Shown here: piece after piece, positions 1-64,000 of the stretch | Position numbering within the stretch: position 1 is the stretch's first letter | Layout of the letters: the number at the start of each line of letters is the position of its first letter | Assembly (NCBI GenBank): GCA_963664405.1 | Contig: OY761158.1 | Span: 2,240,001 to 2,304,000 of the forward strand | Reading direction: 5' to 3' | DNA length: 64,000 nucleotides | From: Thermoanaerobaculia bacterium | GTDB lineage: Bacteria > Acidobacteriota > Thermoanaerobaculia > Multivoradales > Multivoraceae | Position numbers and translations under genes: made by a program | The notes under the pieces: model-generated | Seen by the model: only the letters and a program-made list of their open reading frames with translations | Databases searched by the model: none | What the model was told of the DNA's origin: nothing

Positions 1-1
1 T

Positions 2-469
2 CATCGCGGTAGCCGCGAGATCCAGCTCCACTTCCTCGGCCGCGGTCACACCGGAGGCGATGTAGTCGTGTTCCTGCCCAAGGAGAAGATCGCCTTCACC
101 GGCGACCTTCTGGTTCCAGGGCCTTCCTACATGGGGGACGCCTTCGTCGACGAATGGCTCGAGACTCTCGACCGCCTGAAAGAGCTCGACTTCGAGACCA
201 TCGCCCCCGGGCACGGCATGCCCTTCAGCGATCGGCAACAGATCGACAATGTCCAGGCCTACATGAAGGACGTATGGGACAAGACGGTAGCCCTACGTAA
301 AGAAGGCGCCTCGGCTCTCGAAACAGCACTACGTCTGGACCTGGGGGCCCACGAGCCCACTCTCGGCGCCTACACCTCGCCACTACTGCCGTCGGGAATC
401 CTCGAGCCAGGCCTCTACCCGGCTGCTGTCGAGCGCATCTACAAGGTTCTCGATGAGCGGGGTGATTGA
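2..469 (+). CDS. MBL-fold metallo-hydrolase (5'-partial)
   Basis: Frame open from the window edge: HRGSREIQLHFLGRGHTGGDVVVFLPKEKIAFTGDL...IAPGHG, matching the C-terminal MBL motifs GHT-x-GD, GD and PGHG. Confidence 0.85.
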   Translation, partial: HRGSREIQLHFLGRGHTGGDVVVFLPKEKIAFTGDLLVPGPSYMGDAFVDEWLETLDRLKELDFETIAPGHGMPFSDRQQIDNVQAYMKDVWDKTVALRKEGASALETALRLDLGAHEPTLGAYTSPLLPSGILEPGLYPAAVERIYKVLDERGD

Positions 470-483
470 GGCGCTGGTCTTTC

Positions 484-1179
484 CTACCAAGTCTCGACGG
501 AGGGACGTACGAGGTGCTCGAAGCTCCATGCCGACCGCGGCTGCTTGGTCAAGAACAGTGCCGCGTCGGCGACCGCGGCAGGCTGAATGAAGGCATCGTC
601 GGGATGGTCAGGGAAGTGCTCGCGAGCTTGCGGTGAGTCGACACCGCCATCGAGGATCAGGTAGGCGACGTGGACGCCTTTCGGTCCATAGGCCCGGGCA
701 AAAGACTCGAGCATGATGCGCTGCCCGGCCTTGGCCGAGGCGAAGCTCAGCGTATTCGCTCGTCCGCGAAAAGTAGCACCGGCTCCGATGGCGACGAAGT
801 TGCCGGAGCCCCGCTCCGCCATGAGCGGTAGTAGCCGCTTGCCGAAAGCGAAGCAGCCGCGTACGTTGATCTGCCAGTCATTCTCCAGATGCTCGACCTC
901 GAGATCGTCGAGAGCAGAGAATCGACCAGGCCCGGCGTTGAACACCACCGTGTCGACAGCGCCGCGATCCGCGAGGATGCGATCGAGAGTCGCACCAATC
1001 GAAGCCACGTCCGAGACGTCGCAAACATGGGCGCTGCCGCCAAGCTCCTCGGCGAGCTCAGCTGCGAAACCCGCACGACGAGCTAACCCCGCGACATGAT
1101 CGCCCTGTTGCGCGAAGGCGCGAGCGATGGCGGCACCATTGCCAGGGCCGACGCCGACGACCACAGTGGTTCTCTTCAC
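484..1179 (-). CDS. SDR family NAD(P)-dependent oxidoreductase
   Basis: VVGVGPGNG Rossmann motif, FNAG, FASAK in place of YxxxK, GVHVAY. Confidence 0.9.
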   Translation of the reverse strand: MKRTTVVVGVGPGNGAAIARAFAQQGDHVAGLARRAGFAAELAEELGGSAHVCDVSDVASIGATLDRILADRGAVDTVVFNAGPGRFSALDDLEVEHLENDWQINVRGCFAFGKRLLPLMAERGSGNFVAIGAGATFRGRANTLSFASAKAGQRIMLESFARAYGPKGVHVAYLILDGGVDSPQAREHFPDHPDDAFIQPAAVADAALFLTKQPRSAWSFEHLVRPSVETW

Positions 1180-1189
1180 AGTGAGGGGG

Positions 1190-1756
1190 CTAGCTCGCCT
1201 GCAGGTAGGGATCCAGATCCATCGCCGTCACCCCCTCCAGAACCTGGCGATTGCCGGGAAGGAGCTTGTGACGCCACACTGGCAGATAGTCTTCCATCCC
1301 CGAGATCAGCTCGTCGACGGTGAAGAGATCGAGGATCTTGTTGAAGAAGCCGAGCATCGCCATGTTGGCGACTTGTGCCGCGCCGGCCTGAGTTGCCAAC
1401 TCGAAGATAGGGATGCCGTAGGAGATGACTCCGTTCAGGGGTGGCGGGTCGAAGATCTTGGAGCTGTCCCAGAGGATCATGCCGCCGTTCAGGATGCGGG
1501 GCCCGTAGGACTCGTAACCATCGAGGTCGAAGGCCATCACGGCAGTGAAAGAATCGATGACCGGGTTGTCGATCGTCCCCTCCGAAACCACCAGCGTGCC
1601 TTCGACCAAACCGCCTCGAGTCTCGGGGTTGTAGTCGGAGGTGTAAGCCATCTGCCAGCCCTTGGCGGCGGCGGAATACCCCAGCGTCTTGAGGCAGGTG
1701 AGGACTCCCGCGCCCCCCTTGCCCGCACCGGCGATCCTTTCTACACGCATCGTCAC
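1190..1756 (-). CDS. 2-oxoacid:acceptor oxidoreductase gamma subunit
   Basis: IAGAGKGGAG, Y-x-PETRGG and ANMAMLG motifs of the POR/VOR gamma domain; overlaps the beta subunit stop. Confidence 0.85.
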   Translation of the reverse strand: MTMRVERIAGAGKGGAGVLTCLKTLGYSAAAKGWQMAYTSDYNPETRGGLVEGTLVVSEGTIDNPVIDSFTAVMAFDLDGYESYGPRILNGGMILWDSSKIFDPPPLNGVISYGIPIFELATQAGAAQVANMAMLGFFNKILDLFTVDELISGMEDYLPVWRHKLLPGNRQVLEGVTAMDLDPYLQAS

Positions 1757-2571
1757 TTCACCTTGATCGGTCGGTAGCCTTCCGGCCTGCTCTGCTCCCC
1801 CATGACGAAGTACTGCATGATCGAGTCTTCGATGAACTCGTTCGCCGACTCAGGGGTGAAAGTGACCCCGCCGCCCTTCCAGTTGACGTTGCAGTTGCCG
1901 AGGGCGTCGACGATCTTGATTCCGCGGTGGCCATCGATATGGACCTCGAAGGCCCTTTTTATGATGCGCTTGGCTTCGTTATATCGAGGTGCGGTGGTGA
2001 GAGCACAGCGTGCCGCATAGGCGACGCCGGGGAAGTGAGCCAGGGTCCGGATGATGTCCATCGGATAGCCCATCACCGACTCGTCTCGACCGCTCTGGAA
2101 GGTCGTGGTCGGCACTTCTTTGGTCGTCGTGGGCCCGGTCTGACCGCCGGTCATGCCGTAGGCGTTGTTGTTGTAGATGAGAACGATGAAGTTCTCCGCC
2201 CGGTTGCAGGCGTGCATCAGGCCGCTGAGACCGATGGCACAGGAGTCACCGTCGCCCGAATACTGAATCACCACCCGGTCCGGCAGCATGCGGGCCATAC
2301 CGGCGCTTACGTCACTGGCACGGCCGTGAGGACTGGCGACCGCATGCACTTTGAGAATCGCCAGCATCGATCCCCCGCAGCCGACGCCGGCGCAGAGGAT
2401 GGTCCTCTCCTGAATGCCGAGCTCATCGATCACTTCGGCGAGGATCTGACTCAGGGAGCCATGCCCGCAGCCCGGACACCAGGTCGAAGGCAGCCCGGTC
2501 ATGGTGTCGAGAGCGGCGCTGACCTTGTCGGCCGCTACGTCTGCGGGAGGCTGATAGATCTCAACAGTCAT
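1753..2571 (-). CDS. 2-oxoacid:ferredoxin oxidoreductase beta subunit (TPP-binding)
   Basis: WCPGCGHG, GVGC, HGRA, GDGD...NN..YGMTGGQ. Confidence 0.92.
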   Translation of the reverse strand: MTVEIYQPPADVAADKVSAALDTMTGLPSTWCPGCGHGSLSQILAEVIDELGIQERTILCAGVGCGGSMLAILKVHAVASPHGRASDVSAGMARMLPDRVVIQYSGDGDSCAIGLSGLMHACNRAENFIVLIYNNNAYGMTGGQTGPTTTKEVPTTTFQSGRDESVMGYPMDIIRTLAHFPGVAYAARCALTTAPRYNEAKRIIKRAFEVHIDGHRGIKIVDALGNCNVNWKGGGVTFTPESANEFIEDSIMQYFVMGEQSRPEGYRPIKVK

Positions 2572-2581
2572 CGTTCTCTCC

Positions 2582-3847
2582 TCAGTACTTGCCGACGTCC
2601 TTCACCACTGTGCTCTTGCGGATACCGAGGAGCTCGTCGACAACTCCCTGCACGCCCACCTCACCGCCCCATTCCCGCGACAGCCTTTCGAAGGAGTCTC
2701 GTCGCGCCGGAGCCATGCTGTCGGCGACGTGAGAGGCGACGGGATGCACGTCTCCGAACTCGCGACGCGTCACCTGTTCGCCGCGGGCGATGGCGTGGAT
2801 CGCCTCTTCGACTGCGCTCACCGGCACGGTCAGAGCGGGTTGGCCGAGAAAATGGACCGGACAGCGACCGTTGACCGCCAACCTGACGTCCACCAGAGCC
2901 TGCCCGAAGTTCATCTCGGTCACCAACACCTCGCGAGCCGTACCCGCCAGCTCTCCAAGCTGCTCTTCGGGGAAGGGGAAGATGGTGATCGGGCGGAAGA
3001 GGCCCGCCTTGACTCCCTTGGCTCGCGCTCGCTTCACCGCCTCCTTGGCGATGCGGGCCATGATGCCGTAGGCGACGACGACGATCTCCGCGTCGTCGCA
3101 GTGGACGGCTTCGTAACGCACCTCGCGCTGGCGCATCACCTCGTATTTGGCCTGGAGCTCGTAGCAGATCATGGTGTCGAGCTCGGGGAAGCGTGCCGCC
3201 GCCACCACGCGCCGGCCTTCGCTCAGCGGCTGGTCGACAGCCCAGGTTTTCTCCGGGATCTCGCGCTCTGGCACCGTAAAGGGCTGGAGAGTCTCGATCA
3301 TGTTCGACATCTTGCCGTCGATCGAAACGATCACCGGCGTCGAGTAGATGTCGGCGATGTCGAAGGCCTCGGCCGTCAGCTGGGCGGTCTCGGTGATGGA
3401 GTCGGGGACCAGCAGCGGCAGATGGTAGTCGCCGTTGCCCAGCCCCTTGAGCATACGGATATCCGACTGCGCCGGGTAAAGGCCTCCCGAGACGCCGACG
3501 TGCGCACGGGTGATCGCGCCAAGTACCATCGGTGTCTCCGCACCGGCGGCGTTGGTCAGGCCGTCGATCATCAAGGTCAAGCCCGGCCCCACCGATGCCG
3601 TCATTACCCGGCGCCCGCAGCAGGCAGCGCCGAAGATCGCCATGATCGAGGAGATCTCGTCGCCCAACTGCTGGAAGATGCCGCCGTGCTCGGGCAACGC
3701 CTGAGAGATGTACTCGAGGAGCTCGGTCTGTGGGGTGATCGGGTAGCCGGTGAAGTAGTCGAGGCCGGCGACCATCGAGCCAATGCCCATGGCGTGGGCG
3801 CCCATGGTCGGCTTGCCGATCGGCGGCTGGAAGCCGTTGTCCTTCAT
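2582..3847 (-). CDS. 2-oxoacid:ferredoxin oxidoreductase alpha subunit
   Basis: GYPITPQTE, DEISS, GPGLTLM, RPITIFPFP, EMNFGQ; start moved to ATG 3847, overlapping the ferredoxin stop. Confidence 0.9.
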   Translation of the reverse strand: MKDNGFQPPIGKPTMGAHAMGIGSMVAGLDYFTGYPITPQTELLEYISQALPEHGGIFQQLGDEISSIMAIFGAACCGRRVMTASVGPGLTLMIDGLTNAAGAETPMVLGAITRAHVGVSGGLYPAQSDIRMLKGLGNGDYHLPLLVPDSITETAQLTAEAFDIADIYSTPVIVSIDGKMSNMIETLQPFTVPEREIPEKTWAVDQPLSEGRRVVAAARFPELDTMICYELQAKYEVMRQREVRYEAVHCDDAEIVVVAYGIMARIAKEAVKRARAKGVKAGLFRPITIFPFPEEQLGELAGTAREVLVTEMNFGQALVDVRLAVNGRCPVHFLGQPALTVPVSAVEEAIHAIARGEQVTRREFGDVHPVASHVADSMAPARRDSFERLSREWGGEVGVQGVVDELLGIRKSTVVKDVGKY

Positions 3848-4125
3848 GCCACTTCCTCGTGGGGGATAGGTTTGGCGAAACGAAAGACTTCGATCGCCTG
3901 GTCGGGGCAGATCATCGCGCAGAGATTGCACGCCAGGCAGTACTCCATGCCCTCGACCGCAACCGGGATCCAACCCATCCAGTTCACGCTCTCGGGACCG
4001 GCTTTGACGATGATGTCCACCGGACAGGCGGGAATGCACAGATCACAGCCCTTGCAGCGCTCCTCGATGATGCGGATATACCCGCGCTGGGCCTTGGGTC
4101 TGGGTACGGGATTTGAAGCAGGCAT
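3844..4125 (-). CDS. 2x[4Fe-4S] ferredoxin (delta subunit)
   Basis: CKGCDLCIPACP and CLACNLCAMICP. Confidence 0.92.
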   Translation of the reverse strand: MPASNPVPRPKAQRGYIRIIEERCKGCDLCIPACPVDIIVKAGPESVNWMGWIPVAVEGMEYCLACNLCAMICPDQAIEVFRFAKPIPHEEVA

Positions 4126-4136
4126 AAAGATCTACC

Positions 4137-5108
4137 TTAACAGACGCGATAACGCGGCTCTTCGCCGCGCCCGGCCCTGCTGATGTTCTCGAAGCTCTCC
4201 TCGGCAACATAGCGAGTGCATTCGATGGTGTTGCCACCACAGTGGGGAGTAACGAAGCAGTTGGGCGCCTCCCACAGCGGATTGTCGAGAGGTACCGGCT
4301 CCTCGACGAAGGTGTCGACCGCCGCGCCGGCCAGGTGCCCCTCGTGCAGCACCGACGCCAGCTCGGCCTCGTCGAGAATGCCGCCGCGAGCCGAATTGAT
4401 CAGGTACGAGCCCTTCTTCATTCGCAATAGCTCTTTGCGCCCGATCAGACCCGCGGTCTCTGAGTTGAGAGGAACATGCAGACTGAGAACGTCGCTCGTC
4501 TCGAGGATCTCGTCGAAGCTGACCCGACGAGCGCCGACACTTTCTTCCGACGCGTCGGCCGGACGCTCTCGACCCGGCGCGCTGGCGGTCAGAATCTCCA
4601 TACCGAAGGCGCGGGCGCGCACCGCCACCTCATGCCCGATCGCCCCATAACCGAGGATCCCCAGGGTCCGGCCCCGGGCCTCGTGCATGCCGCTGGCGAC
4701 CAACCCGGGCCAGGGGAAGAGGCAGTCGCGCGCCGCCTGCTGAAGATCCGGAACGCGGCGCAGTATGTAGAGCATTGCAAGGATCACGTACTCGGCCACC
4801 GACACTGCATTCGCCGCAAAAACATTGGCGACCGGGATGCCGAGGCGGCGAGCTCCATCGAGGTCGATGCAGTCGAGACCGACGCCCACCCACTGCACCA
4901 GCTTGACGCCTTGCAGCCGCTCGAGGAGCTTTCCTTCGAGAGGGGTGTGCACCGCCATCAGCATGGCGTCCGCGTCCTTCAGCACGTCTTCGGTCATCTC
5001 CTCGGCGGAGTGCACAGTGCGCCTCTGCCAGTGCTCAGGAAAAGGAGGAATGATCGTCGGCAGCGGACCGGGTGGAAGGAGACAAATGACGTTCATGGAG
5101 AGCTCCAA
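4137..5108 (-). CDS. D-isomer-specific 2-hydroxyacid dehydrogenase
   Basis: GILGYGAIG, SLHVPL, INSARG, DTFVEEP, TPHCGG; the start may be ATG 5096. Confidence 0.9.
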   Translation of the reverse strand: MELSMNVICLLPPGPLPTIIPPFPEHWQRRTVHSAEEMTEDVLKDADAMLMAVHTPLEGKLLERLQGVKLVQWVGVGLDCIDLDGARRLGIPVANVFAANAVSVAEYVILAMLYILRRVPDLQQAARDCLFPWPGLVASGMHEARGRTLGILGYGAIGHEVAVRARAFGMEILTASAPGRERPADASEESVGARRVSFDEILETSDVLSLHVPLNSETAGLIGRKELLRMKKGSYLINSARGGILDEAELASVLHEGHLAGAAVDTFVEEPVPLDNPLWEAPNCFVTPHCGGNTIECTRYVAEESFENISRAGRGEEPRYRVC

Positions 5109-5257
5109 AGTAGACCGATCGGTATACTAACCTGCCCCTATCCCCCCGGACAAGCGTCAGAGAGTCGATCGAGAAAAGGAGGCTCCCGAGCATGACAGCC
5201 TAGGCCGGCGAGGACTGAGCGCCGACCGAGAGCGTTGTCCTTGATCCGGACCGAGAC

Positions 5258-6478
5258 ATGAAGGGAAGTGGCATCGATCGCGTCTGGCGGCGCAGCGAGT
5301 TCCGCGCCTACATGAGCGCGACCGGCTTCGCCGGCGTCTCCTTCGCGATGCACCAGCTCCTGGTTAGCTGGCTCTTTATCGGCATCCTCCTGCTCCCGGC
5401 CGATCGAGTCGGTCAGCTCCAGGCCCTGATCGGCATACCGGCAGTCTTTCTGATGCTCTGGGGCGGTGCGAGTGCGGACCGGGCCGACTCTCGAGCCCTG
5501 CTGATCCGCGTTTACGCGTTCGCTCCCCTGCTACCGCTGGCCCTAGTCGTCGTCGACCAGGCCCGCTGGATCAGCGTTGCGACCGTAACGCTCTGGGGGC
5601 TCGGAATGAGCGTCGTCATGGCCTTTTCGAGCCCGGCGCAGCAGGCCATTCTCAATCGTGTCTCCGGATCGGCGGTGCAGAAGGGTGTGACGGCAGCCAC
5701 CGCGATTCTCTTCCTGGTGCAGATCGTCGGTCTGACGGTGGCGGGGCAAATGGATCGTGTCGGCCTAACTCCCGTCCTGCTTGTTCAGGCAGCGAGCCTG
5801 GCGATGGCCGCGGTGATGATCCGTCGGGTGTCGCCGAGCCCCCCGCCGAGAGGCGCCGACACCGGCCCGGCTTGGCGCAATATCGTCGAGGGGCTAAGAG
5901 CCGTTCACGCCGACAAGGTCGTCTTCAACGTGCTCACTACGAACTTCGTTTCGAGCATCTTCAACGCCGGTGCCTTCACGATCGTGTTTCCCTTCATCAT
6001 CAAACGCATCTATGGCGGTGACGCAGCCCTTCTTGCGGGCATGATGGTGGTCTTTTTCGCCGGAGCCATGGTCTCCAATCTCGCCATGCTTCGCTGGATG
6101 CCTTTCGCCCATCCGGGACGCCTGTTTCTACTGATGCAGCTTTCGCGCATCGCGATCCTGTTTCTGCTGTGGATCGAGCCGAGCTGGTGGCTGCTGGTGG
6201 TCGCCACGGTCTCTTGGGGCCTCAATATGGGGGTGACCTCGACTCTCGCCCGCTCGATCGTCCAAGAGTCGGCGGCGCCCGGGTTTCGCGGACGAATGCT
6301 TTCGGTCTTCACTGTCGCTCAGATTGGCAGCGCACCGATCGGCGCCCTGGTGCTCGGATGGATCATAGAGACCTTCGGCACTCTCGACGCTCTGCTGCCG
6401 GCAATGCTTACCTCTCTGGTGATCTTTGTCTACGGCATCTCAGCAACCCGGATCTGGAGCTATCGATCGCATGAATAG
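5258..6478 (+). CDS. MFS transporter
   Basis: About 12 hydrophobic segments, motif-A-like GASADRADSR, FRGRMLS. Confidence 0.85.
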   Translation: MKGSGIDRVWRRSEFRAYMSATGFAGVSFAMHQLLVSWLFIGILLLPADRVGQLQALIGIPAVFLMLWGGASADRADSRALLIRVYAFAPLLPLALVVVDQARWISVATVTLWGLGMSVVMAFSSPAQQAILNRVSGSAVQKGVTAATAILFLVQIVGLTVAGQMDRVGLTPVLLVQAASLAMAAVMIRRVSPSPPPRGADTGPAWRNIVEGLRAVHADKVVFNVLTTNFVSSIFNAGAFTIVFPFIIKRIYGGDAALLAGMMVVFFAGAMVSNLAMLRWMPFAHPGRLFLLMQLSRIAILFLLWIEPSWWLLVVATVSWGLNMGVTSTLARSIVQESAAPGFRGRMLSVFTVAQIGSAPIGALVLGWIIETFGTLDALLPAMLTSLVIFVYGISATRIWSYRSHE

Positions 6479-6482
6479 AGGA

Positions 6483-6661
6483 CTAGACCAGCGTTTCCAA
6501 AGTTCGCACACATATCTCGGCCCCTTCTGCCCGCTGCCGGCGTTGGCTAGGCGCCCCCGCGCTCCTCGACATATTGCCCAATATGCCTGCGTCGGCGCGC
6601 CTGGCCAGCGAACAGAATGAGCTCGAGCTATGCAGCACGAACTCTGGAAACGCTGGTCTAG
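6483..6661. mobile_element. MITE family F1, copy 1 (179 bp, long variant)
   Basis: TIRs CTAGACCAGCGTTTCCAAAGTTCG / CGAACTCTGGAAACGCTGGTCTAG; near-identical copies at 34068, 40512 and 54675. Confidence 0.85.
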
Positions 6662-6794
6662 TGCCCGCTTCAGCCAGCCGTTCGACATCCGCACCACGCT
6701 GTTATGCTGATCACGACCGAGAGCAGACCTCAAACGAGCTCGTCGGCTCACCGTCGACAGGCCCACAGATCTCAACCAAAGAAGGTGTACGAGC

Positions 6795-7721
6795 ATGGAT
6801 TTCGGAGTTCAAGTCAACGTCTATCGGAGCGAGTGGGAAGCGGTGAGCCTCTCGGTGGAGGCCCTAGAGACCGGACCCTGGAACAGCGTCTGGTTTGCCG
6901 ATCACTTCGTGCCACCGGGCGCCCCTCTCGAAGAGGAGGATCAGACCGCCTTCGAAGGACTTTCCGCCATCGCATTCGCGGGTGGCATGACCAAGAAGCT
7001 GCGGCTCGGCAATCTGGTGTTGGGAAACACCTACCGCAACCCGGCCCTGGTCGCGAAGATCGCCGGCACTATCGACACGATGAGCGAGGGGCGGTTCACT
7101 CTCGCGATCGGCGCAGGATGGTGCGAGCGCGAGCACGAGGCTTACGGCTGGACTTTCCCCTCGATGAAAGAGCGGCAGGACCGTTTCGAAGAAGCAGTGC
7201 AGCTCATTCGGCTGCTGATCCGATCCGACGGGCCCGTAGACTTCGATGGCAAGTACTACCAACTCGACAAAGCGCCTCTATCACCCGGTTCCTACGAGGA
7301 GCCAATCCCCATCATGGTCGGCGGCTCGGGCCCGAAGCGCACTCTCCGTACCCTGGCAAGGTACGGCGACGTCATGAACCTGGATGGCTGGGCCGGCGGC
7401 GGCCTGGCGCTGGACTACTACAAATCCAAAGCTCAGATCCTCGACCAGCACTGCGAAGACTGTGGCCGTGATCCTGCCGAGATTCGACGAACCGTCCTCA
7501 TGCCCTGCTACCTGACCGAAAACAAGGGGCTCATCGAGCGCGCCGTCGCCTCACTCGGCCCAGGCACCGTCGCCGGCTCACGTCAGTACGTGGTCGATCG
7601 GATCGGTGAGTTCGAGGAGGCTGGCGTCGCCGAGGTCATCTTCGGCGCACTCAGGTCTGGGGATGTGCCGCGACTGAAGCAATTCGAGGAAGAAGTCGTT
7701 TCCGCGTTCATCTCTTCTTGA
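6795..7721 (+). CDS. LLM-class flavin/F420-dependent oxidoreductase
   Basis: VWFADHF, LVLGNTYRNPALVAK, GRFTLAIGAGW, PIMVGGSG. Confidence 0.9.
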   Translation: MDFGVQVNVYRSEWEAVSLSVEALETGPWNSVWFADHFVPPGAPLEEEDQTAFEGLSAIAFAGGMTKKLRLGNLVLGNTYRNPALVAKIAGTIDTMSEGRFTLAIGAGWCEREHEAYGWTFPSMKERQDRFEEAVQLIRLLIRSDGPVDFDGKYYQLDKAPLSPGSYEEPIPIMVGGSGPKRTLRTLARYGDVMNLDGWAGGGLALDYYKSKAQILDQHCEDCGRDPAEIRRTVLMPCYLTENKGLIERAVASLGPGTVAGSRQYVVDRIGEFEEAGVAEVIFGALRSGDVPRLKQFEEEVVSAFISS

Positions 7722-8391
7722 GGGTCAGGCTGACTCCGGCACGGACGATGGTCTCCAGATCAGGATTCGTGTTGATCGCCTCCATGTAGGCGGGATCCGC
7801 CATCTGAGGCGTGATGTTGTGAGCGACAACGAGCCCTCCGGGCCGGACCAAGGGCAAGAGCTTGTCGAGGTAGTCGATGTAGCCATCTTTGTCCGCGTCG
7901 AGAAAGACAATGTCGATAGGGCCTTTGACGGCGGCCACCTCTTCGTGGGCGTCTCCCTCGACCAGGGTGATGACCTCACTCAAGCCAGCCCGCTTGAAAT
8001 TCGCCCGCGCCGTCGCGGCACGTTCGGCATCGATCTCGAAGGTGATGAGCTTGCCGCCGGTCTTCTCCAGGGCCATGCCGAACCAGATACCGGAGTAGCC
8101 GGTCGATGTCCCGAGCTCGACCACGCTCTTTGCATTCATGGACTCCGTCAACAAGCGCAGTAGACGTCCATCCTCGGGTGGCACGTTCCTGAACCTCTGG
8201 TTCGCACGGATATCATCCAGGATCTCGAGGATCTTCTCTTCCCGATCGTTCTGGGGAACTGGAGGTCTCTCGAGCTCAGCATCTCCCGACCCGCCTCCCC
8301 CTCTGCCGCCGCCGCCACGGCGCGGGGAACGCTGAGCCGCAACGCTCGAGAACAGGACTCCGGAAATTGCCAAAGAGACCAAGCTCTTCAT
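7708..8391 (-). CDS. Class I SAM-dependent O-methyltransferase with N-terminal signal-like peptide
   Basis: VELGTSTGYS, VFLDADK, GGLVVAHN; hydrophobic leader followed by a Gly-rich linker. Confidence 0.85.
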   Translation of the reverse strand: MKSLVSLAISGVLFSSVAAQRSPRRGGGGRGGGGSGDAELERPPVPQNDREEKILEILDDIRANQRFRNVPPEDGRLLRLLTESMNAKSVVELGTSTGYSGIWFGMALEKTGGKLITFEIDAERAATARANFKRAGLSEVITLVEGDAHEEVAAVKGPIDIVFLDADKDGYIDYLDKLLPLVRPGGLVVAHNITPQMADPAYMEAINTNPDLETIVRAGVSLTLKKR

Positions 8392-8443
8392 CACTGTCGA
8401 CCTGGGGCTGCTTCCCATTTCACGCGTCTCCTCTCTTCGTCCG

Positions 8444-10051
8444 ATGAGCGATCGATCTTCTCTTCGATTCCGATGGTCTCACAAGAGCTGGCCGCTGCTG
8501 GTCGTACTCGCTTTCGGTGCCGTGTTCTGCGGCGCGCTGACGATGGAGTACGTAGAGGGCGACGACGCCACTTCGATCGTCTATCACGCGCTCGGGCGCA
8601 ACAGCGACCTGCAGTCGCCCTACGCCGTCTACCAGGCGGGCGCCGACCTCTTGATGCGACCCCTTCCCGCCTCGGAGCCGCTCCTGCGCATCTCCGCCAT
8701 ACTGGGATCGGCCACGGCTTCGGTCGTCTTCGTATTGCTCGCGCTGCAGCTCGCCTTCCGCTCGGATCAAGGCGAAGAAGCTGCACCGTCGCGCGCGTTG
8801 GTGACCTGCGCCCTGTTACTGGCCACTCCCGAGCTTTTCTACTTCGGGCTCTACTACTCACCGGCTATTCTCGGGCTCTGCTTCGTAACCGCCGCCCATC
8901 TGGTCGCGCGCGGGGCTAGAGAGTCCGGCTCGAGAGCCGCGGCTCGGCCTGCCGCCATCGGCCTATCGGTGGCGCTCTTTGCCGCAGGGGTGGCGCTGCG
9001 CTGGCCGCTGCTCGGCTACGGAGGTGTCATCGCAGCAGACCTGTGGCTCGGGATCTCAGCCTCCAAGCGACGCGGCTCAATGCGCAGCGCGCTCCTCTGG
9101 GGAGCCTCCGCACTCGGCGCCGGCTTGGCGGTCATCGTCATCGCCGGAGCGAGCTCCGGTCGAATTCCCTGGGGTAGCGTCGGGTTCGTAGCCGGGCAGC
9201 GGGGTGCAGCGCGCGGCGGGCTGTTCGAGATCGAGACCGCGCTCAGTTTGTCGCCATTCATCACGCCTGCCTTTTTGCTGCTATTGGCGGCCGGACTCAC
9301 AACCTCGCACGCCGGCCGATTGCGGACCCTGGCGCTACTCGCTGCCGGGCTGCTCGGCGCCGCCCCTTTCCTACTGACCGGGGTGCCCAAGTTCATCGCG
9401 CCGGCCCTGGTGCCCCTGATGCTGTGCGCAGCGCGCGGCTTCCGAGCTCTATGGACGGGCTCCGCGTGGGGCCCCGGCTTCCAGATTCGACCCTTCGACC
9501 GCAGCGCGAGCGACGACGCAACGAGGGTCGGCCTAGCGATCGGGGGCGGCGCCGCCTTCCCCACACCCGAGGGACCGCGCCCAGTTGGCGGCCACGCCTT
9601 CGTCCTTCTCGGCGGTGGATGGCGCTCCTTCGTGACAAGTCAGGCCGAAGAGCGCCGGCGACTGGTCGCGCGATCGATCGAGAGCGAGCTGCCGATCCTG
9701 ACTGCACGCTGGTCCCCCGACTTCTTCGCCGCCGAGCTGTTGCGCCGTGGCTTCACCACCCAGGAGCCGGCCGACGGTAGGTTCGACGACCGATTCGACT
9801 TCATAGGGCGCCGCTTCACCGACACCCGCGGCCGTCATGTGGAGCTTTTGGAGCGCGGAGTCACCGGCCCCCTGAGCGACGACGACTGGATTGCACTCGC
9901 CAGGACGGCAAAGGTCCACCCGCGGGTTCTGTTCCACGCCGCATCCAGCACCCTGCGGTCGTTGTGGAAGCGGGCGCCGACGGCCGTGGAAGGGATGGGG
10001 AGCCACTCCGCCTTGGTCGATCTGGAGGGGATCGGAGCTCCTTCGATCTGA
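8444..10051 (+). CDS. Multi-pass membrane protein (possible GT-C-like glycosyltransferase)
   Basis: Many TM segments, acidic EGDD motif after TM1, soluble C-terminus; the family assignment is weak. Confidence 0.5.
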   Translation: MSDRSSLRFRWSHKSWPLLVVLAFGAVFCGALTMEYVEGDDATSIVYHALGRNSDLQSPYAVYQAGADLLMRPLPASEPLLRISAILGSATASVVFVLLALQLAFRSDQGEEAAPSRALVTCALLLATPELFYFGLYYSPAILGLCFVTAAHLVARGARESGSRAAARPAAIGLSVALFAAGVALRWPLLGYGGVIAADLWLGISASKRRGSMRSALLWGASALGAGLAVIVIAGASSGRIPWGSVGFVAGQRGAARGGLFEIETALSLSPFITPAFLLLLAAGLTTSHAGRLRTLALLAAGLLGAAPFLLTGVPKFIAPALVPLMLCAARGFRALWTGSAWGPGFQIRPFDRSASDDATRVGLAIGGGAAFPTPEGPRPVGGHAFVLLGGGWRSFVTSQAEERRRLVARSIESELPILTARWSPDFFAAELLRRGFTTQEPADGRFDDRFDFIGRRFTDTRGRHVELLERGVTGPLSDDDWIALARTAKVHPRVLFHAASSTLRSLWKRAPTAVEGMGSHSALVDLEGIGAPSI

Positions 10052-10195
10052 AGCCACTCGGCTACCGCGAGGACCCACGTTCCGGATTCCTGGTTGGAGG
10101 CCTGGTACGCGGGGGGCTCGACCGGGTTGCCCTGGAGACCTGGCTACGCGGAGTCGTCGTGAGACTCGATTGAGTCGGGCCTCTCTGTTGGGGAG

Positions 10196-10981
10196 TTACT
10201 GGCACGGAAAGGCCTGGGTTCGGCCCGCAGATTGCGGCAGGTTCCGCGCCGGGTTGATCCACTCATCCTCGAGGCCCGTCGTCATCTGGGTGACAGTGAT
10301 GTGGGTGGCCGCGTTTGTGAGCCCACCATAGAAGACCCAGTAGAAGTGAAGAGGATGCCCGGGCGGGAAACCGCAGCCATCGACCATCTTGACTCCGACC
10401 TCGAAGTTGCCGACATCGAAGGACTCGAAAAAAACCGCCTGAGTGGATTCGGCCCGTCCTGAGGGGAAGCTCATCACCCGGGTCGGGAAGATCTCCGGGG
10501 GATCGGCGAAGCTCGTCATCTCGCCTTCGACCTTGAAGCGGCCGCCGATGAGGCAAGCCGTCTCGTCGCCGGCGAGGCAGACTTCGAGCGGTGCCCCGGC
10601 GATACAGGGGAAGGCCGCGGTGTCACCCAGGGTCTGGGGAAAGGAGCGCGCGGGGTTGGTCCAGGTGTAGACCTGGCCGGTGACAGTGTCGGTGATGCGC
10701 ATCTCGGTGCCAGCATTGGTGAGACCACCGAAGAAAGCCCAGTAGTTGTGAAGGGAGTGGCCCTCGGGGAAGCCGCAGCCGTTGACCATCTTGACTCCGA
10801 CCTCGAAGTTTCCGGCGTCGAAGGACTCGAAGAAGACCGCCTGATCGGACTCGGCGCGGCCCGAGGGGAAGGTCATCACCCGGGTGGTGAAGTCCACAGG
10901 CGGGTCGGCGAAGTTCTGCATCGAGCCTTCGACCTTGAACAGACCGTCGAACAGACAAGCCGTCTCGGGACCGGCGACGCA
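10196..10981 (-). repeat. 786-bp tandem C-terminal domain cassette, copy A
   Basis: Same length as and highly similar to 14458-15243; 10452-10531 is identical to 14714-14793. Confidence 0.9.
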
Positions 10982-13900
10982 AGGCTCGAGGCCGGGTTGC
11001 GACGTGGCGTAGAGCTCCTGACCGTGGAGGACGACGACGCCGGCGGCGTGGTCGACATCGTCGGAGCCTGCGCCCGAGGCGAAAAAGCTGAGCCGCACGA
11101 CATCGGAGGGATCGAGCATGGGAAAGCTCGCGGCCAGCGGCCGGCGGTCGAAGGTGTAGCTCGAGCCGGTGAGATTCCGTTGGTCGAGGACGAAGCCGGG
11201 AATCATCGTCGTGACATGGGTACTTGCCCCCGAAAGGCCCGGAGGAGCCGAGGCCTCGATCTCGACCGTCTCCCAGCGGCCGACGGTCGACTCAGGAGGA
11301 AGGGCGAAGGTCACGGGCTCGCTGTCCACCCGGACGACATAGACCGAGAAGCTGCCATCGGCGGTCCCCAGCAAGTCGCCGGTCGGGAAAGGCTCGGTCA
11401 CCTGGCCGGCGGAGGTCTTGCCGTCGAAGACGACCTTCGTCGCGACCTCCCAGCGACCGGGCTGGTCAACCGTGAAGTCGTCGCCCGGCCGATAGTAGTA
11501 GCCGACACGGTTGGCCCGGCCGGCGAAGTCAAGGCGCGCGCCGCCGGGCTTCGTCACGGTGTACTCCACTCTCGCCGGAACAGGAGGCGCAACCGCGCCG
11601 GTGAGAGCAAAGCGGTTGCCGATCTCGAGCACGCTGCCGGGGCGGGTGCCGGTGAGATGAACAAAGAGGTCGACCTCGCGCCCCCTTAGGGTCAGGATCG
11701 GCCCGCCGCTGGGTCCGCCGCCGTTGCCCTGGAATGGAGGAAAGGTGCGTGTGCCGCCGCCGGTCGGGTCCTGCTCGAGGTTGGGCACGAGCACGAAGAG
11801 CGAACCGTAGATCGCGTACTGCGGCTCCAAGATGGCGTCGCCGTAGATGGCAAGGCCGCCGTACTGGAGCTTGAAGTCTCCCGGCAGATCTCCTTCGGGC
11901 CCAACGCCGATCTGACGCCCGTACTCTGCGAAGAAGCGCCAATAGAGACTCGGCATCCCGCTCTCGCCGATCTGCTCCCGCACCCGCACCAGCGGGCGCT
12001 GCACCGAGCGGTAAGTGTAAGCCCAGAGATCGATCTTGGAGGGCTCGACCTGGGGATCGATCCCCGACGCAGTACTCGACCACAGAGGCATCTCGCCGAA
12101 CGCCCTTTCTTGGACGAGCTGCGTCTGATGACGACTGATGAGGAGGCTGTCGATCTGGCCGCTCGGATCCTGGAAGCGCAGCTGCGGGATGGCAGCATCG
12201 TCTTTCTCCTGCCAAGAGATGTCGCCGCTATGGAAGGGATAGTTGACATGTTCACCTCTGGGCTGACCGAGCTGGGTGCCGAAGAACCACTGTGGGCCGA
12301 ACTCCGGGACGTCGGCACCGCGGCGCCCGCGCGCGATGAGCAGCGGATCGGGCGGGGCAACGACTCCGCCCCAGGTGCGAGCACCCGCCCACAGGTGGCC
12401 GGACTCGGACTCGAAGGTGGCGCTCACATCGATCCGATACTCCCCCGCCTGTTCGAGCGAGATGGGCTCCGACGGCTGGAAATAACCGAAGCGGTTGGTG
12501 CGCCCTCGTACGACGCGCTCGACCATGGCGTCGGAATCGGAGCCTGGGGCGAGTTGGAAGCGTACTTCGACGTCGGCCGACATCGGCGGAGTCACCAGGA
12601 GACCCGCATTCAGAAAGTCGCCGACCTCGAAGGGGGTACCGGGCAGAACAGCAGTGTCGAGGGAGAGGACTCGGCCCACCACGACGTCGTAAGTGCCTTC
12701 GATGGCGTAGACGTTGCCCCAGATGTCTTCGATCGATCCGCGTAACTCGATCTCATGGGGACCGTCTTCGGTGAAGGTGTGCTCGAAGCTCGGATCCATG
12801 GTCGACAGTTGGTAGACGTCGGTGATGTGCCCGCCGCCCTCATCCAAGGCTCTGCCATCTGCTCCTACCAGGGTACGGAGACGATCCTGAACGAAGGGCG
12901 CCGGGCCCAGGGTGGTCACTCCGCCGCCAGGCGCACGCACTTCGACGGTCAAGCTTCCCGAGGGGAAACGGAAGGGAATCGTCGGTGGAACCGGTGGTTG
13001 GCCACGGTCGCCGAGGCTGATCTCCGGAAGAAAGGGCTCGAGCCGGTAGCTCAGGCCCTGACCGGACCAGGGATCCCACCGCGGAACGACGAAGAGGTGG
13101 GACTGGGTCACAATGCGTTGGGCGAGACCGTAGCGGCCGCGGTCCTCTCTCGCCTCGGTCCCGCGCGTGCCGTTGCTCAGAGTGTCGGTCAAGAGGGTGA
13201 CGAAGAGTCTGGGTGCCGCCGGCTTGCCGACTCTTACCAGAGGGAGCTGGCCCTCGTTGTGCGGCTTTCGGCCGGGCTTGTCGACGACCAGAACGAGCTG
13301 GTCGACTGATGGATCCTGACAGAGAGAGCGGTCACCTTCGACGTAGAGAATAGGCTGATAGATCCCGTCGGGGAGATTCTGGTCGATCTCGAGCGATGTC
13401 TCGAGGTCGACCTCGAAACGGTCGGGCGCGACCTTGGTGAGATCCAAAAGCCCGAGGCCCACGCCCGGGACTGCGCCGAGAGGTCGACGCTCGACGGGGA
13501 ATTGCGTCGGAGTGGTGAACCAGGAGCTGAAGAAGCTCCTCGGTGGACCGCCGTAGCCATCGGGGCCGTGATACAGATCGAGCCGCAAGAAGACGTCGGC
13601 CTGAAGAGTATTCAAACTCTCCAAGGCAGGCGACTCGAAGATCAGCTTTCCACTCAGCTCGAGGTCGTCCCCCTTCTTCAGCACATTGCTGCTCAGCGTA
13701 CCCTCGAAACGATAGGTCGGTAGCTGCGGATTGCAGAAGCTGCCGACACCGGCGAAGGGGACCCCGTCGTCGTTGGGCGACGGCTCGGGAACGCGCACGA
13801 TCGTCCCTGGCATCGCCGCAGCGTTGCCCTCGCCGCCGCCGAAAGGCTCCCCGAGCACGCTCCCGATAACGATGCCGACCGGGTCGGACTTGATGAACAG

Positions 13901-14467
13901 CGAAGCACCGGAGCCGGCCCGGTGCTCGGTATCAAAGGCGCCAGAGGCGTCGGCCTGGACCCACGATGTATGGCCGGTGTCGAGGGTGAAGATCACGACA
14001 TAGCCATCGGCTTCGACCGCGCCGGCGACTCCCCGCACCCGTACCCAACCGTCCCCATGGGTCGACGGCAAAATATCGATGAGCGCCCCCCTCGGCGGCC
14101 GGTCGGGGAAAAACTCGAAGGGCTCGCGGCGGACTTCGACAATGAGGCCCGAAACATCCGCTCCGGGGACCTCGAGTCGCTGCAGGCTCACGTTGTAGGG
14201 AAGCCCCGCGTCCACCGCGAGGGTGTAGGTCCCGGGCTCGACTTCGAGGTCGAAGCCTCCGTCGTCTCCCGAGTTGACGCCGTCGCCGTGGACGCAGCAG
14301 CTCTCTAGAGTAAGTGAGACGAGCCTTACCGCGGCGTCGGCTATGCCCTCCGCCTCCTCGTTCACCACCCGGCCCGAAACGTGAGTCAGGCCACCGGAAG
14401 GAGTCGGAGTCGCGAGTACTGCGACGAGGACCAGAGCCGAGCGAGTCGCGGGTCGGCCTAATCGCAT
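10196..14467 (-). CDS. Large secreted protein: carboxypeptidase-regulatory-like N-domain, unknown core, two tandem Cys-bounded C-terminal domains
   Basis: Signal peptide MRLGRPATRSALVLVAVLA; VSGRVV..GIADAAV..GGF..VEPGTY; start ATG 14467 overlaps the upstream stop; paralogous to 14458-18790. Confidence 0.8.
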   Translation of the reverse strand: MRLGRPATRSALVLVAVLATPTPSGGLTHVSGRVVNEEAEGIADAAVRLVSLTLESCCVHGDGVNSGDDGGFDLEVEPGTYTLAVDAGLPYNVSLQRLEVPGADVSGLIVEVRREPFEFFPDRPPRGALIDILPSTHGDGWVRVRGVAGAVEADGYVVIFTLDTGHTSWVQADASGAFDTEHRAGSGASLFIKSDPVGIVIGSVLGEPFGGGEGNAAAMPGTIVRVPEPSPNDDGVPFAGVGSFCNPQLPTYRFEGTLSSNVLKKGDDLELSGKLIFESPALESLNTLQADVFLRLDLYHGPDGYGGPPRSFFSSWFTTPTQFPVERRPLGAVPGVGLGLLDLTKVAPDRFEVDLETSLEIDQNLPDGIYQPILYVEGDRSLCQDPSVDQLVLVVDKPGRKPHNEGQLPLVRVGKPAAPRLFVTLLTDTLSNGTRGTEAREDRGRYGLAQRIVTQSHLFVVPRWDPWSGQGLSYRLEPFLPEISLGDRGQPPVPPTIPFRFPSGSLTVEVRAPGGGVTTLGPAPFVQDRLRTLVGADGRALDEGGGHITDVYQLSTMDPSFEHTFTEDGPHEIELRGSIEDIWGNVYAIEGTYDVVVGRVLSLDTAVLPGTPFEVGDFLNAGLLVTPPMSADVEVRFQLAPGSDSDAMVERVVRGRTNRFGYFQPSEPISLEQAGEYRIDVSATFESESGHLWAGARTWGGVVAPPDPLLIARGRRGADVPEFGPQWFFGTQLGQPRGEHVNYPFHSGDISWQEKDDAAIPQLRFQDPSGQIDSLLISRHQTQLVQERAFGEMPLWSSTASGIDPQVEPSKIDLWAYTYRSVQRPLVRVREQIGESGMPSLYWRFFAEYGRQIGVGPEGDLPGDFKLQYGGLAIYGDAILEPQYAIYGSLFVLVPNLEQDPTGGGTRTFPPFQGNGGGPSGGPILTLRGREVDLFVHLTGTRPGSVLEIGNRFALTGAVAPPVPARVEYTVTKPGGARLDFAGRANRVGYYYRPGDDFTVDQPGRWEVATKVVFDGKTSAGQVTEPFPTGDLLGTADGSFSVYVVRVDSEPVTFALPPESTVGRWETVEIEASAPPGLSGASTHVTTMIPGFVLDQRNLTGSSYTFDRRPLAASFPMLDPSDVVRLSFFASGAGSDDVDHAAGVVVLHGQELYATSQPGLEPCVAGPETACLFDGLFKVEGSMQNFADPPVDFTTRVMTFPSGRAESDQAVFFESFDAGNFEVGVKMVNGCGFPEGHSLHNYWAFFGGLTNAGTEMRITDTVTGQVYTWTNPARSFPQTLGDTAAFPCIAGAPLEVCLAGDETACLIGGRFKVEGEMTSFADPPEIFPTRVMSFPSGRAESTQAVFFESFDVGNFEVGVKMVDGCGFPPGHPLHFYWVFYGGLTNAATHITVTQMTTGLEDEWINPARNLPQSAGRTQAFPCQ

Positions 14468-15243
14468 CGAAACGCCTGGGTCCGGCCTACCGATAGCGGG
14501 AGGTTGCGCGCCGAGTTGATCCATTCATCTTCGAGACCGGTCGTCGTCTGGGTAGTAGTGATCCGAGTGGCGGCGTTGGTGAGCCCGCCGTAGAAGACCC
14601 AATAGAAGTGAAGAGGATGTCCGGGCGGGAAACCGCAGCCATCGACCATCTTGACTCCGACCTCGAAGTTGCCGACATTGAAGGACTCGAAAAAAACCGC
14701 CTGGGTGGACTCTGCCCGTCCTGAGGGGAAGCTCATCACCCGGGTCGGGAAGATCTCCGGGGGATCGGCGAAGCTCGTCATCTCGCCTTCGACTCTGAAG
14801 CGGCCGCCGATGAGGCAGGCGGTCTCCTCCCCGCCGACGCAAGCCTCGACCGGTGCCCCGGCGATACAGGGGAAGGCCGCGGTGTCACCAAGGGTCTGGG
14901 GAAAGGAGCGGGCGGGATTGGACCAGGAGTAGACCTGGCCGGTGACAGTGTCGGTGATGCGCATCTCGGTGGCGGCGTTGGTGAGGCCGCCGAAGAAGGC
15001 CCAGTAGTTGTGGAGGGAGTGGCCTTCGGGGAAGCCGCAGCCGTTGACCATCTTGACTCCGACCTCGAAATTGCCGGCGTCGAAAGACTCGAAGAAGACG
15101 GCCTGGTCGGACTCGGCACGGCTACCTGGGAAGCTCATCACCCGGGTCGTGAAGTCCACCGGCGGGTTGGCGAAGTTCTGCATCGAGCCCTCGACCTTGA
15201 ACAAGCCGTCGAAGAGGCAGGCGGTCTCGGGGCCGGGGACGCA
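14458..15243 (-). repeat. 786-bp tandem C-terminal domain cassette, copy B
   Basis: See copy A. Confidence 0.9.
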
Positions 15244-18200
15244 GGTTGTAGGGATGAACTGCTTGACGGGATCCAGGTTGAAGAGGTCCGGGCCGTGCAG
15301 GGTCAGGACACGAGCCGCGTAGCCGTCGAGCGCCCCGCCGGCGACCCTACCGAAGAGGCTTATGGTGATCACGTCGACGAGGTCGTTGTCCAGCATGGTG
15401 AAGACCTGGTTGTAGTGGAACGGAGAGTAGGAGATATGGGCTGCTCCGTTTTGGATCGCCAGCTCTTTCTCGTCGAGACGGAACCCCGGCATCATCACCG
15501 TGGCCCGTGCCTCTTGCAGGGGCGAGCCTCCTGGACCTTTGACCGTCGCCTCGAACGGAAGCTGCTCGGGTCTGACCACGGTGTGCTCGGGCTGGTCGCT
15601 CGACAGTAGTGGGCTATCCGGCGTCACGACGTAGACCACGAAGCTGCCATCGGCCGCACCCAGCACGGAGCCGGTCGGGAAGGGTTCGGTCACCAGGCCG
15701 GCAGAGGTGGTGCTGTCGAAGAGCACCTGCAGATCGACGAGATAAGGCCCGGGCTCTTCGACCACGAAGTCATCGCTCGGATCGTAGTAGTAGCCGACGC
15801 GATTCGCCTGCCCCGTGAAAGCTCTGGGCGGGCCGGTCGGCGGAGCTACGGTGTAGCTCAGCTTGGCCGGTAGTGGCGGTCCGATGGCGCCGGCGAGGGA
15901 AAAGACGTCTCCCACCTCGAGAACGCTCCCTGGCCGCACGCCGGTGAGATAGATGAAGAGATCGATCTCCTGCCCTCCCAGGGTCATGATCGGACCGCCG
16001 CTGGGACCGCCGCCGTTGCCCTGAAAAGGCGGGAAAGTGCGAGAGCCGCCTACGGCATCGCCTCCCTCGGGAATCTCGATAAAGAGCGAGCCGTAAATGG
16101 CGTACTGCGGCCCGTCCACTGCCGGTCCGCGCATCACCAGGCCGCCATACTGGAACTTGATCTCGTTGACCCGGTCGCCGCCGGGCCCGACACCGATCTG
16201 ATCGCCGTACTGCTCCTCGAAGCGCCAGTACAAGTCCTTGACTTCCTCGGTGATCTCTTCGCGCACGCGCACCAGGGGACGCTGCACCGACTTGTAGCTG
16301 TACGACCAGAGATCGACTTTCGAAACGTCGAAATGCACGTCGAGCTGTTCTGGGTGTCCCGACTTGAGAAGTGTGGCTCCGACGGCGATTCGCTCTTCCA
16401 AGGTCCCCGGCCCGGGGCATGCGGCATGCTTCTGTTGAGGTCGTTCGAGAACCGCTCGCGGATAAGATCCGCGTACTTTCCACCGGGATCCTGAAAGGTG
16501 ATCTGCGGCAGCACCGAGTCCCCCCGTTCCATCCACAGGACGTCTCCCGAGTGGAAGGGGAAGGGGAAGTGGTTGCCCGTCTCCAGGCCCAAATCCGAGC
16601 GAAAAAACCACTGTTGGCCGATCTCGGGAGAGTCGTCGATACCGCGTCTGCCGTGGGCGATGAGCTTCGGCTGTTGCGGCGCCACCACACCGCCCCAGGT
16701 CCTCGACGTCATCCACAGGTCGCCCGAGGAGTCCTTGTATCGGGCCGTGACATCGACTCGATACTCCCCGGCCTGATCCAGCGGGATTCCGCCCTCTTGC
16801 GGGAAAAAGTAGCCGAAACGATTGGCGGAGCCCACGATCGTCTTCTCGACCATTCGCATCGGATCGGAATCGGGCGCCAGCCGGTAGCGCAGCTCGACGA
16901 CGGCCGGCACGGCAGGACTCACCCTCAGCCCGCGGTGCAACACGTCGCCGACCTCGAAAACGGCACCAGGTAGAACGGCTGTCTCGATGGCGAGCGGGTT
17001 CGCCACCCAGACCTCGTAGGTTCCCCCCCCTGACCACTTGTTGCCCTGTGTGTCCTCGATCTCTCCTTGGAGGAAGATCTGGTGCAGGCCGTCCTCTTCG
17101 AACTCGATCTCGAAGCCGGAGTCTCCGGTGGAGATCTCGTAGATATCGGTCATCGAGGCCCCCCAACGGACAGCCAAAACCCTTCCTCGACCTTGGCCGG
17201 CGAGATCGACCGCGACTGGACGAAGGGAGAGGGTCCGGCGCCACGTTGGCTGCCGTCAGGCGCCTCGACTCGGAGAGTCAGAAAGCCGGAAGGGAAGCGG
17301 AACGGAACCAGCGGCGGTGTTGGCAGCTGGCGCTCGCCATGGCTGATGGTCGGCAGGAATGGCTCGATGCGGTAGGCACGGGGGCTCCCCGTTCTCGGGT
17401 TCAGACGCGGCACGACGAAGGTGTCGGTCTCGGTGGCGATGCGACTCGCCAGGCCGAAGGAGTCGCGATCCTCGACAGACGTCAGGCCTCGGGTGCCGTT
17501 GGTAAAATGGTTCGCGAGGATCATCCAGGACAGTCGCGGCGGTGCAGGCTCCCCGACGCGCAGGATCGGCAGGTGATCAGAGTGGCGATCCCGATTGGTG
17601 GACAGAACACCCACGTAGGGAGCCGTGTCGATGCCCGAAAGGAAGAGAGAGAGGGTCGGGCGGTAGATGCCGGGGCTGGCCTGCGCCGGGATCGTGATCT
17701 CCAGATCGAGCTCGCCCTCCCATCGATTCCCTGTCCGTTCGACCGCGATCTCGAACCGGCTCTCGAAGCCGCCGTACTGGTCGGTGCTCTCTATGAGGTG
17801 ACCTCGCTCTACCGGAAAGCCGGTCGGCGTAGTGGTGGTCGAGAAGAACTTCGCGTTCGCGGACACCTCGCGCCCGCTCTCGTCCGTCAACCGCTGGGTC
17901 CTCACCCAACCTCCCAAAGAGAGGCTCGGGGCGTTCGAGTCGGCGAGCCGGTAGAGACGGAGTTGCGCGAGCACATGGATCGTCTGGCCGGGACCGAGCT
18001 CGACCCGATCCAGGCTACCGCTGAGGAGCCAGGCTCCGCCGCTCTCAATGCCGCCCCGCGCGACGAAGTCGAGACCGGTCCCGCCGGTCTCCTCGGGTAC
18101 TCGGACGATGGGCGCCGGCAGGGTGTTGATGAAGGAGATGTCGGTGACGCCGGAGCTCTTCGCACCGTGCTCGAGCCGGAACGCACTCCTCCCCAGGGGG

Positions 18201-18790
18201 TCCGACTTCACGACCAGGTGGGTACCCGGCAGCCCGAAGATCTCGGTCTCGAAGGAGCCGTCCGCCAAGGCTTCGACCATCACCATATCGGTCGTATGGA
18301 GACTTCCCAGGATCACGAAGGCGCCAGAAGAGACCGCGCCGGGTTGCCCGGTGACGGTGGCGAGGCCAGCCTCGTCCGGAGGCGAAGCTGAGATCAGGTC
18401 GGCGCGAGGGGGTCGATCGGCAACGTAGGTACCCGGCCCGGCACGAACCACCAGCGCGACGCCCGAGACACTCCCACTCGTTGCGTCTACCCGCAGCCGA
18501 GATGGGTCGTACGGCGCCTTGGGCCACGCGGAAACCACGTAGCGACCGGCTGGTACTGCTACCTCGAAGAAGCCATCTCCGTCAGTGAAGGTCCTAGGGC
18601 CCTGTGGAATCCCGACTCCCTCCCCGATGATGTCGACCTCGACGAACGGGAGCAGGTCGCCCGATTCGGTCCGCACGGTGCCCGAGATCGTGGCCTGCGC
18701 TATCACCGCCGGCGTGGGCAGGCAGATCGCAACGCCAAGCATCAGCCAAAGCGGGAGGGCTCGTGTCCTGTGTGGCAAACGGATGCTCAC
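14458..18790 (-). pseudogene. Paralog of 10196-14467, split by two 1-nt frameshifts (possibly assembly errors)
   Basis: ORF pieces 17150-18790, 16134-17177 and 14458-17244 align consecutively with the paralog; adding one base to the run at 17159-17164 and one near 16411-16417 restores a single ORF. Confidence 0.8.
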
Positions 18791-18957
18791 AGGGCTCCAC
18801 AGGGGGAGTCCCTATGCTCTCGGTGGTGGCCTCGAGCGGCTTCGAGGCAGAGCGTCACTGCGCTCTGATGAGTCCGCTCCACAATTACGACGGTGATGTG
18901 GGAGATTATATCGCCGGACGCAACGTCCCGACTCGACCGTCGAACCTCAGACGGGTC

Positions 18958-21099
18958 CTAGGGACAGGTTGAGAACGCAGCGGTGTCCTGAACGGGATCG
19001 AAAGGACTCTTCTGGGGATTGCGATAGACGCGGATATCGCCCGTCGAGGTATCGATCACGATGAGCTCGACCTCGACGTCGGTAAGACCGGCGGCAAAGA
19101 CCCAGTAGCGGCCGTTGACGCCGCAACCGTCAAGGACCTTGACCACTACCTCGATGTTCTCGGGCGCGAAGAACCAAAAAGTCCCGGTATCCTCGGTGAG
19201 CTCCGATGCCTGACCCGCGCCACTGTCGCCCTCGACCGTCGCCCAGGAGGCTTCGACTCGGAAGCGATCGTCGTTCAAACACAGGGTCGTGGCGTCTTCT
19301 TCGCAACTCGTCGCGCCGCGTGGCAGGGAGCGCAGGAAGTCGACGAGGTCGGCGAGCTCGGCACCAGTGAGGTGAGAGGTAACGCCATGGCGATCCTCGG
19401 GATTCTTGGCGCCTGGAACGTCGAGCAGGCTGCCGGCACTCCCATCGTGCAAATAGGGTGCGGTGCCGTGGACACCGCGCAGGCTCGGGGTGTCGAAAAA
19501 CGAGCCCTTGGTCTCTTTGGGACTCGAAGCGGTGCCGACATCGTGCCTCTGACGATCGGTGTAGAGAGGTGGTGGATGGCACTCGGCGCAGCCTACGGCG
19601 GGATCGCCGAATAGAACCTGTCCCCTGGTTGCGCCCTCGCCGAGCTCGCCGGTATCCAGGAGGAAGGGACTGGGTCGCGTGACGAGGAACTCCATGTATG
19701 CAGCGAGGTCATCGAGATCCCGACTCCGGCCGGCGTTGGGCGGGCCTTGATCGCACGCTGGGTCACAGCCGTCGGGACCTGGCACGAGGCCAGTCCCCGC
19801 CTGGATGTTGCGCACCGTCGACTCGACATCGTGGAGCTCGTCGAGATCTCCCGACCAATGAACCGGCCGAGTGTCGCGAACGCCGAGCAAGCTCGGCGTG
19901 TTGCGGGGCCCGTCGGTGAAAAACCAGGTGCGGCCATCCATCTCGGCATCGGGGTGACACACCTCGCACGAGATCCACTGATCTTTCGCAAGATCGCTAC
20001 GGTCGGAGCTGTTGAAGAGGATCTTGCCGGCCAGAACGGCAGGATCGAGGGGGATGTCGGTGACCACGATCTCGTCGATAACCACGTCGAGAGACGTGTC
20101 GACGACCGAGACCGAGCCGCCCAGCGTGTTGTTGACCCAGAGCGTCGCTTCGTCGGGCGACAGAGCAAGGCCGCGCGGATTGTCGCCGACCTCGATGTGG
20201 GCGACGCCGGTCCCGGTGGCGAGATCAACCACCGAAATGTCGTTGGACCCGGCGGCGAGGACGTAGAGCTTGCCGCTCGAAGTCAGGGCAACGTCGATCG
20301 GCATGTTGACCGGCTCGTCGGCGATGTCGAGAGCCAGGCGCTCCCTCAGAAGGTTCTGGCTCGTCGCCAGGTCGAGGACCGAGACGATGGGAAAGACCGT
20401 GGTGTCAAAGAGGAGGGCTTCGTTGGTGACGTTGGAACGGGTCTGGGGCAGGTACGCCCTGCCTGCCCCAGGGTCGAACAAGACACTCTGCGAGAGGTTG
20501 GTGTCGAGGCCGGTGGAGATTGTGCTCTCCACCTCCTCGATATCGACGTCGAGGACTGAGATCCGGCCGCTCAGGAAGTGGGTCACCCAGAGCCTTCCGT
20601 CCGGCGCCAAGGCGAGACCCCGAGGGCGATCCTCGGTCGGAACCACAGCGAGTAGGGAGCCGGTCGCGGAGTCGAGGGCCCGAACTTCGTCAACACCCTC
20701 GGCCGCGATCCACACTCGCCCGGTGCTTCCCACCACCACGCCGAAGGGCTGGTGTCCGACCGGGAAGGTGCCGTCGACTCGTCGCCCAGCCAGCTCGATC
20801 CGCGACACTGTGCCGTCGTCCCGGTTACTCACCCAGGCGAAGACACCGGCGGCATCCACGGCAACGACGCGAGGGTCCCGACCAACCTCGATCTCCGTCA
20901 GCAGCGCGCGGGCAGCGACATCGACCAAGGAGACCGAGCTCGAGTCGGAGTTCGCCACCACGACAGTCTCGCCATCGGGAGTCAAAGCGATGGCGCCGCC
21001 ACTCCGACTTCGAACGTCGGGGCTCGCGAGACAGAGCGTAGCGAACGCCGCGAGTGTGATCCGTACCACGCCGAGCCCGGCGCGACGGTGAGATCTCAT
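18958..21099 (-). CDS. Secreted YVTN-type beta-propeller + di-heme cytochrome c peroxidase-like domain + Cys-bounded C-terminal domain
   Basis: Repeats such as VVVANSDSSSVSLVD and VGDNPRGLAL; CEVCH, RNTPSL, CAECH, TPSLRG..TAPYLHDGS. Confidence 0.85.
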   Translation of the reverse strand: MRSHRRAGLGVVRITLAAFATLCLASPDVRSRSGGAIALTPDGETVVVANSDSSSVSLVDVAARALLTEIEVGRDPRVVAVDAAGVFAWVSNRDDGTVSRIELAGRRVDGTFPVGHQPFGVVVGSTGRVWIAAEGVDEVRALDSATGSLLAVVPTEDRPRGLALAPDGRLWVTHFLSGRISVLDVDIEEVESTISTGLDTNLSQSVLFDPGAGRAYLPQTRSNVTNEALLFDTTVFPIVSVLDLATSQNLLRERLALDIADEPVNMPIDVALTSSGKLYVLAAGSNDISVVDLATGTGVAHIEVGDNPRGLALSPDEATLWVNNTLGGSVSVVDTSLDVVIDEIVVTDIPLDPAVLAGKILFNSSDRSDLAKDQWISCEVCHPDAEMDGRTWFFTDGPRNTPSLLGVRDTRPVHWSGDLDELHDVESTVRNIQAGTGLVPGPDGCDPACDQGPPNAGRSRDLDDLAAYMEFLVTRPSPFLLDTGELGEGATRGQVLFGDPAVGCAECHPPPLYTDRQRHDVGTASSPKETKGSFFDTPSLRGVHGTAPYLHDGSAGSLLDVPGAKNPEDRHGVTSHLTGAELADLVDFLRSLPRGATSCEEDATTLCLNDDRFRVEASWATVEGDSGAGQASELTEDTGTFWFFAPENIEVVVKVLDGCGVNGRYWVFAAGLTDVEVELIVIDTSTGDIRVYRNPQKSPFDPVQDTAAFSTCP

Positions 21100-21190
21100 T
21101 GGCTCCTATTGTAGCGGCGCACCTCAGAAAAGCGCCGCTGGCGAATCTGAGATGGCCGCTGGCCAGCTTCGCGGTAGGCTGTAGCTTCCG

Positions 21191-22840
21191 ATGATCAATC
21201 TCCGAGGATGTGCCGTTCCGCTCTTTGTGGCATCCAGCCTGGCTGCAACGAGCGCCCGAGGACAGGAGATCGACCTCCCGGGAGTCTTCTCCGAGATCAT
21301 CGACGTACGGGTGGTCAATGTGGAGGTCGTGGTCACCGACAAGGACGGAATCCGCATTCACGGGCTTGGGCCCGACGACTTTCGACTCCTCGTCGACGGC
21401 CGGGACCAGTCGATCGACTACTTCACAGAGATCCTTGGAGGTGAGATCGCCGAACCCGAGGACGGTGTCCGCACCCTGCAAGCAGCGCCGGCTCTCGAGC
21501 CGGAAGGCCCGAGCACGAGCTATCTCGTCTTCATCGATGACTACTTTTCGATCGCCCGAGATCGCAACCGGGTTCTAGACGCCTTCAGCGAGGATCTGGA
21601 GTTCCTCGGACCACGAGATCGCATGGCAGTGGTCGCCTTCGACGGCAAGCGCCTCGACATGATCACCAGCTGGACCACAAACCATCGCGTCGTTCAAACC
21701 GCCCTACGACAGGCAACGACGAGGAAGACATTCGGGCTGCAGAGACTTGGAGAGAGGCGGCAGAGCGATTTCGACCGTGCGGACTTCGCCCGCTTCGGAC
21801 GCGGTAGATCGTCCGGTCTGAACCCGATGGAACGCTACTACGCCACCAGGCTGGCAACGCAGGTGGAGCGCGCCATCAACGCCGCCATCGCCACTCTGCG
21901 CAGCTTCGCCTCTCCACCCGGGCGAAAAGTGATGCTGCTCTTGAGCGGCGGCTGGCCGGTCTCTCCGGCGGAGTACGCGGCGGCCTCGCCGGGCGGCAGT
22001 TTCGACGCCGCCTTCAGGGCCGCCCAGGAACAGGGCATCCCCGCCTATCACCGTCTGTTGAGCCCGCTAACCGACACCGCCAATCTGCTCGGCTACACGG
22101 TCTACCCTATCGACGTTCCCGGTATGACCGCGACGATCGACGTCAGTGCGTCACGGCGGGCGCCTACCATCGGCGGAGGCATCTCCTCCGATCGCGAATA
22201 CGGCATCCACGACACCCTCAGGATCATCGCCGAACAGACCGGCGGCCGACCGCTGATCAATGCTCAGCGGATCCACGCCATTGAGACGGTCGCTGACGAT
22301 CTCCGCTCGTACTACTGGCTCGGCTTCAGCCTCGACCGGCAGGCCAACGACAGCCGCCACACAGTCGAGGTCGAAGTGCTGCGACCCGGCCTCAGAACCC
22401 GCTCGCGCGGGGGCTTCGTCGATCTCTCCCGCAGCAGTGAAGTAACGATGATGGTCGAGAGCTCACTGCTCTTCGGTAATCCGCCATCGAACCGCCCCCT
22501 CGAGATCCGTTTCGGCAACGCGAAGAAGGTGAAAAGAGGCATCGTCGAAGTCCCCATCGAGGTCGGTTTCCCACTCGATGAGGTCACGATGCTTCCCTTC
22601 GACGGCGGTTTCGCCGGTCAGGCCGAGGTCCGTGTAACAGTGATGGATAAGGACGGCAACCGCTCCGATACGTCGGTTCACGGCATCGACATTCGAGGCG
22701 ACCACGCGCCGGAGCCCGGCGAGATGTTCTGGTGGGAGTCTGGCCTTCTACTGCGACGCCGCAAGCACGAGATCGTAGTCGCTGTCCACGACCCGCTGAG
22801 CGGCATCATCTTTTCCAGCACGGTGGAGATCACGCCTTAG
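21191..22840 (+). CDS. VWA-domain protein (acidobacterial VWFA-related type)
   Basis: Signal peptide, VRVVNVEVVVTDKDG..GL..DDF, GRKVMLLLSGG, AEQTGG, YYWLGF. Confidence 0.85.
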   Translation: MINLRGCAVPLFVASSLAATSARGQEIDLPGVFSEIIDVRVVNVEVVVTDKDGIRIHGLGPDDFRLLVDGRDQSIDYFTEILGGEIAEPEDGVRTLQAAPALEPEGPSTSYLVFIDDYFSIARDRNRVLDAFSEDLEFLGPRDRMAVVAFDGKRLDMITSWTTNHRVVQTALRQATTRKTFGLQRLGERRQSDFDRADFARFGRGRSSGLNPMERYYATRLATQVERAINAAIATLRSFASPPGRKVMLLLSGGWPVSPAEYAAASPGGSFDAAFRAAQEQGIPAYHRLLSPLTDTANLLGYTVYPIDVPGMTATIDVSASRRAPTIGGGISSDREYGIHDTLRIIAEQTGGRPLINAQRIHAIETVADDLRSYYWLGFSLDRQANDSRHTVEVEVLRPGLRTRSRGGFVDLSRSSEVTMMVESSLLFGNPPSNRPLEIRFGNAKKVKRGIVEVPIEVGFPLDEVTMLPFDGGFAGQAEVRVTVMDKDGNRSDTSVHGIDIRGDHAPEPGEMFWWESGLLLRRRKHEIVVAVHDPLSGIIFSSTVEITP

Positions 22841-22926
22841 GCTCCAGAAATGATTGGTATCATTTCCTACGCCTAATTGCTCACGGCGCCGAGGACGGCG
22901 CACTCAGGCGTTGCTTCCTATTCGCT
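22837..22926. repeat. Mosaic repeat (40-bp palindrome A + hairpin B + segment C), interrupted by the IS
   Basis: Matches the reverse complement of 51448-51538 and 61046-61136 up to ...CCTATTCGCT. Confidence 0.8.
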
Positions 22927-22940
22927 GATATGGAACGACC

Positions 22941-23370
22941 TTTGTCAAGCACCCAACGCCGCCTTTCTTGTCTTCTTGTAGACGGTGGAGGGCGCGGGGG
23001 AAGCGAGTGGGCGATGGGCGTGGACCCAAGAGGTCGCTTCGACGACGAGTCACGCTGATATCCGCGGATTACCCTTCCGGGCAGAGCCGAATGACCGTGT
23101 TCCGTCGTGAGGTCGTGCACTCTTCGTTCGCGAATCCGGGAAAGGACTCCCTGTCGCATAGCGAAAGCGCGAATCCTCGGATCGTGCCTCCCGGGGTCCA
23201 GCCCATCCACCCACTCGAGTCTCTGTTGTTTACCTGCCTTCTTGCCCTTCGCGAGTCGCCCCGAGAGGTCGGTTCGGGGTCCAGGCTGTCGGAGCCATCC
23301 CGAAGGGACTTGGCCTGGAGGCCGAAGCGGCCTCTCGACAGAATTGACCAGGGCAAGAAGCGAATGCATG
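22941..23370 (-). ncRNA. Putative seek/bridge RNA in the IS 3' non-coding region
   Basis: Position expected for IS1111-type elements; contains TTCGCT (23165-23160) and CGAAG (23126-23122) matching the target halves, and ATATCAG (23061-23055) matching the IS end; boundaries uncertain. Confidence 0.55.
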
Positions 23371-24497
23371 TTAGTTCGTGCCGGTGCCTTCCTGCTGTCG
23401 AGGGTAGAGGTAAAGAACATCCACAGGAAGCCGACGAGCTCGCGAGCTATCGCAACGACAGCCTTGGGAGCCGGCTTGTTGGAGCCCAGTACGAAATGGA
23501 GATAGCGACGATGCAACCGAAGCTGCGCCTTGTCTGCCACAGTACAGACCTTCTGGGGTTGACCCTCGCGTCGTTTGCGTAGAGCACGACCCACAGCGGG
23601 CCGGTGTCGGTAGTGCCACGCGGCTTCGATCAAGATGCGACGCGCGTGAGCGTTGCCGGCCTTGGTGATCGGTCCCCGGTGCGTGCGATCCGCGCTCTCG
23701 TCGACCCGAGAGACCAAACCCAAGTACGCCATCAGCTTGCGAGGATCCGGAAACCGATCAAAGCCGTGTAGCTCGGTCACAAGGATCATCGCACTCACCG
23801 TGTCGATCCCCCGAAAACAGCGCAGCCATCCGACCGGTTCCCGATACGGCTCCTCAACGGAGATCTCCTCGATGCGCGTTTCCAAGCCTCGCATGCGCTG
23901 TTCCAAGAGCTCGATGGCCGACAGGTAGTCGTCGAAGACCGTCTGGCTCGCCTCGTGCTCGAATTCAAGAGAGCGCAGCCAAACTCGATGCCGCCGGGTC
24001 CAGTTGTTTCCCGACCGATAGACGAAACCCCGCCGCAACAGCATCTTCACCAGACGTTGACGGGCACGACGAAGATCCTCTACCGCATCCTCGCGACAGC
24101 GGCACAGATCCCGCACCGACTCCTCGCTCTCGCTCGGCGGATGCACCACCGTCAGCTGCCCACCGCGCTCCAAAGTCGCCAGCTTCCGGGCATCGCGGCG
24201 ATCCGTCTTGATCCGGTCTCCTGGCTTCACGGGTATCAACGACGGAGCGATCACCTCCGCCCGCACGCCTTCGGAAGAGAACTGACGCTGCAGCACATAC
24301 CCACACGGACCTGCCTCGTACACCACTCGCAGCTCCCCCTCCCCTTCACGCTTCAGGCGACGAGCCAGACGACGCACCGCTCGAGGCTCGTTCTTACAGC
24401 TCCACTCCAAAGGCTTCTCCACACCCGGCAGCAGAACGGCGATAGAAATCTCCTTCTTGTGTACGTCCAAACCCACGTATGTTGTAGCCTCACTCAT
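23371..24497 (-). CDS. IS110-family DEDD recombinase (about 375 aa; 1-nt deletion near 23421 causes read-through as assembled)
   Basis: GLDVHK, YEAGPCG, KTDRRDA, GLVSRVDES, GPITKAGN, VAIARELVGFLW; one extra G gives ...FLWDVLYLYPRQQEGTGTN*. Confidence 0.9.
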
Positions 24498-24695
24498 GAC
24501 CGGTTTCTCCCTTCCTTGCGGCTCTGGCGCGATTGCGACAACCCGCGATATCAGGTGGCTCTGCCACCCGGGTGATTAGATTCCCCGATTGTAGGACTCG
24601 AGGAACCGGTCGTTCCATATTGTCTTCGGGCGTCGTTGTCCTAGGCTCTGGTGTCGGGCTGAGCGGGTTCCAACCTAACGGCCTCGAGGAGAAAG

Positions 24696-25279
24696 ATGAC
24701 GAATCAAGCTCGGAAGCTCGTATGGCTTCGACCCCTGGTTGTCCTCACTGCGCTATCTGTTACGACAGCGGCTACCGCCGAGGAAGCTGAGAAGAGCGGC
24801 GGCGCGGGCCGCACGCACGACGAAGTGGCCCTGAGCTTCGAGGGTTACCGAGTCGTTGAGCTCAGTCCAAGAATCGTCGCCCGACTGCAAACGCTCGACG
24901 GCGAGATTCTGGAAGGGGCACCGGATCCCTACGGCTATCCATTGACTCTCAGGCAGGGCACCGCCCCCTACGACAACAGCACCCACACTCTGCTCGGCAA
25001 CCCCAAGGACAAAGAGTACCCGCACCCGATGCATCTTCATCTGGGGGCCCACACCGAAGCGGGCAAAGGTCATATCGGCCAGTTCGACGACCTTCCCGAC
25101 GACATGTTGGAGCTGTGGGAAATGCCGATAGACACCTTCTTCGGGCCAGCAGCCGTCTGCAACTTCGCGTTCTTGAAGCCGGTCGAGGGCACCTCGGCGA
25201 AGGGGAAGTCCGGGCTGCTGGGACAGGCCATTCTGCCCGAGCACTTCGCGCACGTTCGAGAGGGCGACATCGTTCTCCC
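24696..25279 (+). pseudogene. Cyclase/kynurenine-formamidase-like secreted protein, C-terminally truncated
   Basis: Signal peptide, VVELS, HLGAHTE, FFGPAAV, VREGDIVL, then abrupt loss of similarity. Confidence 0.6.
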
Positions 25280-25898
25280 GCGGATCAGAAGTGGGAGTTT
25301 GCGAGCGAACCGTGGTGTTGGTACGCAGCCAAACTGGGAATGAAAATGCTCGAGGTGGCCGACCTCGATCTCGAACAGCATCAGTGGTGCTTCAGCGAGG
25401 AATACACCTTCACACCCGAGCGCTTGATGGCAGGGCGGGATCTGGCCGGCTATTACTTCATGATCAAGGACGGAAAGATCAGCGGAGGCGCGGGAGTCCC
25501 GCAGGAGTGTCTCGATCTACCCGGGTTTCACGTCAAGGTCGCGTGGGGTCTCATCGCTCACCCCTCGTCTTTACTTCTACGGGAGGGAAGGTTCACGACA
25601 GCGGGGGATCGGCGCCAAACAGTTGTCACAAGATCTAGCCGCGGCGGGCAAAGGCAGACCCGAGATCGAGCCGAACCCGAGAAAAACCAATCGGGACGGG
25701 CCTGCTTGGCCTCCCGGCATAGGTGAGTCGCTATCGGTAGAGGCCGAAAACGGCGGTGGCCTCCACAATTTCACCGCTCTTCACCTCGAGCCCTCGCCCG
25801 AGGTCAAAGATCTCCCACAAACCGAATGGGGCGTAGCGGTCCTCACCGAAATGACCGAGCAACAGAAAGAAGACTTCTACAAGCTCATCGGCCGGTAG
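25280..25898 (+). pseudogene. Hypothetical gene lacking its start, with a +1 frameshift near 25570
   Basis: Coding-like frame ADQKWEFASEPW...AHPSS continues as YFYGREGSRQRG...FYKLIGR* if one T is removed from the run at 25570-25572. Confidence 0.5.
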
Positions 25899-25909
25899 AC
25901 GTCGCTCTT

Positions 25910-27496
25910 CTATAGGGAGGGGTGGCGCAGATGCCACTCCGTCGCGCTCTCGAAGGCGTTCCCGACCCGGCACAGAAGGCTCTCCGCGAGGGGGTGAGCA
26001 ACCAGCTGCAGACTCAGCGGCAAGCCGTCAGGCGAGGCGCCGCAGGGCAGCGAGAGAGTGGGATAACCGTTGTAGTCGAAGGGCAAGGTGAAGCGAGAGC
26101 TGGCCTGGAACCACGACAGAGGCACGCCGGAGACCGTTCCGCCGTCCAGATCGAGACCCTCGTACGCCCCCTCTGGATCATAGGTGAAGGCCTCGCTCGC
26201 CGCCGAGGGGCAGGCGAGAACGTCGACCCCCGCCAGCGCTGTGCGCACCGCCCCCACCACCTCGAGCCGGTGCAGGTGGGCCCGTGCATATTGGGCGCCG
26301 CTGACTGTAGAACCGAGCTCGAGCCAGTTACGGAAGGCCTCGCCGTAGTCGTCGGCACGGGAAGGGTAGGTGGCCTCGTGGGCCACCAGGGCCTCGGCAG
26401 CGCAAAGGGTCTGCCAGGCATCGAGCTGCTCTCGTGTCAGCTCCGGCATGTCGACATCGACGATCTCCGCCCCCAGATCGCCGAGCCGGGCCACCGCCGC
26501 ACGTACGGCCACGGCGTAATGAGGCGCCAGATCCGTAGTCGCATACGCATCGTCGTAGCCGATGCGAACACCTTCGATCCCGCGCTCCAGCTCAGCGACG
26601 AGATCCGGCACCCGATCGGACAGACTGGTCGAGTCATTCTCGTCCCTTCCGGCGATCACCTCGAGAACGGCAGCCGCATCTGCCACCCGTCTCGTCATCG
26701 GGCCGACGTGGTCGAGGGAAGGCGCGAGATCGAGAACACCGAATCGGCTCACCCTTCCCCAGGTGGGCTTGAGCCCGACGAGGCCATTGGCCGCCGAGGG
26801 GTACCGAATCGAGCCGCCGGTGTCGGTGCCAAGAGATGCGAAGCACAGCCCCGCAGCGGTAGCGACCCCCGGTCCGCTCGATGAGACTCCCGGCCAGAGG
26901 TCTTCACCCCAAGGGTTGCGCGGCACCTGGAACGAGCGCTGGTACCCGGACATCGCCCCTTCGGTGGTGTTCAGCTTTCCGAGTAGCACGGCGCCGGCAC
27001 CTTCGAGACGGGCAACGACGGTCGCGTCATGATCGGGTACATGACCGCGAAGCACGGCAAGCCCTCCCATCGTGGCTACGCCCTTGGTGAAGCAGAGGTC
27101 CTTGACCGCAATCGGTACGCCGTGTAGCGGACCCCGTGAGCGTCCGGCCTCGATCTCGACCTCGGCGCGTCGAGCCGACGCCATAGCGTGGTCGGCCATG
27201 ACGGTGGCGTAGGCGTGAAGCCGGGGGTCGAGCTCCTCGATGCGGGCGAGAAGAGACTCGGTGAGAGCGACCGGCGACACCTCGCCGGCACGCAGCTTCG
27301 CGCCCACCTCGACCAGGCTGAGATAGTGTAGATCGCTCATTTTTTCCTCTCCCTGTTCGGTTTGCGCCTCAGCTCCCTCGCGAATAACTGGAAGCGCCAC
27401 TCCGAGACCTGCTGCTAGGAATGCCCTGCGCGAAGAGAGCCACCGAGATTCGCGGCTGTCAGACGCATCGACTCCCCTGCCGTTCTTGTCTGCCAT
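25910..27496 (-). CDS. Amidase-signature family amidase with Tat-like leader
   Basis: GPLHGVPIAVKD, GVSSSG, GTDTGGSIRYP; SRRAFL leader; alternative start ATG 27340. Confidence 0.9.
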   Translation of the reverse strand: MADKNGRGVDASDSRESRWLSSRRAFLAAGLGVALPVIREGAEAQTEQGEEKMSDLHYLSLVEVGAKLRAGEVSPVALTESLLARIEELDPRLHAYATVMADHAMASARRAEVEIEAGRSRGPLHGVPIAVKDLCFTKGVATMGGLAVLRGHVPDHDATVVARLEGAGAVLLGKLNTTEGAMSGYQRSFQVPRNPWGEDLWPGVSSSGPGVATAAGLCFASLGTDTGGSIRYPSAANGLVGLKPTWGRVSRFGVLDLAPSLDHVGPMTRRVADAAAVLEVIAGRDENDSTSLSDRVPDLVAELERGIEGVRIGYDDAYATTDLAPHYAVAVRAAVARLGDLGAEIVDVDMPELTREQLDAWQTLCAAEALVAHEATYPSRADDYGEAFRNWLELGSTVSGAQYARAHLHRLEVVGAVRTALAGVDVLACPSAASEAFTYDPEGAYEGLDLDGGTVSGVPLSWFQASSRFTLPFDYNGYPTLSLPCGASPDGLPLSLQLVAHPLAESLLCRVGNAFESATEWHLRHPSL

Positions 27497-27543
27497 CACA
27501 TCCTCGGGATCGCGCCACACGTAGGCCTAGTAGACTCGATGGT

Positions 27544-30144
27544 ATGCCACCTCGCCTCTACCTCCCTAGCGCGCTCCTTCAGGCGTGCCGTCAATCCGCC
27601 CTGAGCACCGTCCACAGCGTGGCATTGATTCTGCTCTTCGCCTTGGTGCTACCCACCGAGGGCCTCGGGCAGGAGCGCGCTGGCGGCGGTCCAGAGTCGG
27701 CGCCGGCACCCCAGCCAGCGTCGAGGCAGGGTCCAAGAACGCAGGAACAGATCTCAGCAGAGATCCGAGCCCTGCCCCCGCGCTATCTGCAATGGGTGCA
27801 GAGCGTCCTCGGGCTGATCACCCAGGCGGAGCTCGACTACTTCCTCGACCTCGTCGGCGACTACCGCCGCGATGCCTTCATGGAAGCCTTCTGGCAACCT
27901 CGCGACCCTGTTCCGGCGACGCGGGAGAACGAGCTGCGCGCCCGCTGGCAGGAAAGTGTGTCGTCATCGAACGTCCGCGTGCCCTTTACCGATGCTCGCG
28001 CCATGCTCTATCTGCTCAACGGGGCGCCACAGGGATACAGCCTGCCCGACGGGCGTCCCGCCACGCGCTGTTTCAGTCGCACCGACGAGCTCGAGATCTG
28101 GTTTTACAGCGGAAGCGAGCGCCTCCAGAGGGAGTTCATCATCATTCTGCTCAAACGCGGCGCCCAGACGCCCTACGAGGCCTACAACCTGGGCGAGACG
28201 CTCCGCCCTCGCAAGCGTTCGGGTGCCCTTCCGACCAAAGACATCCGACTGCTTTGCGCTGACGAATACTTGCGTTATGCCTTGTCAGAGATCTCGCGCC
28301 CGGGAAACTACGAAGAGCTTCTCGAAACCGTCCTCAAGCCGCCGCTGCCATCCTCGGAGTGGCTCGCCAACTTCTCGGCGTCGACCACCGACCTGCCCAA
28401 AGACGCGGTCACCTTCCCGATGGTCGCCAAGCTCACCTTCCCGGAGCGCAACCAGAGCCGCACAGCGGTCCAAGTACTGGTCGAGATAACTCTCGAGGCA
28501 GCGCCGGGGAGGCGATTCGATGGTGAGCTCTTTCACAATTTTCTGGTCACCGGGGAGGTGATTCGGGACGGTCGCCTGTTCGAAAGCTTCAACTATCAGT
28601 TCGAGGGGCCGACGGAAGAGAGCACCACCAAGATCCCGCTCGGCTTCACGCGCTACCTGCGCCCGGGTCCGGCGGACCTCCGGGTGCTCGTACACGACGT
28701 CTACGGCAAGAGCTACTCCCGCCTCGCTCACGACTTCGAAGTGCCGAGCCCGGAAGGTCGACCCGAAGTCCGCCACGCGCAGCTGCAAGCCGGCACCGCC
28801 GCGGAACAGGAGGGTCCCTCGCTGCGACTCCTCCCACCCCCCGGCGCCACCCACGTCGGCATGTTGCGATTTCAGACCCGCGCGAGGGGCGAGTTCGACA
28901 AGGTCGCCTTCTTCGTCGACGACAAGCAGGTGATCAGCAAGAGACGACCACCCTACAGCGTCGAGCTCAACCTCGGCCAGGACGCTGCACCGCACCGCGT
29001 TCGCGTGGTGGGATTTTCGGGAACAACCGAGATCGCCAGTGACCAGGTGTGGCTCAACCAAGGCTCACAGCGTCTGCGTGTGCGCTTCATCGAGCCCCGC
29101 CCGGGCGGCATCTATCCCGGCAGTCTGACCGCTCGTATTGCGGTCGACACGCCTGACGGCACCCCTCCCGAGCGAGTCGAGATCTTTCTCAACGATGTCT
29201 CGATCGGAGTTCTGGAAGAAGGCCCTTACGTTCAGACAGTGCGTCTCGCCGACGACAACATCGCGGTCGTGCGGGCCGTCGCGACTCTCGCCGACGGTGT
29301 CAGCGCCGAGGATGCGGTGGTGGTCAACGCCGCCGGCTCGGTCGAGTCGGTCGAAGTCCGGTTGGTCGAGATCTACGCTCTGGTGGTCGACGAGAACGGG
29401 CAGCTCGTGACCGGCCTGGCGCAGGAGCAATTCACCGTTCTCGAAGACGGCGTCGCCCAGAGCTTGCGCTCCTTCGAAGAGACACGGGACGCCCCTCTCC
29501 AGCTGGCTCTCCTTCTCGACCGTTCTGCTTCGATGCAGCCTCATCTGGAGACCGTGGGCGAAGCCGCCTTCTCGGTGGCGACCAACGTCCTACAGGGAGA
29601 CGAAGACCGCATCTCGCTGATGTCCTTCGCCGACGACCTCTCGGTCGATGTGGCTCTGGGCTCCGACCTAGCGTTGATCGAGCGAGCGATGGCAGGCATG
29701 GTTGCGCGCGGTGGCACCGCTCTTTACGACGGCATCGTGCAGGCACTCGGTAGCTTCGATGGAGTGACCGGCGCGAAAGCTCTTCTCCTCTTCTCCGACG
29801 GCAACGACGAGGGAAGCAGCCTGAGCTTCGAGCAGAGCATCGCCGCAGCGAGCCGAGCCGGTGTCACCATCCACACCATCGGCTTGGCGGAGACCTACCC
29901 CGAAAAATCGGAGCGTCGGGTGCTCGAAGATCTGGCGGCGGAGACCGGCGGCCAAGCGCACTTCATCACCACCGTCGACCAGCTCGGCGAGCTCTACGAG
30001 GAGATCCTCGCCGAGCTCCGCACCCGCTACCTCCTCACCTTCCAGTCCGCAAGCCAAAAGCCCCCCGATCAGCCAAGAGAGCTGAAAGTCGAGGTGGACG
30101 CAAGGCGAGTCGAGGTCAGAGCACGCAAGAGCTACCGTCCGTAG
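27544..30144 (+). CDS. GWxTD-like domain + Ig-like + VWA domain protein
   Basis: FMEAFWQPRDP..ENE..TDARAMLYLLNGAP; PPYSVEL; MIDAS-like DRSASM, GGTALYD, FSDGND. Confidence 0.8.
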   Translation: MPPRLYLPSALLQACRQSALSTVHSVALILLFALVLPTEGLGQERAGGGPESAPAPQPASRQGPRTQEQISAEIRALPPRYLQWVQSVLGLITQAELDYFLDLVGDYRRDAFMEAFWQPRDPVPATRENELRARWQESVSSSNVRVPFTDARAMLYLLNGAPQGYSLPDGRPATRCFSRTDELEIWFYSGSERLQREFIIILLKRGAQTPYEAYNLGETLRPRKRSGALPTKDIRLLCADEYLRYALSEISRPGNYEELLETVLKPPLPSSEWLANFSASTTDLPKDAVTFPMVAKLTFPERNQSRTAVQVLVEITLEAAPGRRFDGELFHNFLVTGEVIRDGRLFESFNYQFEGPTEESTTKIPLGFTRYLRPGPADLRVLVHDVYGKSYSRLAHDFEVPSPEGRPEVRHAQLQAGTAAEQEGPSLRLLPPPGATHVGMLRFQTRARGEFDKVAFFVDDKQVISKRRPPYSVELNLGQDAAPHRVRVVGFSGTTEIASDQVWLNQGSQRLRVRFIEPRPGGIYPGSLTARIAVDTPDGTPPERVEIFLNDVSIGVLEEGPYVQTVRLADDNIAVVRAVATLADGVSAEDAVVVNAAGSVESVEVRLVEIYALVVDENGQLVTGLAQEQFTVLEDGVAQSLRSFEETRDAPLQLALLLDRSASMQPHLETVGEAAFSVATNVLQGDEDRISLMSFADDLSVDVALGSDLALIERAMAGMVARGGTALYDGIVQALGSFDGVTGAKALLLFSDGNDEGSSLSFEQSIAAASRAGVTIHTIGLAETYPEKSERRVLEDLAAETGGQAHFITTVDQLGELYEEILAELRTRYLLTFQSASQKPPDQPRELKVEVDARRVEVRARKSYRP

Positions 30145-30341
30145 CCTACGGAAGTGATTGCTATCACTTCCTCCGGCTACCACAACATGGCGCCGAGGAC
30201 GGCGCATCCGGACCCTCCGGCCGAAAGAGACGTCGTCGCTGGGGCCACCCCTAGGAGCGTGTCCGAGAATTCGGACAGGCGAGTAGTTCTTAGGGGGGGA
30301 TGGGCCGGAGAACGGGCCGTAGGCCCGTTTCCCGGGGCTAG
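30141..30341. repeat. Mosaic repeat: palindrome A (30141-30180), hairpin B, CTAGGAGCGTGTCC-type end
   Basis: GTAGCCTACGGAAGTGAT-TGCT-ATCACTTCCTCCGGCTAC; TGGCGCCGAGGACGGCGCA; the motif at 30251 is shared with 51407. Confidence 0.75.
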
Positions 30342-30952
30342 GGATCGTCGAGGTAGCGGAACTTGATGTTGCGGAAGGCGATTCGGCCCTGATTGTGCTG
30401 AAGGGCGATCATTCCCTTGCGGACGGGGTTCGGGTCGGTCCAGTTCACGAGCTCCTTGCCGTCGAGCGTGACCTCGAAATGCCCGCCGTGGGCGACCACG
30501 TGGAAGGAGCGCCATTCGGCACGCTCCTCCACTCCCTCCACCTTGACCCGCTGCACCAAGCTGCCGGTGGGAAAGGGGTTATCAGGTGGCGCGATGTTGA
30601 GCTCGTAAGTCTCGGTTTTGACATTGGCCGGAATTTTGGGAACGCGAAGGAAAACTCCGCTGTTGGTCCCCAAATCGGCAAGAAAGTCGAGCTTCAGCTC
30701 GAAGCTGTCGAACACCTCTTCGGTGATGAGAAAGCCCATCCCCCCCGAGTCGGAGACGATCGCGTCGTCTTCGATCTTCCACTCCGCGTCTCCGGCCACC
30801 GTCCAGCCATCGAGATCGCTGCCGTACCAGAGCATCAGCCACCCCTCTTCCCCATCTTCGAAGCTCAGCGAGTTCGGCCGCTGTGCGCCGGCCGCGGTGA
30901 CCGACAAGAAGACCACGAAAACCCAAAACAAAACCCTAACGCAGCTGCTCAT
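30338..30952 (-). CDS. DUF1080 / 3-keto-disaccharide hydrolase family protein
   Basis: Signal peptide, GW..L..G..LDGW, FELKLDF, NSGVFLR, TGSL, G-x-IALQH, FRNIK; SD before ATG 30952. Confidence 0.85.
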   Translation of the reverse strand: MSSCVRVLFWVFVVFLSVTAAGAQRPNSLSFEDGEEGWLMLWYGSDLDGWTVAGDAEWKIEDDAIVSDSGGMGFLITEEVFDSFELKLDFLADLGTNSGVFLRVPKIPANVKTETYELNIAPPDNPFPTGSLVQRVKVEGVEERAEWRSFHVVAHGGHFEVTLDGKELVNWTDPNPVRKGMIALQHNQGRIAFRNIKFRYLDDP

Positions 30953-31051
30953 GCCCGTCTCCCCTTCTGTCTCGAAGCTCATCGAGATTAGCATGCCGAG
31001 CCAGAGGGCGGCAGTCTCAGGGCCCCCATATACTCGGTACCAAGCTCGCCC

Positions 31052-32917
31052 ATGCCGAAACCTCGCCACCTCTTCCTTGCCGCCCATCTGGCTCTTTTGA
31101 CAGCGGTCTCTTCTACCGCGATCGCCGGAGAGGCTGTGCAGTACCGTGTCTCTTTCCCGAATCGAGCTCATCACGAGGCCGAAGTCGAGATCGCCTTCCA
31201 CGGCCTACCTCCGGGACCTCTGGAAGTTCGGATGAGTCGCTCTTCGCCTGGCCGCTACAGTCTCCACGACTTCGCGCGCAACGTATACGCCTTCACCGCC
31301 TCCGATGACGAGGGGGGAACGCTGAAGGTCAGCCGGCCCGACCCCTACGGATGGACGGTCTCCGGACCTCGCTCAGGCGACACCATCAGAGTGGGCTACA
31401 CCGTCTACGGCGACTTCATGTCGGGTACCTACTCCGCAATCGACGACAGCCATGCTCACCTCAACCCCCCTTCCGTCTTCGCATGGGCGCGCGGCCTCGG
31501 GGAGCGCCCGATCGAGCTGGTCATCGAAGCGCCTGGGAGTGAATGGAGAGTCGCAAGCCAGCTTCAGCCGACAGAGGACCCGCTGGTCTACCGAGCACCC
31601 CACCTTCAGTACTTTCTCGACAGTCCCCTCGAGATCGGTGATTTCGAGTGGGTCGAGTGGGTCGTCGGCGAGGGCGACGAAGAACAGACTCTAAGGATCG
31701 CGATCCATCATCAAGGCAGCCGCGACCAAGTCGCCGGCTACGCCGAGATGGCGAAGGCGGTCGTCACTCAAGCAACGGCGGTCTTCGGCGAGCTGCCGCG
31801 CTTCGACTACAAAACCTACACCTTCATCGCCGACTATCTTCCTTGGGCCAACGGAGACGCGATGGAGCATCGCAACTCGACAGTCCTGGTCAGCTCACGC
31901 TCGCTCCAGCGGAGCTCCATCGCACTCATCGAGACTCTCTCGCACGAGTTTCTCCACGTCTGGAACGTCGAGCGCATTCGCCCCGCGACCCTGGAGCCCT
32001 TCGACTTCGAGGGGGGCAACATGTCGGGAGAGCTCTTCTTCGCCGAAGGGTTCACCAACTACTACGACGGGCTGCTACTCGCCCGCGCAGGGCACTGGAG
32101 CTTTGAGCGCTTCGTCGAAGACCTCTCCAAGACCGTCGACAGGATCCAGAACAGCCCTGCCGTCGCGCAGCGCTCGCCGGTCCAGATGAGTGAGCTCGCC
32201 GCCTTTCACGATGGCAGCACCTGGGCCGACCCTCAGAACTCGAGAAACACCTTCTTCTCCTACTACCGCTACGGCGATGCTATTGCTCTTGCCCTCGACC
32301 TCAGCCTTCGCTCACGATACGACTCTTCTCTCGACCGCTTGATGGCCGAAATGTGGCACAGACATGGAAAGAGCGAGCGCTCCTACTCGCTCGAGGACCT
32401 TCAGACCGTCCTCGCCGAGGTTTCCGACGCCGCCTTTGCCGAGGCGTTCTTCCGTCGGCACATCTTCGGGCGAGAGAGCCACGACTATGAAGCACTACTC
32501 GAGCCGGCGGCTCTCTTGCTTCGGCCCGCCCATCCCCAACGGGCCTGGATCGGTGCAACCCCTCTGGTTTTTGAGGATCGGGGCGCCCGTCTCGACGGTC
32601 CGACTCTGATCGGCACTCCACTCTACGAGGCAGGGCTCGACAGGGGTGACGTGTTAGTGGCCTTGGACGGCAGAAGGTTGCGACGCAACAAGAACTTAGA
32701 TCGCGTTCTCGACCGTCACCAGGCCGGAGAGGAGCTCCTGGCCGAGGTGGTCACGCGCTCGGGCCGAAGAGTCGAGACCCTGCTGCGCCTGATCGCCGAC
32801 CCCGGGCTGGAGGTCGTGACCTTCGAATCCGCCGGCATGACGGTGTCGGAGCAGCAAAGCTCCTTTCGCGCAAAGTGGCTTGCCTCCGGCACATCTGGAG
32901 TCCCTGGAGACCCATGA
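31052..32917 (+). CDS. M61 family (glycyl aminopeptidase-like) metallopeptidase with PDZ domain
   Basis: PGRY, DSPLE, MEHRNST, HEFLHVWNVERIRP, AEGFTNYY, AGLDRGDVLVALDG. Confidence 0.92.
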   Translation: MPKPRHLFLAAHLALLTAVSSTAIAGEAVQYRVSFPNRAHHEAEVEIAFHGLPPGPLEVRMSRSSPGRYSLHDFARNVYAFTASDDEGGTLKVSRPDPYGWTVSGPRSGDTIRVGYTVYGDFMSGTYSAIDDSHAHLNPPSVFAWARGLGERPIELVIEAPGSEWRVASQLQPTEDPLVYRAPHLQYFLDSPLEIGDFEWVEWVVGEGDEEQTLRIAIHHQGSRDQVAGYAEMAKAVVTQATAVFGELPRFDYKTYTFIADYLPWANGDAMEHRNSTVLVSSRSLQRSSIALIETLSHEFLHVWNVERIRPATLEPFDFEGGNMSGELFFAEGFTNYYDGLLLARAGHWSFERFVEDLSKTVDRIQNSPAVAQRSPVQMSELAAFHDGSTWADPQNSRNTFFSYYRYGDAIALALDLSLRSRYDSSLDRLMAEMWHRHGKSERSYSLEDLQTVLAEVSDAAFAEAFFRRHIFGRESHDYEALLEPAALLLRPAHPQRAWIGATPLVFEDRGARLDGPTLIGTPLYEAGLDRGDVLVALDGRRLRRNKNLDRVLDRHQAGEELLAEVVTRSGRRVETLLRLIADPGLEVVTFESAGMTVSEQQSSFRAKWLASGTSGVPGDP

Positions 32918-33459
32918 CCGACCTCCCCCACGCCTTCGTGTCCTTCAAGCCCGCGGCCATGGCGGCGCTCACACTGGCTCTGGTCGCGACTCACAGCGAA
33001 GGCCAAGTCTACGATCAGAAGATCGCGCTGGTCGGCCACGACTCCTTCGAGATCCAGATCACCGGTCTCGACAGCATGGCAGCCCAGAAGATCGGTCTCG
33101 ATCCAGCGGAGCTCTTGGAGCGTATGCGACGGCGCCTGGAAAAGGCGGGCATAACGATCGAAGCGGTCTCGGACGAGGGGGCTCGCGCCCTCCTGAATCT
33201 CAAGATCATCCTCGCCCACAACGAAGAGCTCGAGTTGGCGGTCTCAACGGTAGAGGTATTGGTGAAACAAGGGATTCTCGACCCCGAAGGCAGGGTCCTC
33301 TATATCTCCACCTGGAGCTCAGGCGGCTGGGTGGGCGCCTCGGTTCTAGGCCGTGCGAGGAGCGAGATCGAGGCGGCGGCCACCGGGCAGATCGATCGAT
33401 TCATCGCTGACTACCTAGCGGTCCGCCGCGCCGCGGTGAAGAGCTCACCTGAGCCCTGA
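32914..33459 (+). CDS. Hypothetical exported protein
   Basis: ATGA overlap with the M61 stop; hydrophobic leader. Confidence 0.6.
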   Translation: MTDLPHAFVSFKPAAMAALTLALVATHSEGQVYDQKIALVGHDSFEIQITGLDSMAAQKIGLDPAELLERMRRRLEKAGITIEAVSDEGARALLNLKIILAHNEELELAVSTVEVLVKQGILDPEGRVLYISTWSSGGWVGASVLGRARSEIEAAATGQIDRFIADYLAVRRAAVKSSPEP

Positions 33460-34251
33460 GTAGAGCTCGAGAAGCCGAGACTCGTCCTCGGGCATCAGCG
33501 GGCGGAAAGTGGATGGACCCTCTGGCCGCGACACCGTTTCACACGGAAGGCACATCAGGGCCGTCGGCTCGTCGTGGTGAGTGAGGCCCACGACATGCCC
33601 GAGCTCGTGTGCGATCACATTACGGGTGATCGTCGCGTCAGCCGCGGAGTCATCTCCGGCAGCGCTGATGGCGACGAAGAACCTCGACTCCCCCGGCCGT
33701 GGCCAGGCAAAAGGCATCAGCTTCTGCGTCGACAGCAAGACAACGACATCGGCGTCGATGGCGGTTAGCTCGCTGGGACGAGCATGGGGATCGAAAGACC
33801 CGGGTCGGCCTGCAAACTGCGAGATCCGGCGAGCGTAGGTCTCGAGGGCCCGGTTCGAGACCGGAGAGACGACGACATCGGCGTCTGGCAGCACCGGCTC
33901 GAGGCCGAGGTCGGCGAAAACCCGCGCCCAAAACTCGATAGCCTCGATTACGAACGCAATCCGGGCGTCCCCTGCACTGGGACTGACGACAACAATTCGA
34001 CTACCAGCAGGGGGCTCACCGGCACAAAGGGACGGCGAGGGAAGGCTCGCAGCCAGCAAGACGGCGACTAGACCAGCGTTTCCAAAGTTCGCGCACATAT
34101 CTCGGCCCCTTCTGCCCGCTGCCGGCGTTGCGCCTCCTCGACATATTGCCCAATATGCCTGCGTCGGCGCGCCTGGCCAGCGAACAGAATGAGCTCGAGC
34201 TATGCAGCACGAACTTTGGAAATGCTGGTCTAGGTGCCAAGTGCTCTTCAT
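33445..34251 (-). CDS. Matrixin-like metzincin protease with in-frame MITE in its signal peptide
   Basis: HELGHVVGLTH zinc motif and ALM Met-turn; removing the MITE gives MKSTWHLVAVLLAASLPSPSLCA. Confidence 0.8.
   Translation of the reverse strand: MKSTWHLDQHFQSSCCIARAHSVRWPGAPTQAYWAICRGGATPAAGRRGRDMCANFGNAGLVAVLLAASLPSPSLCAGEPPAGSRIVVVSPSAGDARIAFVIEAIEFWARVFADLGLEPVLPDADVVVSPVSNRALETYARRISQFAGRPGSFDPHARPSELTAIDADVVVLLSTQKLMPFAWPRPGESRFFVAISAAGDDSAADATITRNVIAHELGHVVGLTHHDEPTALMCLPCETVSRPEGPSTFRPLMPEDESRLLELYSGLR
34068..34233. mobile_element. MITE family F1, copy 2 (166 bp), intragenic
   Basis: Same TIRs and body as 6483-6661; CTAG at both ends. Confidence 0.9.
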
Positions 34252-34350
34252 CGTCCGCCACCTGAGAAGGGACTTCCCCGGCAAGCCGATCGTAGCGTAT
34301 GGGTGTGGGGCTAGAGGGGTACCCCTTCAGACATGCTAGCCTGAGAGATC

Positions 34351-35496
34351 ATGCCTGAGCCCATCGTCGATTTCAGAGTAGGTCTGACCGACCCGGCTTC
34401 CTTTCCGGTCGAAGAGCTTGCACTCGCCGCCGCCGAGGCGGTCAGCTCGGTGGCCGATGACTTCGTCTTCTATCCGGGACCACTGGGGCACGCCGGACTT
34501 CGCCAAGTGCTTGCGGCAAGAGAGTCGAAGCGCGAGGGCATCGAGGTCGACCCGGACCACCTCGCCCTCACCAACGGCTCGATGCAGGCAGTAGCTCTGG
34601 TCGCCCAAGCCTTGATGCAGGCTCCTGGCGACGTCATCATCACCGAAGAGCTCACTTACTCGGGCACCATAAATGCCTATAAAGAACTGGGCGCGCGCCT
34701 GGTCGGCATCCCGGTCGATGAAGACGGCATGCGTGTCGATGTCCTCGCAGAGAAGCTGGAGCAGCTCGCCAAGCAAGGCACCCCACCACGATTCATCTAT
34801 ACGCTGCCGACCTATCAGAATCCTACCGGCGCCATTATGCCGGTCGAACGGCGCCATGCGCTGCTGAGGATCGCTCGCCAATTCGACATCCTCATCGTCG
34901 AAGACAATTGCTACGGCGACGTGCACTTCGAGGGCGAAGTGCCACCCTCCCTCTACGCCCTGGCTGAGAAGGGCGCCGTGGTCTACATCTGCTCACTGTC
35001 GAAGATCTTCGCCGCCGGTCTGCGGATGGGGTACCTGTTGGCCCAACCGGAACAGCTCGAGCGCATCACCGCCAAGCGCCTCGACCTCGGCAATAGTGTG
35101 CTGGCCGCCAGCATCTGCGCAGCCTTCCTCGAGAAACGGCTGTGGGAGCACGTCGAGCGACATAACGCGGCCCTGGACGAGAAACGCAGAGCGCTTCTGA
35201 GCTCTCTCGACGAGCATTTGGCCGACCTCTGTCACTGGACGGCCCCGCGTGGCGGTCTCTTCTTGTGGCTCCAACTGCCTTCTGACATCGACCTCGATCT
35301 GCTCGATGAGCTCAGCGCGGAGCGCGGTGTCGGCTATGCCCCGGGATCCGCCTTCCACATCGAGGGAGACCGCGTGCCCGCGATTCGGCTCGCCTTCGGC
35401 TATCCGGCCGCCGCGGAGATCCGGCGCGGTGTGGGCATCCTCACCGGGTGCATCCGCGACGCCTGCGCCACCACGCTTCGGCAAGCATCGCTGTAG
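34351..35496 (+). CDS. PLP-dependent aminotransferase (class I/II, LysN/MocR-like)
   Basis: TNGSMQA, YQNPTG, EDNCYG, SLSKIFAAGLRMGY, GGLFLW. Confidence 0.92.
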   Translation: MPEPIVDFRVGLTDPASFPVEELALAAAEAVSSVADDFVFYPGPLGHAGLRQVLAARESKREGIEVDPDHLALTNGSMQAVALVAQALMQAPGDVIITEELTYSGTINAYKELGARLVGIPVDEDGMRVDVLAEKLEQLAKQGTPPRFIYTLPTYQNPTGAIMPVERRHALLRIARQFDILIVEDNCYGDVHFEGEVPPSLYALAEKGAVVYICSLSKIFAAGLRMGYLLAQPEQLERITAKRLDLGNSVLAASICAAFLEKRLWEHVERHNAALDEKRRALLSSLDEHLADLCHWTAPRGGLFLWLQLPSDIDLDLLDELSAERGVGYAPGSAFHIEGDRVPAIRLAFGYPAAAEIRRGVGILTGCIRDACATTLRQASL

Positions 35497-35507
35497 CTCG
35501 CCCGGGC

Positions 35508-36806
35508 ATGCCAGCAGCATCGCTACGGCGTATCAGGCTCTTTCGGCTACTCACAGCCCTGATCGTCGTTGTCGCGCTGGAGCTGATCTCGCTTGCACTC
35601 CTGACCCTCGGTGTCGGCGGCTCGGAGCGGACGAGCGGCCTGAGTGAGCCCGTCGACCCGGAGACCGCGTCACCAAGCTCGACCCCCCTCGCACCGGGCT
35701 CAGTGGAGATGCTGCAGCGAGAGGTCATCCACCCCTATCTCGGATACGTCCTCGATGCTCCTTTCCAAGTGCGGACAGGAGAGTCGGCAGCGCAAGGAAT
35801 CGAATACGGCTTCGCCATCGACCAGGAGCTCTTTCAGAAACGCCAAGAGGGCCGCCTGGTGGTAGCCCTCACCGGCGGCTCTCTGGCTTTCAGTCTCGGC
35901 TCGCGCAGCTCCCACCTTCTCCGCCGCGAAATCGGCGCTGCCGACAGCGGCACGGGCCGGAGCGTCGACGAGGTCGTTCTTCTCAATCTCGCCCTACCCG
36001 GCTACAAGCAGCCCCAACAGTTGATGCTGCTCAACTACCTGCTCGCGCTCGGCGCCCAATTCGATCTCGTGGTGAATATCGATGGCTTCAACGAGATCGC
36101 TCTGGCCCCCGCCGAGAACCTCGACAAAGGCGTGTCCCTCCACTTCCCGCGCAGCTGGTACTTCCGCGTCAACCCTGAGCTCGATCCCGAGATCAAGCTC
36201 CGCGTCGAGGAAGTGGCCTATCTGAAGCGCGACATCGCGCAACGGGCCACCCGCCTCGAGAGCTCGCCGGCGCGTTACAGCAGCACTTGGCGACTCCTCT
36301 ACAGCCTGAGTCTGCAACGGCAGGCAGATAGGAGGAACGTTCTCGAATCAGAGCTCGTCGCTGCGCGAGAGCAGTTCGGAGCTGCCTACGTAGTCACGGG
36401 GCCGCGCAAGGAATACCCTGACATGGCCTCGATGTACGACGAGCTGGTACGGCTCTGGGCAACTACGTCTCGCTTGATGCACCAGCTCTGCACCACCAAC
36501 GGCATTCGATACTTCCATTTCTTGCAGCCCAACCAATACGTCGCTGATACGAAGCCGATGGGAGACGTGGAGCGTCGGCTTGCCTTGTCTCAAGAGAGAG
36601 GCTGGGGACGCTTCGTCAAAAACGGCTACCCGAAGCTCATCGAAGCAGTAGGAAAGCTACAGGACCAGGGCGTGCCGGTCTACGACCTGACAGAGCTCTT
36701 TGCCGACGTCGATGAGCCCATCTACGAAGACGGCTGCTGTCATATCAACCGCGAAGGCGAAGAATTCCTCTCGCGAGCGATCGGTACTAGAGTATTGAGA
36801 CCTTGA
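35508..36806 (+). CDS. Membrane-anchored SGNH/GDSL-like protein
   Basis: N-terminal TM, TGGSLA, NLALPGY, IDGFNE, D..CH. Confidence 0.6.
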   Translation: MPAASLRRIRLFRLLTALIVVVALELISLALLTLGVGGSERTSGLSEPVDPETASPSSTPLAPGSVEMLQREVIHPYLGYVLDAPFQVRTGESAAQGIEYGFAIDQELFQKRQEGRLVVALTGGSLAFSLGSRSSHLLRREIGAADSGTGRSVDEVVLLNLALPGYKQPQQLMLLNYLLALGAQFDLVVNIDGFNEIALAPAENLDKGVSLHFPRSWYFRVNPELDPEIKLRVEEVAYLKRDIAQRATRLESSPARYSSTWRLLYSLSLQRQADRRNVLESELVAAREQFGAAYVVTGPRKEYPDMASMYDELVRLWATTSRLMHQLCTTNGIRYFHFLQPNQYVADTKPMGDVERRLALSQERGWGRFVKNGYPKLIEAVGKLQDQGVPVYDLTELFADVDEPIYEDGCCHINREGEEFLSRAIGTRVLRP

Positions 36807-38158
36807 GTCTGAGGTCTCGTTTCTTCATCGCACTTGTAGCGTGTTGTAGCGCGCTCTGCGGCCAGGCCGTCCCCTTCGCTGAAAACGGCGGCCTGAAGAT
36901 GCTCTACGACAACCGCATGTATCCGCAGGCCCTCGAGCACCAGGGGCAGGTCTTCATGGTCTGGCGCGCCAAGTCCGGACTCCCTCATATCCGCTCCTAT
37001 GATCGCAAGAGCGGTGGCTTCTCCGAGCCCTTCTCTCTGGTGGAGAGCATGGACGAGCTGCTCGACGCGCCGAAGTACAAGCGAGATCACCATTATGCAC
37101 CGATACTCTGGAACGACAGCAGCGGCCATCTGCACGTCCTTTTCGGCTGCCACGTAACCTCAGGAGGCGTCCACCTGGTCTCGAAGCAGCCTTGGAACAT
37201 CGCGGGATGGAGACAAGGACCGGCGATCGCACCAAGCATCTCTTATCCCAAGGCTCACCGTCTCGGCGACAGCGAGATTCTTCTCTACTTTCGTCACCAA
37301 GGGCATCTTGGTTACTGGACCTACCGCATATCCGGCGATGACGGAGAGACGTGGACCGGGCCCGAAGCACCTCCGATCGACCTCAGCCTAGAACCGTACG
37401 ACGGCGCCCATGCCGAGCACGCAGGCTCGTACCACACGACACGCGTCAGTAGAGACGGCAGGAGCCTTCATATCGCTTTCATCTGGAAAGTCGAAAAGCC
37501 GCTCTTCAACTCTCGCTACGAGGGGCAGCTCTCCGACCACACGCATCGCTACAACCTCTACTACCTCAAGGTCGACCTGCTCACCGGAAAGGCCCATACC
37601 TACGAGGGCGACGAGCTCGAGACGCCGGTCCGGAAAGGGGTCGCGGACCGGCAATGCCTAATCTGGAACACCGACGAGCGAGTTGCGGCGGTCGGGCCTT
37701 CGATCTATCTCGACGAAGACGACGATCCCTATTTTCTGCTGCCGGTGTCGGGTAAGACACCGTATCGCTCCACTTTCTACTTCGTCAGGCGCGGCAAGGA
37801 TCGCTGGGTCAAAACCGCCTTCTCGGGAACCTCGCATCCGTTCAACTCCAGCCACCTCGACCGGGCCGACGACGGTACTTTCAGAGCAGTTCTGGTGATC
37901 GGAGAAGGGGAAAGCCACTCCGAGGACGACATGGACATCTACGGTTGGGGAACGAGAATCGAAGAGTGGGTCTCGGACCCCAGTGGCGAGAACTGGAAGT
38001 TCGCCCGTAACCTGAGCGCCGAGCCGGGAACCAAGTATCAGAACATCCAGTTCGTCTCACGGGCTTCGGGGGAAAGGGCCAAAGACCTGCTTCTCTTCTA
38101 CGGCTGGCGAGAGACTTTCGGAACCGGCACCGGCTTCCTCTGGCAAGCAGGCGAGTGA
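36803..38158 (+). CDS. BNR-repeat (BNR-4-like) exported protein
   Basis: DHHYAP..D.SGHLHVLFGCH, SYP, ISGDDGETW Asp-box, NLYY. Confidence 0.75.
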   Translation: MSLRSRFFIALVACCSALCGQAVPFAENGGLKMLYDNRMYPQALEHQGQVFMVWRAKSGLPHIRSYDRKSGGFSEPFSLVESMDELLDAPKYKRDHHYAPILWNDSSGHLHVLFGCHVTSGGVHLVSKQPWNIAGWRQGPAIAPSISYPKAHRLGDSEILLYFRHQGHLGYWTYRISGDDGETWTGPEAPPIDLSLEPYDGAHAEHAGSYHTTRVSRDGRSLHIAFIWKVEKPLFNSRYEGQLSDHTHRYNLYYLKVDLLTGKAHTYEGDELETPVRKGVADRQCLIWNTDERVAAVGPSIYLDEDDDPYFLLPVSGKTPYRSTFYFVRRGKDRWVKTAFSGTSHPFNSSHLDRADDGTFRAVLVIGEGESHSEDDMDIYGWGTRIEEWVSDPSGENWKFARNLSAEPGTKYQNIQFVSRASGERAKDLLLFYGWRETFGTGTGFLWQAGE

Positions 38159-38162
38159 CGCC

Positions 38163-38903
38163 GTGTACGAGCTCGCGCCGGACCTCTTCGTAGAGGACTC
38201 CTGGGTCCGCTTTTACGGCGTGCATCTCAGCACGCGAATGGCCGTGGTCCGACTGAGCGGCGATCGCCTCTTCGTCTACTCGCCGACATTCCTGACCCCG
38301 GACCTCAAACATGATCTCGAAGAGCTCGGCCAGGTCAGCTACGTGATCTCCCCCAACAAGATCCACAACCAGACGCTGGTCCGATTCCTCGCCGCCTTTC
38401 CTGCAGCGCGTTTCTGCGCCCCTCCGGGTTTGGCGCTCCGTCGACCGGACCTGAGATGTGAGGACCGGCTCACGGATCGCCCCGACCCGGAGTGGAGTGA
38501 CGAGCTCGATCAAGCCTTGACGCAGGGCAACGTGTTCTTTTCCGAGGCGTTGTTCCTGCATCGAGCCTCGCGGACCCTGATGGTAGGGGATCTGGTCGAG
38601 AACCTCGACCGCCACACCGTAGCCTCCTTCGCACTCGTCCTCGGAAGAATCTTCGGCGTCAGGAAGGGACCGGCACCCTCTCCCGAGTTTCGCCTTTACA
38701 CCTTCGAGGCCGACGAGGCAGAGCGCGCTTTCGAGCGGCCGCGGAGCTGGGACTTCGACCGAATTTTTCTCTGCCACGGAGGGTTGATCGAAGAAGACGC
38801 CGGGGCGATCTTCGACGCCGTCTGCGAAGAGATCCTGAGAGTCGCACGCGAGCGAAACCCGCTCGCCCTGAGAGTGCTGCGGTGGCTATCGACCGTTCAG
38901 TGA
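38163..38903 (+). CDS. DUF4336 family protein
   Basis: TRMAVVRL, YSP, ISPNKIH, E..FLH..SRTL..GDL, WDFDRIFLCHG. Confidence 0.85.
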   Translation: MYELAPDLFVEDSWVRFYGVHLSTRMAVVRLSGDRLFVYSPTFLTPDLKHDLEELGQVSYVISPNKIHNQTLVRFLAAFPAARFCAPPGLALRRPDLRCEDRLTDRPDPEWSDELDQALTQGNVFFSEALFLHRASRTLMVGDLVENLDRHTVASFALVLGRIFGVRKGPAPSPEFRLYTFEADEAERAFERPRSWDFDRIFLCHGGLIEEDAGAIFDAVCEEILRVARERNPLALRVLRWLSTVQ

Positions 38904-39021
38904 AGGAGTGAGGAGTGAAGAAGAAAGACCGACCCTGTGATGATGATCACAGAATACTCCGCACTGCCGTAGTGTTTAGACTCTTACGACGTGACTCTCG
39001 ACGCCCCACAGGAGAAGAAAA

Positions 39022-39510
39022 ATGCCTTCGTTCGACATCGTCATTGAAACCGACCTTCAGGAGGTCGACAACGCGCTCAATCAGGCGCGCAAAGAAGTCG
39101 GCCAACGCTATGACTTTCGAGGTAGCAAGAGCCGTATCGACTGGGACAAGAAGGGCGAGATTCTCCTCTTCAGCGATGACGATCATCGGCTGGCGGCCCT
39201 CCTCGACGTAGTGAAAGGACGCTTGGTCAAGCGCGGGGTCTCGATCCGCAACCTCGACGTGCAAGAGTCGACGCCGGCAGCGGACGGCCTGGTCCGGCAG
39301 GTTGTGTCCCTGCAGATCGGGGTACCGAAGGAGACGGCCAAGGAGATCGTCAAGCAGGTGAAGCAGACGAAGCTCAAGGTCCAGGGTCAGATCCAGGAGG
39401 ATCAGGTGCGCATCACCGGCAAGAAGCGTGACGATCTCCAGGAAGTCATGCAGCTGGTTCGCGAAGGTGACTTCCCCTTCGAGTTCAAATTCGTCAACTT
39501 CCGCGACTGA
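39022..39510 (+). CDS. yajQ: YajQ family cyclic-di-GMP/nucleotide-binding protein
   Basis: MPSFDIV, QEVDNA.NQA.KE...RYDFRG, QVRITGKKRDDLQ, F.NFRD. Confidence 0.95.
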   Translation: MPSFDIVIETDLQEVDNALNQARKEVGQRYDFRGSKSRIDWDKKGEILLFSDDDHRLAALLDVVKGRLVKRGVSIRNLDVQESTPAADGLVRQVVSLQIGVPKETAKEIVKQVKQTKLKVQGQIQEDQVRITGKKRDDLQEVMQLVREGDFPFEFKFVNFRD

Positions 39511-39526
39511 AGAGATCCTCACGCCG

Positions 39527-39606
39527 CCACTCCCCACTCCTTACCTCCTACTCCTCACTCCTCACTTCTTCACTCCTTCACTTCTTACTGCTTACTTCTT
39601 ACTCCC
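39527..39606. repeat. Degenerate pyrimidine-rich 7-8-mer tandem repeat (CTCCTCA/CTTCTTA)
   Basis: About 11 units; complementary purine tract at 38899-38923. Confidence 0.75.
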
Positions 39607-39607
39607 A

Positions 39608-40351
39608 ATGAGACTCCTCCTAGTCATCGTAGCCCTCCTCCCGACGCTGGCGGCTTCCGCCGACGAGCCCATCGTGCTCGAGCTCTTCACCTCCCAGGGC
39701 TGCTCCAGCTGCCCGCCGGCGGACCGCCTGCTCAGTGAGGTCGGACGGGACGAGGGGATTATCGCTCTCGCTTTTCATGTCGACTATTGGGACCATCTCG
39801 GATGGCGGGACCCGTATTCTTCTCCGGCCTGGTCGCGGCGACAGGAGCAGTATGCCCGACGGCTGCCGGACGGCCGCTCCTACACTCCTCAACTCGTCCT
39901 CGACGGCCGGGTTCACCTGGTCGGCTCACGCCAAGGGCAGCTGGAGGCGCAAATAGCCCAGCGCCGCACTGAGCCTGCGGTCGCCGGCCTTTCGCTTTCT
40001 TGGCAGCAGGACGAGAAGTCAGCAGGCGGAAGGCGTCTGCGGATCGAGACCGAGCTCTACCAGAAGCTCGGCGGCTCCCTCGACCTCCAGCTGGCGGTGC
40101 TCGAGAGCGGTCTCGACACCGCTGTGTCCCGAGGCGAGAACGCGCGACGAAAACTGCACAACGACTTCGTCGTCCGCGGCATCAGCACGGTCACCTCGAT
40201 CAAGGACCCTGCTCCGGGCCATCGACTAGACCACGCCGAAATACCCCTCGACCCGAGCTGGAACCCCGACGAGCTGAGCGTCGCGGTCCTCCTGCGCCAC
40301 CATGAGTCGCTGAGGATCTTCGCCGCCGCCCGCCTAGACGCCCGACGCTAG
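39608..40351 (+). CDS. DUF1223 thioredoxin-like secreted protein
   Basis: VLELFTSQGCSSCPPAD, FHVDYWDHLGWRDPY, YTPQ, RGENA. Confidence 0.93.
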   Translation: MRLLLVIVALLPTLAASADEPIVLELFTSQGCSSCPPADRLLSEVGRDEGIIALAFHVDYWDHLGWRDPYSSPAWSRRQEQYARRLPDGRSYTPQLVLDGRVHLVGSRQGQLEAQIAQRRTEPAVAGLSLSWQQDEKSAGGRRLRIETELYQKLGGSLDLQLAVLESGLDTAVSRGENARRKLHNDFVVRGISTVTSIKDPAPGHRLDHAEIPLDPSWNPDELSVAVLLRHHESLRIFAAARLDARR

Positions 40352-40515
40352 TGGACCGTAACACCCAAACGTTTAGCGCCTGAGCGGCCCTCGCGGCCGA
40401 TCTCTGCGTTACGCTTCCTCGACATAGTCCCCGCTATGCCTGCGTCAGCGCGCCTTGATCTCGACCACGAAGGACTCACTCAGCCACTAAACGTTCGAGT
40501 GTTACGGTCCACTAG
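40348..40515. mobile_element. MITE family F3 (168 bp)
   Basis: TIRs CTAGTGGACCGTAACAC..AACGTTTAG / CTAAACGTT..GTGTTACGGTCCACTAG; central hairpin related to F1; single copy here. Confidence 0.75.
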
Positions 40516-40690
40516 TCCAGCGCTTCCAAAGTTCGTGCTGCATAGCTCGAGCTCATTCTGTTCGCTGGCCAGGCGCGCCGACACAGGCATATTGGGCAAT
40601 ATGTCGAGGAGCGCGGGGGCGCCTAGCCAACGCCGGCAGCGGGCAGAAGGGGCCGAGATATGTGCGCGAACTTTGGAAGCGCTGGTCTAA
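40512..40690. mobile_element. MITE family F1, copy 3 (179 bp, inverted)
   Basis: Reverse complement of 6483-6661; shares the CTAG at 40512 with F3; ends on the srkA stop. Confidence 0.85.
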
Positions 40691-41754
40691 TCTCCCTCCC
40701 AGTCCCAGAAGTAGTCTTTGTTGGTGAGCTCGATCTCGGAGTCCACCTCTACACGCCGCTCCGGCTCGTGGATCGTGGCCGGCAACCTGGCCTGTCCCTT
40801 GACCACGTTCAGTTGCTCTTCCAGGTCTTCCACTTCTCGCCGCCAATAGTCGTCATCGCCGAAGTGGGGCCAGCCCAGCCTGAAAGCCGGGTCGTGCCAA
40901 CGCCGGGCGAGCCAACCAGCATAGCGCACCATCCTCAGGCCTCGTAGGGGCTCGATGAGGCGCGCGCTCGAGGCATCGAAGTCGCGTAGCTCTCGATACC
41001 CGCCGAAGAAGAGCTCTCGTTTGCGGCGACTCTCCGAATCCCGGCCGGGGAGCGCCAGCCACACATCCTGAACCGCGGGTCCAGTGAGCATGTCGTCGAA
41101 GTCGAGCAGGGTGAGTCGATCGTCGCGGAGCAATACGTTGCCGAGGTGAAGATCGGCGTGAATTCGATGGGTATCCACGCCGACCGCCAATAGGTCCGCA
41201 ACATCGGCGATGCCCTCGGCGGCATCGAAATAGCGGCGCCGAAGAGAGTCGGGCAAGCTCTGATGCTCGTCGAGCCACCGAAGAGCACGGCGGATATAAC
41301 GCTCGGAGTCAAGGCCGGGCCTATGGACCGCCGCGTGTCTCGCCGCCACGTTGTGCATCCTCGCGACAAGCGTGCCGAGGCGGCGGCACAGCGGATCGCT
41401 CAACTCGTCGGGTGCGCGCCCACCACGCCGATCCGACAAGGAGTAGTAGATGTCGTCGATTCGTTGCAGAGTGGAGCCATCCGGGAAGTGGCGCACCGTG
41501 CAAACAGGCACTTCTTCGGTCTCGAGCTCAGCCAGGAAGGCGTGCTCTTCGAGGATCTGTTCGGCACTCCAGCGCCCGGGGCGATAGAACTTGGCGACAA
41601 CACGACTTCGGCCCTCGAGCTCGACTTCGTAGACCCGGTTCTCGAAGGAATTGAGCGGATAGCAGACGGTGTTGCAGCGTACTCCCGATCTCTCGACGGC
41701 CGCCAGGACCCGGTCGGGGGTAAGCCCGAGGAAGAGATCTAGAGCTTCGGTCAT
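40687..41754 (-). CDS. srkA: Stress-response Ser/Thr kinase SrkA/RdoA (YihE)
   Basis: LNSFENRVY, KFYRPGRWS..QILEEH.F, HADLHLGN, DFDD...GPAVQD, WLARRW.DPAF. Confidence 0.92.
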   Translation of the reverse strand: MTEALDLFLGLTPDRVLAAVERSGVRCNTVCYPLNSFENRVYEVELEGRSRVVAKFYRPGRWSAEQILEEHAFLAELETEEVPVCTVRHFPDGSTLQRIDDIYYSLSDRRGGRAPDELSDPLCRRLGTLVARMHNVAARHAAVHRPGLDSERYIRRALRWLDEHQSLPDSLRRRYFDAAEGIADVADLLAVGVDTHRIHADLHLGNVLLRDDRLTLLDFDDMLTGPAVQDVWLALPGRDSESRRKRELFFGGYRELRDFDASSARLIEPLRGLRMVRYAGWLARRWHDPAFRLGWPHFGDDDYWRREVEDLEEQLNVVKGQARLPATIHEPERRVEVDSEIELTNKDYFWDWEGD

Positions 41755-42109
41755 CGAGCCGCGGTACTTAGGAGTCGAGTCAAGGCCACCCTTGAGCCGG
41801 TAGCGAACGACCCGCCGACTCTGGCTGAGGGGTCTGCCGAGGAGGAAACTCCATCACTTCATCCCGCGCCGTTCGCTTTCTCGAGAGCTTGCGCGAAGTC
41901 GGCGGGTCTGGTCGGTCATACTCACTGCTCTCCTCGTTGTCGCCGGAACGTTCAGGTTACACCCGTTCTCCTGCCCTTGCACTCATCGAAACAAAGACCA
42001 GAGAGAAACAGTCTAAGTACCAGGCAGCCAGGCGCCAGCCTAGCCTCGTTCAGGGGTGTGCAGCCCCGGGCTCCGTCGCCCGCCTTACAAATTTCGAAAG
42101 GGACCCTCC

Positions 42110-43407
42110 GTGCCAATAGCCGGAAAACCAACGATCGCTCCCCACCCGACGCCGGAGCTGGACATCGATCACGCGAACAGAGAGACCGGCACCATGAGGT
42201 CCGCGACAGCGCTTGACGTTTTAACGGCACCCAACCACCGAAGGCTCTGGATCATCGGAGGCGCCATCGCCGCACTCGTTCTCGTCGCCGCGGCGGTACT
42301 CATTACTCGCGGCATCGGCGGGAGCGGAAGCCAGGCCCCGACGACGAGGGTCACTCCGGTGAGAGCCGGAACCTTGAGCCGGGGAGACCTCGCTATCCAC
42401 ACGGAGTATCCGGGTGAGCTCGTCGGCGAAGCCTCCGACCTCGCGCCCAAAGTCCCCGGAATACTCCGAGCCGTCGAGGTCCGCATCGGCGATCGCGTGG
42501 AGCGGGGCGAAGCTGTAGCGATCATCGACGACACCGACCTTCGCCATCAACAAGAGGAGGCCCAGGCACAGCTTGCGGTCGCGCGGGCCAACGAGCGGCG
42601 GTCTCAGGCGGAGCTGGAAGGCGTCGAATCCGAGCTGCGTAGGAGCGAGGACCTTCATCGCCAGGAGGTTCTCAGCGGACAGGATTACGACCTGGTGGCT
42701 GCCCGTGGAGCCACCGCAAGGGCCGCTCTCGCTGCTTCTCAGGCTCAGGTCGAGCAGGCGGAGGCGCGCAGCGGGATCCTGCGGCAGCAACTCAGCGACA
42801 CTCGCGTTCTGGCACCCTTCAGTGGCACAGTCGCGGCGCGCTACCTCGATCCCGGGGCCTTGGTTCAACCGGGTACTCCAATCGTCAGACTGGTGGAAAA
42901 GGGGGGCCTGCTGGTCCAGTTCCGGGTACCCGAGCGCGACCTCGGAGCGGTTCGTGAGGGTGTCACACTGAGCCTGACCACCCAGGCCACGGGCGAGGAG
43001 CGATACCCTGGCCATGTGCTCCGCATCTCTGGTGAGGTCTCGCGCGCGGACCGCACCGCGTTGGTCGAAGGCACACCAGACCAGCAGGTGGAGATTCTGC
43101 GCCCGGGAATGTATGCCCAAGTCCGCGTTCTGCTGCAGGAGATCAAGGCGGCCAAGATTGCTCCCGGGATAGCCGTGCTCGATCGGGTGGGAGCCGACGG
43201 GGTGTGAGCCGTACGGGGATCTTCACCGTCGGTGAAGACAACACCGCCCGATGGCAGGACGTAAAGGTGCTGGGGCACTCGGGGGACCGCATTGCCATCG
43301 AGACCGAGCTCGAGCCTGGTGACGTCGTGCTCACCCTGGGGCACGAGGAGCTGAGTGATGGCGGTGCCATCCGCGTGGTTCAGCAAGATAAGCGTACCGG
43401 CTCATGA
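42110..43407 (+). CDS. RND efflux periplasmic adaptor (MFP); 1-nt frameshift near 43200, possibly an assembly error
   Basis: V.IGDRV..G, APFSG.V, LRPGMYA; one more G in the run at 43199-43202 joins ORFs 42056-43207 and 43204-43407; start uncertain (GTG 42110 or ATG 42194). Confidence 0.85.
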
Positions 43408-46400
43408 GCCTATCCAGCGTTGCAGCTCACAGGCCGGTCGGCACGCTCATGGTTTTCGTCTGCGTTGTCGTGCTTGGCGTTGTCGCTTCCAGCCAACTTG
43501 CCGTCGACATGATGCCCGCGGCCGACATGCCGCAGATCTCAGTCACCACCCTCTACGATGGCGTCGCACCGGTAGAGATAGAGAGCCTCATCACTCGGCC
43601 AATCGAGCAGGCCCTCTCCACGATTGAGGGCGTCGAGCGCCTGACTTCCACCTCGAGTGAGGGTCAAAGCCGGGTGGAGTTGGGTTTTACCTGGGGCAAG
43701 GACCTCAACGAAGCGGTCAATGATGTCCGCGAGAAGCTCGATCGCGTGCGCAATGTCCTCCCCGAAGACGCCGATCCTCCCAGCATCTTCAAATTCAACC
43801 TCTCCGACGCCTCCATCGCCTCTCTCGGCCTCTCCGGCAGCGGTGATGTGCGGAGTCTGCGCTACCTGGCTGAAGAAACGCTGAGCCGGCGCATCGAGCG
43901 GATCCCCGGAGTCGCGGCGATCGACGTCCGCGGTGGCCGCGAGCGCGAGATCCAGATCCTACTCGAGGCGGATCGCCTTGCGGCCCTCGGCATCACTCCT
44001 CGTGAGGTGACCCAGGCCCTCTCGAGCGAGAATCGTAACGTGTCCGCAGGGGATATGAGGCAGACCGGGAGAGACGTGCTGATTCGGACCTTGGGCCAGT
44101 TCGAGAGTATCGAGGACATCGCCGGCACGGTGATAACGACCCGCGAGGCCCGGCCGATCCACGTGCGCGATCTGGGTGAAGTGCGCGACACTTTTCGGGA
44201 GATCAAAACCGAGCTGTGGATCGACGGCGAGCCTGGTATGCGCATGTGGGTCAGGAAGCAGTCGGGGACCAACACGGTGGAGGTCGTCGACCGGCTGCGG
44301 ACGGAGCTCGAAGCCATCAACCGCGACTACGCCGGGCGCGTACAGCTGACCATGTTGTTTGACGGATCGACCTTCATCCGCCAATCGGTGACGAACGTCG
44401 AGCGCGGGGCTCTTTACGGCGCCGTTCTCGCAGTCATCGTGTTGTTGGTCTTTCTACGCGACCTCCGCTCTACCCTCATCATCGCCACGGCTATTCCCAT
44501 CAGCGTATTGGCAACCGTGGCGCTGATGTACTTCGCCGGGTTCACACTTAACGTCATCTCCCTCGGTGGCATCGCGCTCGGCATTGGAATGCTGGTCGAC
44601 AACTCGATCGTAGTGCTCGAGAACATCTACCGTAAGCGCCAAGAGCGCCTCGGCGCCACCGAGGCGGCCGTCGAAGGCAGTCGCGAAGTTGCACTGCCGA
44701 TCCTCGCCGGGACTTTGACCACATTGGCTGTCTTTGTTCCTGTCATGTTCATCGGTGGAATGGCCGAAGTTTTCTTCAAGGAGATGGCCATCGTCGTCTG
44801 CTTTGCCCTGGCCTGTTCTCTAATCGTGGCTCTCACTCTTGTTCCCGCAGTCGCAGGCCGACTGCTGCGCCTGAAAGCGTCCGAGCCGCGCAGAACCACG
44901 GGTCTCCTGGCCAGTTTTCTGCGACGGAGCGATGCCGCGCTGCGAAGTGTGGACGTCGCCTACGGGGAGCTCATCGACAGCGTTCTGCACCATCCCTGGC
45001 GAGTGGTTATCGGTTCGGTGGCCCTGCTCGTAGCGTGCCTGGCCATGTCGCCGCTCTTGAGCTACGAGCTCATGCCCGAAGCGGACGAAGGGCGGCTCAA
45101 GATCTCCCTCGAGCTGCCCGTCGGTACACCCGTGGAAATCACGATGGAAGTGATCCAGGGTATCGAGAGAACAATGCAAGACGCTGTCGAAGTCGGCGAG
45201 GTGCTCCATGTGATGACGACCGCTGGGCCCGAGTCCTGGTGGAGGCCCGATGGAGGCAACAGCGCGTCGATGGACGTCACGTTGGTGCCGGTCTCGCAAC
45301 GTAAGCGAGGTGTGGAAGAGATAGCCGCTGCGATCCGCGCCGCCATTGCCGACACCCCAGGAGGGTCGATTCAGGTGAGAGCCTCGTCGGGCAACATGAT
45401 GATGAATATGATGAGAGGCGGCGGCGAGCGCCTCTCCGTCGAGATTCGGGGCTACGATCTCGACGTCGCCGATACCTTGGCTCAGCGCGCCCTCGAGGTG
45501 ATGAGAGACACCCCCGGTCTGGTGAACGCCAAGCTGGATCGTGAGCAGGGGCTCATGGAGGAGCGCTTGCGCGTCGACAGAACACGCCTCGCGGAGCTCG
45601 GCCTCAGCGGTTCCCAGATCGCGGATACGGTCGAGCACTATGTACTCGGTCGTATCGCCACGAAATTTCGGGATGGGGGTGACGAATTCGACGTGCGAGT
45701 CCAGCTGCAGGGCGAGAACCGGGAGCTCCTCGAGCAGCTGGCCCAGATGCCGATCGTTACCTCGCTAGGCGGGGTGGTCCCCCTCGGCTCGGTTACGACC
45801 ACCGAGAAGAGTCGCGGCCCGGCCTCCATCGCTCGCGAAGGTCAGCAGCGGCTCGTCCGCATCGACGCCGGCGTGGCGGGTCGCGCCCTAAGCGACGTAG
45901 CCAGCGACCTGCAAAGGAGCCTCGCGAGTATCGAAGTACCGGAGGGTTTCTCGATAGGTCTGGGCGGTGAGATCCAGGAGCAGCAGGGCATCTTAGGTTC
46001 TCTGGTGATGGGGGTCTTCCTTGCAATCTTCCTCGTCTACACCGTGATGTGTATTCAGTTCGAGTCGATGATTCACCCCCTGGTGATCATGTCTGCTGTG
46101 CCCTTCAGCCTGATTGGAGTAGTTCTGACCCTCGCCCTCACCGCCACGACAGTAAACATGAACTCTCTTTTGGGATGCATCGTATTGGTGGGCATCGTGG
46201 TCAACAACGCGATCGTGCTGGTCGACTACGTAAACCTGCTTCGCACCCGCGGAATGGGCCTGGAAGAGGCACTGGTGATGGGGGCCAGGCGTCGCCTCCG
46301 ACCCATCCTCATGACCACATTGACCACCGCTCTCGGGCTCATACCCCTCGCCATCGGGCTCGGCGAGGGAAGCGAGATCCAGGCGCCTCTTGCCCGAGTC

Positions 46401-46541
46401 GTCGTCGGCGGCTTACTGACTTCGACTTTGATCACTCTGGTCTTCGTGCCCTCCCTCTACGCTCTCGTCGAGCGTCGCAAGTTAGGCGTGCACCTAGCTG
46501 CACCGGTGCATCTAGCGCCCCGCGAGCCCGAGCCCGCATAG
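43404..46541 (+). CDS. RND efflux permease (AcrB/AcrD/AcrF family)
   Basis: 1045 aa; GMLVDNSIVVLENI, GIVVNNAIVLVD, RLRPILMTTLTT. Confidence 0.95.
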   Translation: MSLSSVAAHRPVGTLMVFVCVVVLGVVASSQLAVDMMPAADMPQISVTTLYDGVAPVEIESLITRPIEQALSTIEGVERLTSTSSEGQSRVELGFTWGKDLNEAVNDVREKLDRVRNVLPEDADPPSIFKFNLSDASIASLGLSGSGDVRSLRYLAEETLSRRIERIPGVAAIDVRGGREREIQILLEADRLAALGITPREVTQALSSENRNVSAGDMRQTGRDVLIRTLGQFESIEDIAGTVITTREARPIHVRDLGEVRDTFREIKTELWIDGEPGMRMWVRKQSGTNTVEVVDRLRTELEAINRDYAGRVQLTMLFDGSTFIRQSVTNVERGALYGAVLAVIVLLVFLRDLRSTLIIATAIPISVLATVALMYFAGFTLNVISLGGIALGIGMLVDNSIVVLENIYRKRQERLGATEAAVEGSREVALPILAGTLTTLAVFVPVMFIGGMAEVFFKEMAIVVCFALACSLIVALTLVPAVAGRLLRLKASEPRRTTGLLASFLRRSDAALRSVDVAYGELIDSVLHHPWRVVIGSVALLVACLAMSPLLSYELMPEADEGRLKISLELPVGTPVEITMEVIQGIERTMQDAVEVGEVLHVMTTAGPESWWRPDGGNSASMDVTLVPVSQRKRGVEEIAAAIRAAIADTPGGSIQVRASSGNMMMNMMRGGGERLSVEIRGYDLDVADTLAQRALEVMRDTPGLVNAKLDREQGLMEERLRVDRTRLAELGLSGSQIADTVEHYVLGRIATKFRDGGDEFDVRVQLQGENRELLEQLAQMPIVTSLGGVVPLGSVTTTEKSRGPASIAREGQQRLVRIDAGVAGRALSDVASDLQRSLASIEVPEGFSIGLGGEIQEQQGILGSLVMGVFLAIFLVYTVMCIQFESMIHPLVIMSAVPFSLIGVVLTLALTATTVNMNSLLGCIVLVGIVVNNAIVLVDYVNLLRTRGMGLEEALVMGARRRLRPILMTTLTTALGLIPLAIGLGEGSEIQAPLARVVVGGLLTSTLITLVFVPSLYALVERRKLGVHLAAPVHLAPREPEPA

Positions 46542-46574
46542 CTCCAGCCGAGATATGCTCTGCGCACTGGAGGT

Positions 46575-47261
46575 GTGAGCGTGCCGACATCGAGTCCCTT
46601 CGCCGGCCTATTCGGGAAATCACCATTTCCCGCCATGCAGGAGCAGATGAGGGTGGTGCAGCAATGTGCCGAGCTGGCCATCCCCCTCTTCGAGGCGCTG
46701 CAGCGAGAGGACCGTGAGAGCCTGCTCGCCATCAAGGAGCGCATCTTCGAGCTCGAGCATGAAGCCGACACGATCAAGAACGAGATTCGCTCGCGGCTTC
46801 CGAAGAGCCTCTTCATGCCGGTGGACCGACGGGATCTACTCGACATCCTCAACGCTCAGGACAATATCGCCGATGCCGTGCAAGACGTAGCCGAGCTGCT
46901 CGCTCTGCCGAAGATGAAGCTTCCGGCAGCACTCCTCGACGGCCTCGTCGCCTATGTAGAGACAAACGTGGACGCGGTGAAGCAATGTGGCGACGTCATC
47001 AACGAGCTCGACGAGCTGCTCGAGATGGGCTTCCGGGGGCGCGCCGCTGACCGCGTCGAGGACATGGTCGCCCGGCTCGGCGAGATCGAGAGCGAGACCG
47101 ACAGCCAGGGAGAGGCGCTGCTCGAAGCCCTCTTCGACCATGAGGACGAGCTCAAACCGCTCTCCGTGCTCCTCTCTTACAAACTGATCGAGCTCATCGG
47201 AGGAGTCGCGAACTACGCCGAGGATGTCGGCGACCGTCTGCGCCTCCTCATCGCTCGCTAG
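46575..47261 (+). CDS. DUF47/TIGR00153 phosphate transport regulator
   Basis: FGKSPF..MQE, EHEAD.IK..IR..LP..LFMPVDR.D; upstream of Pit. Confidence 0.9.
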   Translation: MSVPTSSPFAGLFGKSPFPAMQEQMRVVQQCAELAIPLFEALQREDRESLLAIKERIFELEHEADTIKNEIRSRLPKSLFMPVDRRDLLDILNAQDNIADAVQDVAELLALPKMKLPAALLDGLVAYVETNVDAVKQCGDVINELDELLEMGFRGRAADRVEDMVARLGEIESETDSQGEALLEALFDHEDELKPLSVLLSYKLIELIGGVANYAEDVGDRLRLLIAR

Positions 47262-47289
47262 CTCCCGGCCCGAGACAAGAAACGCGACC

Positions 47290-48537
47290 ATGGAGTTTGC
47301 TGCCGTCTACATAGGTCTGGCGATCATCTTCGGCCTCTACATGACCTGGGGGGTCGGCGCCAACGACGTCGCCAACGCGATGGGGACCTCGGTCGGCTCG
47401 GGCGCCATCACGGTCAAGAAGGCGATCCTCATCGCCGCCATCTTCGAATTTGCCGGAGCTGTTCTGGCCGGCGGGAATGTCACGAGCACGATCCGTAAGA
47501 GCATCATCGACCCCGCCTTCGTGCCCTCGCCCGAGATCCTCATCTACGGAATGCTCTCCGCACTTCTGGCTTCAGGAGTGTGGCTGATGGTGGCGACCCA
47601 CTTCGGTTGGCCGGTTTCGACCACACACACCATCGTCGGCTCTCTGGTCGGCTTTGCCACGGTCGGACTTGGCGTCGAGGCGGTGGCCTGGGGTGAGGTC
47701 GGCCGCATCGTGGCGAGCTGGCTGGTCTCTCCGCTCATCGGCGGCACCATCGCCTTCTTGATGACCATGAGCCTTCGCCGTTTCATCCTCGACACCGACG
47801 AGCCCCTCGCCAACGCGAAGCGATACGGGCCTGTCTACATCTTTTTCATGGGCGTGCTCATCGCCCTGGTAACCCTCTTCAAGGGTCTAGTCCACCTGGA
47901 TCTCGAGCTCAGCGCCTGGGCCTCACTCGGAGTGGCCCTGGTAATCGGGTTGCTGATCGCCTCTGTCGGCAAGGCCCTGATCGCCAAAGTCCGCGTCGAC
48001 CCCGAGGCTGAGCGCGACTTTCACTATGCCAGCGTCGAGAAAGTGTTTGCCCCTCTCTGCGTCTTCACCGCCTGCTCGATGGCCTTCGCCCACGGGTCGA
48101 ATGATGTCGCCAATGGGATCGGCCCCCTTGCCGCCGTCGTCACCATCGTGCGGACCCAGAGTGTGACCCAGACTTCGGCACTGCCGATCTGGATCCTGCT
48201 CCTCGGCGGAGCCGGCATCGTGGTCGGGCTGGCGACTATGGGCTATCGCGTGATGCAGACGATCGGTAAGCGAATCACCGAGCTGACACCCAGTCGCGGC
48301 TTCTGCGCTGAGCTCTCCGCCGCAGCGACCGTCGTAGTGGCCTCGAGACTCGGCCTTCCCGTGTCGACAACGCACATCATCGTCGGGGCGGTCCTGGGAG
48401 TGGGCTTCGCGGGCGGGATCGCCGCAATCGACCTGCGGGTCATTGCCCGCATCGTCGCTTCATGGATCATCACACTCCCAATCGGAGCCGCCCTCGCCGC
48501 TTTCTTCTTTTTCTTTTTCAGAGGCCTCTTTCTGTAG
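47290..48537 (+). CDS. pit: PiT family inorganic phosphate transporter
   Basis: GANDVANAMGTSVGS, PVSTTH twice, AHGSNDVAN. Confidence 0.95.
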   Translation: MEFAAVYIGLAIIFGLYMTWGVGANDVANAMGTSVGSGAITVKKAILIAAIFEFAGAVLAGGNVTSTIRKSIIDPAFVPSPEILIYGMLSALLASGVWLMVATHFGWPVSTTHTIVGSLVGFATVGLGVEAVAWGEVGRIVASWLVSPLIGGTIAFLMTMSLRRFILDTDEPLANAKRYGPVYIFFMGVLIALVTLFKGLVHLDLELSAWASLGVALVIGLLIASVGKALIAKVRVDPEAERDFHYASVEKVFAPLCVFTACSMAFAHGSNDVANGIGPLAAVVTIVRTQSVTQTSALPIWILLLGGAGIVVGLATMGYRVMQTIGKRITELTPSRGFCAELSAAATVVVASRLGLPVSTTHIIVGAVLGVGFAGGIAAIDLRVIARIVASWIITLPIGAALAAFFFFFFRGLFL

Positions 48538-48639
48538 CCGATTCCGTCCTGCCTCAATTCTCGACGGAACGAGGCAGGGCCGGCCTGACGGCCGGCCCTG
48601 ACAAGAGACGTCTGCGCAAGTCAACGCGCCTTAGTGCAC

Positions 48640-49167
48640 TCAATCGGCACGAGCCGGCGGCTCCGAGGGACCTGGAGCTAGCCGGAACTTGAGCGAGGAA
48701 ACCGCACCAGGAAAGACTCCGACCTCTTGTTCCCAAGTCAAATAGCCTCCCTTGTAGATCGCTACCGTGTGATCACCCTCCTCGAGCCAGAGGAAAGACG
48801 GGTAACCGTCGAAGTCAGCGGTGGTGCCTGCATAGCGACCATCAACCCAGACTTCGGCCTTCTTCGGCTTGACGTTGAGGTCGAGGCCGCCGAAGCCATG
48901 GAGTCGGGCCAGGGCCGGATTCAAACCGCCTTCCGGACCATACGCTCGGTAGGGGCCGTGGTAACCGTAGCCGTAACCATAGCCGTAGCCGAAACCATAG
49001 GAAGGGTAGAAGCCGCCGACTCGGAAGCTCACCGCACCACGGCGGCCTCCTCGGTGGCCTCCGCGCCCCCCACGCGACCGGGCTTCAGCCGCCGAAGCGG
49101 CGACGGTTGCCAGGACCACAATCGCGACGGCGGCAAGGGAGAGATTTCTAGTGGGTGATTTTCTCAT
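48640..49167 (-). CDS. PEGA-domain secreted protein with Gly/Tyr-rich region
   Basis: Signal peptide, GYGYGYGY tract, V.P..AEVWVDGRYAG...DFDG, GY. Confidence 0.8.
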   Translation of the reverse strand: MRKSPTRNLSLAAVAIVVLATVAASAAEARSRGGRGGHRGGRRGAVSFRVGGFYPSYGFGYGYGYGYGYHGPYRAYGPEGGLNPALARLHGFGGLDLNVKPKKAEVWVDGRYAGTTADFDGYPSFLWLEEGDHTVAIYKGGYLTWEQEVGVFPGAVSSLKFRLAPGPSEPPARAD

Positions 49168-49447
49168 TGCGATGTCTCCTGTTTCTTCAGAGCCCCGCAC
49201 CATGCACGGGTCGTCGGCATGTCATCACGCCATATCAAACGCAAGATGCAGGCCAGACCTCGAGTCAGGAGAGCCAAGTCAGAGAGATCGCAGTAAAGCA
49301 CGGCCCCTTGGCTGAAAGTCTTTACATCTCTTACCACTGCCGGCGTGCCGAACCGCAGCTCTGCAGCGAACCAAAAGGGGCAAGGGTCGCCAATCAAGGA
49401 CGGCTCCGTCCCCGTACGAGAGCGAGGAGCCTGGCGGAGCTTCTGAG

Positions 49448-49640
49448 CGCGCCGTCCCGGCGCGGTGTTCACTAGCCGGAGGAAGTAATAGCCATCATTT
49501 CCGGAGAAAATGCGCCGTCCTCGGCGCCATATTCACCTAGCCGGAGGAAATGATAGCGATCACTTCCGGAGTCCGGATGCGCCGTCCTCGGCGCCATGTA
49601 ATCAGAACCGGAGGAAGTGATAGCAATCACTTCCGTAGGT
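49448..49640. repeat. BIME-like array B'-A-B-A-B-A (period about 65-67 bp)
   Basis: A = CCGGAGGAARTRATAGCNATCAYTTCCG at about 49476, 49541 and 49608; B = TGCGCCGTCCTCGGCGCCA at 49511 and 49578. Confidence 0.85.
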
Positions 49641-49648
49641 CCCGCAGG

Positions 49649-50620
49649 CTAGCCGAGAAACTGGCGGCTCACACGAATGAGATCGTCGGGCGCATCAAAG
49701 TGGACATGGTGGCCGGAGCCGGCGATCTCGACGCGGGTGGCGTCGCGAAACAACGCCACTCGCCGCGCGATCTCGTCTTCGTCTTTGTGCAGCTCATCCG
49801 GGTCCAGTCCTCGGCGGCGCCACATGAACTCGTCGATCTCACCGGCATCGACCAGAAGCACAGGGCATCGAATCCAGCCGTAGCGCTCCTCGGCGTCGGC
49901 GGGCGACGAGAACAGGCGCAACGAGTGGATGCGCGGATCCCACTTCCATTTGAGACCACCCTGCGGGTGCGGCTCGGTTCCTAGCTCCACCAGGCGTCTG
50001 GCCGTCTCTCCATCGAGGCGAGGGTGGTAGCGCATGAACACCTGACCGGCATCATCGATCCCCATCATCGGACGACCCAACCCCTCTCCGCGCAACAGGC
50101 TCTCGACTCCCTCCTGGGTACGCCACTGCTTGTCCTCGCCCTCCGGCTCAGGAATCCTCATCGGTGGCCCCATGCCGTCGATGTTCACCACCGTCGCCGG
50201 CACGTCGGAAAAGACCCCGGCATAGTGGGTGACGATCTGGCCGCCGAGACTGTGACCGATGAGAATCGGCTTCTCCATCTCCAGCTGCAAGAGAACAGCG
50301 TGAAGATCGGCCATAAAGTGCGCCATCGTGTAGACGCCCGGCTTGCCGCTGTCGCCGTGACCGCGAAGATCGAAGGACACGACTCGGTAGGCCTCGCGGA
50401 AAGCCTCTGCCAGGCACTCGAGCCCCAGCGCGAAGTCTTCGATGCCATGAACCAGCACCATAGGCTGAGCGCCCGCGTTTCCGTAGTCGTAGCCGCGTAG
50501 CTCTACTCCGGCTCCTTGGAGGGTGAGAGTGGCCGGGGGATCGCTGGTCAATGGGTCTCCATCAAAGGGGGTCCGAGCTCCGGCGGATCGTCGAGCGAGT
50601 TGGGACAGTATCATCCGCAT
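49649..50620 (-). CDS. Alpha/beta hydrolase
   Basis: VHG, DLRGHGDS, GHSLGG, GHHVH; start ATG 50620 or 50614. Confidence 0.9.
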   Translation of the reverse strand: MRMILSQLARRSAGARTPFDGDPLTSDPPATLTLQGAGVELRGYDYGNAGAQPMVLVHGIEDFALGLECLAEAFREAYRVVSFDLRGHGDSGKPGVYTMAHFMADLHAVLLQLEMEKPILIGHSLGGQIVTHYAGVFSDVPATVVNIDGMGPPMRIPEPEGEDKQWRTQEGVESLLRGEGLGRPMMGIDDAGQVFMRYHPRLDGETARRLVELGTEPHPQGGLKWKWDPRIHSLRLFSSPADAEERYGWIRCPVLLVDAGEIDEFMWRRRGLDPDELHKDEDEIARRVALFRDATRVEIAGSGHHVHFDAPDDLIRVSRQFLG

Positions 50621-50645
50621 CGAAGAGCCACCGTTAGTGATAGGT

Positions 50646-51410
50646 ATGGCTCCTCCCGACCGCTTGATCATGCTCGGTCTCGCCATTGTTCTTGCCGCTA
50701 TCTTCTTCGTCGCCGCGTTGGTCCGATCGGCGCTGGGCTTTGGCGACGCGCTGGTAGCCATGCCTCTCCTGACCCTGGCGATCGGGTTGAACAGCGCCGC
50801 CCCGCTCTTTGCCGCGGTGGCCTTTCTCTCGTCCGTGGCGATTCTGTGGGGGAGCTGGGGTGAGGTGCACTGGCGAGACGCCCTACCCTTGGTGCTCGGC
50901 TCGGCAGCAGGGATTCCCTTTGGCCTCGTTCTCTTGAGTCGGGCTCCCGAAGCCGCGATGAAGGCGGCCTTGGGAGTCGTGATCATCGTCTTCGTCTTGG
51001 CTCGGCACTTCGTGCCAGGCCTCCGCATCAAGCGGGGAGGAACCAAGCGGGCCGTACTGGCCGGACTGGTCGCGGGTGTGCTCGGCGGCGCCTACAACAT
51101 CAACGGCCCCCCCATCGCAATCTTCGGCACGCTCCGAGGCTGGTCGCCGCAGCGATTCCGAGCGACCATGCAAGGCTTCTTTCTACCCAGCGGGGCGTTG
51201 CTCGTCACCGGCCACGCCGTGGCGGGACTTTGGACGCAGAGGCTGGCGATCCTGGCCGTCCTCTGTCTTCCAGCGATGCTGGTGGGAGTGCGACTCGGAG
51301 CTTTTCTCAATCGATCCATCGAGCCCGAGCGTTTCGAGCACTGGATCAGGGCTCTCCTGATTCTGATCGGTGCTCTCCTCATCGTCCAGACCCTGGTCGA
51401 GCGAGCCTAG
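50646..51410 (+). CDS. TauE/SafE family sulfite exporter
   Basis: GFG..LVAMPLL, G.LGGAYNINGPP, FRATMQ. Confidence 0.85.
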   Translation: MAPPDRLIMLGLAIVLAAIFFVAALVRSALGFGDALVAMPLLTLAIGLNSAAPLFAAVAFLSSVAILWGSWGEVHWRDALPLVLGSAAGIPFGLVLLSRAPEAAMKAALGVVIIVFVLARHFVPGLRIKRGGTKRAVLAGLVAGVLGGAYNINGPPIAIFGTLRGWSPQRFRATMQGFFLPSGALLVTGHAVAGLWTQRLAILAVLCLPAMLVGVRLGAFLNRSIEPERFEHWIRALLILIGALLIVQTLVERA

Positions 51411-51538
51411 GAGCGTGTCCTAGTATTCGTTCTGAGCCGTTTCCCAAAGCGAATAGGAAGCAAGGCCCAAGTGCGCCGTCCTCGGCGCCAAGAGACAACT
51501 AGGCGGAGGAAATGATAGCAATCATTTCTGGAGGCTAG
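51407..51538. repeat. Mosaic repeat C-B-A with empty IS target (core 51448-51449)
   Basis: Homologous to 22837-22926 and 61034-61136; palindrome A at 51499-51538. Confidence 0.8.
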
Positions 51539-51546
51539 GCCTGAGC

Positions 51547-51984
51547 TCAGCGCCGCCTGCGTAGGCGGGCGACGCGTGCACCGCTGCCACCGAGCGCCGG
51601 CGGTGCTTCGAGGTGCTCGGCGACCCTCGGATGGCGGTCGAGCTCGCGGCGACTTTCCTCCGCCAGAATCCCCCGACCCTTGCCATGAATGATGAGTACG
51701 GACTCACCCCTCTGGGCGCTCAGGAATGAGCGGAGGCGCTCACGGGCACCTTCCCGATCCAGCCCATGAAGGTCCAGCGTCCCACCGATCTCGATCTGAC
51801 CGCGAGCAACTCGACCCACAAAGCGAGCCGGGTACTCGGCCTGACGCTCGGGCACCGGCTCCGAATCTCGATCGGCCCCCGCACCGAGGCGCTCGATGTC
51901 CTCCAAGGCGCGCTCAAAGAGCGCCTGGTCGCTACTCCTCTCGGCCTCGGACCGCTTCCTTCGACGCTTTTGCGATCGCCCCAT
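51547..51984 (-). CDS. Smr/MutS2 domain protein
   Basis: LDLHGL, VLIIHGKGRGIL, GGSGA. Confidence 0.9.
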   Translation of the reverse strand: MGRSQKRRRKRSEAERSSDQALFERALEDIERLGAGADRDSEPVPERQAEYPARFVGRVARGQIEIGGTLDLHGLDREGARERLRSFLSAQRGESVLIIHGKGRGILAEESRRELDRHPRVAEHLEAPPALGGSGARVARLRRRR

Positions 51985-52129
51985 GACAGCTCTTAGACCC
52001 CCGATACTCGAAACGCCCGGCGTCTGAGTGGGTCTCACCCAGAGCACCCTGCCCTGCGGAGTATAGATGCCCATCGCCTGCCAGCGATCCTCCCAGGAGA
52101 CGCTGCGGTCGAGTCGTTCGGCGGCCCGA

Positions 52130-53095
52130 CTATGGCGTTACGGTGACCGCAACGTCGCTGTCGGCGCCAACCGCACCGTCACTCGCCAGGCACCTGAGCA
52201 CGTACTCCCCCGGCTCCTCGAAAGTCGCCTGAACCACCCACTTTCCCTTTGGCGGAAGCGGCGGCACCTGCCACAGCGGCGCCCAGGGAGAGTTGGCGCC
52301 GGTGCGGGTGTCCTCCCACACCTTGGTCTGCAGAGGATCGAAGCTCACCTTGCCAGAGCCGCGGTAGAGGTACCAGGACAGCCGCAGCCCGGTCGCGCTG
52401 CCGACGGTGAGATGCTGATGTGGTGTCATTCGTAGATCCTTTGGCATCTCGCGTTTGCCGCGAGCGGCCAAGATGATCTCTGGCGAGATCGGTGTCTGAC
52501 CCATGGGCGCCGGTACGCCATCGTCGGTCGCCCAGGCGACCAGTTCCAGGGGTTCGCCGACGCGGACACTACGCGTCGCCTTACCGTCGACCTTGATGAC
52601 CGGTGCCTTGTTGGCGCGAATGACCGGATTGCTCGAACCGGCCCCGATCGCTCCCTGCTCGGAGGCTTCGACAAGACCGTCGACGAAGTAGTCCTGCCGC
52701 AGCGTTGCGTAAGCCCGCTCGGTCTCCCCTTTGGTGGTCAGCGTCCAGATCAACTCGTCGTCTTCACCAAAGTTCTTGGGAACGGGAACGCGAAAGACGA
52801 AGCGGTTGCGGCGCGGCAGAAAGTGGGTCGGCTGCCCGCGATCCGCCCCGCCTGGCGAGAAGCTGTTCTCGGCACCGACCGGCACATCGAGCTCTTCCAT
52901 CCAGTTCCGATTCATGTAGCCGAACAGAAAGTAGCGGTCGCCGTCGGCGTCGCGCTCCCACCCCTCGTAGGCCGGCGAGATGGATTGGCCGCGCGAGTAC
53001 GAGAGCTGGGCGCTCGCGCCCCGTGCGAAGAGCACGAGTGCGAGCGCGATGAGAAGCACCCTTCCCAATGCGTGGAATGCGTTCTTGGTCATCAA
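52130..53095 (-). CDS. Hypothetical secreted protein with Ig/PKD-like C-terminus
   Basis: Signal peptide ending ASA, GQ.ISPAYEGW, FGYMNRN, GQPTHFLPRR, ATDDG, F.EPGEYVLR..ASDG. Confidence 0.7.
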   Translation of the reverse strand: MMTKNAFHALGRVLLIALALVLFARGASAQLSYSRGQSISPAYEGWERDADGDRYFLFGYMNRNWMEELDVPVGAENSFSPGGADRGQPTHFLPRRNRFVFRVPVPKNFGEDDELIWTLTTKGETERAYATLRQDYFVDGLVEASEQGAIGAGSSNPVIRANKAPVIKVDGKATRSVRVGEPLELVAWATDDGVPAPMGQTPISPEIILAARGKREMPKDLRMTPHQHLTVGSATGLRLSWYLYRGSGKVSFDPLQTKVWEDTRTGANSPWAPLWQVPPLPPKGKWVVQATFEEPGEYVLRCLASDGAVGADSDVAVTVTP

Positions 53096-53111
53096 GGCGA
53101 AAAAAGCTGCG

Positions 53112-54599
53112 CTAGCGACCTCCGGTGGCTGTCGCCGCCTCCTTCATGAGCTCTTCCATCGGAATCACGTTACAAAGCGGACAGCCGATGACGTGATCGT
53201 TCTTCGTCAGGTTGAACACTTCGCGTCGCTTCTTCATCTCCTCCTGGAACTGCTCGTCCGAGAGAGCGACGCCGTGCCCCAGATCGATGAACATGTTCGC
53301 CACCGACCGATTCCCCGATCCCTGCCAGTTGCGCGGGTCGGGGATGTTCCGGTTTGCCTCGGTGTTGTCCATGAAGCCGATAATGTGCAGGATGGTTCCC
53401 TTGGGGAGGAGCGGCTCGTAGTTGTTGCTGTATTCGTAGCCTCTGACCCAGTTGTGGTCGTACCCGGCACAGGTGAGGGTCTCTACGTGGATGCCCCAGA
53501 TCGCCTCGAGACACATGCGAGCCCCTGGCGCGTGGAGGTGGGGCTCGAAAGTGGTGATCTTGGTGTGCTCCGGCAGGATCATGTAGGCGTGGAGCTCCTG
53601 ATCGGCCCGGTTCGGCCGGATGTCGATGTCGACGGCGTTACCGAGCGAGCGCACGGCCTCACTGTACTTGGGCTCGTATCCCTTGGGATGGAACTTCCAC
53701 CCGATCTCGAGACGGGCGGTCGTGTCGCGGCCGTTCGAGTGGAGATGGATCGAATTCGAGATGATGCTCGAGCCGGCCTCCAACAAGCGGGCTCCATCGG
53801 GATCGAAGACGTCGGCATTGCGGCCGACTTCGTGCACGGGCCAGCTGGTGCCGAGGAAGTTGCTCGCAGCCTGATCGGCCGCCGCCGCCCCGGCTCCCTC
53901 TTCGAGCACTGCTGTGCTCCAGATCATGTGGTGGAAGATAAAACGACCACCGACGGTGGGCCGGCCTGAGGGCTTGCCCTGGGCGTCGAGGACGTCGTTG
54001 ATCTCACGCACCTCGACCGCCGCGACATAGCGGTCTTCGCTGAGGCCCGTCAGTACGGACTGGATCTCACCCCACCAGTCGGGTGCATCGGCTTTCATCG
54101 TCAAGCTCTGCAGCACATTGATCAGGTCCGGCTCGCCGATCGCCCAGTCCGAGTTGGAGTCGAGCGCTAGAGGCGGCGGCATGTCGGCCGGATCTCCCCT
54201 CGGCGCTCCGCCACGGGCCCACCTGTCGATCTTCGCGAGCTCCGCCTCGGAAAGGGAGGGGTCGTACTGGTAGTTCTGGATGCCGACGTCTGTTTCGATG
54301 TACCAGGGGGGCATCACCCCCGCCACCGGGCCCATATGAGTGCGCTTGGCGATCGCCTTGGAATAGGGACGGACCTGGTCGTAGGTGATGAGCGACATCG
54401 GCGCCACCGAGTCCGGCTTGTGGCAGCTCTGGCAGCTGCGCTGCAGAATCGGCGCGATGTCTTTGGTGAAAGTCACGACAGACGTGTCCGGAACGTCAGC
54501 GGCTCCAGCCGCCATCGCGCTTGGCGCTGAGAGGATGATCATCGCCAGTGCCAGCAAGGTCGTAGAGATAGTGGCCTTATGAGCGTTTTTGATCGCCAC
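53112..54599 (-). CDS. Cytochrome c fused to a copper type II (PHM/DBM-like) monooxygenase domain
   Basis: TF.KDIAPILQRSCQSCH, MPPW, then HHM, HLH, PHLH and ANMF; AAGGAG before GTG 54599. Confidence 0.75.
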   Translation of the reverse strand: MAIKNAHKATISTTLLALAMIILSAPSAMAAGAADVPDTSVVTFTKDIAPILQRSCQSCHKPDSVAPMSLITYDQVRPYSKAIAKRTHMGPVAGVMPPWYIETDVGIQNYQYDPSLSEAELAKIDRWARGGAPRGDPADMPPPLALDSNSDWAIGEPDLINVLQSLTMKADAPDWWGEIQSVLTGLSEDRYVAAVEVREINDVLDAQGKPSGRPTVGGRFIFHHMIWSTAVLEEGAGAAAADQAASNFLGTSWPVHEVGRNADVFDPDGARLLEAGSSIISNSIHLHSNGRDTTARLEIGWKFHPKGYEPKYSEAVRSLGNAVDIDIRPNRADQELHAYMILPEHTKITTFEPHLHAPGARMCLEAIWGIHVETLTCAGYDHNWVRGYEYSNNYEPLLPKGTILHIIGFMDNTEANRNIPDPRNWQGSGNRSVANMFIDLGHGVALSDEQFQEEMKKRREVFNLTKNDHVIGCPLCNVIPMEELMKEAATATGGR

Positions 54600-54674
54600 A
54601 GCGCGCTCCTTCCGGACATAAACCGGCAACATCGTGATCAGAGCAACGATACTTGAACGGAGGTTGCCCGGCAA

Positions 54675-54839
54675 CTAGACCAGCGTTTCCAAAGTTCGTG
54701 TACATAGCTCGAGGTCATTCTGTTCGCTGGCCAGGCGCGCCGACGCAGGCATATTGGGCAATATGTCGAGGAGGCGAAACGCCGTCAGCGGACAGAAGGG
54801 GCCGAGATATGTGTGCGAACTTTGGAAACGCTGGTCTAG
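54675..54839. mobile_element. MITE family F1, copy 4 (165 bp)
   Basis: Same TIRs; CTAG at both ends. Confidence 0.88.
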
Positions 54840-54885
54840 GAGGCACACGCAGCTGCCGAGCCCTCGAGTTGGCTACCCGTCCTTG

Positions 54886-55052
54886 CTAGTACACGCGGCC
54901 ATAAATACGGACACGTTTGGAGCGACGCTGCATCCTCTCCAGCAGCGTTGCGCTCCCTGCGGCGTACTGCCAGGTACGCCTCAGTCACGCGCCTTGCTGG
55001 CGAGGCGCTTCGTCGCTCGAAACGTACCCGTACTTATGGCCGCATGTACTAG
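54886..55052. mobile_element. MITE family F2, copy A (167 bp)
   Basis: TIRs CTAGTACACGCGGCCATAAATACGG / CCGTACTTATGGCCGCATGTACTAG; near-identical inverted copy at 60770. Confidence 0.88.
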
Positions 55053-56716
55053 TTGAAGGCGAGTCTGATCACCGACCCATGGTGGTTCTCGATGTGCCTC
55101 GTCGGGCCGTTCGAGTTACAGGTCCACACATTGCCCTCGGCGTCGAACTCGATCTCGCGAGTGTAGGTCACTCGCGTCGGCATCCGGTACTCGGTGAACT
55201 CCTCGGTCTTGGGATCGAAGCGCACGATCGAGTCGGTGCCGGTCCCGGTGATCCAGACCTCTCCGGTCTGCGGATGAATGTTGAGCGCGTAGGGCAGAGA
55301 GTTCGGCCCGTTCGGCATGTCGTATACCTTCCAGGTTTCGCTCTCAGGCTCGAAAGAAGCGATGTCGCCGCTGGCCCAGCCCGGAACCCAGACGATTCCG
55401 TTCGGCGCCACGTGCAACCGCCTCGGCCCGTGCACCGGGGGCTTCCATTCGACGATCTGATCGGGGCTGCCATCCGCCGCTTCTGGGTCGACGCGACCGA
55501 TGCGCTGGCCGTTGAGCTTGCTGTACCAGACCTTGTGGTCGGGGGCGATGTCGATGCCGTAGGGGGTGATACCACGCGACTCGCCGCCGGCACCACCGCC
55601 ACGGACCTGCTTGGCGTCCGGCAGGTCGTAGAACTTCACCTGGTAGGTCTCGGGATTGATCGAGAAAACGCCGAGTCCTGCGTCCGTCCACCAAACCGTA
55701 CCCAACTCCTGATCGACGCGCAGAGTGTGGGGGTAGCCGGCACGCTTGCGAGTGGGGTGAGCCGACACCACCGTGTATTCCTTGGTCTTGGGGTCGAACT
55801 TGGCCATCTCGCCGGAGAGGGCCAAGGTCAGCCACATGTCTCCGTTTGCCGACATCTCGATCGAGTGGGGTCCCTTGATCGGCGAATTGCTGTCGCCGAA
55901 TACCTTGCCGCCGGGGATCGAATAGGTCTCGCGCTCGCCGGTATCGAGATCGAGCCGGTGAACGGCGTCGTTACCCATGTCCACGGTGTAGATCCGTCCG
56001 TCCAAGCCGACCTCGAGGTCGTGAATGGAGGCGCGGTCTTCGAGCCCCATCTGCCATTCGGTGATCTCGACATCGAGGGCCGGGCCGGCCGGCGCGGGTG
56101 GCGGCTCGTAGGCCGGCCATTCCTTCTCGGCGTCTCTGCCATAGGTCATCACCAGGCGATCCACCAGGTCTGCCTGGGTGTGGGCATAGAGACCCTTGAA
56201 GCCGTCCATACGGGTGATCATGACTTCCCAATCCACCGGCTCCTCGGGGGAGCGAAAGCCCAGCGTTCCGACCTGATGGCAGTAGGTGCACATCATCTTG
56301 AAGTTGAGTGCATCCTCCTGCTTGTCGAATTCGAGCATCGAGAGGAGGTCATGGGCAGGGCGCTGCGCGTTGAGATCCCGTGCAGGAGCCATCACCAGCT
56401 TCATCGAATCAGAAGGAGCCTTGGGCTCGACAAAAGTGTCCTCGAGCCCGATGAGGCGCGCACGCACTTCGTACTCCCTGTCGGCCGGGAGCTGGTCGAT
56501 GCGAAAGCTACCGTCCTCCCGGCTGAACACCGAGATGCTTCGCTTCTCCACGTCATCGAAGACGGTGACAGTCGCGCCGCGAACGGGCTTCGCGTTCTCG
56601 TCGACGACCGTGCCAGCGAACGAGATCGCAGAGGGCACGTCGACGGCGTTCCTTGCCCAGGAGCCGAAAGCCAGGGAGACAAGTAGCAGAGAGAGGAGAA
56701 TCGAGCTCTTTCGCAT
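55049..56716 (-). CDS. Secreted carboxypeptidase-regulatory-like + heme c + Vgb/NHL-type beta-propeller protein
   Basis: Signal peptide, GTVVDE..KPV.GA.V, CTYCH, repeats GPHSI, PYGI, GPRRL..APNG.VW. Confidence 0.8.
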   Translation of the reverse strand: MRKSSILLSLLLVSLAFGSWARNAVDVPSAISFAGTVVDENAKPVRGATVTVFDDVEKRSISVFSREDGSFRIDQLPADREYEVRARLIGLEDTFVEPKAPSDSMKLVMAPARDLNAQRPAHDLLSMLEFDKQEDALNFKMMCTYCHQVGTLGFRSPEEPVDWEVMITRMDGFKGLYAHTQADLVDRLVMTYGRDAEKEWPAYEPPPAPAGPALDVEITEWQMGLEDRASIHDLEVGLDGRIYTVDMGNDAVHRLDLDTGERETYSIPGGKVFGDSNSPIKGPHSIEMSANGDMWLTLALSGEMAKFDPKTKEYTVVSAHPTRKRAGYPHTLRVDQELGTVWWTDAGLGVFSINPETYQVKFYDLPDAKQVRGGGAGGESRGITPYGIDIAPDHKVWYSKLNGQRIGRVDPEAADGSPDQIVEWKPPVHGPRRLHVAPNGIVWVPGWASGDIASFEPESETWKVYDMPNGPNSLPYALNIHPQTGEVWITGTGTDSIVRFDPKTEEFTEYRMPTRVTYTREIEFDAEGNVWTCNSNGPTRHIENHHGSVIRLAFN

Positions 56717-56782
56717 GGCACTTCTTCCTTTGAAAAAACGTGGAGGACCCCGAGGTCGCGAGGATTAAATCGATCTAAACAT

Positions 56783-56810
56783 ACTATAGATATGACACCT
56801 ATGGTGTCAA
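56783..56810 (-). promoter_or_regulatory. Sigma70-like promoter overlapped by a palindromic operator
   Basis: TTGACA-N16-TATAGT on the minus strand in an AT-rich patch; TGACACC-TAT-GGTGTCA at 56793-56809. Confidence 0.65.
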
Positions 56811-56854
56811 TAAAGTTACTCGATCCATAGATCGAGACACAGCGGATACGCGGG

Positions 56855-59353
56855 TCACGCTAGAACGTCTGCCGCCCGCAGGTCGGCGATCTCCTGTTCG
56901 CGCAGTCCAAGCAAGTCTCTGAGGACCTGCTCTGTGTGCTCGCCCAGGCAGGGAGCAGCGCTGTGGAGCATCGTCTTCTTCGCTGAGAAACGAGTAGCAA
57001 AAGCATCGTAGAGCATCGGGCCCAATTCGCCATGAACCAGTGTCTGACGGAAACCGCGCTCCTCGAGGTGTGGATCGGAAAGCAGATCCGTCGGTCGCTG
57101 GACTACGGACGCGGGAACCCCCGCTTCGATCAACCGCCGCTCCAAGTCGCGTGCCTCGCCTTCGGCGCACCACCTACGAACGGCCTCCTCGAGTCGCTCG
57201 CGCTGACCGAGTCGGGTCTCGAGAGTGTCGAAGGAAACATCGGAGAACGCCGCCATCGGCGCGACCTCGCACAGGCCTCGCCAATGGGCCGCGGTCTCGA
57301 CTGCAACGGCAATGAAGCGCTGGGTGCCACGGGTGGCGTAGACCCCGTGTGGGCATGCAACGTCGCTTTCCATGCCCCGACTGGTCGCGGTGTTTCCATT
57401 CACGCTCTCGTCGAGGAAGAGCGGCTCGATAAAACGAACACCGGCCTCGGCCTGCGACAGCTCGATATGCCGACCGCTACCGCCGCGCCGGCGATCCAGA
57501 ATTGCCGCCGCCAGCGCGCAGACGCCGAATTTGGGCGCGATTACATCCGTGTACGGTCCGAAGGGACCACAAGGTGGGCGATCCGGCCAGCCGGTGATGG
57601 CATGAAGACCGACCATCGCCGCCGCCTGCTGCCCAAAGCCGGCGTAGGCACTCAAGGGCCCGCCGGAGCCGAAGAGCGAAGTGCTCAGCATGATGAGATC
57701 GGAGCGGCCCTCGCTGAGAGTGTCGTAACCGAGACCGAGCCTGTCCATGGTTCCGGGGGAGTAGCTCTCGATCACCACATCGGCCCAGCCCACCAGCCGA
57801 CGCGCCAGCACCTTGCCTTCCTTCTTCGACAGGTCGAGGGCCAGGCTGAGCTTCGAGGTGTTGTACATCGCCGCCCACTGGCTGCGATTGATCCCTTCAA
57901 CGCCGTCTTTGTAGGGCGGCAGTCGTCGCGCCAAGTCAGGTCGTCGAGACGACTCGACGCGAACTACCGTAGCGCCATGATCGGCAAGTGTCTTTCCCAT
58001 CGTCGGTCCAGCCACGATCCAGCTGAAATCGACGACGTTGAGACCGGCGAAGGCCTCGCCAAGCCTCTCACCATCGGACGAGCCTCTCGCGCCTGAGCCC
58101 CGTGAAGAAGCTCGCGAGCCATCCTTCAACCAAGTCTCGACCCAGTGCTGGTGCTCCCCGAGGCGCGGCGATGGCGAGCATGGAGCGATCAACGATCGCT
58201 CGCTGTCCCGCACCGGAGATCCTGGATGCAGACGCCCTGCTATCTCATGAAGAAAACCTCTTGCGCGCAAATGGGTGTCGCCAATGAGGTCTGAAGTCGT
58301 CCGCACCGCGCCCAGCCGCAGCTTGTGCTCCAGAGTCAGCTCCACCAGCTCCGCCTTGGTGCGCGCGCGCAGGGACTCCTCTACCCGGCGGACCGCAAGC
58401 TCCACAACCTCGTCCGAGAGCCGGCCGGCATGAAACTCCTCCTGCCACCGATCCCAGTCGACGCGAGTGAGCGCCTCGTCGAGGTCTCCCGCCTTGTCGA
58501 GCTCGCGCATGACCAGGGGTAGGACGCCGCCCCCCTGACTCTGACCCTGCGGCGCCATCGATAGGGCCACCCAACCGTCGGCGCACTCACACAAGCGGGG
58601 GAAGAGGCGTGCAATGGGGGAAAGATCGGCCGGATCGCCACGATCATCACCCACCCCTGGAGGGTCGCAGCCGGCTGCCACCGCCCAGCCGACGGGACCC
58701 ATCAAGGTCCACACCATGCATTCCTGCATCGAAGTGTCGAGGTACTGCCCTGCTCCGCTGAGCTCGCGCTCGTTGAGGGCAACGATGATGTCGACGGCGG
58801 CCTGCCCACCGGAGTGAAAGTCTGAGTTCGGGAATCCCATCGGCAGCGGTGGACGATCGGTGTCGCCTTGGAGAGCAATCCTTCCTCCCGCGGCTTCGAG
58901 AGTGAGCTCGGTCGCAGGCCAGCGCGACTTCGGTCCGCGCTGGCCGAAAGGAGTGATCGACGCATAGACGAGAGTGGGGTTCTCTCTTACCAAGTCTTTG
59001 TAGCCGAGACCAAGCTCGCTCAGAGTGCCAGGGTCATCGGACTCGATAAAGACGTCGGCGCAAGCGATCAGCCGCCGCAGCTGTTGGCGGTCGCGAGCAC
59101 TCTGGACATCCAAGACCACGCTCTTCTTACCCAGCGCCACACTCGCCCAGTACAGCGAAGCCTCGGGGTCCCCCTCGCGGCCCTTCTCGAACGGAGGCCT
59201 ATACCGTGCGCTCGCGCCGCCAGGCGCTTCGACCTTGAGAACCTCGGCACCGAGATCCGCCAGCATGCGCCCGGCGAGCTCCGCTCGCGTCGTCGCGAAA
59301 TCCACGACTCGAGTGCCGGCTAGAGGCAGCGGAGGCACTCTCTCCTCCGTCAC
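56855..59353 (-). CDS. Tandem (two-domain) CaiB/BaiF family III CoA-transferase
   Basis: Two copies of G..VVDF...LAD.GA.V..VE...K.S..LD...ADV.IES; GTGA overlap with the upstream stop. Confidence 0.9.
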   Translation of the reverse strand: MTEERVPPLPLAGTRVVDFATTRAELAGRMLADLGAEVLKVEAPGGASARYRPPFEKGREGDPEASLYWASVALGKKSVVLDVQSARDRQQLRRLIACADVFIESDDPGTLSELGLGYKDLVRENPTLVYASITPFGQRGPKSRWPATELTLEAAGGRIALQGDTDRPPLPMGFPNSDFHSGGQAAVDIIVALNERELSGAGQYLDTSMQECMVWTLMGPVGWAVAAGCDPPGVGDDRGDPADLSPIARLFPRLCECADGWVALSMAPQGQSQGGGVLPLVMRELDKAGDLDEALTRVDWDRWQEEFHAGRLSDEVVELAVRRVEESLRARTKAELVELTLEHKLRLGAVRTTSDLIGDTHLRARGFLHEIAGRLHPGSPVRDSERSLIAPCSPSPRLGEHQHWVETWLKDGSRASSRGSGARGSSDGERLGEAFAGLNVVDFSWIVAGPTMGKTLADHGATVVRVESSRRPDLARRLPPYKDGVEGINRSQWAAMYNTSKLSLALDLSKKEGKVLARRLVGWADVVIESYSPGTMDRLGLGYDTLSEGRSDLIMLSTSLFGSGGPLSAYAGFGQQAAAMVGLHAITGWPDRPPCGPFGPYTDVIAPKFGVCALAAAILDRRRGGSGRHIELSQAEAGVRFIEPLFLDESVNGNTATSRGMESDVACPHGVYATRGTQRFIAVAVETAAHWRGLCEVAPMAAFSDVSFDTLETRLGQRERLEEAVRRWCAEGEARDLERRLIEAGVPASVVQRPTDLLSDPHLEERGFRQTLVHGELGPMLYDAFATRFSAKKTMLHSAAPCLGEHTEQVLRDLLGLREQEIADLRAADVLA

Positions 59354-60459
59354 GCTTCGGGGTCCTCGAACGAGCGGCCGGCGTTGGCGACCACCTCCCG
59401 CATGCCGGCCCATTCGCTCCAATGGTTGCAGAGCTTGTAGACCGACGTCTTCCAGGGGTCGTAGTTGGCCGGGTAGTCGAGAAACTGACCGTAATAGCCT
59501 CGATCGAGATGATCGCTGACTCCATGCCCCAGCCGCCGTGAGCCCTCGTGAGGATTCTCGTCACGCCAGCGACGAATTCGAAAGTACACATTCATCCGTG
59601 GATTCGGACCGAGGTTGGGCGTCGCGGTGTGAGGGAGGCTATGCAGCGCGATGACTGCATCTCCTTGATCGAGCAAGAGGGGCGTCAGCTCGGGCCATGG
59701 CCAGCCGTCGATGGGTTGGGCGCTCGGTGCCGCCGCCATGGCTTTCTCGCGGACCGAGTCGGGAAGACCGTTGAAATAGGTACCTCCCTCTGCTGAGGTC
59801 TTGATGCGCGGCCACTCCGGGCCCTCCGGACCGATGACGCCGCCCGCGTCCCGCTGCCGGCGAAAAGCGGCTTCGACTTCCTCGTGCAATCCCTTCATCA
59901 CCGCGAATTGACCGCCGCCGGCCTTGGTCTGGTCGTTGAGGCATACGCCCACCAACGCGGTGTAGCTGCCGATCGAGATTCTGCGCCCCGGGTCCTGCCA
60001 CAACTGACCGTCATTCGTCCCTCGCAGATCATCGCTCTCACCAAAATACTTGGCCGAGTCCTTTGGCCGTCCGCGGATCGGCTCGATCTCCTCGGCGCGG
60101 CGGGGAATGGCGCCGGACCAGCTGCCGTCGATGTGAGTACCAGGGCGGCCACCCAGTTGGTCGAAAGGAGGCGTCACCGCGACCTGACAGCTGATGACAT
60201 CGGGGTACCGCCCCATTTCATTGCGCATGATCTCGGCCAGGCGACTGTCTCTGAACAGCCGCAGCACATCATGGTGCGTCGCCAATTCCGCTGGAACGAC
60301 GAGCTTGCGCTCGTCCTTGGGCAACGAGCTACTGATCAGATCTCTCGCTTGCTGCGAGATCTCGCGCGGAACGGCGTTCTTGATCACGATGAACCCATCG
60401 CGAAAGAACTCCTGCTTCTGTTCAGGAGTCAGGTGGGCGGAGGGCTCGAGTGGGGTCAC
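59350..60459 (-). CDS. Phytanoyl-CoA dioxygenase (PhyH)-like Fe(II)/2OG oxygenase
   Basis: LT.EQ..EF.RDGF.VIKN, HIDG, GDAVIALH.LPH...PN....R. Confidence 0.75.
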   Translation of the reverse strand: MTPLEPSAHLTPEQKQEFFRDGFIVIKNAVPREISQQARDLISSSLPKDERKLVVPAELATHHDVLRLFRDSRLAEIMRNEMGRYPDVISCQVAVTPPFDQLGGRPGTHIDGSWSGAIPRRAEEIEPIRGRPKDSAKYFGESDDLRGTNDGQLWQDPGRRISIGSYTALVGVCLNDQTKAGGGQFAVMKGLHEEVEAAFRRQRDAGGVIGPEGPEWPRIKTSAEGGTYFNGLPDSVREKAMAAAPSAQPIDGWPWPELTPLLLDQGDAVIALHSLPHTATPNLGPNPRMNVYFRIRRWRDENPHEGSRRLGHGVSDHLDRGYYGQFLDYPANYDPWKTSVYKLCNHWSEWAGMREVVANAGRSFEDPEA

Positions 60460-60577
60460 GTCGCTGTGGCCTCGGAAGTTCGGAGCCGCAATCTTACGAG
60501 CTGAGCTGTGTCGAGGCTAGGCCAAAGCCGTTGACCCTCCTCTCACGCGAAGCTCTCCGCCTCAGAAGGAGAGTTCG

Positions 60578-60773
60578 ATGTCGAGATTCGATCGATGGGT
60601 GGGGCTGTTCCTCTTCCTCACTCCTCCAGTCCTCGCACAGACCGAGCCTCAGCGAGCTGCGCCAAAGGATTCGCGACGTTCAGCAGGGCCCGGACGGTCT
60701 GCTCTACCTGTTGACCGAGGAGAACCAGGCAGCACTGCTGCGCCTCGAGCCGGTTGCCCAGGCTACCGACTAG
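60578..60773 (+). pseudogene. Remnant of a PQQ-dependent sugar dehydrogenase (GSDH/YliI-like) with a large internal deletion
   Basis: Signal peptide MSRFDRWVGLFLFLTPPVLAQ joined out of frame to the typical C-terminus RIRDVQQGPDGLLYLLTE....LLRLEP. Confidence 0.65.
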
Positions 60774-60936
60774 TACATGCGGCCATAAGTACGGGTACGT
60801 TTCGAGCGACGAAGCGCCTCGCCAGCAAGGCGCGTGACTGAGGCGTACCTGGCAGTACGCCGCAGGGAGCGCAACGCTGCTGGAGAGGATGCAGCGTCGC
60901 TCCAAACGTGTCCGTATTTATGGCCGTGTGTACTAG
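60770..60936. mobile_element. MITE family F2, copy B (167 bp, inverted)
   Basis: Reverse complement of 54886-55052; begins on the TAG stop at 60771-60773. Confidence 0.88.
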
Positions 60937-61033
60937 TCGTTCTGGCCGCCCTCTGCGTCTCGAGGCTGGCAGTCTGCGCGCCAGGCGGTCGGTTCTCAGG
61001 TGGATGGGCCAGCGACTCACAGAATCGGTCCTC

Positions 61034-61136
61034 GCCGTTTCCCGGAGCGGATAGGAAGCAACGCCCAAGTGCGCCGTCCTCGGCGCCAAACAGCAACTAG
61101 CTTTCGGGAATGATACCCATCATTCCCGAAAGCTAG
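61034..61136. repeat. Mosaic repeat C-B-A with empty IS target (core 61046-61047)
   Basis: Perfect 18-bp-arm palindrome CTAGCTTTCGGGAATGAT-ACCC-ATCATTCCCGAAAGCTAG at 61097-61136. Confidence 0.8.
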
Positions 61137-61669
61137 GGCAGGATGATGCCGCTTCCCAGACAGCGCAGCCGGTTCGCCTGGGCATTACTGCGATACACCC
61201 GATGACAACTGTCGCACGCTTCTGCGAGGTTGTTGGTCAACTCGCCGACCTCCGCCTGATCCTTGCGCAGCGCAGCTTGGTAAATCTCCCAGCCGACCTC
61301 CGTCATCTCGCGCGACCACTTGAGCCAGTCGTAACGCTGGACTGGTGCCATCTGCCCGTTCTCACACAGACGCCCGGGCTTCGTGATCAGGCTCGCACCT
61401 TCGGCGAGCACGAGGGCGGCGTTCTCGACCACCTGCCAACCGGTATAGATGCCGGAGAAAGTGCTGCTGACGGTCCCATCGCCCTTGCCTTCGGCACGCG
61501 GCGCGTCCGGGTCCCGCATCTGGGTGTCGAAGATGATGTTCGAGTTGGGAAAGTAGATACCTCGCATGATTTGAGCCATGGTCCCGACCGGCGCAGTATC
61601 GAGAGAGGTCTGTGCTCCAACGCCTACTGCCAGGGAGATCATCGAAACCAGGAAGACTGTTACTCGCAT
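61133..61669 (-). CDS. Class II (c'-like) four-helix cytochrome c
   Basis: Signal peptide, helical body, C-terminal CDSCH; AAGGAG SD. Confidence 0.8.
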   Translation of the reverse strand: MRVTVFLVSMISLAVGVGAQTSLDTAPVGTMAQIMRGIYFPNSNIIFDTQMRDPDAPRAEGKGDGTVSSTFSGIYTGWQVVENAALVLAEGASLITKPGRLCENGQMAPVQRYDWLKWSREMTEVGWEIYQAALRKDQAEVGELTNNLAEACDSCHRVYRSNAQANRLRCLGSGIILP

Positions 61670-61897
61670 CTTTGTTCTCTCCTTCTTGGAAGTCGGCCCA
61701 CTACGAGGGACAAAAGAGAGCGTGGCGCGCGCGCAGCCGCGTAGCAACACCCGATCGGGTAGGACCGGCCCCGTCGAGCGCGACCTCGTCGGAAAGGTAG
61801 ATCTTCCAGGAGCGGTTCCCTCGATATGGACTCGTTGGTATTGTGGAGGCGCACAAGATTCAGACCTCCGCCTCCTCACCATCAAAGAGGATTGCGC

Positions 61898-63577
61898 GTG
61901 TCCAACCGCAACAGAGAACAACCGCATTCGACCCCCGAGCGTCCAGCGGCAACGATCGCGCCGACCCTGACCCGGCGACAGCTTCTGGGTACCGCGGCAG
62001 CCCTCACCACCGGCGCGCTGGCCGGACCCGGCCGGAGCATGGCTCGAGACAGCGGCTGGGACAGCGGACGAGTCGCTCACCTCCTCCCCACCGCTAGTCA
62101 TGACCGATTCCTCATCAAGGCGTCTCTGAGCGAGCCGATCTCGGGAGTCCCGACCCTCAACCTGGGCCGACGCAATGTCGAGGGGACACCGACCGACACG
62201 CAAGGTCTTTTCTGGCTCTTCGACGCTGACGGGCTAGAAGCCGCGACCGACTACGAGCTTCGGCTTCGCGATGGCGGTGGCACGCCTCTCTGCGACAACT
62301 GGCCGTTGCGCACCTTCCCCAACCCGGAAAGCTCCCCCGAGCACGCGCGCGTCCTTCTCTTCACCTGTGCCGGAGGCCACCCGGATCTGAGGAGGGGGGG
62401 CCTACCCCATTACCTTCCGCTCTCCATCCGTCGCCGCCTGCTCCAGCGCGCCCTCTCGTTCGCGCCAGACGCAGTCATCGCCAACGGCGACCACATCTAC
62501 TGGGATCAGCGGACCCCGGGCCCTAACGGGCCGCCGCCGGAGTACCTCGAGCTAGCCGGCCACTTCGACCGCTCGCAGACCGTCCTCGGCACTGCCAACG
62601 AGACCGTCCTCAAAAGGGCGGTCGGGCCACAGGTCGCAGATCTCTATGGCACCTTGATGCGTTCGGCCCCTGTCTTCTTTCTCCAAGATGACCACGACTA
62701 TTTCGATGGCGACCGGGTAAGGTCATGGGTGGTCCCCTACCCACCCGACCCCTTCATGATCCGCGCGGCTCGGGCCAGCCAACGGCTGTTCTACCCGGAG
62801 TTCCTACCCGACTCCGAGCGTCCGCTGGGTCTGCCGAGCGCTTCTATGGCCGACCGGCCTCCTGGAGTTGGCGAGGCCTTCGGAACGCTGCGCTACGGTC
62901 GTCTGCTGGAAGTCCTCCTCTACGACTGCCGACGGCATCAAACGATCAAAGGCGACCTAGGCACACTGGTGCCCGAGCAAGCCGAGAAATGGCTATTGCG
63001 GCGAATGGCTGATCCGAAGATTGGAAACTTGGTGCAGGTCCCTTCTCTCCCGCTCGGCTGGACCGCGGGAAAGTGGGGCGAATGGTACCCAGACATCCTC
63101 GCCGAAGACGGAACCCTCGGCCTCTCGCGAGCGAAGGACTTCTGGCAGCAGGGATGGCTGCTTCAGCACGATCGTCTGCTCAAAGCCGCGTCAGCCATGG
63201 AGAGGTCGCCGATCTTCCTCAATGGCGACCTCCATTCGATCGCCGAGGCCACGATCTACAGCAGCGGCGACCTCGACCTCTCGGCCAACCCGATTCGCAC
63301 CGCCCTCGTCGGTCCGATCGGAACGCTGCGCGGCTGGCCCTCTGGTGGACGCGGGACGGTCGGCCAACTCTCGACAGTATTGCGAGGGGAAGAGGCCCTG
63401 GGGTGCGTCGAGGAGAACGGCTTCCTGATCGCTGACTTCGACCCAGAGGGGACCACTCTGCGCTTCTTCCGCTGGCGTCCAGGAGATCGGCAGAGAGGCG
63501 TCGGAAACGAAGAAGACATCGACAGTCTCGAGCCCTTTCGGACGGTGCGCTGGCCCAGGCGACCTCGACAGGCCTGA
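61898..63577 (+). CDS. Tat-exported PhoD-like metallophosphoesterase
   Basis: TRRQLL leader, FTC, NGDHIYWD, DDHDY, D.RR, GDLH. Confidence 0.75.
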   Translation: MSNRNREQPHSTPERPAATIAPTLTRRQLLGTAAALTTGALAGPGRSMARDSGWDSGRVAHLLPTASHDRFLIKASLSEPISGVPTLNLGRRNVEGTPTDTQGLFWLFDADGLEAATDYELRLRDGGGTPLCDNWPLRTFPNPESSPEHARVLLFTCAGGHPDLRRGGLPHYLPLSIRRRLLQRALSFAPDAVIANGDHIYWDQRTPGPNGPPPEYLELAGHFDRSQTVLGTANETVLKRAVGPQVADLYGTLMRSAPVFFLQDDHDYFDGDRVRSWVVPYPPDPFMIRAARASQRLFYPEFLPDSERPLGLPSASMADRPPGVGEAFGTLRYGRLLEVLLYDCRRHQTIKGDLGTLVPEQAEKWLLRRMADPKIGNLVQVPSLPLGWTAGKWGEWYPDILAEDGTLGLSRAKDFWQQGWLLQHDRLLKAASAMERSPIFLNGDLHSIAEATIYSSGDLDLSANPIRTALVGPIGTLRGWPSGGRGTVGQLSTVLRGEEALGCVEENGFLIADFDPEGTTLRFFRWRPGDRQRGVGNEEDIDSLEPFRTVRWPRRPRQA

Positions 63578-63617
63578 AGCTCACTCCATACTCCGCTTGC
63601 TCCGCTGAACCGGCACC

Positions 63618-64000
63618 ATGACCTGGGAAATAGGCGACCGCCTGAGCCACCGGCTCAACGTCGATCTGGGAGCGGGTCAGGTGGTCGAAAATGAAGGCCG
63701 CGTTGTCGTAGTCCACTTTCCACGGGCGAACCAGACACTGCGCCTCGCGGCCGACTCGGAGGCCCTCGAGCCCCTGGTGCTCAAGGTCGGTGCCCATGTA
63801 CGCCACCTGCTCTCGGGCGAGAACGCGGTTATCGAGAGCTTCCTCCCAGACGGCCGAGTGCGACTCGCGAACGGCTGGGAGGGCGCGAATGACGAGATCT
63901 GGCCGGACGAAGTCGGCAAGAACTTGTTGGAGCGTCTCGAGGCCGGCGACGTCGACAGCCTCGAGGCCTTCTCGCTCCGTCTCGATGCTCTGCGACTGGC
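63618..64000 (+). CDS. RapA/HepA-like SNF2 protein, N-terminal part (3'-partial)
   Basis: Not in the ORF track; MTWEIGDRLSHRLNVDLGAGQVVENEGRVVVVHFP...LERLEAGDVDSLEAFSLR resembles the RapA N-terminus. Confidence 0.65.
   Translation, partial: MTWEIGDRLSHRLNVDLGAGQVVENEGRVVVVHFPRANQTLRLAADSEALEPLVLKVGAHVRHLLSGENAVIESFLPDGRVRLANGWEGANDEIWPDEVGKNLLERLEAGDVDSLEAFSLRLDALRL

What the first reader, a model, noticed from the sequence alone, without database searches (positions are those of the whole stretch)
22837..24630. IS1111-type RNA-guided recombinase inserted into a dispersed repeat, with readable guides and two empty sites in the window
Seen: removing the IS at its CT core rebuilds TTCCTATTCG-CT-TCGGG. 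The same repeat occurs empty at 51443-51459 (reverse complement TTCCTATTCG-CT-TTGGG) and 61041-61057 (TTCCTATCCG-CT-CCGGG). The IS 3' non-coding region (minus strand) contains TTCGCT (23165-23160; left target half plus core) and CGAAG (23126-23122; right half on the other strand plus core) about 33 nt apart, and ATATCAG (23061-23055) matching the IS end plus core. The occupied site matches both putative guides exactly; the empty sites have 1 and 2 mismatches. Known: IS110/IS1111 recombinases use bridge/seek RNAs, and some members target REP sequences. Inference: a new recombinase-guide-target set aimed at an undescribed repeat. Caveats: the guide matches are short, and the right flank follows the repeat for only about 5 nt.
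Basis: partly seen in the sequence, partly recalled or inferred. Interest (0 to 1): 0.8.

Follow-up and report, generated by a model that had tools for sequence, protein, structure and literature searches.

The report
RNA-guided jumping gene in a dispersed repeat
This is an IS1111-type insertion sequence whose own small RNA carries short guide segments matching the repeat it sits in and its own ends, a recently described mechanism of which this is a well-supported new example rather than a new kind of system.

Summary
Window 22927-24623 (minus strand) is a 1,697-bp IS1111-type element. It has 13-bp subterminal inverted repeats, a DEDD/Transposase_20 recombinase and a duplicated CT core. It interrupts a ~130-nt dispersed repeat (329 profile hits in the 6.78-Mb genome). 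Across relatives these positions covary with the flanking target and with the element's ends: 42 distinct guide sets, and 0 of 10,000 permutations reach the observed match. The two empty sites have the stated 1 and 2 mismatches.

Caveats:
- The element is single-copy here.
- Guide-target pairing is only 6 + 5 bp. The exact 9-mer occurs 218 times, 193 of them outside the repeat.
- This copy lacks one base that sister copies in other samples carry, so its recombinase frame stays open past the element's end.
- Its catalytic-loop motif is atypical.

A second, unrelated IS1111-type element sits in the same repeat about 45 nt away. The element is a new member of a known kind. Interest is moderate.

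The parts
22837..22926 (+). Left part of the interrupted dispersed repeat, ending in the left copy of the CT core (22925-22926)
   Evidence: nhmmer profile hit 22837-22927. The last 27 bases recur at least 21 times in the genome. A 17-mer at up to 2 mismatches is found 99 times.
22927..24623 (-). IS1111-type insertion sequence body (1,697 bp), single copy in this genome
   Evidence: Ends were defined by the conserved family termini and by the rebuilt empty site. No second copy was found in the genome.
22928..22940 (.). Subterminal inverted repeat at the recombinase-distal end (ATATGGAACGACC on the + strand)
   Evidence: Exact inverted match with 24608-24620. The motif ATATGGAnnGACC is conserved in relatives.
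22943..22948 (-). TTGACA, a -35-like hexamer 16 nt inside the 3' end. It is a candidate half of a promoter completed at the circle junction (inference).
   Evidence: TTGACN lies 16-17 nt from the 3' end in 112 of 140 elements, and within the last 40 nt in 123 of 140.
23040..23172 (-). Bridge/seek RNA core with two internal loops. The target-binding loop is closed by helices at 23172-23169/23118-23115 and 23158-23154/23133-23129. The donor-binding loop is closed by helices at 23107-23102/23045-23040 and 23091-23087/23067-23063.
   Evidence: RNAalifold on 42 sequences gives 32 pairs. 95% of cells pair, 15 pairs show compensatory changes and 0 of 500 shuffles reach the observed values. This is the only non-coding part that matches relatives at DNA level (74-80% identity).
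23160..23165 (-). Left target guide UUCGCU, equal to left target TTCG plus core CT, in the 5' strand of loop 1 (loop 23168-23159)
   Evidence: Same alignment columns as guides that match their own targets in relatives. The mean contiguous match is 4.6 nt cognate against 1.07 non-cognate, and 0 of 10,000 permutations reach it.
23122..23126 (-). Right target guide CGAAG, the reverse complement of core CT plus right target TCG, in the 3' strand of loop 1 (loop 23128-23119)
   Evidence: Mean match 3.1 nt cognate against 0.72 non-cognate, and 0 of 10,000 permutations reach it. This element scores 3.
23093..23096 (-). Left donor guide GGUC in the 5' strand of loop 2. Its third position mismatches this element's own 5' end (ACA).
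   Evidence: The NGT triplet equals the reverse complement of the first 3 bases of the element in 37 of 47 elements. This one is among the 10 that mismatch.
23055..23061 (-). Right donor guide AUAUCAG, equal to the element's 3' end ATATC plus core AG, in the 3' strand of loop 2
   Evidence: The last 4 guide bases equal the last 4 bases of the element in 46 of 47 elements, including 14 with non-consensus ends.
23371..24497 (-). Recombinase gene (DEDD_Tnp_IS110 + Transposase_20). In this copy the frame stays open to 22881 (538 codons). Sister copies carry one more base behind 23420 and would stop at 23373-23371.
   Evidence: Pfam hits. ORF list. Relatives stop 7-56 residues (median 9.5) after the RELxGFxW motif, against 164 here. 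The extra base is seen in contigs of 4 runs.
24513..24561 (+). Mirror copy of the donor-binding-loop module inside the recombinase 5' untranslated region. It reads like the loop on the strand opposite to the gene, just upstream of the ribosome-binding site. Its function is unknown.
   Evidence: Local alignment of the 5' region to the reverse complement of the loop scores 36, against a shuffle mean of 20 and maximum of 28. Both conserved blocks are present in 80 of 121 elements. They do not follow variants of the loop.
24608..24620 (.). Subterminal inverted repeat at the recombinase-proximal end (GGTCGTTCCATAT), followed by TGT and the right core copy CT (24624-24625)
24626..24648 (+). Right part of the interrupted repeat (short variant), TCGGGCGTCGTTGTCCTAGGCTC
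   Evidence: Compared by eye with the repeat copies listed
51408..51539 (-). Intact repeat copy with an empty site at 51459-51443. It has one mismatch to the right guide.
61022..61137 (-). Intact repeat copy with an empty site at 61057-61041. It has one mismatch to each guide.

Best explanation
Window 22927-24623 is an IS1111-group insertion sequence. Its DEDD recombinase works with a bridge (seek) RNA encoded in the 3' non-coding region on the same strand as the gene. The RNA has two internal loops.

Loop 1 is the target-binding loop. Its 5' strand carries UUCGCU, which is identical to the CT-strand of the left target half plus core. Its 3' strand carries CGAAG, which is complementary to the CT-strand of core plus right half.

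Loop 2 is the donor-binding loop. It carries GGUC and AUAUCAG in the same arrangement, directed at the joined ends of the element.

By analogy with IS621 and ISEc11, the excised circle would be recombined at the CT core into TTCG-CT-TCG. In this genome that sequence lies at the foot of a hairpin in one module of a ~130-nt dispersed repeat.

Shown here: the anatomy, the RNA structure by covariation, and guide-target and guide-end covariation across relatives.
Inferred: transcription, circle formation, the junction promoter, and present-day activity of this particular copy.
For: 1. Family and ends:
- Pfam DEDD_Tnp_IS110 (E = 1.4e-15) and Transposase_20 (E = 3.6e-17).
- Exact 13-bp subterminal inverted repeats. 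The termini AC[ACG]ATATGGA...TCCATATC are conserved in relatives. AG (CT on the other strand) is present on both sides in 51 of 53 elements that have both flanks.

2. RNA structure:
- The 42-sequence alignment A1 gives two loops closed by 7 helices.
- 95% of cells pair against 86.7% in shuffles, and 15 of 32 pairs show changes on both sides.
- 0 of 500 shuffles reach any of the five measures. Slid registers pair at 25-48%.
- Frequent G-U pairs fix the strand as that of the gene.

3. Guide-target covariation:
- 161 sources were examined (the window's own element plus 160 related loci). 140 gave a 3' end plus the RNA anchor and 124 gave both ends. 47 of those passed strict end and register filters, giving 42 distinct guide pairs.
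- The left guide matches its own target over 4.6 nt on average beyond the core, against 1.07 nt for other elements' targets. The right guide matches over 3.1 nt against 0.72 nt.
- 0 of 10,000 permutations reach either sum. This element scores 4 and 3, near the family medians.

4. Guide-end covariation:
- The right donor guide matches the element's own 3' end in 46 of 47 elements, including the variant ends TATG, TAGC, TGTC, TCCT and TACC.
- The left donor guide matches the 5' end in 37 of 47.

6. The target is a real repeat:
- 329 profile hits in the genome.
- 25 unoccupied repeat copies carry the exact TTCGCTTCG.

7. Sister copies, 98-99% identical, occur in contigs of runs from three other studies. 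Their left flank is the same repeat. None of the 40 listed differences lies in 23040-23172, though 4 more were not shown. In run X9 the contig leaves the window's sequence 4 nt past the core, while another X9 contig begins at 24631. This fits an insertion at a different locus.

8. Published mechanism:
[quoted passage not shown] The IS1111 group has 7-17-bp subterminal repeats and its RNA in the right end (Durrant 2024, PMC11208160, passages found).
- IS1111 elements have a downstream non-coding region and a seekRNA in which the top-strand match lies 5' of the bottom-strand match (Siddiquee 2024, PMC11187229, sections 6 and 9).
Against: - There is one copy only in this genome, and none above 65% DNA identity in the 40 relatives searched. 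Target choice therefore cannot be read from several insertions here.
- Pairing is short: 6 bp and 5 bp including the core. The guide positions further out (-5 to -7 on the left, -4 and -5 on the right) do not match the repeat.
- TTCGCTTCG occurs 218 times in the genome, and 193 of these lie outside the repeat.
- In this copy the basal helix of loop 1 forms only 2 of its 4 consensus pairs, and the left donor guide mismatches the element's own end.
- The 156-nt RNA core folded alone is no more stable than shuffles (z = 0.06). Support for the structure comes from covariation, not energy.
- The recombinase frame differs from sister copies after ...ARELVGFLW and has no stop inside the element.
- The family motif GLVP..H.SG reads GLVSRVDESA here. 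That makes this the only intact protein out of 89 scanned that lacks the proline.
- No RNA or circle-junction data were obtained.
Confidence: 0.88

Rival explanations
1. The element is a genuine RNA-guided IS, but the repeat is not its evolved target. On this view it landed at one of about 219 sites carrying the 9 matched bases, and that site happened to lie in a repeat copy.
For: - 193 of 218 exact 9-mer sites lie outside the repeat. A site picked at random among them would fall in the repeat in about 12% of cases.
- The outer guide positions do not match the repeat.
- The element is single-copy here although 25 exact repeat sites are free.
- The target-bearing half of the repeat was found in none of the 40 relatives searched, yet sister copies of the IS occur in other samples.
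Against: - Match lengths of 4 and 3 are typical of cognate pairs in the family.
- The X9 sister copy appears to lie at another locus with the same repeat on its left and TCGG on its right. Its far flank could not be read.
- A second IS1111-type element also sits in this repeat. IS110/IS1111 members are known to target repeats, for example ISPpu9 in REP sequences (PMC12288879, passages found).
Confidence: 0.15
2. This particular copy is a decaying, non-autonomous relic. Its recombinase is impaired, which would explain why it has not spread to the free sites. This reading is compatible with the identity given in the best explanation.
For: - The frame stays open 164 residues past the C-terminal motif, against 7-56 in 84 relatives. 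The copy lacks one base that contigs of X8, X9 and a second variant in X1 and X2 carry. Contigs with 0 differences in X1 and X2 confirm the window's version.
- The catalytic-loop motif is atypical. Siddiquee 2024 (section 6) reports that the SG of this motif is required in the related invertase Piv.
- Helix 1 is weak and the left donor guide mismatches the element's end.
Against: - Only the last ~17 poorly conserved residues are replaced. The DEDD motifs and the serine are kept.
- No listed difference in the X8 or X9 copies falls in the motif codons 23688-23720. The odd motif is therefore a trait of the lineage, and that lineage has more than one locus.
- Siddiquee 2024 notes that TA occasionally replaces SG.
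- X1 and X2 may be the samples the genome was assembled from, so they are not independent evidence.
Confidence: 0.4
3. The short matches are chance, and target choice is made by the protein or by DNA structure alone.
For: - Matches of 5-7 nt are expected fairly often in 445 nt.
- Other matches to the empty site, some longer, occur elsewhere in the non-coding region.
- The target lies in a hairpin-forming repeat.
Against: - The guide positions covary with targets and with ends in 42 distinct sets, and no permutation reaches the observed match.
- The other matches do not lie at conserved loop positions. Several of them are C(UUCG)G-type hairpin loops.
Confidence: 0.03

Closest known systems
IS1111-group elements with seekRNA (ISEc11, ISPa11, ISKpn4; Siddiquee et al. 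2024, PMC11187229)
   Same: - DEDD recombinase with the PF02371 C-terminal domain.
- Subterminal inverted repeats.
- A long non-coding region downstream of the gene.
- An RNA with one segment matching each strand of the target, overlapping at the insertion point.
- A different target for each element.
   Different: - The recombinase family here is about 360-375 residues, against the 330-350 stated for IS1111.
- The closest relatives found are 65-66% identical and come from uncultured soil and sediment bacteria.
- The target is a ~130-nt composite repeat.
- Which named ISfinder entry is nearest was not tested.
IS621 bridge RNA (Durrant et al. 2024, PMC11208160)
   Same: - Two internal loops, target first and donor second.
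- The 5' strand of each loop equals the CT-strand, and the 3' strand is complementary to it.
- A CT core.
- A conserved stretch after the right target guide (AGAC) that matches the element's own end. This resembles the published handshake guide, but that link is my inference.
   Different: - The RNA lies 3' of the gene, not 5'.
- Read in the direction of the gene, the core is AG.
- The subterminal repeats are 13 bp, against 2-3 bp.
- Guide matches are shorter here (about 4-6 + 2 and 2-4 + 2).
- Durrant et al. remark that many IS1111 donor sites sit in multi-loops, whereas this family has a simple internal loop.
REP-targeting IS110-family elements ISPpu9 and ISPpu10 (Pares-Guillen et al. 2025, PMC12288879)
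   Same: - Insertion at a fixed position of a dispersed hairpin-forming repeat.
- An AG dinucleotide at both ends, read in the direction of the gene.
- Complementary RNA modules upstream and downstream of the gene.
   Different: - The repeat here is not a ~35-nt REP.
- In ISPpu9 the downstream RNA (Ssr9) is dispensable and sits on a separable module. Here the downstream RNA is the guide RNA itself.

Membership tests
IS1111 group of the IS110 family | DEDD (RuvC-like) N-terminal domain plus the PF02371 C-terminal domain | tested here: met
   PF01548 (E = 1.4e-15) and PF02371 (E = 3.6e-17), both above the curated cut-offs
IS1111 group of the IS110 family | Subterminal inverted repeats of 7-17 bp with short terminal extensions | tested here: met
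   13 bp at 22928-22940 and 24608-24620, with extensions of 1 and 3 nt
IS1111 group of the IS110 family | The longer non-coding region lies downstream of the recombinase gene | tested here: met
   In relatives the stop lies about 300-370 nt (range 220-697) before the 3' end, and the 5' region is about 125 nt. In this copy the same region exists but the frame runs through it.
IS1111 group of the IS110 family | C-terminal GL-P----S(t)G motif | tested here: inconclusive
   80 of 89 relatives match the motif. This copy reads GLVSRVDESA: the serine is kept, the proline is lost and alanine replaces glycine.
IS1111 group of the IS110 family | Recombinase of 330-350 residues (range given by Siddiquee 2024) | tested here: not met
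   Homology covers 359-375 residues. The open frame here is 538 codons. This is a descriptive range rather than a strict criterion.
Bridge/seek-RNA-guided recombinase system | A structured RNA with target and donor loops whose strands covary with the target and with the element's ends | tested here: met
Bridge/seek-RNA-guided recombinase system | The same core dinucleotide in target and donor, present on both sides of the inserted element | tested here: met
   CT at 22925-22926 and 24624-24625. AG/AG (read in the gene's direction) in 51 of 53 relatives.
Bridge/seek-RNA-guided recombinase system | The RNA is expressed, binds the recombinase and is needed for transposition | not testable with these tools
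   No run on record as RNA held the stretch. No wet-lab data are available.
REP/BIME-type repeats (considered for the target repeat) | A short (~35 nt) imperfect palindrome, extragenic, present in hundreds of copies | tested here: not met
   The unit is about 130 nt with two modules and at least three hairpins, sometimes in tandem arrays of period 76-128 nt. Copy number is high (329 hits). Extragenic location was checked only at the occupied copy, which begins at the stop codon of the upstream ORF. No Rfam family matches it.

The most novel reading that the evidence does not exclude
The genome-specific half of the dispersed repeat serves as a shared landing pad. Two unrelated IS1111-type lineages in one genome have each tuned a target loop to a different position of it, so natural retargeting to a host's own repeats would be observed in one genome. 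In addition, the mirror copy of the donor-binding loop in the recombinase 5' untranslated region, conserved in about two thirds of the family, could be an RNA-level switch linking guide-RNA abundance to recombinase translation. I did not find such a feature in the passages I read on IS1111 elements.
Probability: 0.25. Interest if true: 0.6.

Novelty: new member of a known kind. Interest (0 to 1): 0.4.

Why it matters
It adds a fully dissected natural example of RNA-guided recombination from a poorly studied clade, uncultured soil and sediment bacteria. The clade has a simple two-loop RNA and at least 42 naturally different guide sets whose targets can be read from the flanks. That is a ready comparative data set on how many guide positions these enzymes use.

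It also shows that a lineage-specific repeat, not only classical REP sequences, can be the landing site, and that two such elements use the same repeat.

It does not change the picture of how these systems work.

Tried and rejected
Rfam:
- Nothing at E <= 1 in 22000-25500.
- Only chance-level hits, all far below the gathering scores, on an intact repeat copy.

Other copies of the element:
- None in the genome.
- None above 65% DNA identity in 40 relatives.
- Best protein identity is 65% in species-representative genomes and 66% in metagenome contigs.

RNA evidence:
- No RNA holder is listed among 24 runs. This says nothing on expression.

Read laying:
- Contigs only, so no starts, ends or strand can be read.
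- No circle junction or precise-excision joint was listed.
- The joints that were listed are repeat-to-repeat or come from variants.

Folding:
- The RNA core alone gives z = 0.06.
- The whole 445-nt region gives z = -3.99, but that minimum-energy fold does not show the two loops.

Neighbouring ORFs:
- 21191-22840 and 24696-25343 have no Pfam family at E <= 0.001.

The 5' mirror module:
- I tested whether it follows variants of the donor loop. It does not: 0 of 20 elements with ATCACCG and 0 of 17 with ATCCGCG carry the exact complement. Simple maintenance by pairing is therefore not supported.

Rejected ideas:
- The repeat is a miniature derivative of this IS. It holds no ATATGGA-type ends (by eye).
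- The long 538-codon frame is a real extended protein domain. Relatives and sister copies end about 165 residues earlier.

Not done:
- Supplementary files of the papers were not opened. They hold the IS1111 RNA models and target lists, which might show whether this clade was already covered.
- I did not search for the nearest named ISfinder entry.


Full report
WHAT IS THERE

The region holds a minus-strand ORF from 24497 to 22881. It carries the two domains of IS110-family recombinases, PF01548 and PF02371.

The element is bounded by exact 13-bp subterminal inverted repeats at 22928-22940 and 24608-24620. A CT dinucleotide lies on each side, at 22925-22926 and 24624-24625.

The body is 1,697 bp and occurs once in the 6.78-Mb single-contig genome. 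The 27 bases to its left recur at least 21 times in that same search.

THE TARGET REPEAT

- A 17-mer ending at the insertion point is found 99 times at up to 2 mismatches.
- A two-round nhmmer profile finds 329 hits.
- The full unit is about 130 nt and has two modules. The first (about 70 nt) often occurs alone and in tandem arrays. The second carries the insertion site.
- As single-stranded DNA the unit forms several hairpins. In the centroid fold the site lies at the foot of a TTCG/CGAA stem.
- No Rfam family matches the repeat.
- Among 40 relatives, the first module was found in 4 genomes of the same family. The target-bearing module was found in none.

RELATIVES AND ENDS

- A scan of species-representative genomes gave 303 relatives, of which 80 loci were kept (46-65% identity over residues 1 to about 360-375).
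- A metagenome scan gave 498 relatives, of which 80 were kept (best identity 66%).
- The termini are conserved. Read in the direction of the gene they are flank-AG | AC[ACG]ATATGGAnnGACC ... GGTCnnTCCATATC | AG-flank.
- AG lies on both sides in 51 of 53 elements that have both flanks.
- Targets differ widely between elements.

THE RNA AND ITS GUIDES

Aligning the last 300 nt of the elements shows a conserved block. It is also the only non-coding part that matches relatives at DNA level (74-80% identity).

On a 42-sequence alignment (A1) RNAalifold predicts 32 pairs in 7 helices closing two internal loops. The controls support the structure:
- 95.0% of cells pair, against 86.7% in shuffles.
- 15 pairs have changes on both sides.
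- 0 of 500 shuffles reach any measure.
- Slid registers pair at only 25-48%.

In the window the loop strands are 23168-23159, 23128-23119, 23101-23092 and 23062-23046. A fourth guide, GGUC at 23096-23093, lies in the third.

COVARIATION

How the test set was reached:
- 161 sources were examined. 140 gave a 3' end plus the RNA anchor, and 124 gave both ends.
- 125 distinct RNA regions were aligned.
- I dropped rows whose ends did not match the exact motif, whose flanks were shorter than 16 nt, whose flanks lacked AG, or whose guide blocks were out of register.
- 47 elements remained, with 42 distinct guide pairs.

Target guides:
- The left guide matches its own target contiguously for 4.6 nt beyond the core on average, against 1.07 nt for other elements' targets.
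- The right guide matches for 3.1 nt against 0.72 nt.
- No permutation out of 10,000 reaches either observed sum.
- This element scores 4 and 3.

Donor guides:
- The right donor guide equals the element's own 3' end in 46 of 47 elements, including 14 with variant ends.
- The left donor guide equals the 5' end in 37 of 47. This element is one of the mismatching ten.

HOW THIS COMPARES WITH PRINT

- Durrant et al. 2024 (PMC11208160, passages found) describe two loops in which the 5' strand pairs with the bottom strand and the 3' strand with the top strand. They place IS1111-group RNAs in the right end and give subterminal repeats of 7-17 bp.
- Siddiquee et al. 2024 (PMC11187229, sections 6, 9 and 13) describe the downstream non-coding region, the seekRNA with one match per strand, the GL-P----S(t)G motif and a different target for each element.
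- Pares-Guillen et al. 2025 (PMC12288879, passages found) describe REP-targeting ISPpu9 with AG at both ends.
- A 2026 review was read only in passages.

The element is therefore a new member of a known kind. Its recombinase family is somewhat longer than the range given for IS1111. Its donor site sits in a simple internal loop, whereas Durrant et al. note multi-loops in many IS1111 members.

LIMITS ON 'AIMED AT THE REPEAT'

- The matched site is 9 bases, TTCG-CT-TCG.
- It occurs 218 times in the genome: 25 in repeat copies and 193 elsewhere.
- The commoner repeat variant, TTCGCTCCG, has a mismatch next to the core (43 copies in the repeat).
- With one insertion in this genome, a random pick among exact sites would hit the repeat about one time in eight.

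Two further observations favour real targeting of the repeat.

First, contigs of runs from other studies hold sister copies 98-99% identical, with the same repeat on the left. In X9 a 2,176-nt contig covers 22885-24629 and then runs on for 430 nt unlike the window. Another X9 contig begins at 24631 at about 96% identity. That fits a different locus. I could not read that flank.

Second, a different IS1111-type element is inserted in the same repeat about 45 nt downstream, between CGAATACTCGGA and CACGCTCCTAG. It is 1,478 bp, has three copies and is 26-28% identical in protein. Its 3' non-coding region holds UAGGAGCGU, found by program, and UCGGAC about 25 nt later, seen by eye. Both match its own site.

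STATE OF THIS COPY

- In 84 relatives the protein ends 7-56 residues (median 9.5) after a RELxGFxW motif. Here 164 residues follow and the frame leaves the element.
- Contigs of X8, X9 and a second variant in X1 and X2 have one more C behind 23420. The other frame then gives ...VLYLYPRQQEGTGTN and a stop at 23373-23371, much like the closest relative.
- Contigs in X1 and X2 with no difference confirm the window's version. These runs may be the source of the assembly.
- The motif GLVP..H.SG reads GLVSRVDESA here. This is the only such case among 89 proteins scanned. No listed difference in the sister copies falls in those codons, so it is a trait of the lineage.
- Helix 1 of the RNA forms 2 of its 4 consensus pairs here.

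I put the chance that this copy is no longer autonomous at about 0.4.

OTHER FEATURES

- TTGACN lies 16-17 nt from the 3' end in 112 of 140 elements. After circle formation it would face GAC[ACG]AT from the 5' end at a spacing of 17-18 nt. That would make a junction promoter of the kind reported for this family. This is an inference.
- The 5' untranslated region holds a mirror copy of the donor loop module at 24513-24561, and it does not track variants of the loop. Its function is unknown.

VERDICT

The element is a new member of a known kind, and interest is moderate.

Noticed in passing
G000:C1 3365983-3366678, 3696483-3697178, 3899659-3900354 (loci L206-L208), outside the window: A second IS1111-type element (1,478 bp, three copies, 26-28% protein identity to the first) is inserted in the same dispersed repeat about 45 nt downstream, between CGAATACTCGGA and CACGCTCCTAG. 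It has subterminal repeats GGACTCC/GGAGTCC. Its 3' non-coding region holds two short segments matching its own site.
   Followed up: partly
window 24513-24561 (+ strand reading): The recombinase 5' untranslated region contains a reverse-complement copy of the donor-binding-loop module just upstream of the ribosome-binding site. Both conserved blocks are present in 80 of 121 family members, but they do not follow variants of the loop itself.
   Followed up: partly
window 30142-30213, 49439-49639; genome-wide: The first ~70-nt module of the repeat occurs alone and in tandem arrays (periods 76-128 nt). It is shared with 4 of the 40 relatives searched, whereas the target-bearing module was found only in this genome. 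No Rfam family matches. What spreads this repeat is unknown.
   Followed up: partly
window 23030-23073: In runs X1 and X2 this conserved stretch of the donor loop has about 20 times the depth of its surroundings (bins at about 170 and 131 against 6-9). A 140-nt contig of depth 124 differs from it at 4 positions. Many related elements sharing this module are therefore present in those samples.
   Followed up: no
window 23357-23365 (minus strand): A 9-nt match to the rebuilt empty site (ATTCGCTTC, spanning the core) lies just after the point where sister copies stop translation, outside the conserved loops. I expect about 0.05 such matches by chance. It is unexplained and probably a coincidence.
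   Followed up: no
loci L032, L136, L148, L152, L156-L158, L163, L174 and others: Many metagenome relatives share one guide set (TCGCAGCU and GAUAAG) and the same target (ACCGGGGATA-AG-CTGCGAAGCT). That suggests another widespread conserved or repeated target sequence for this family.
   Followed up: no
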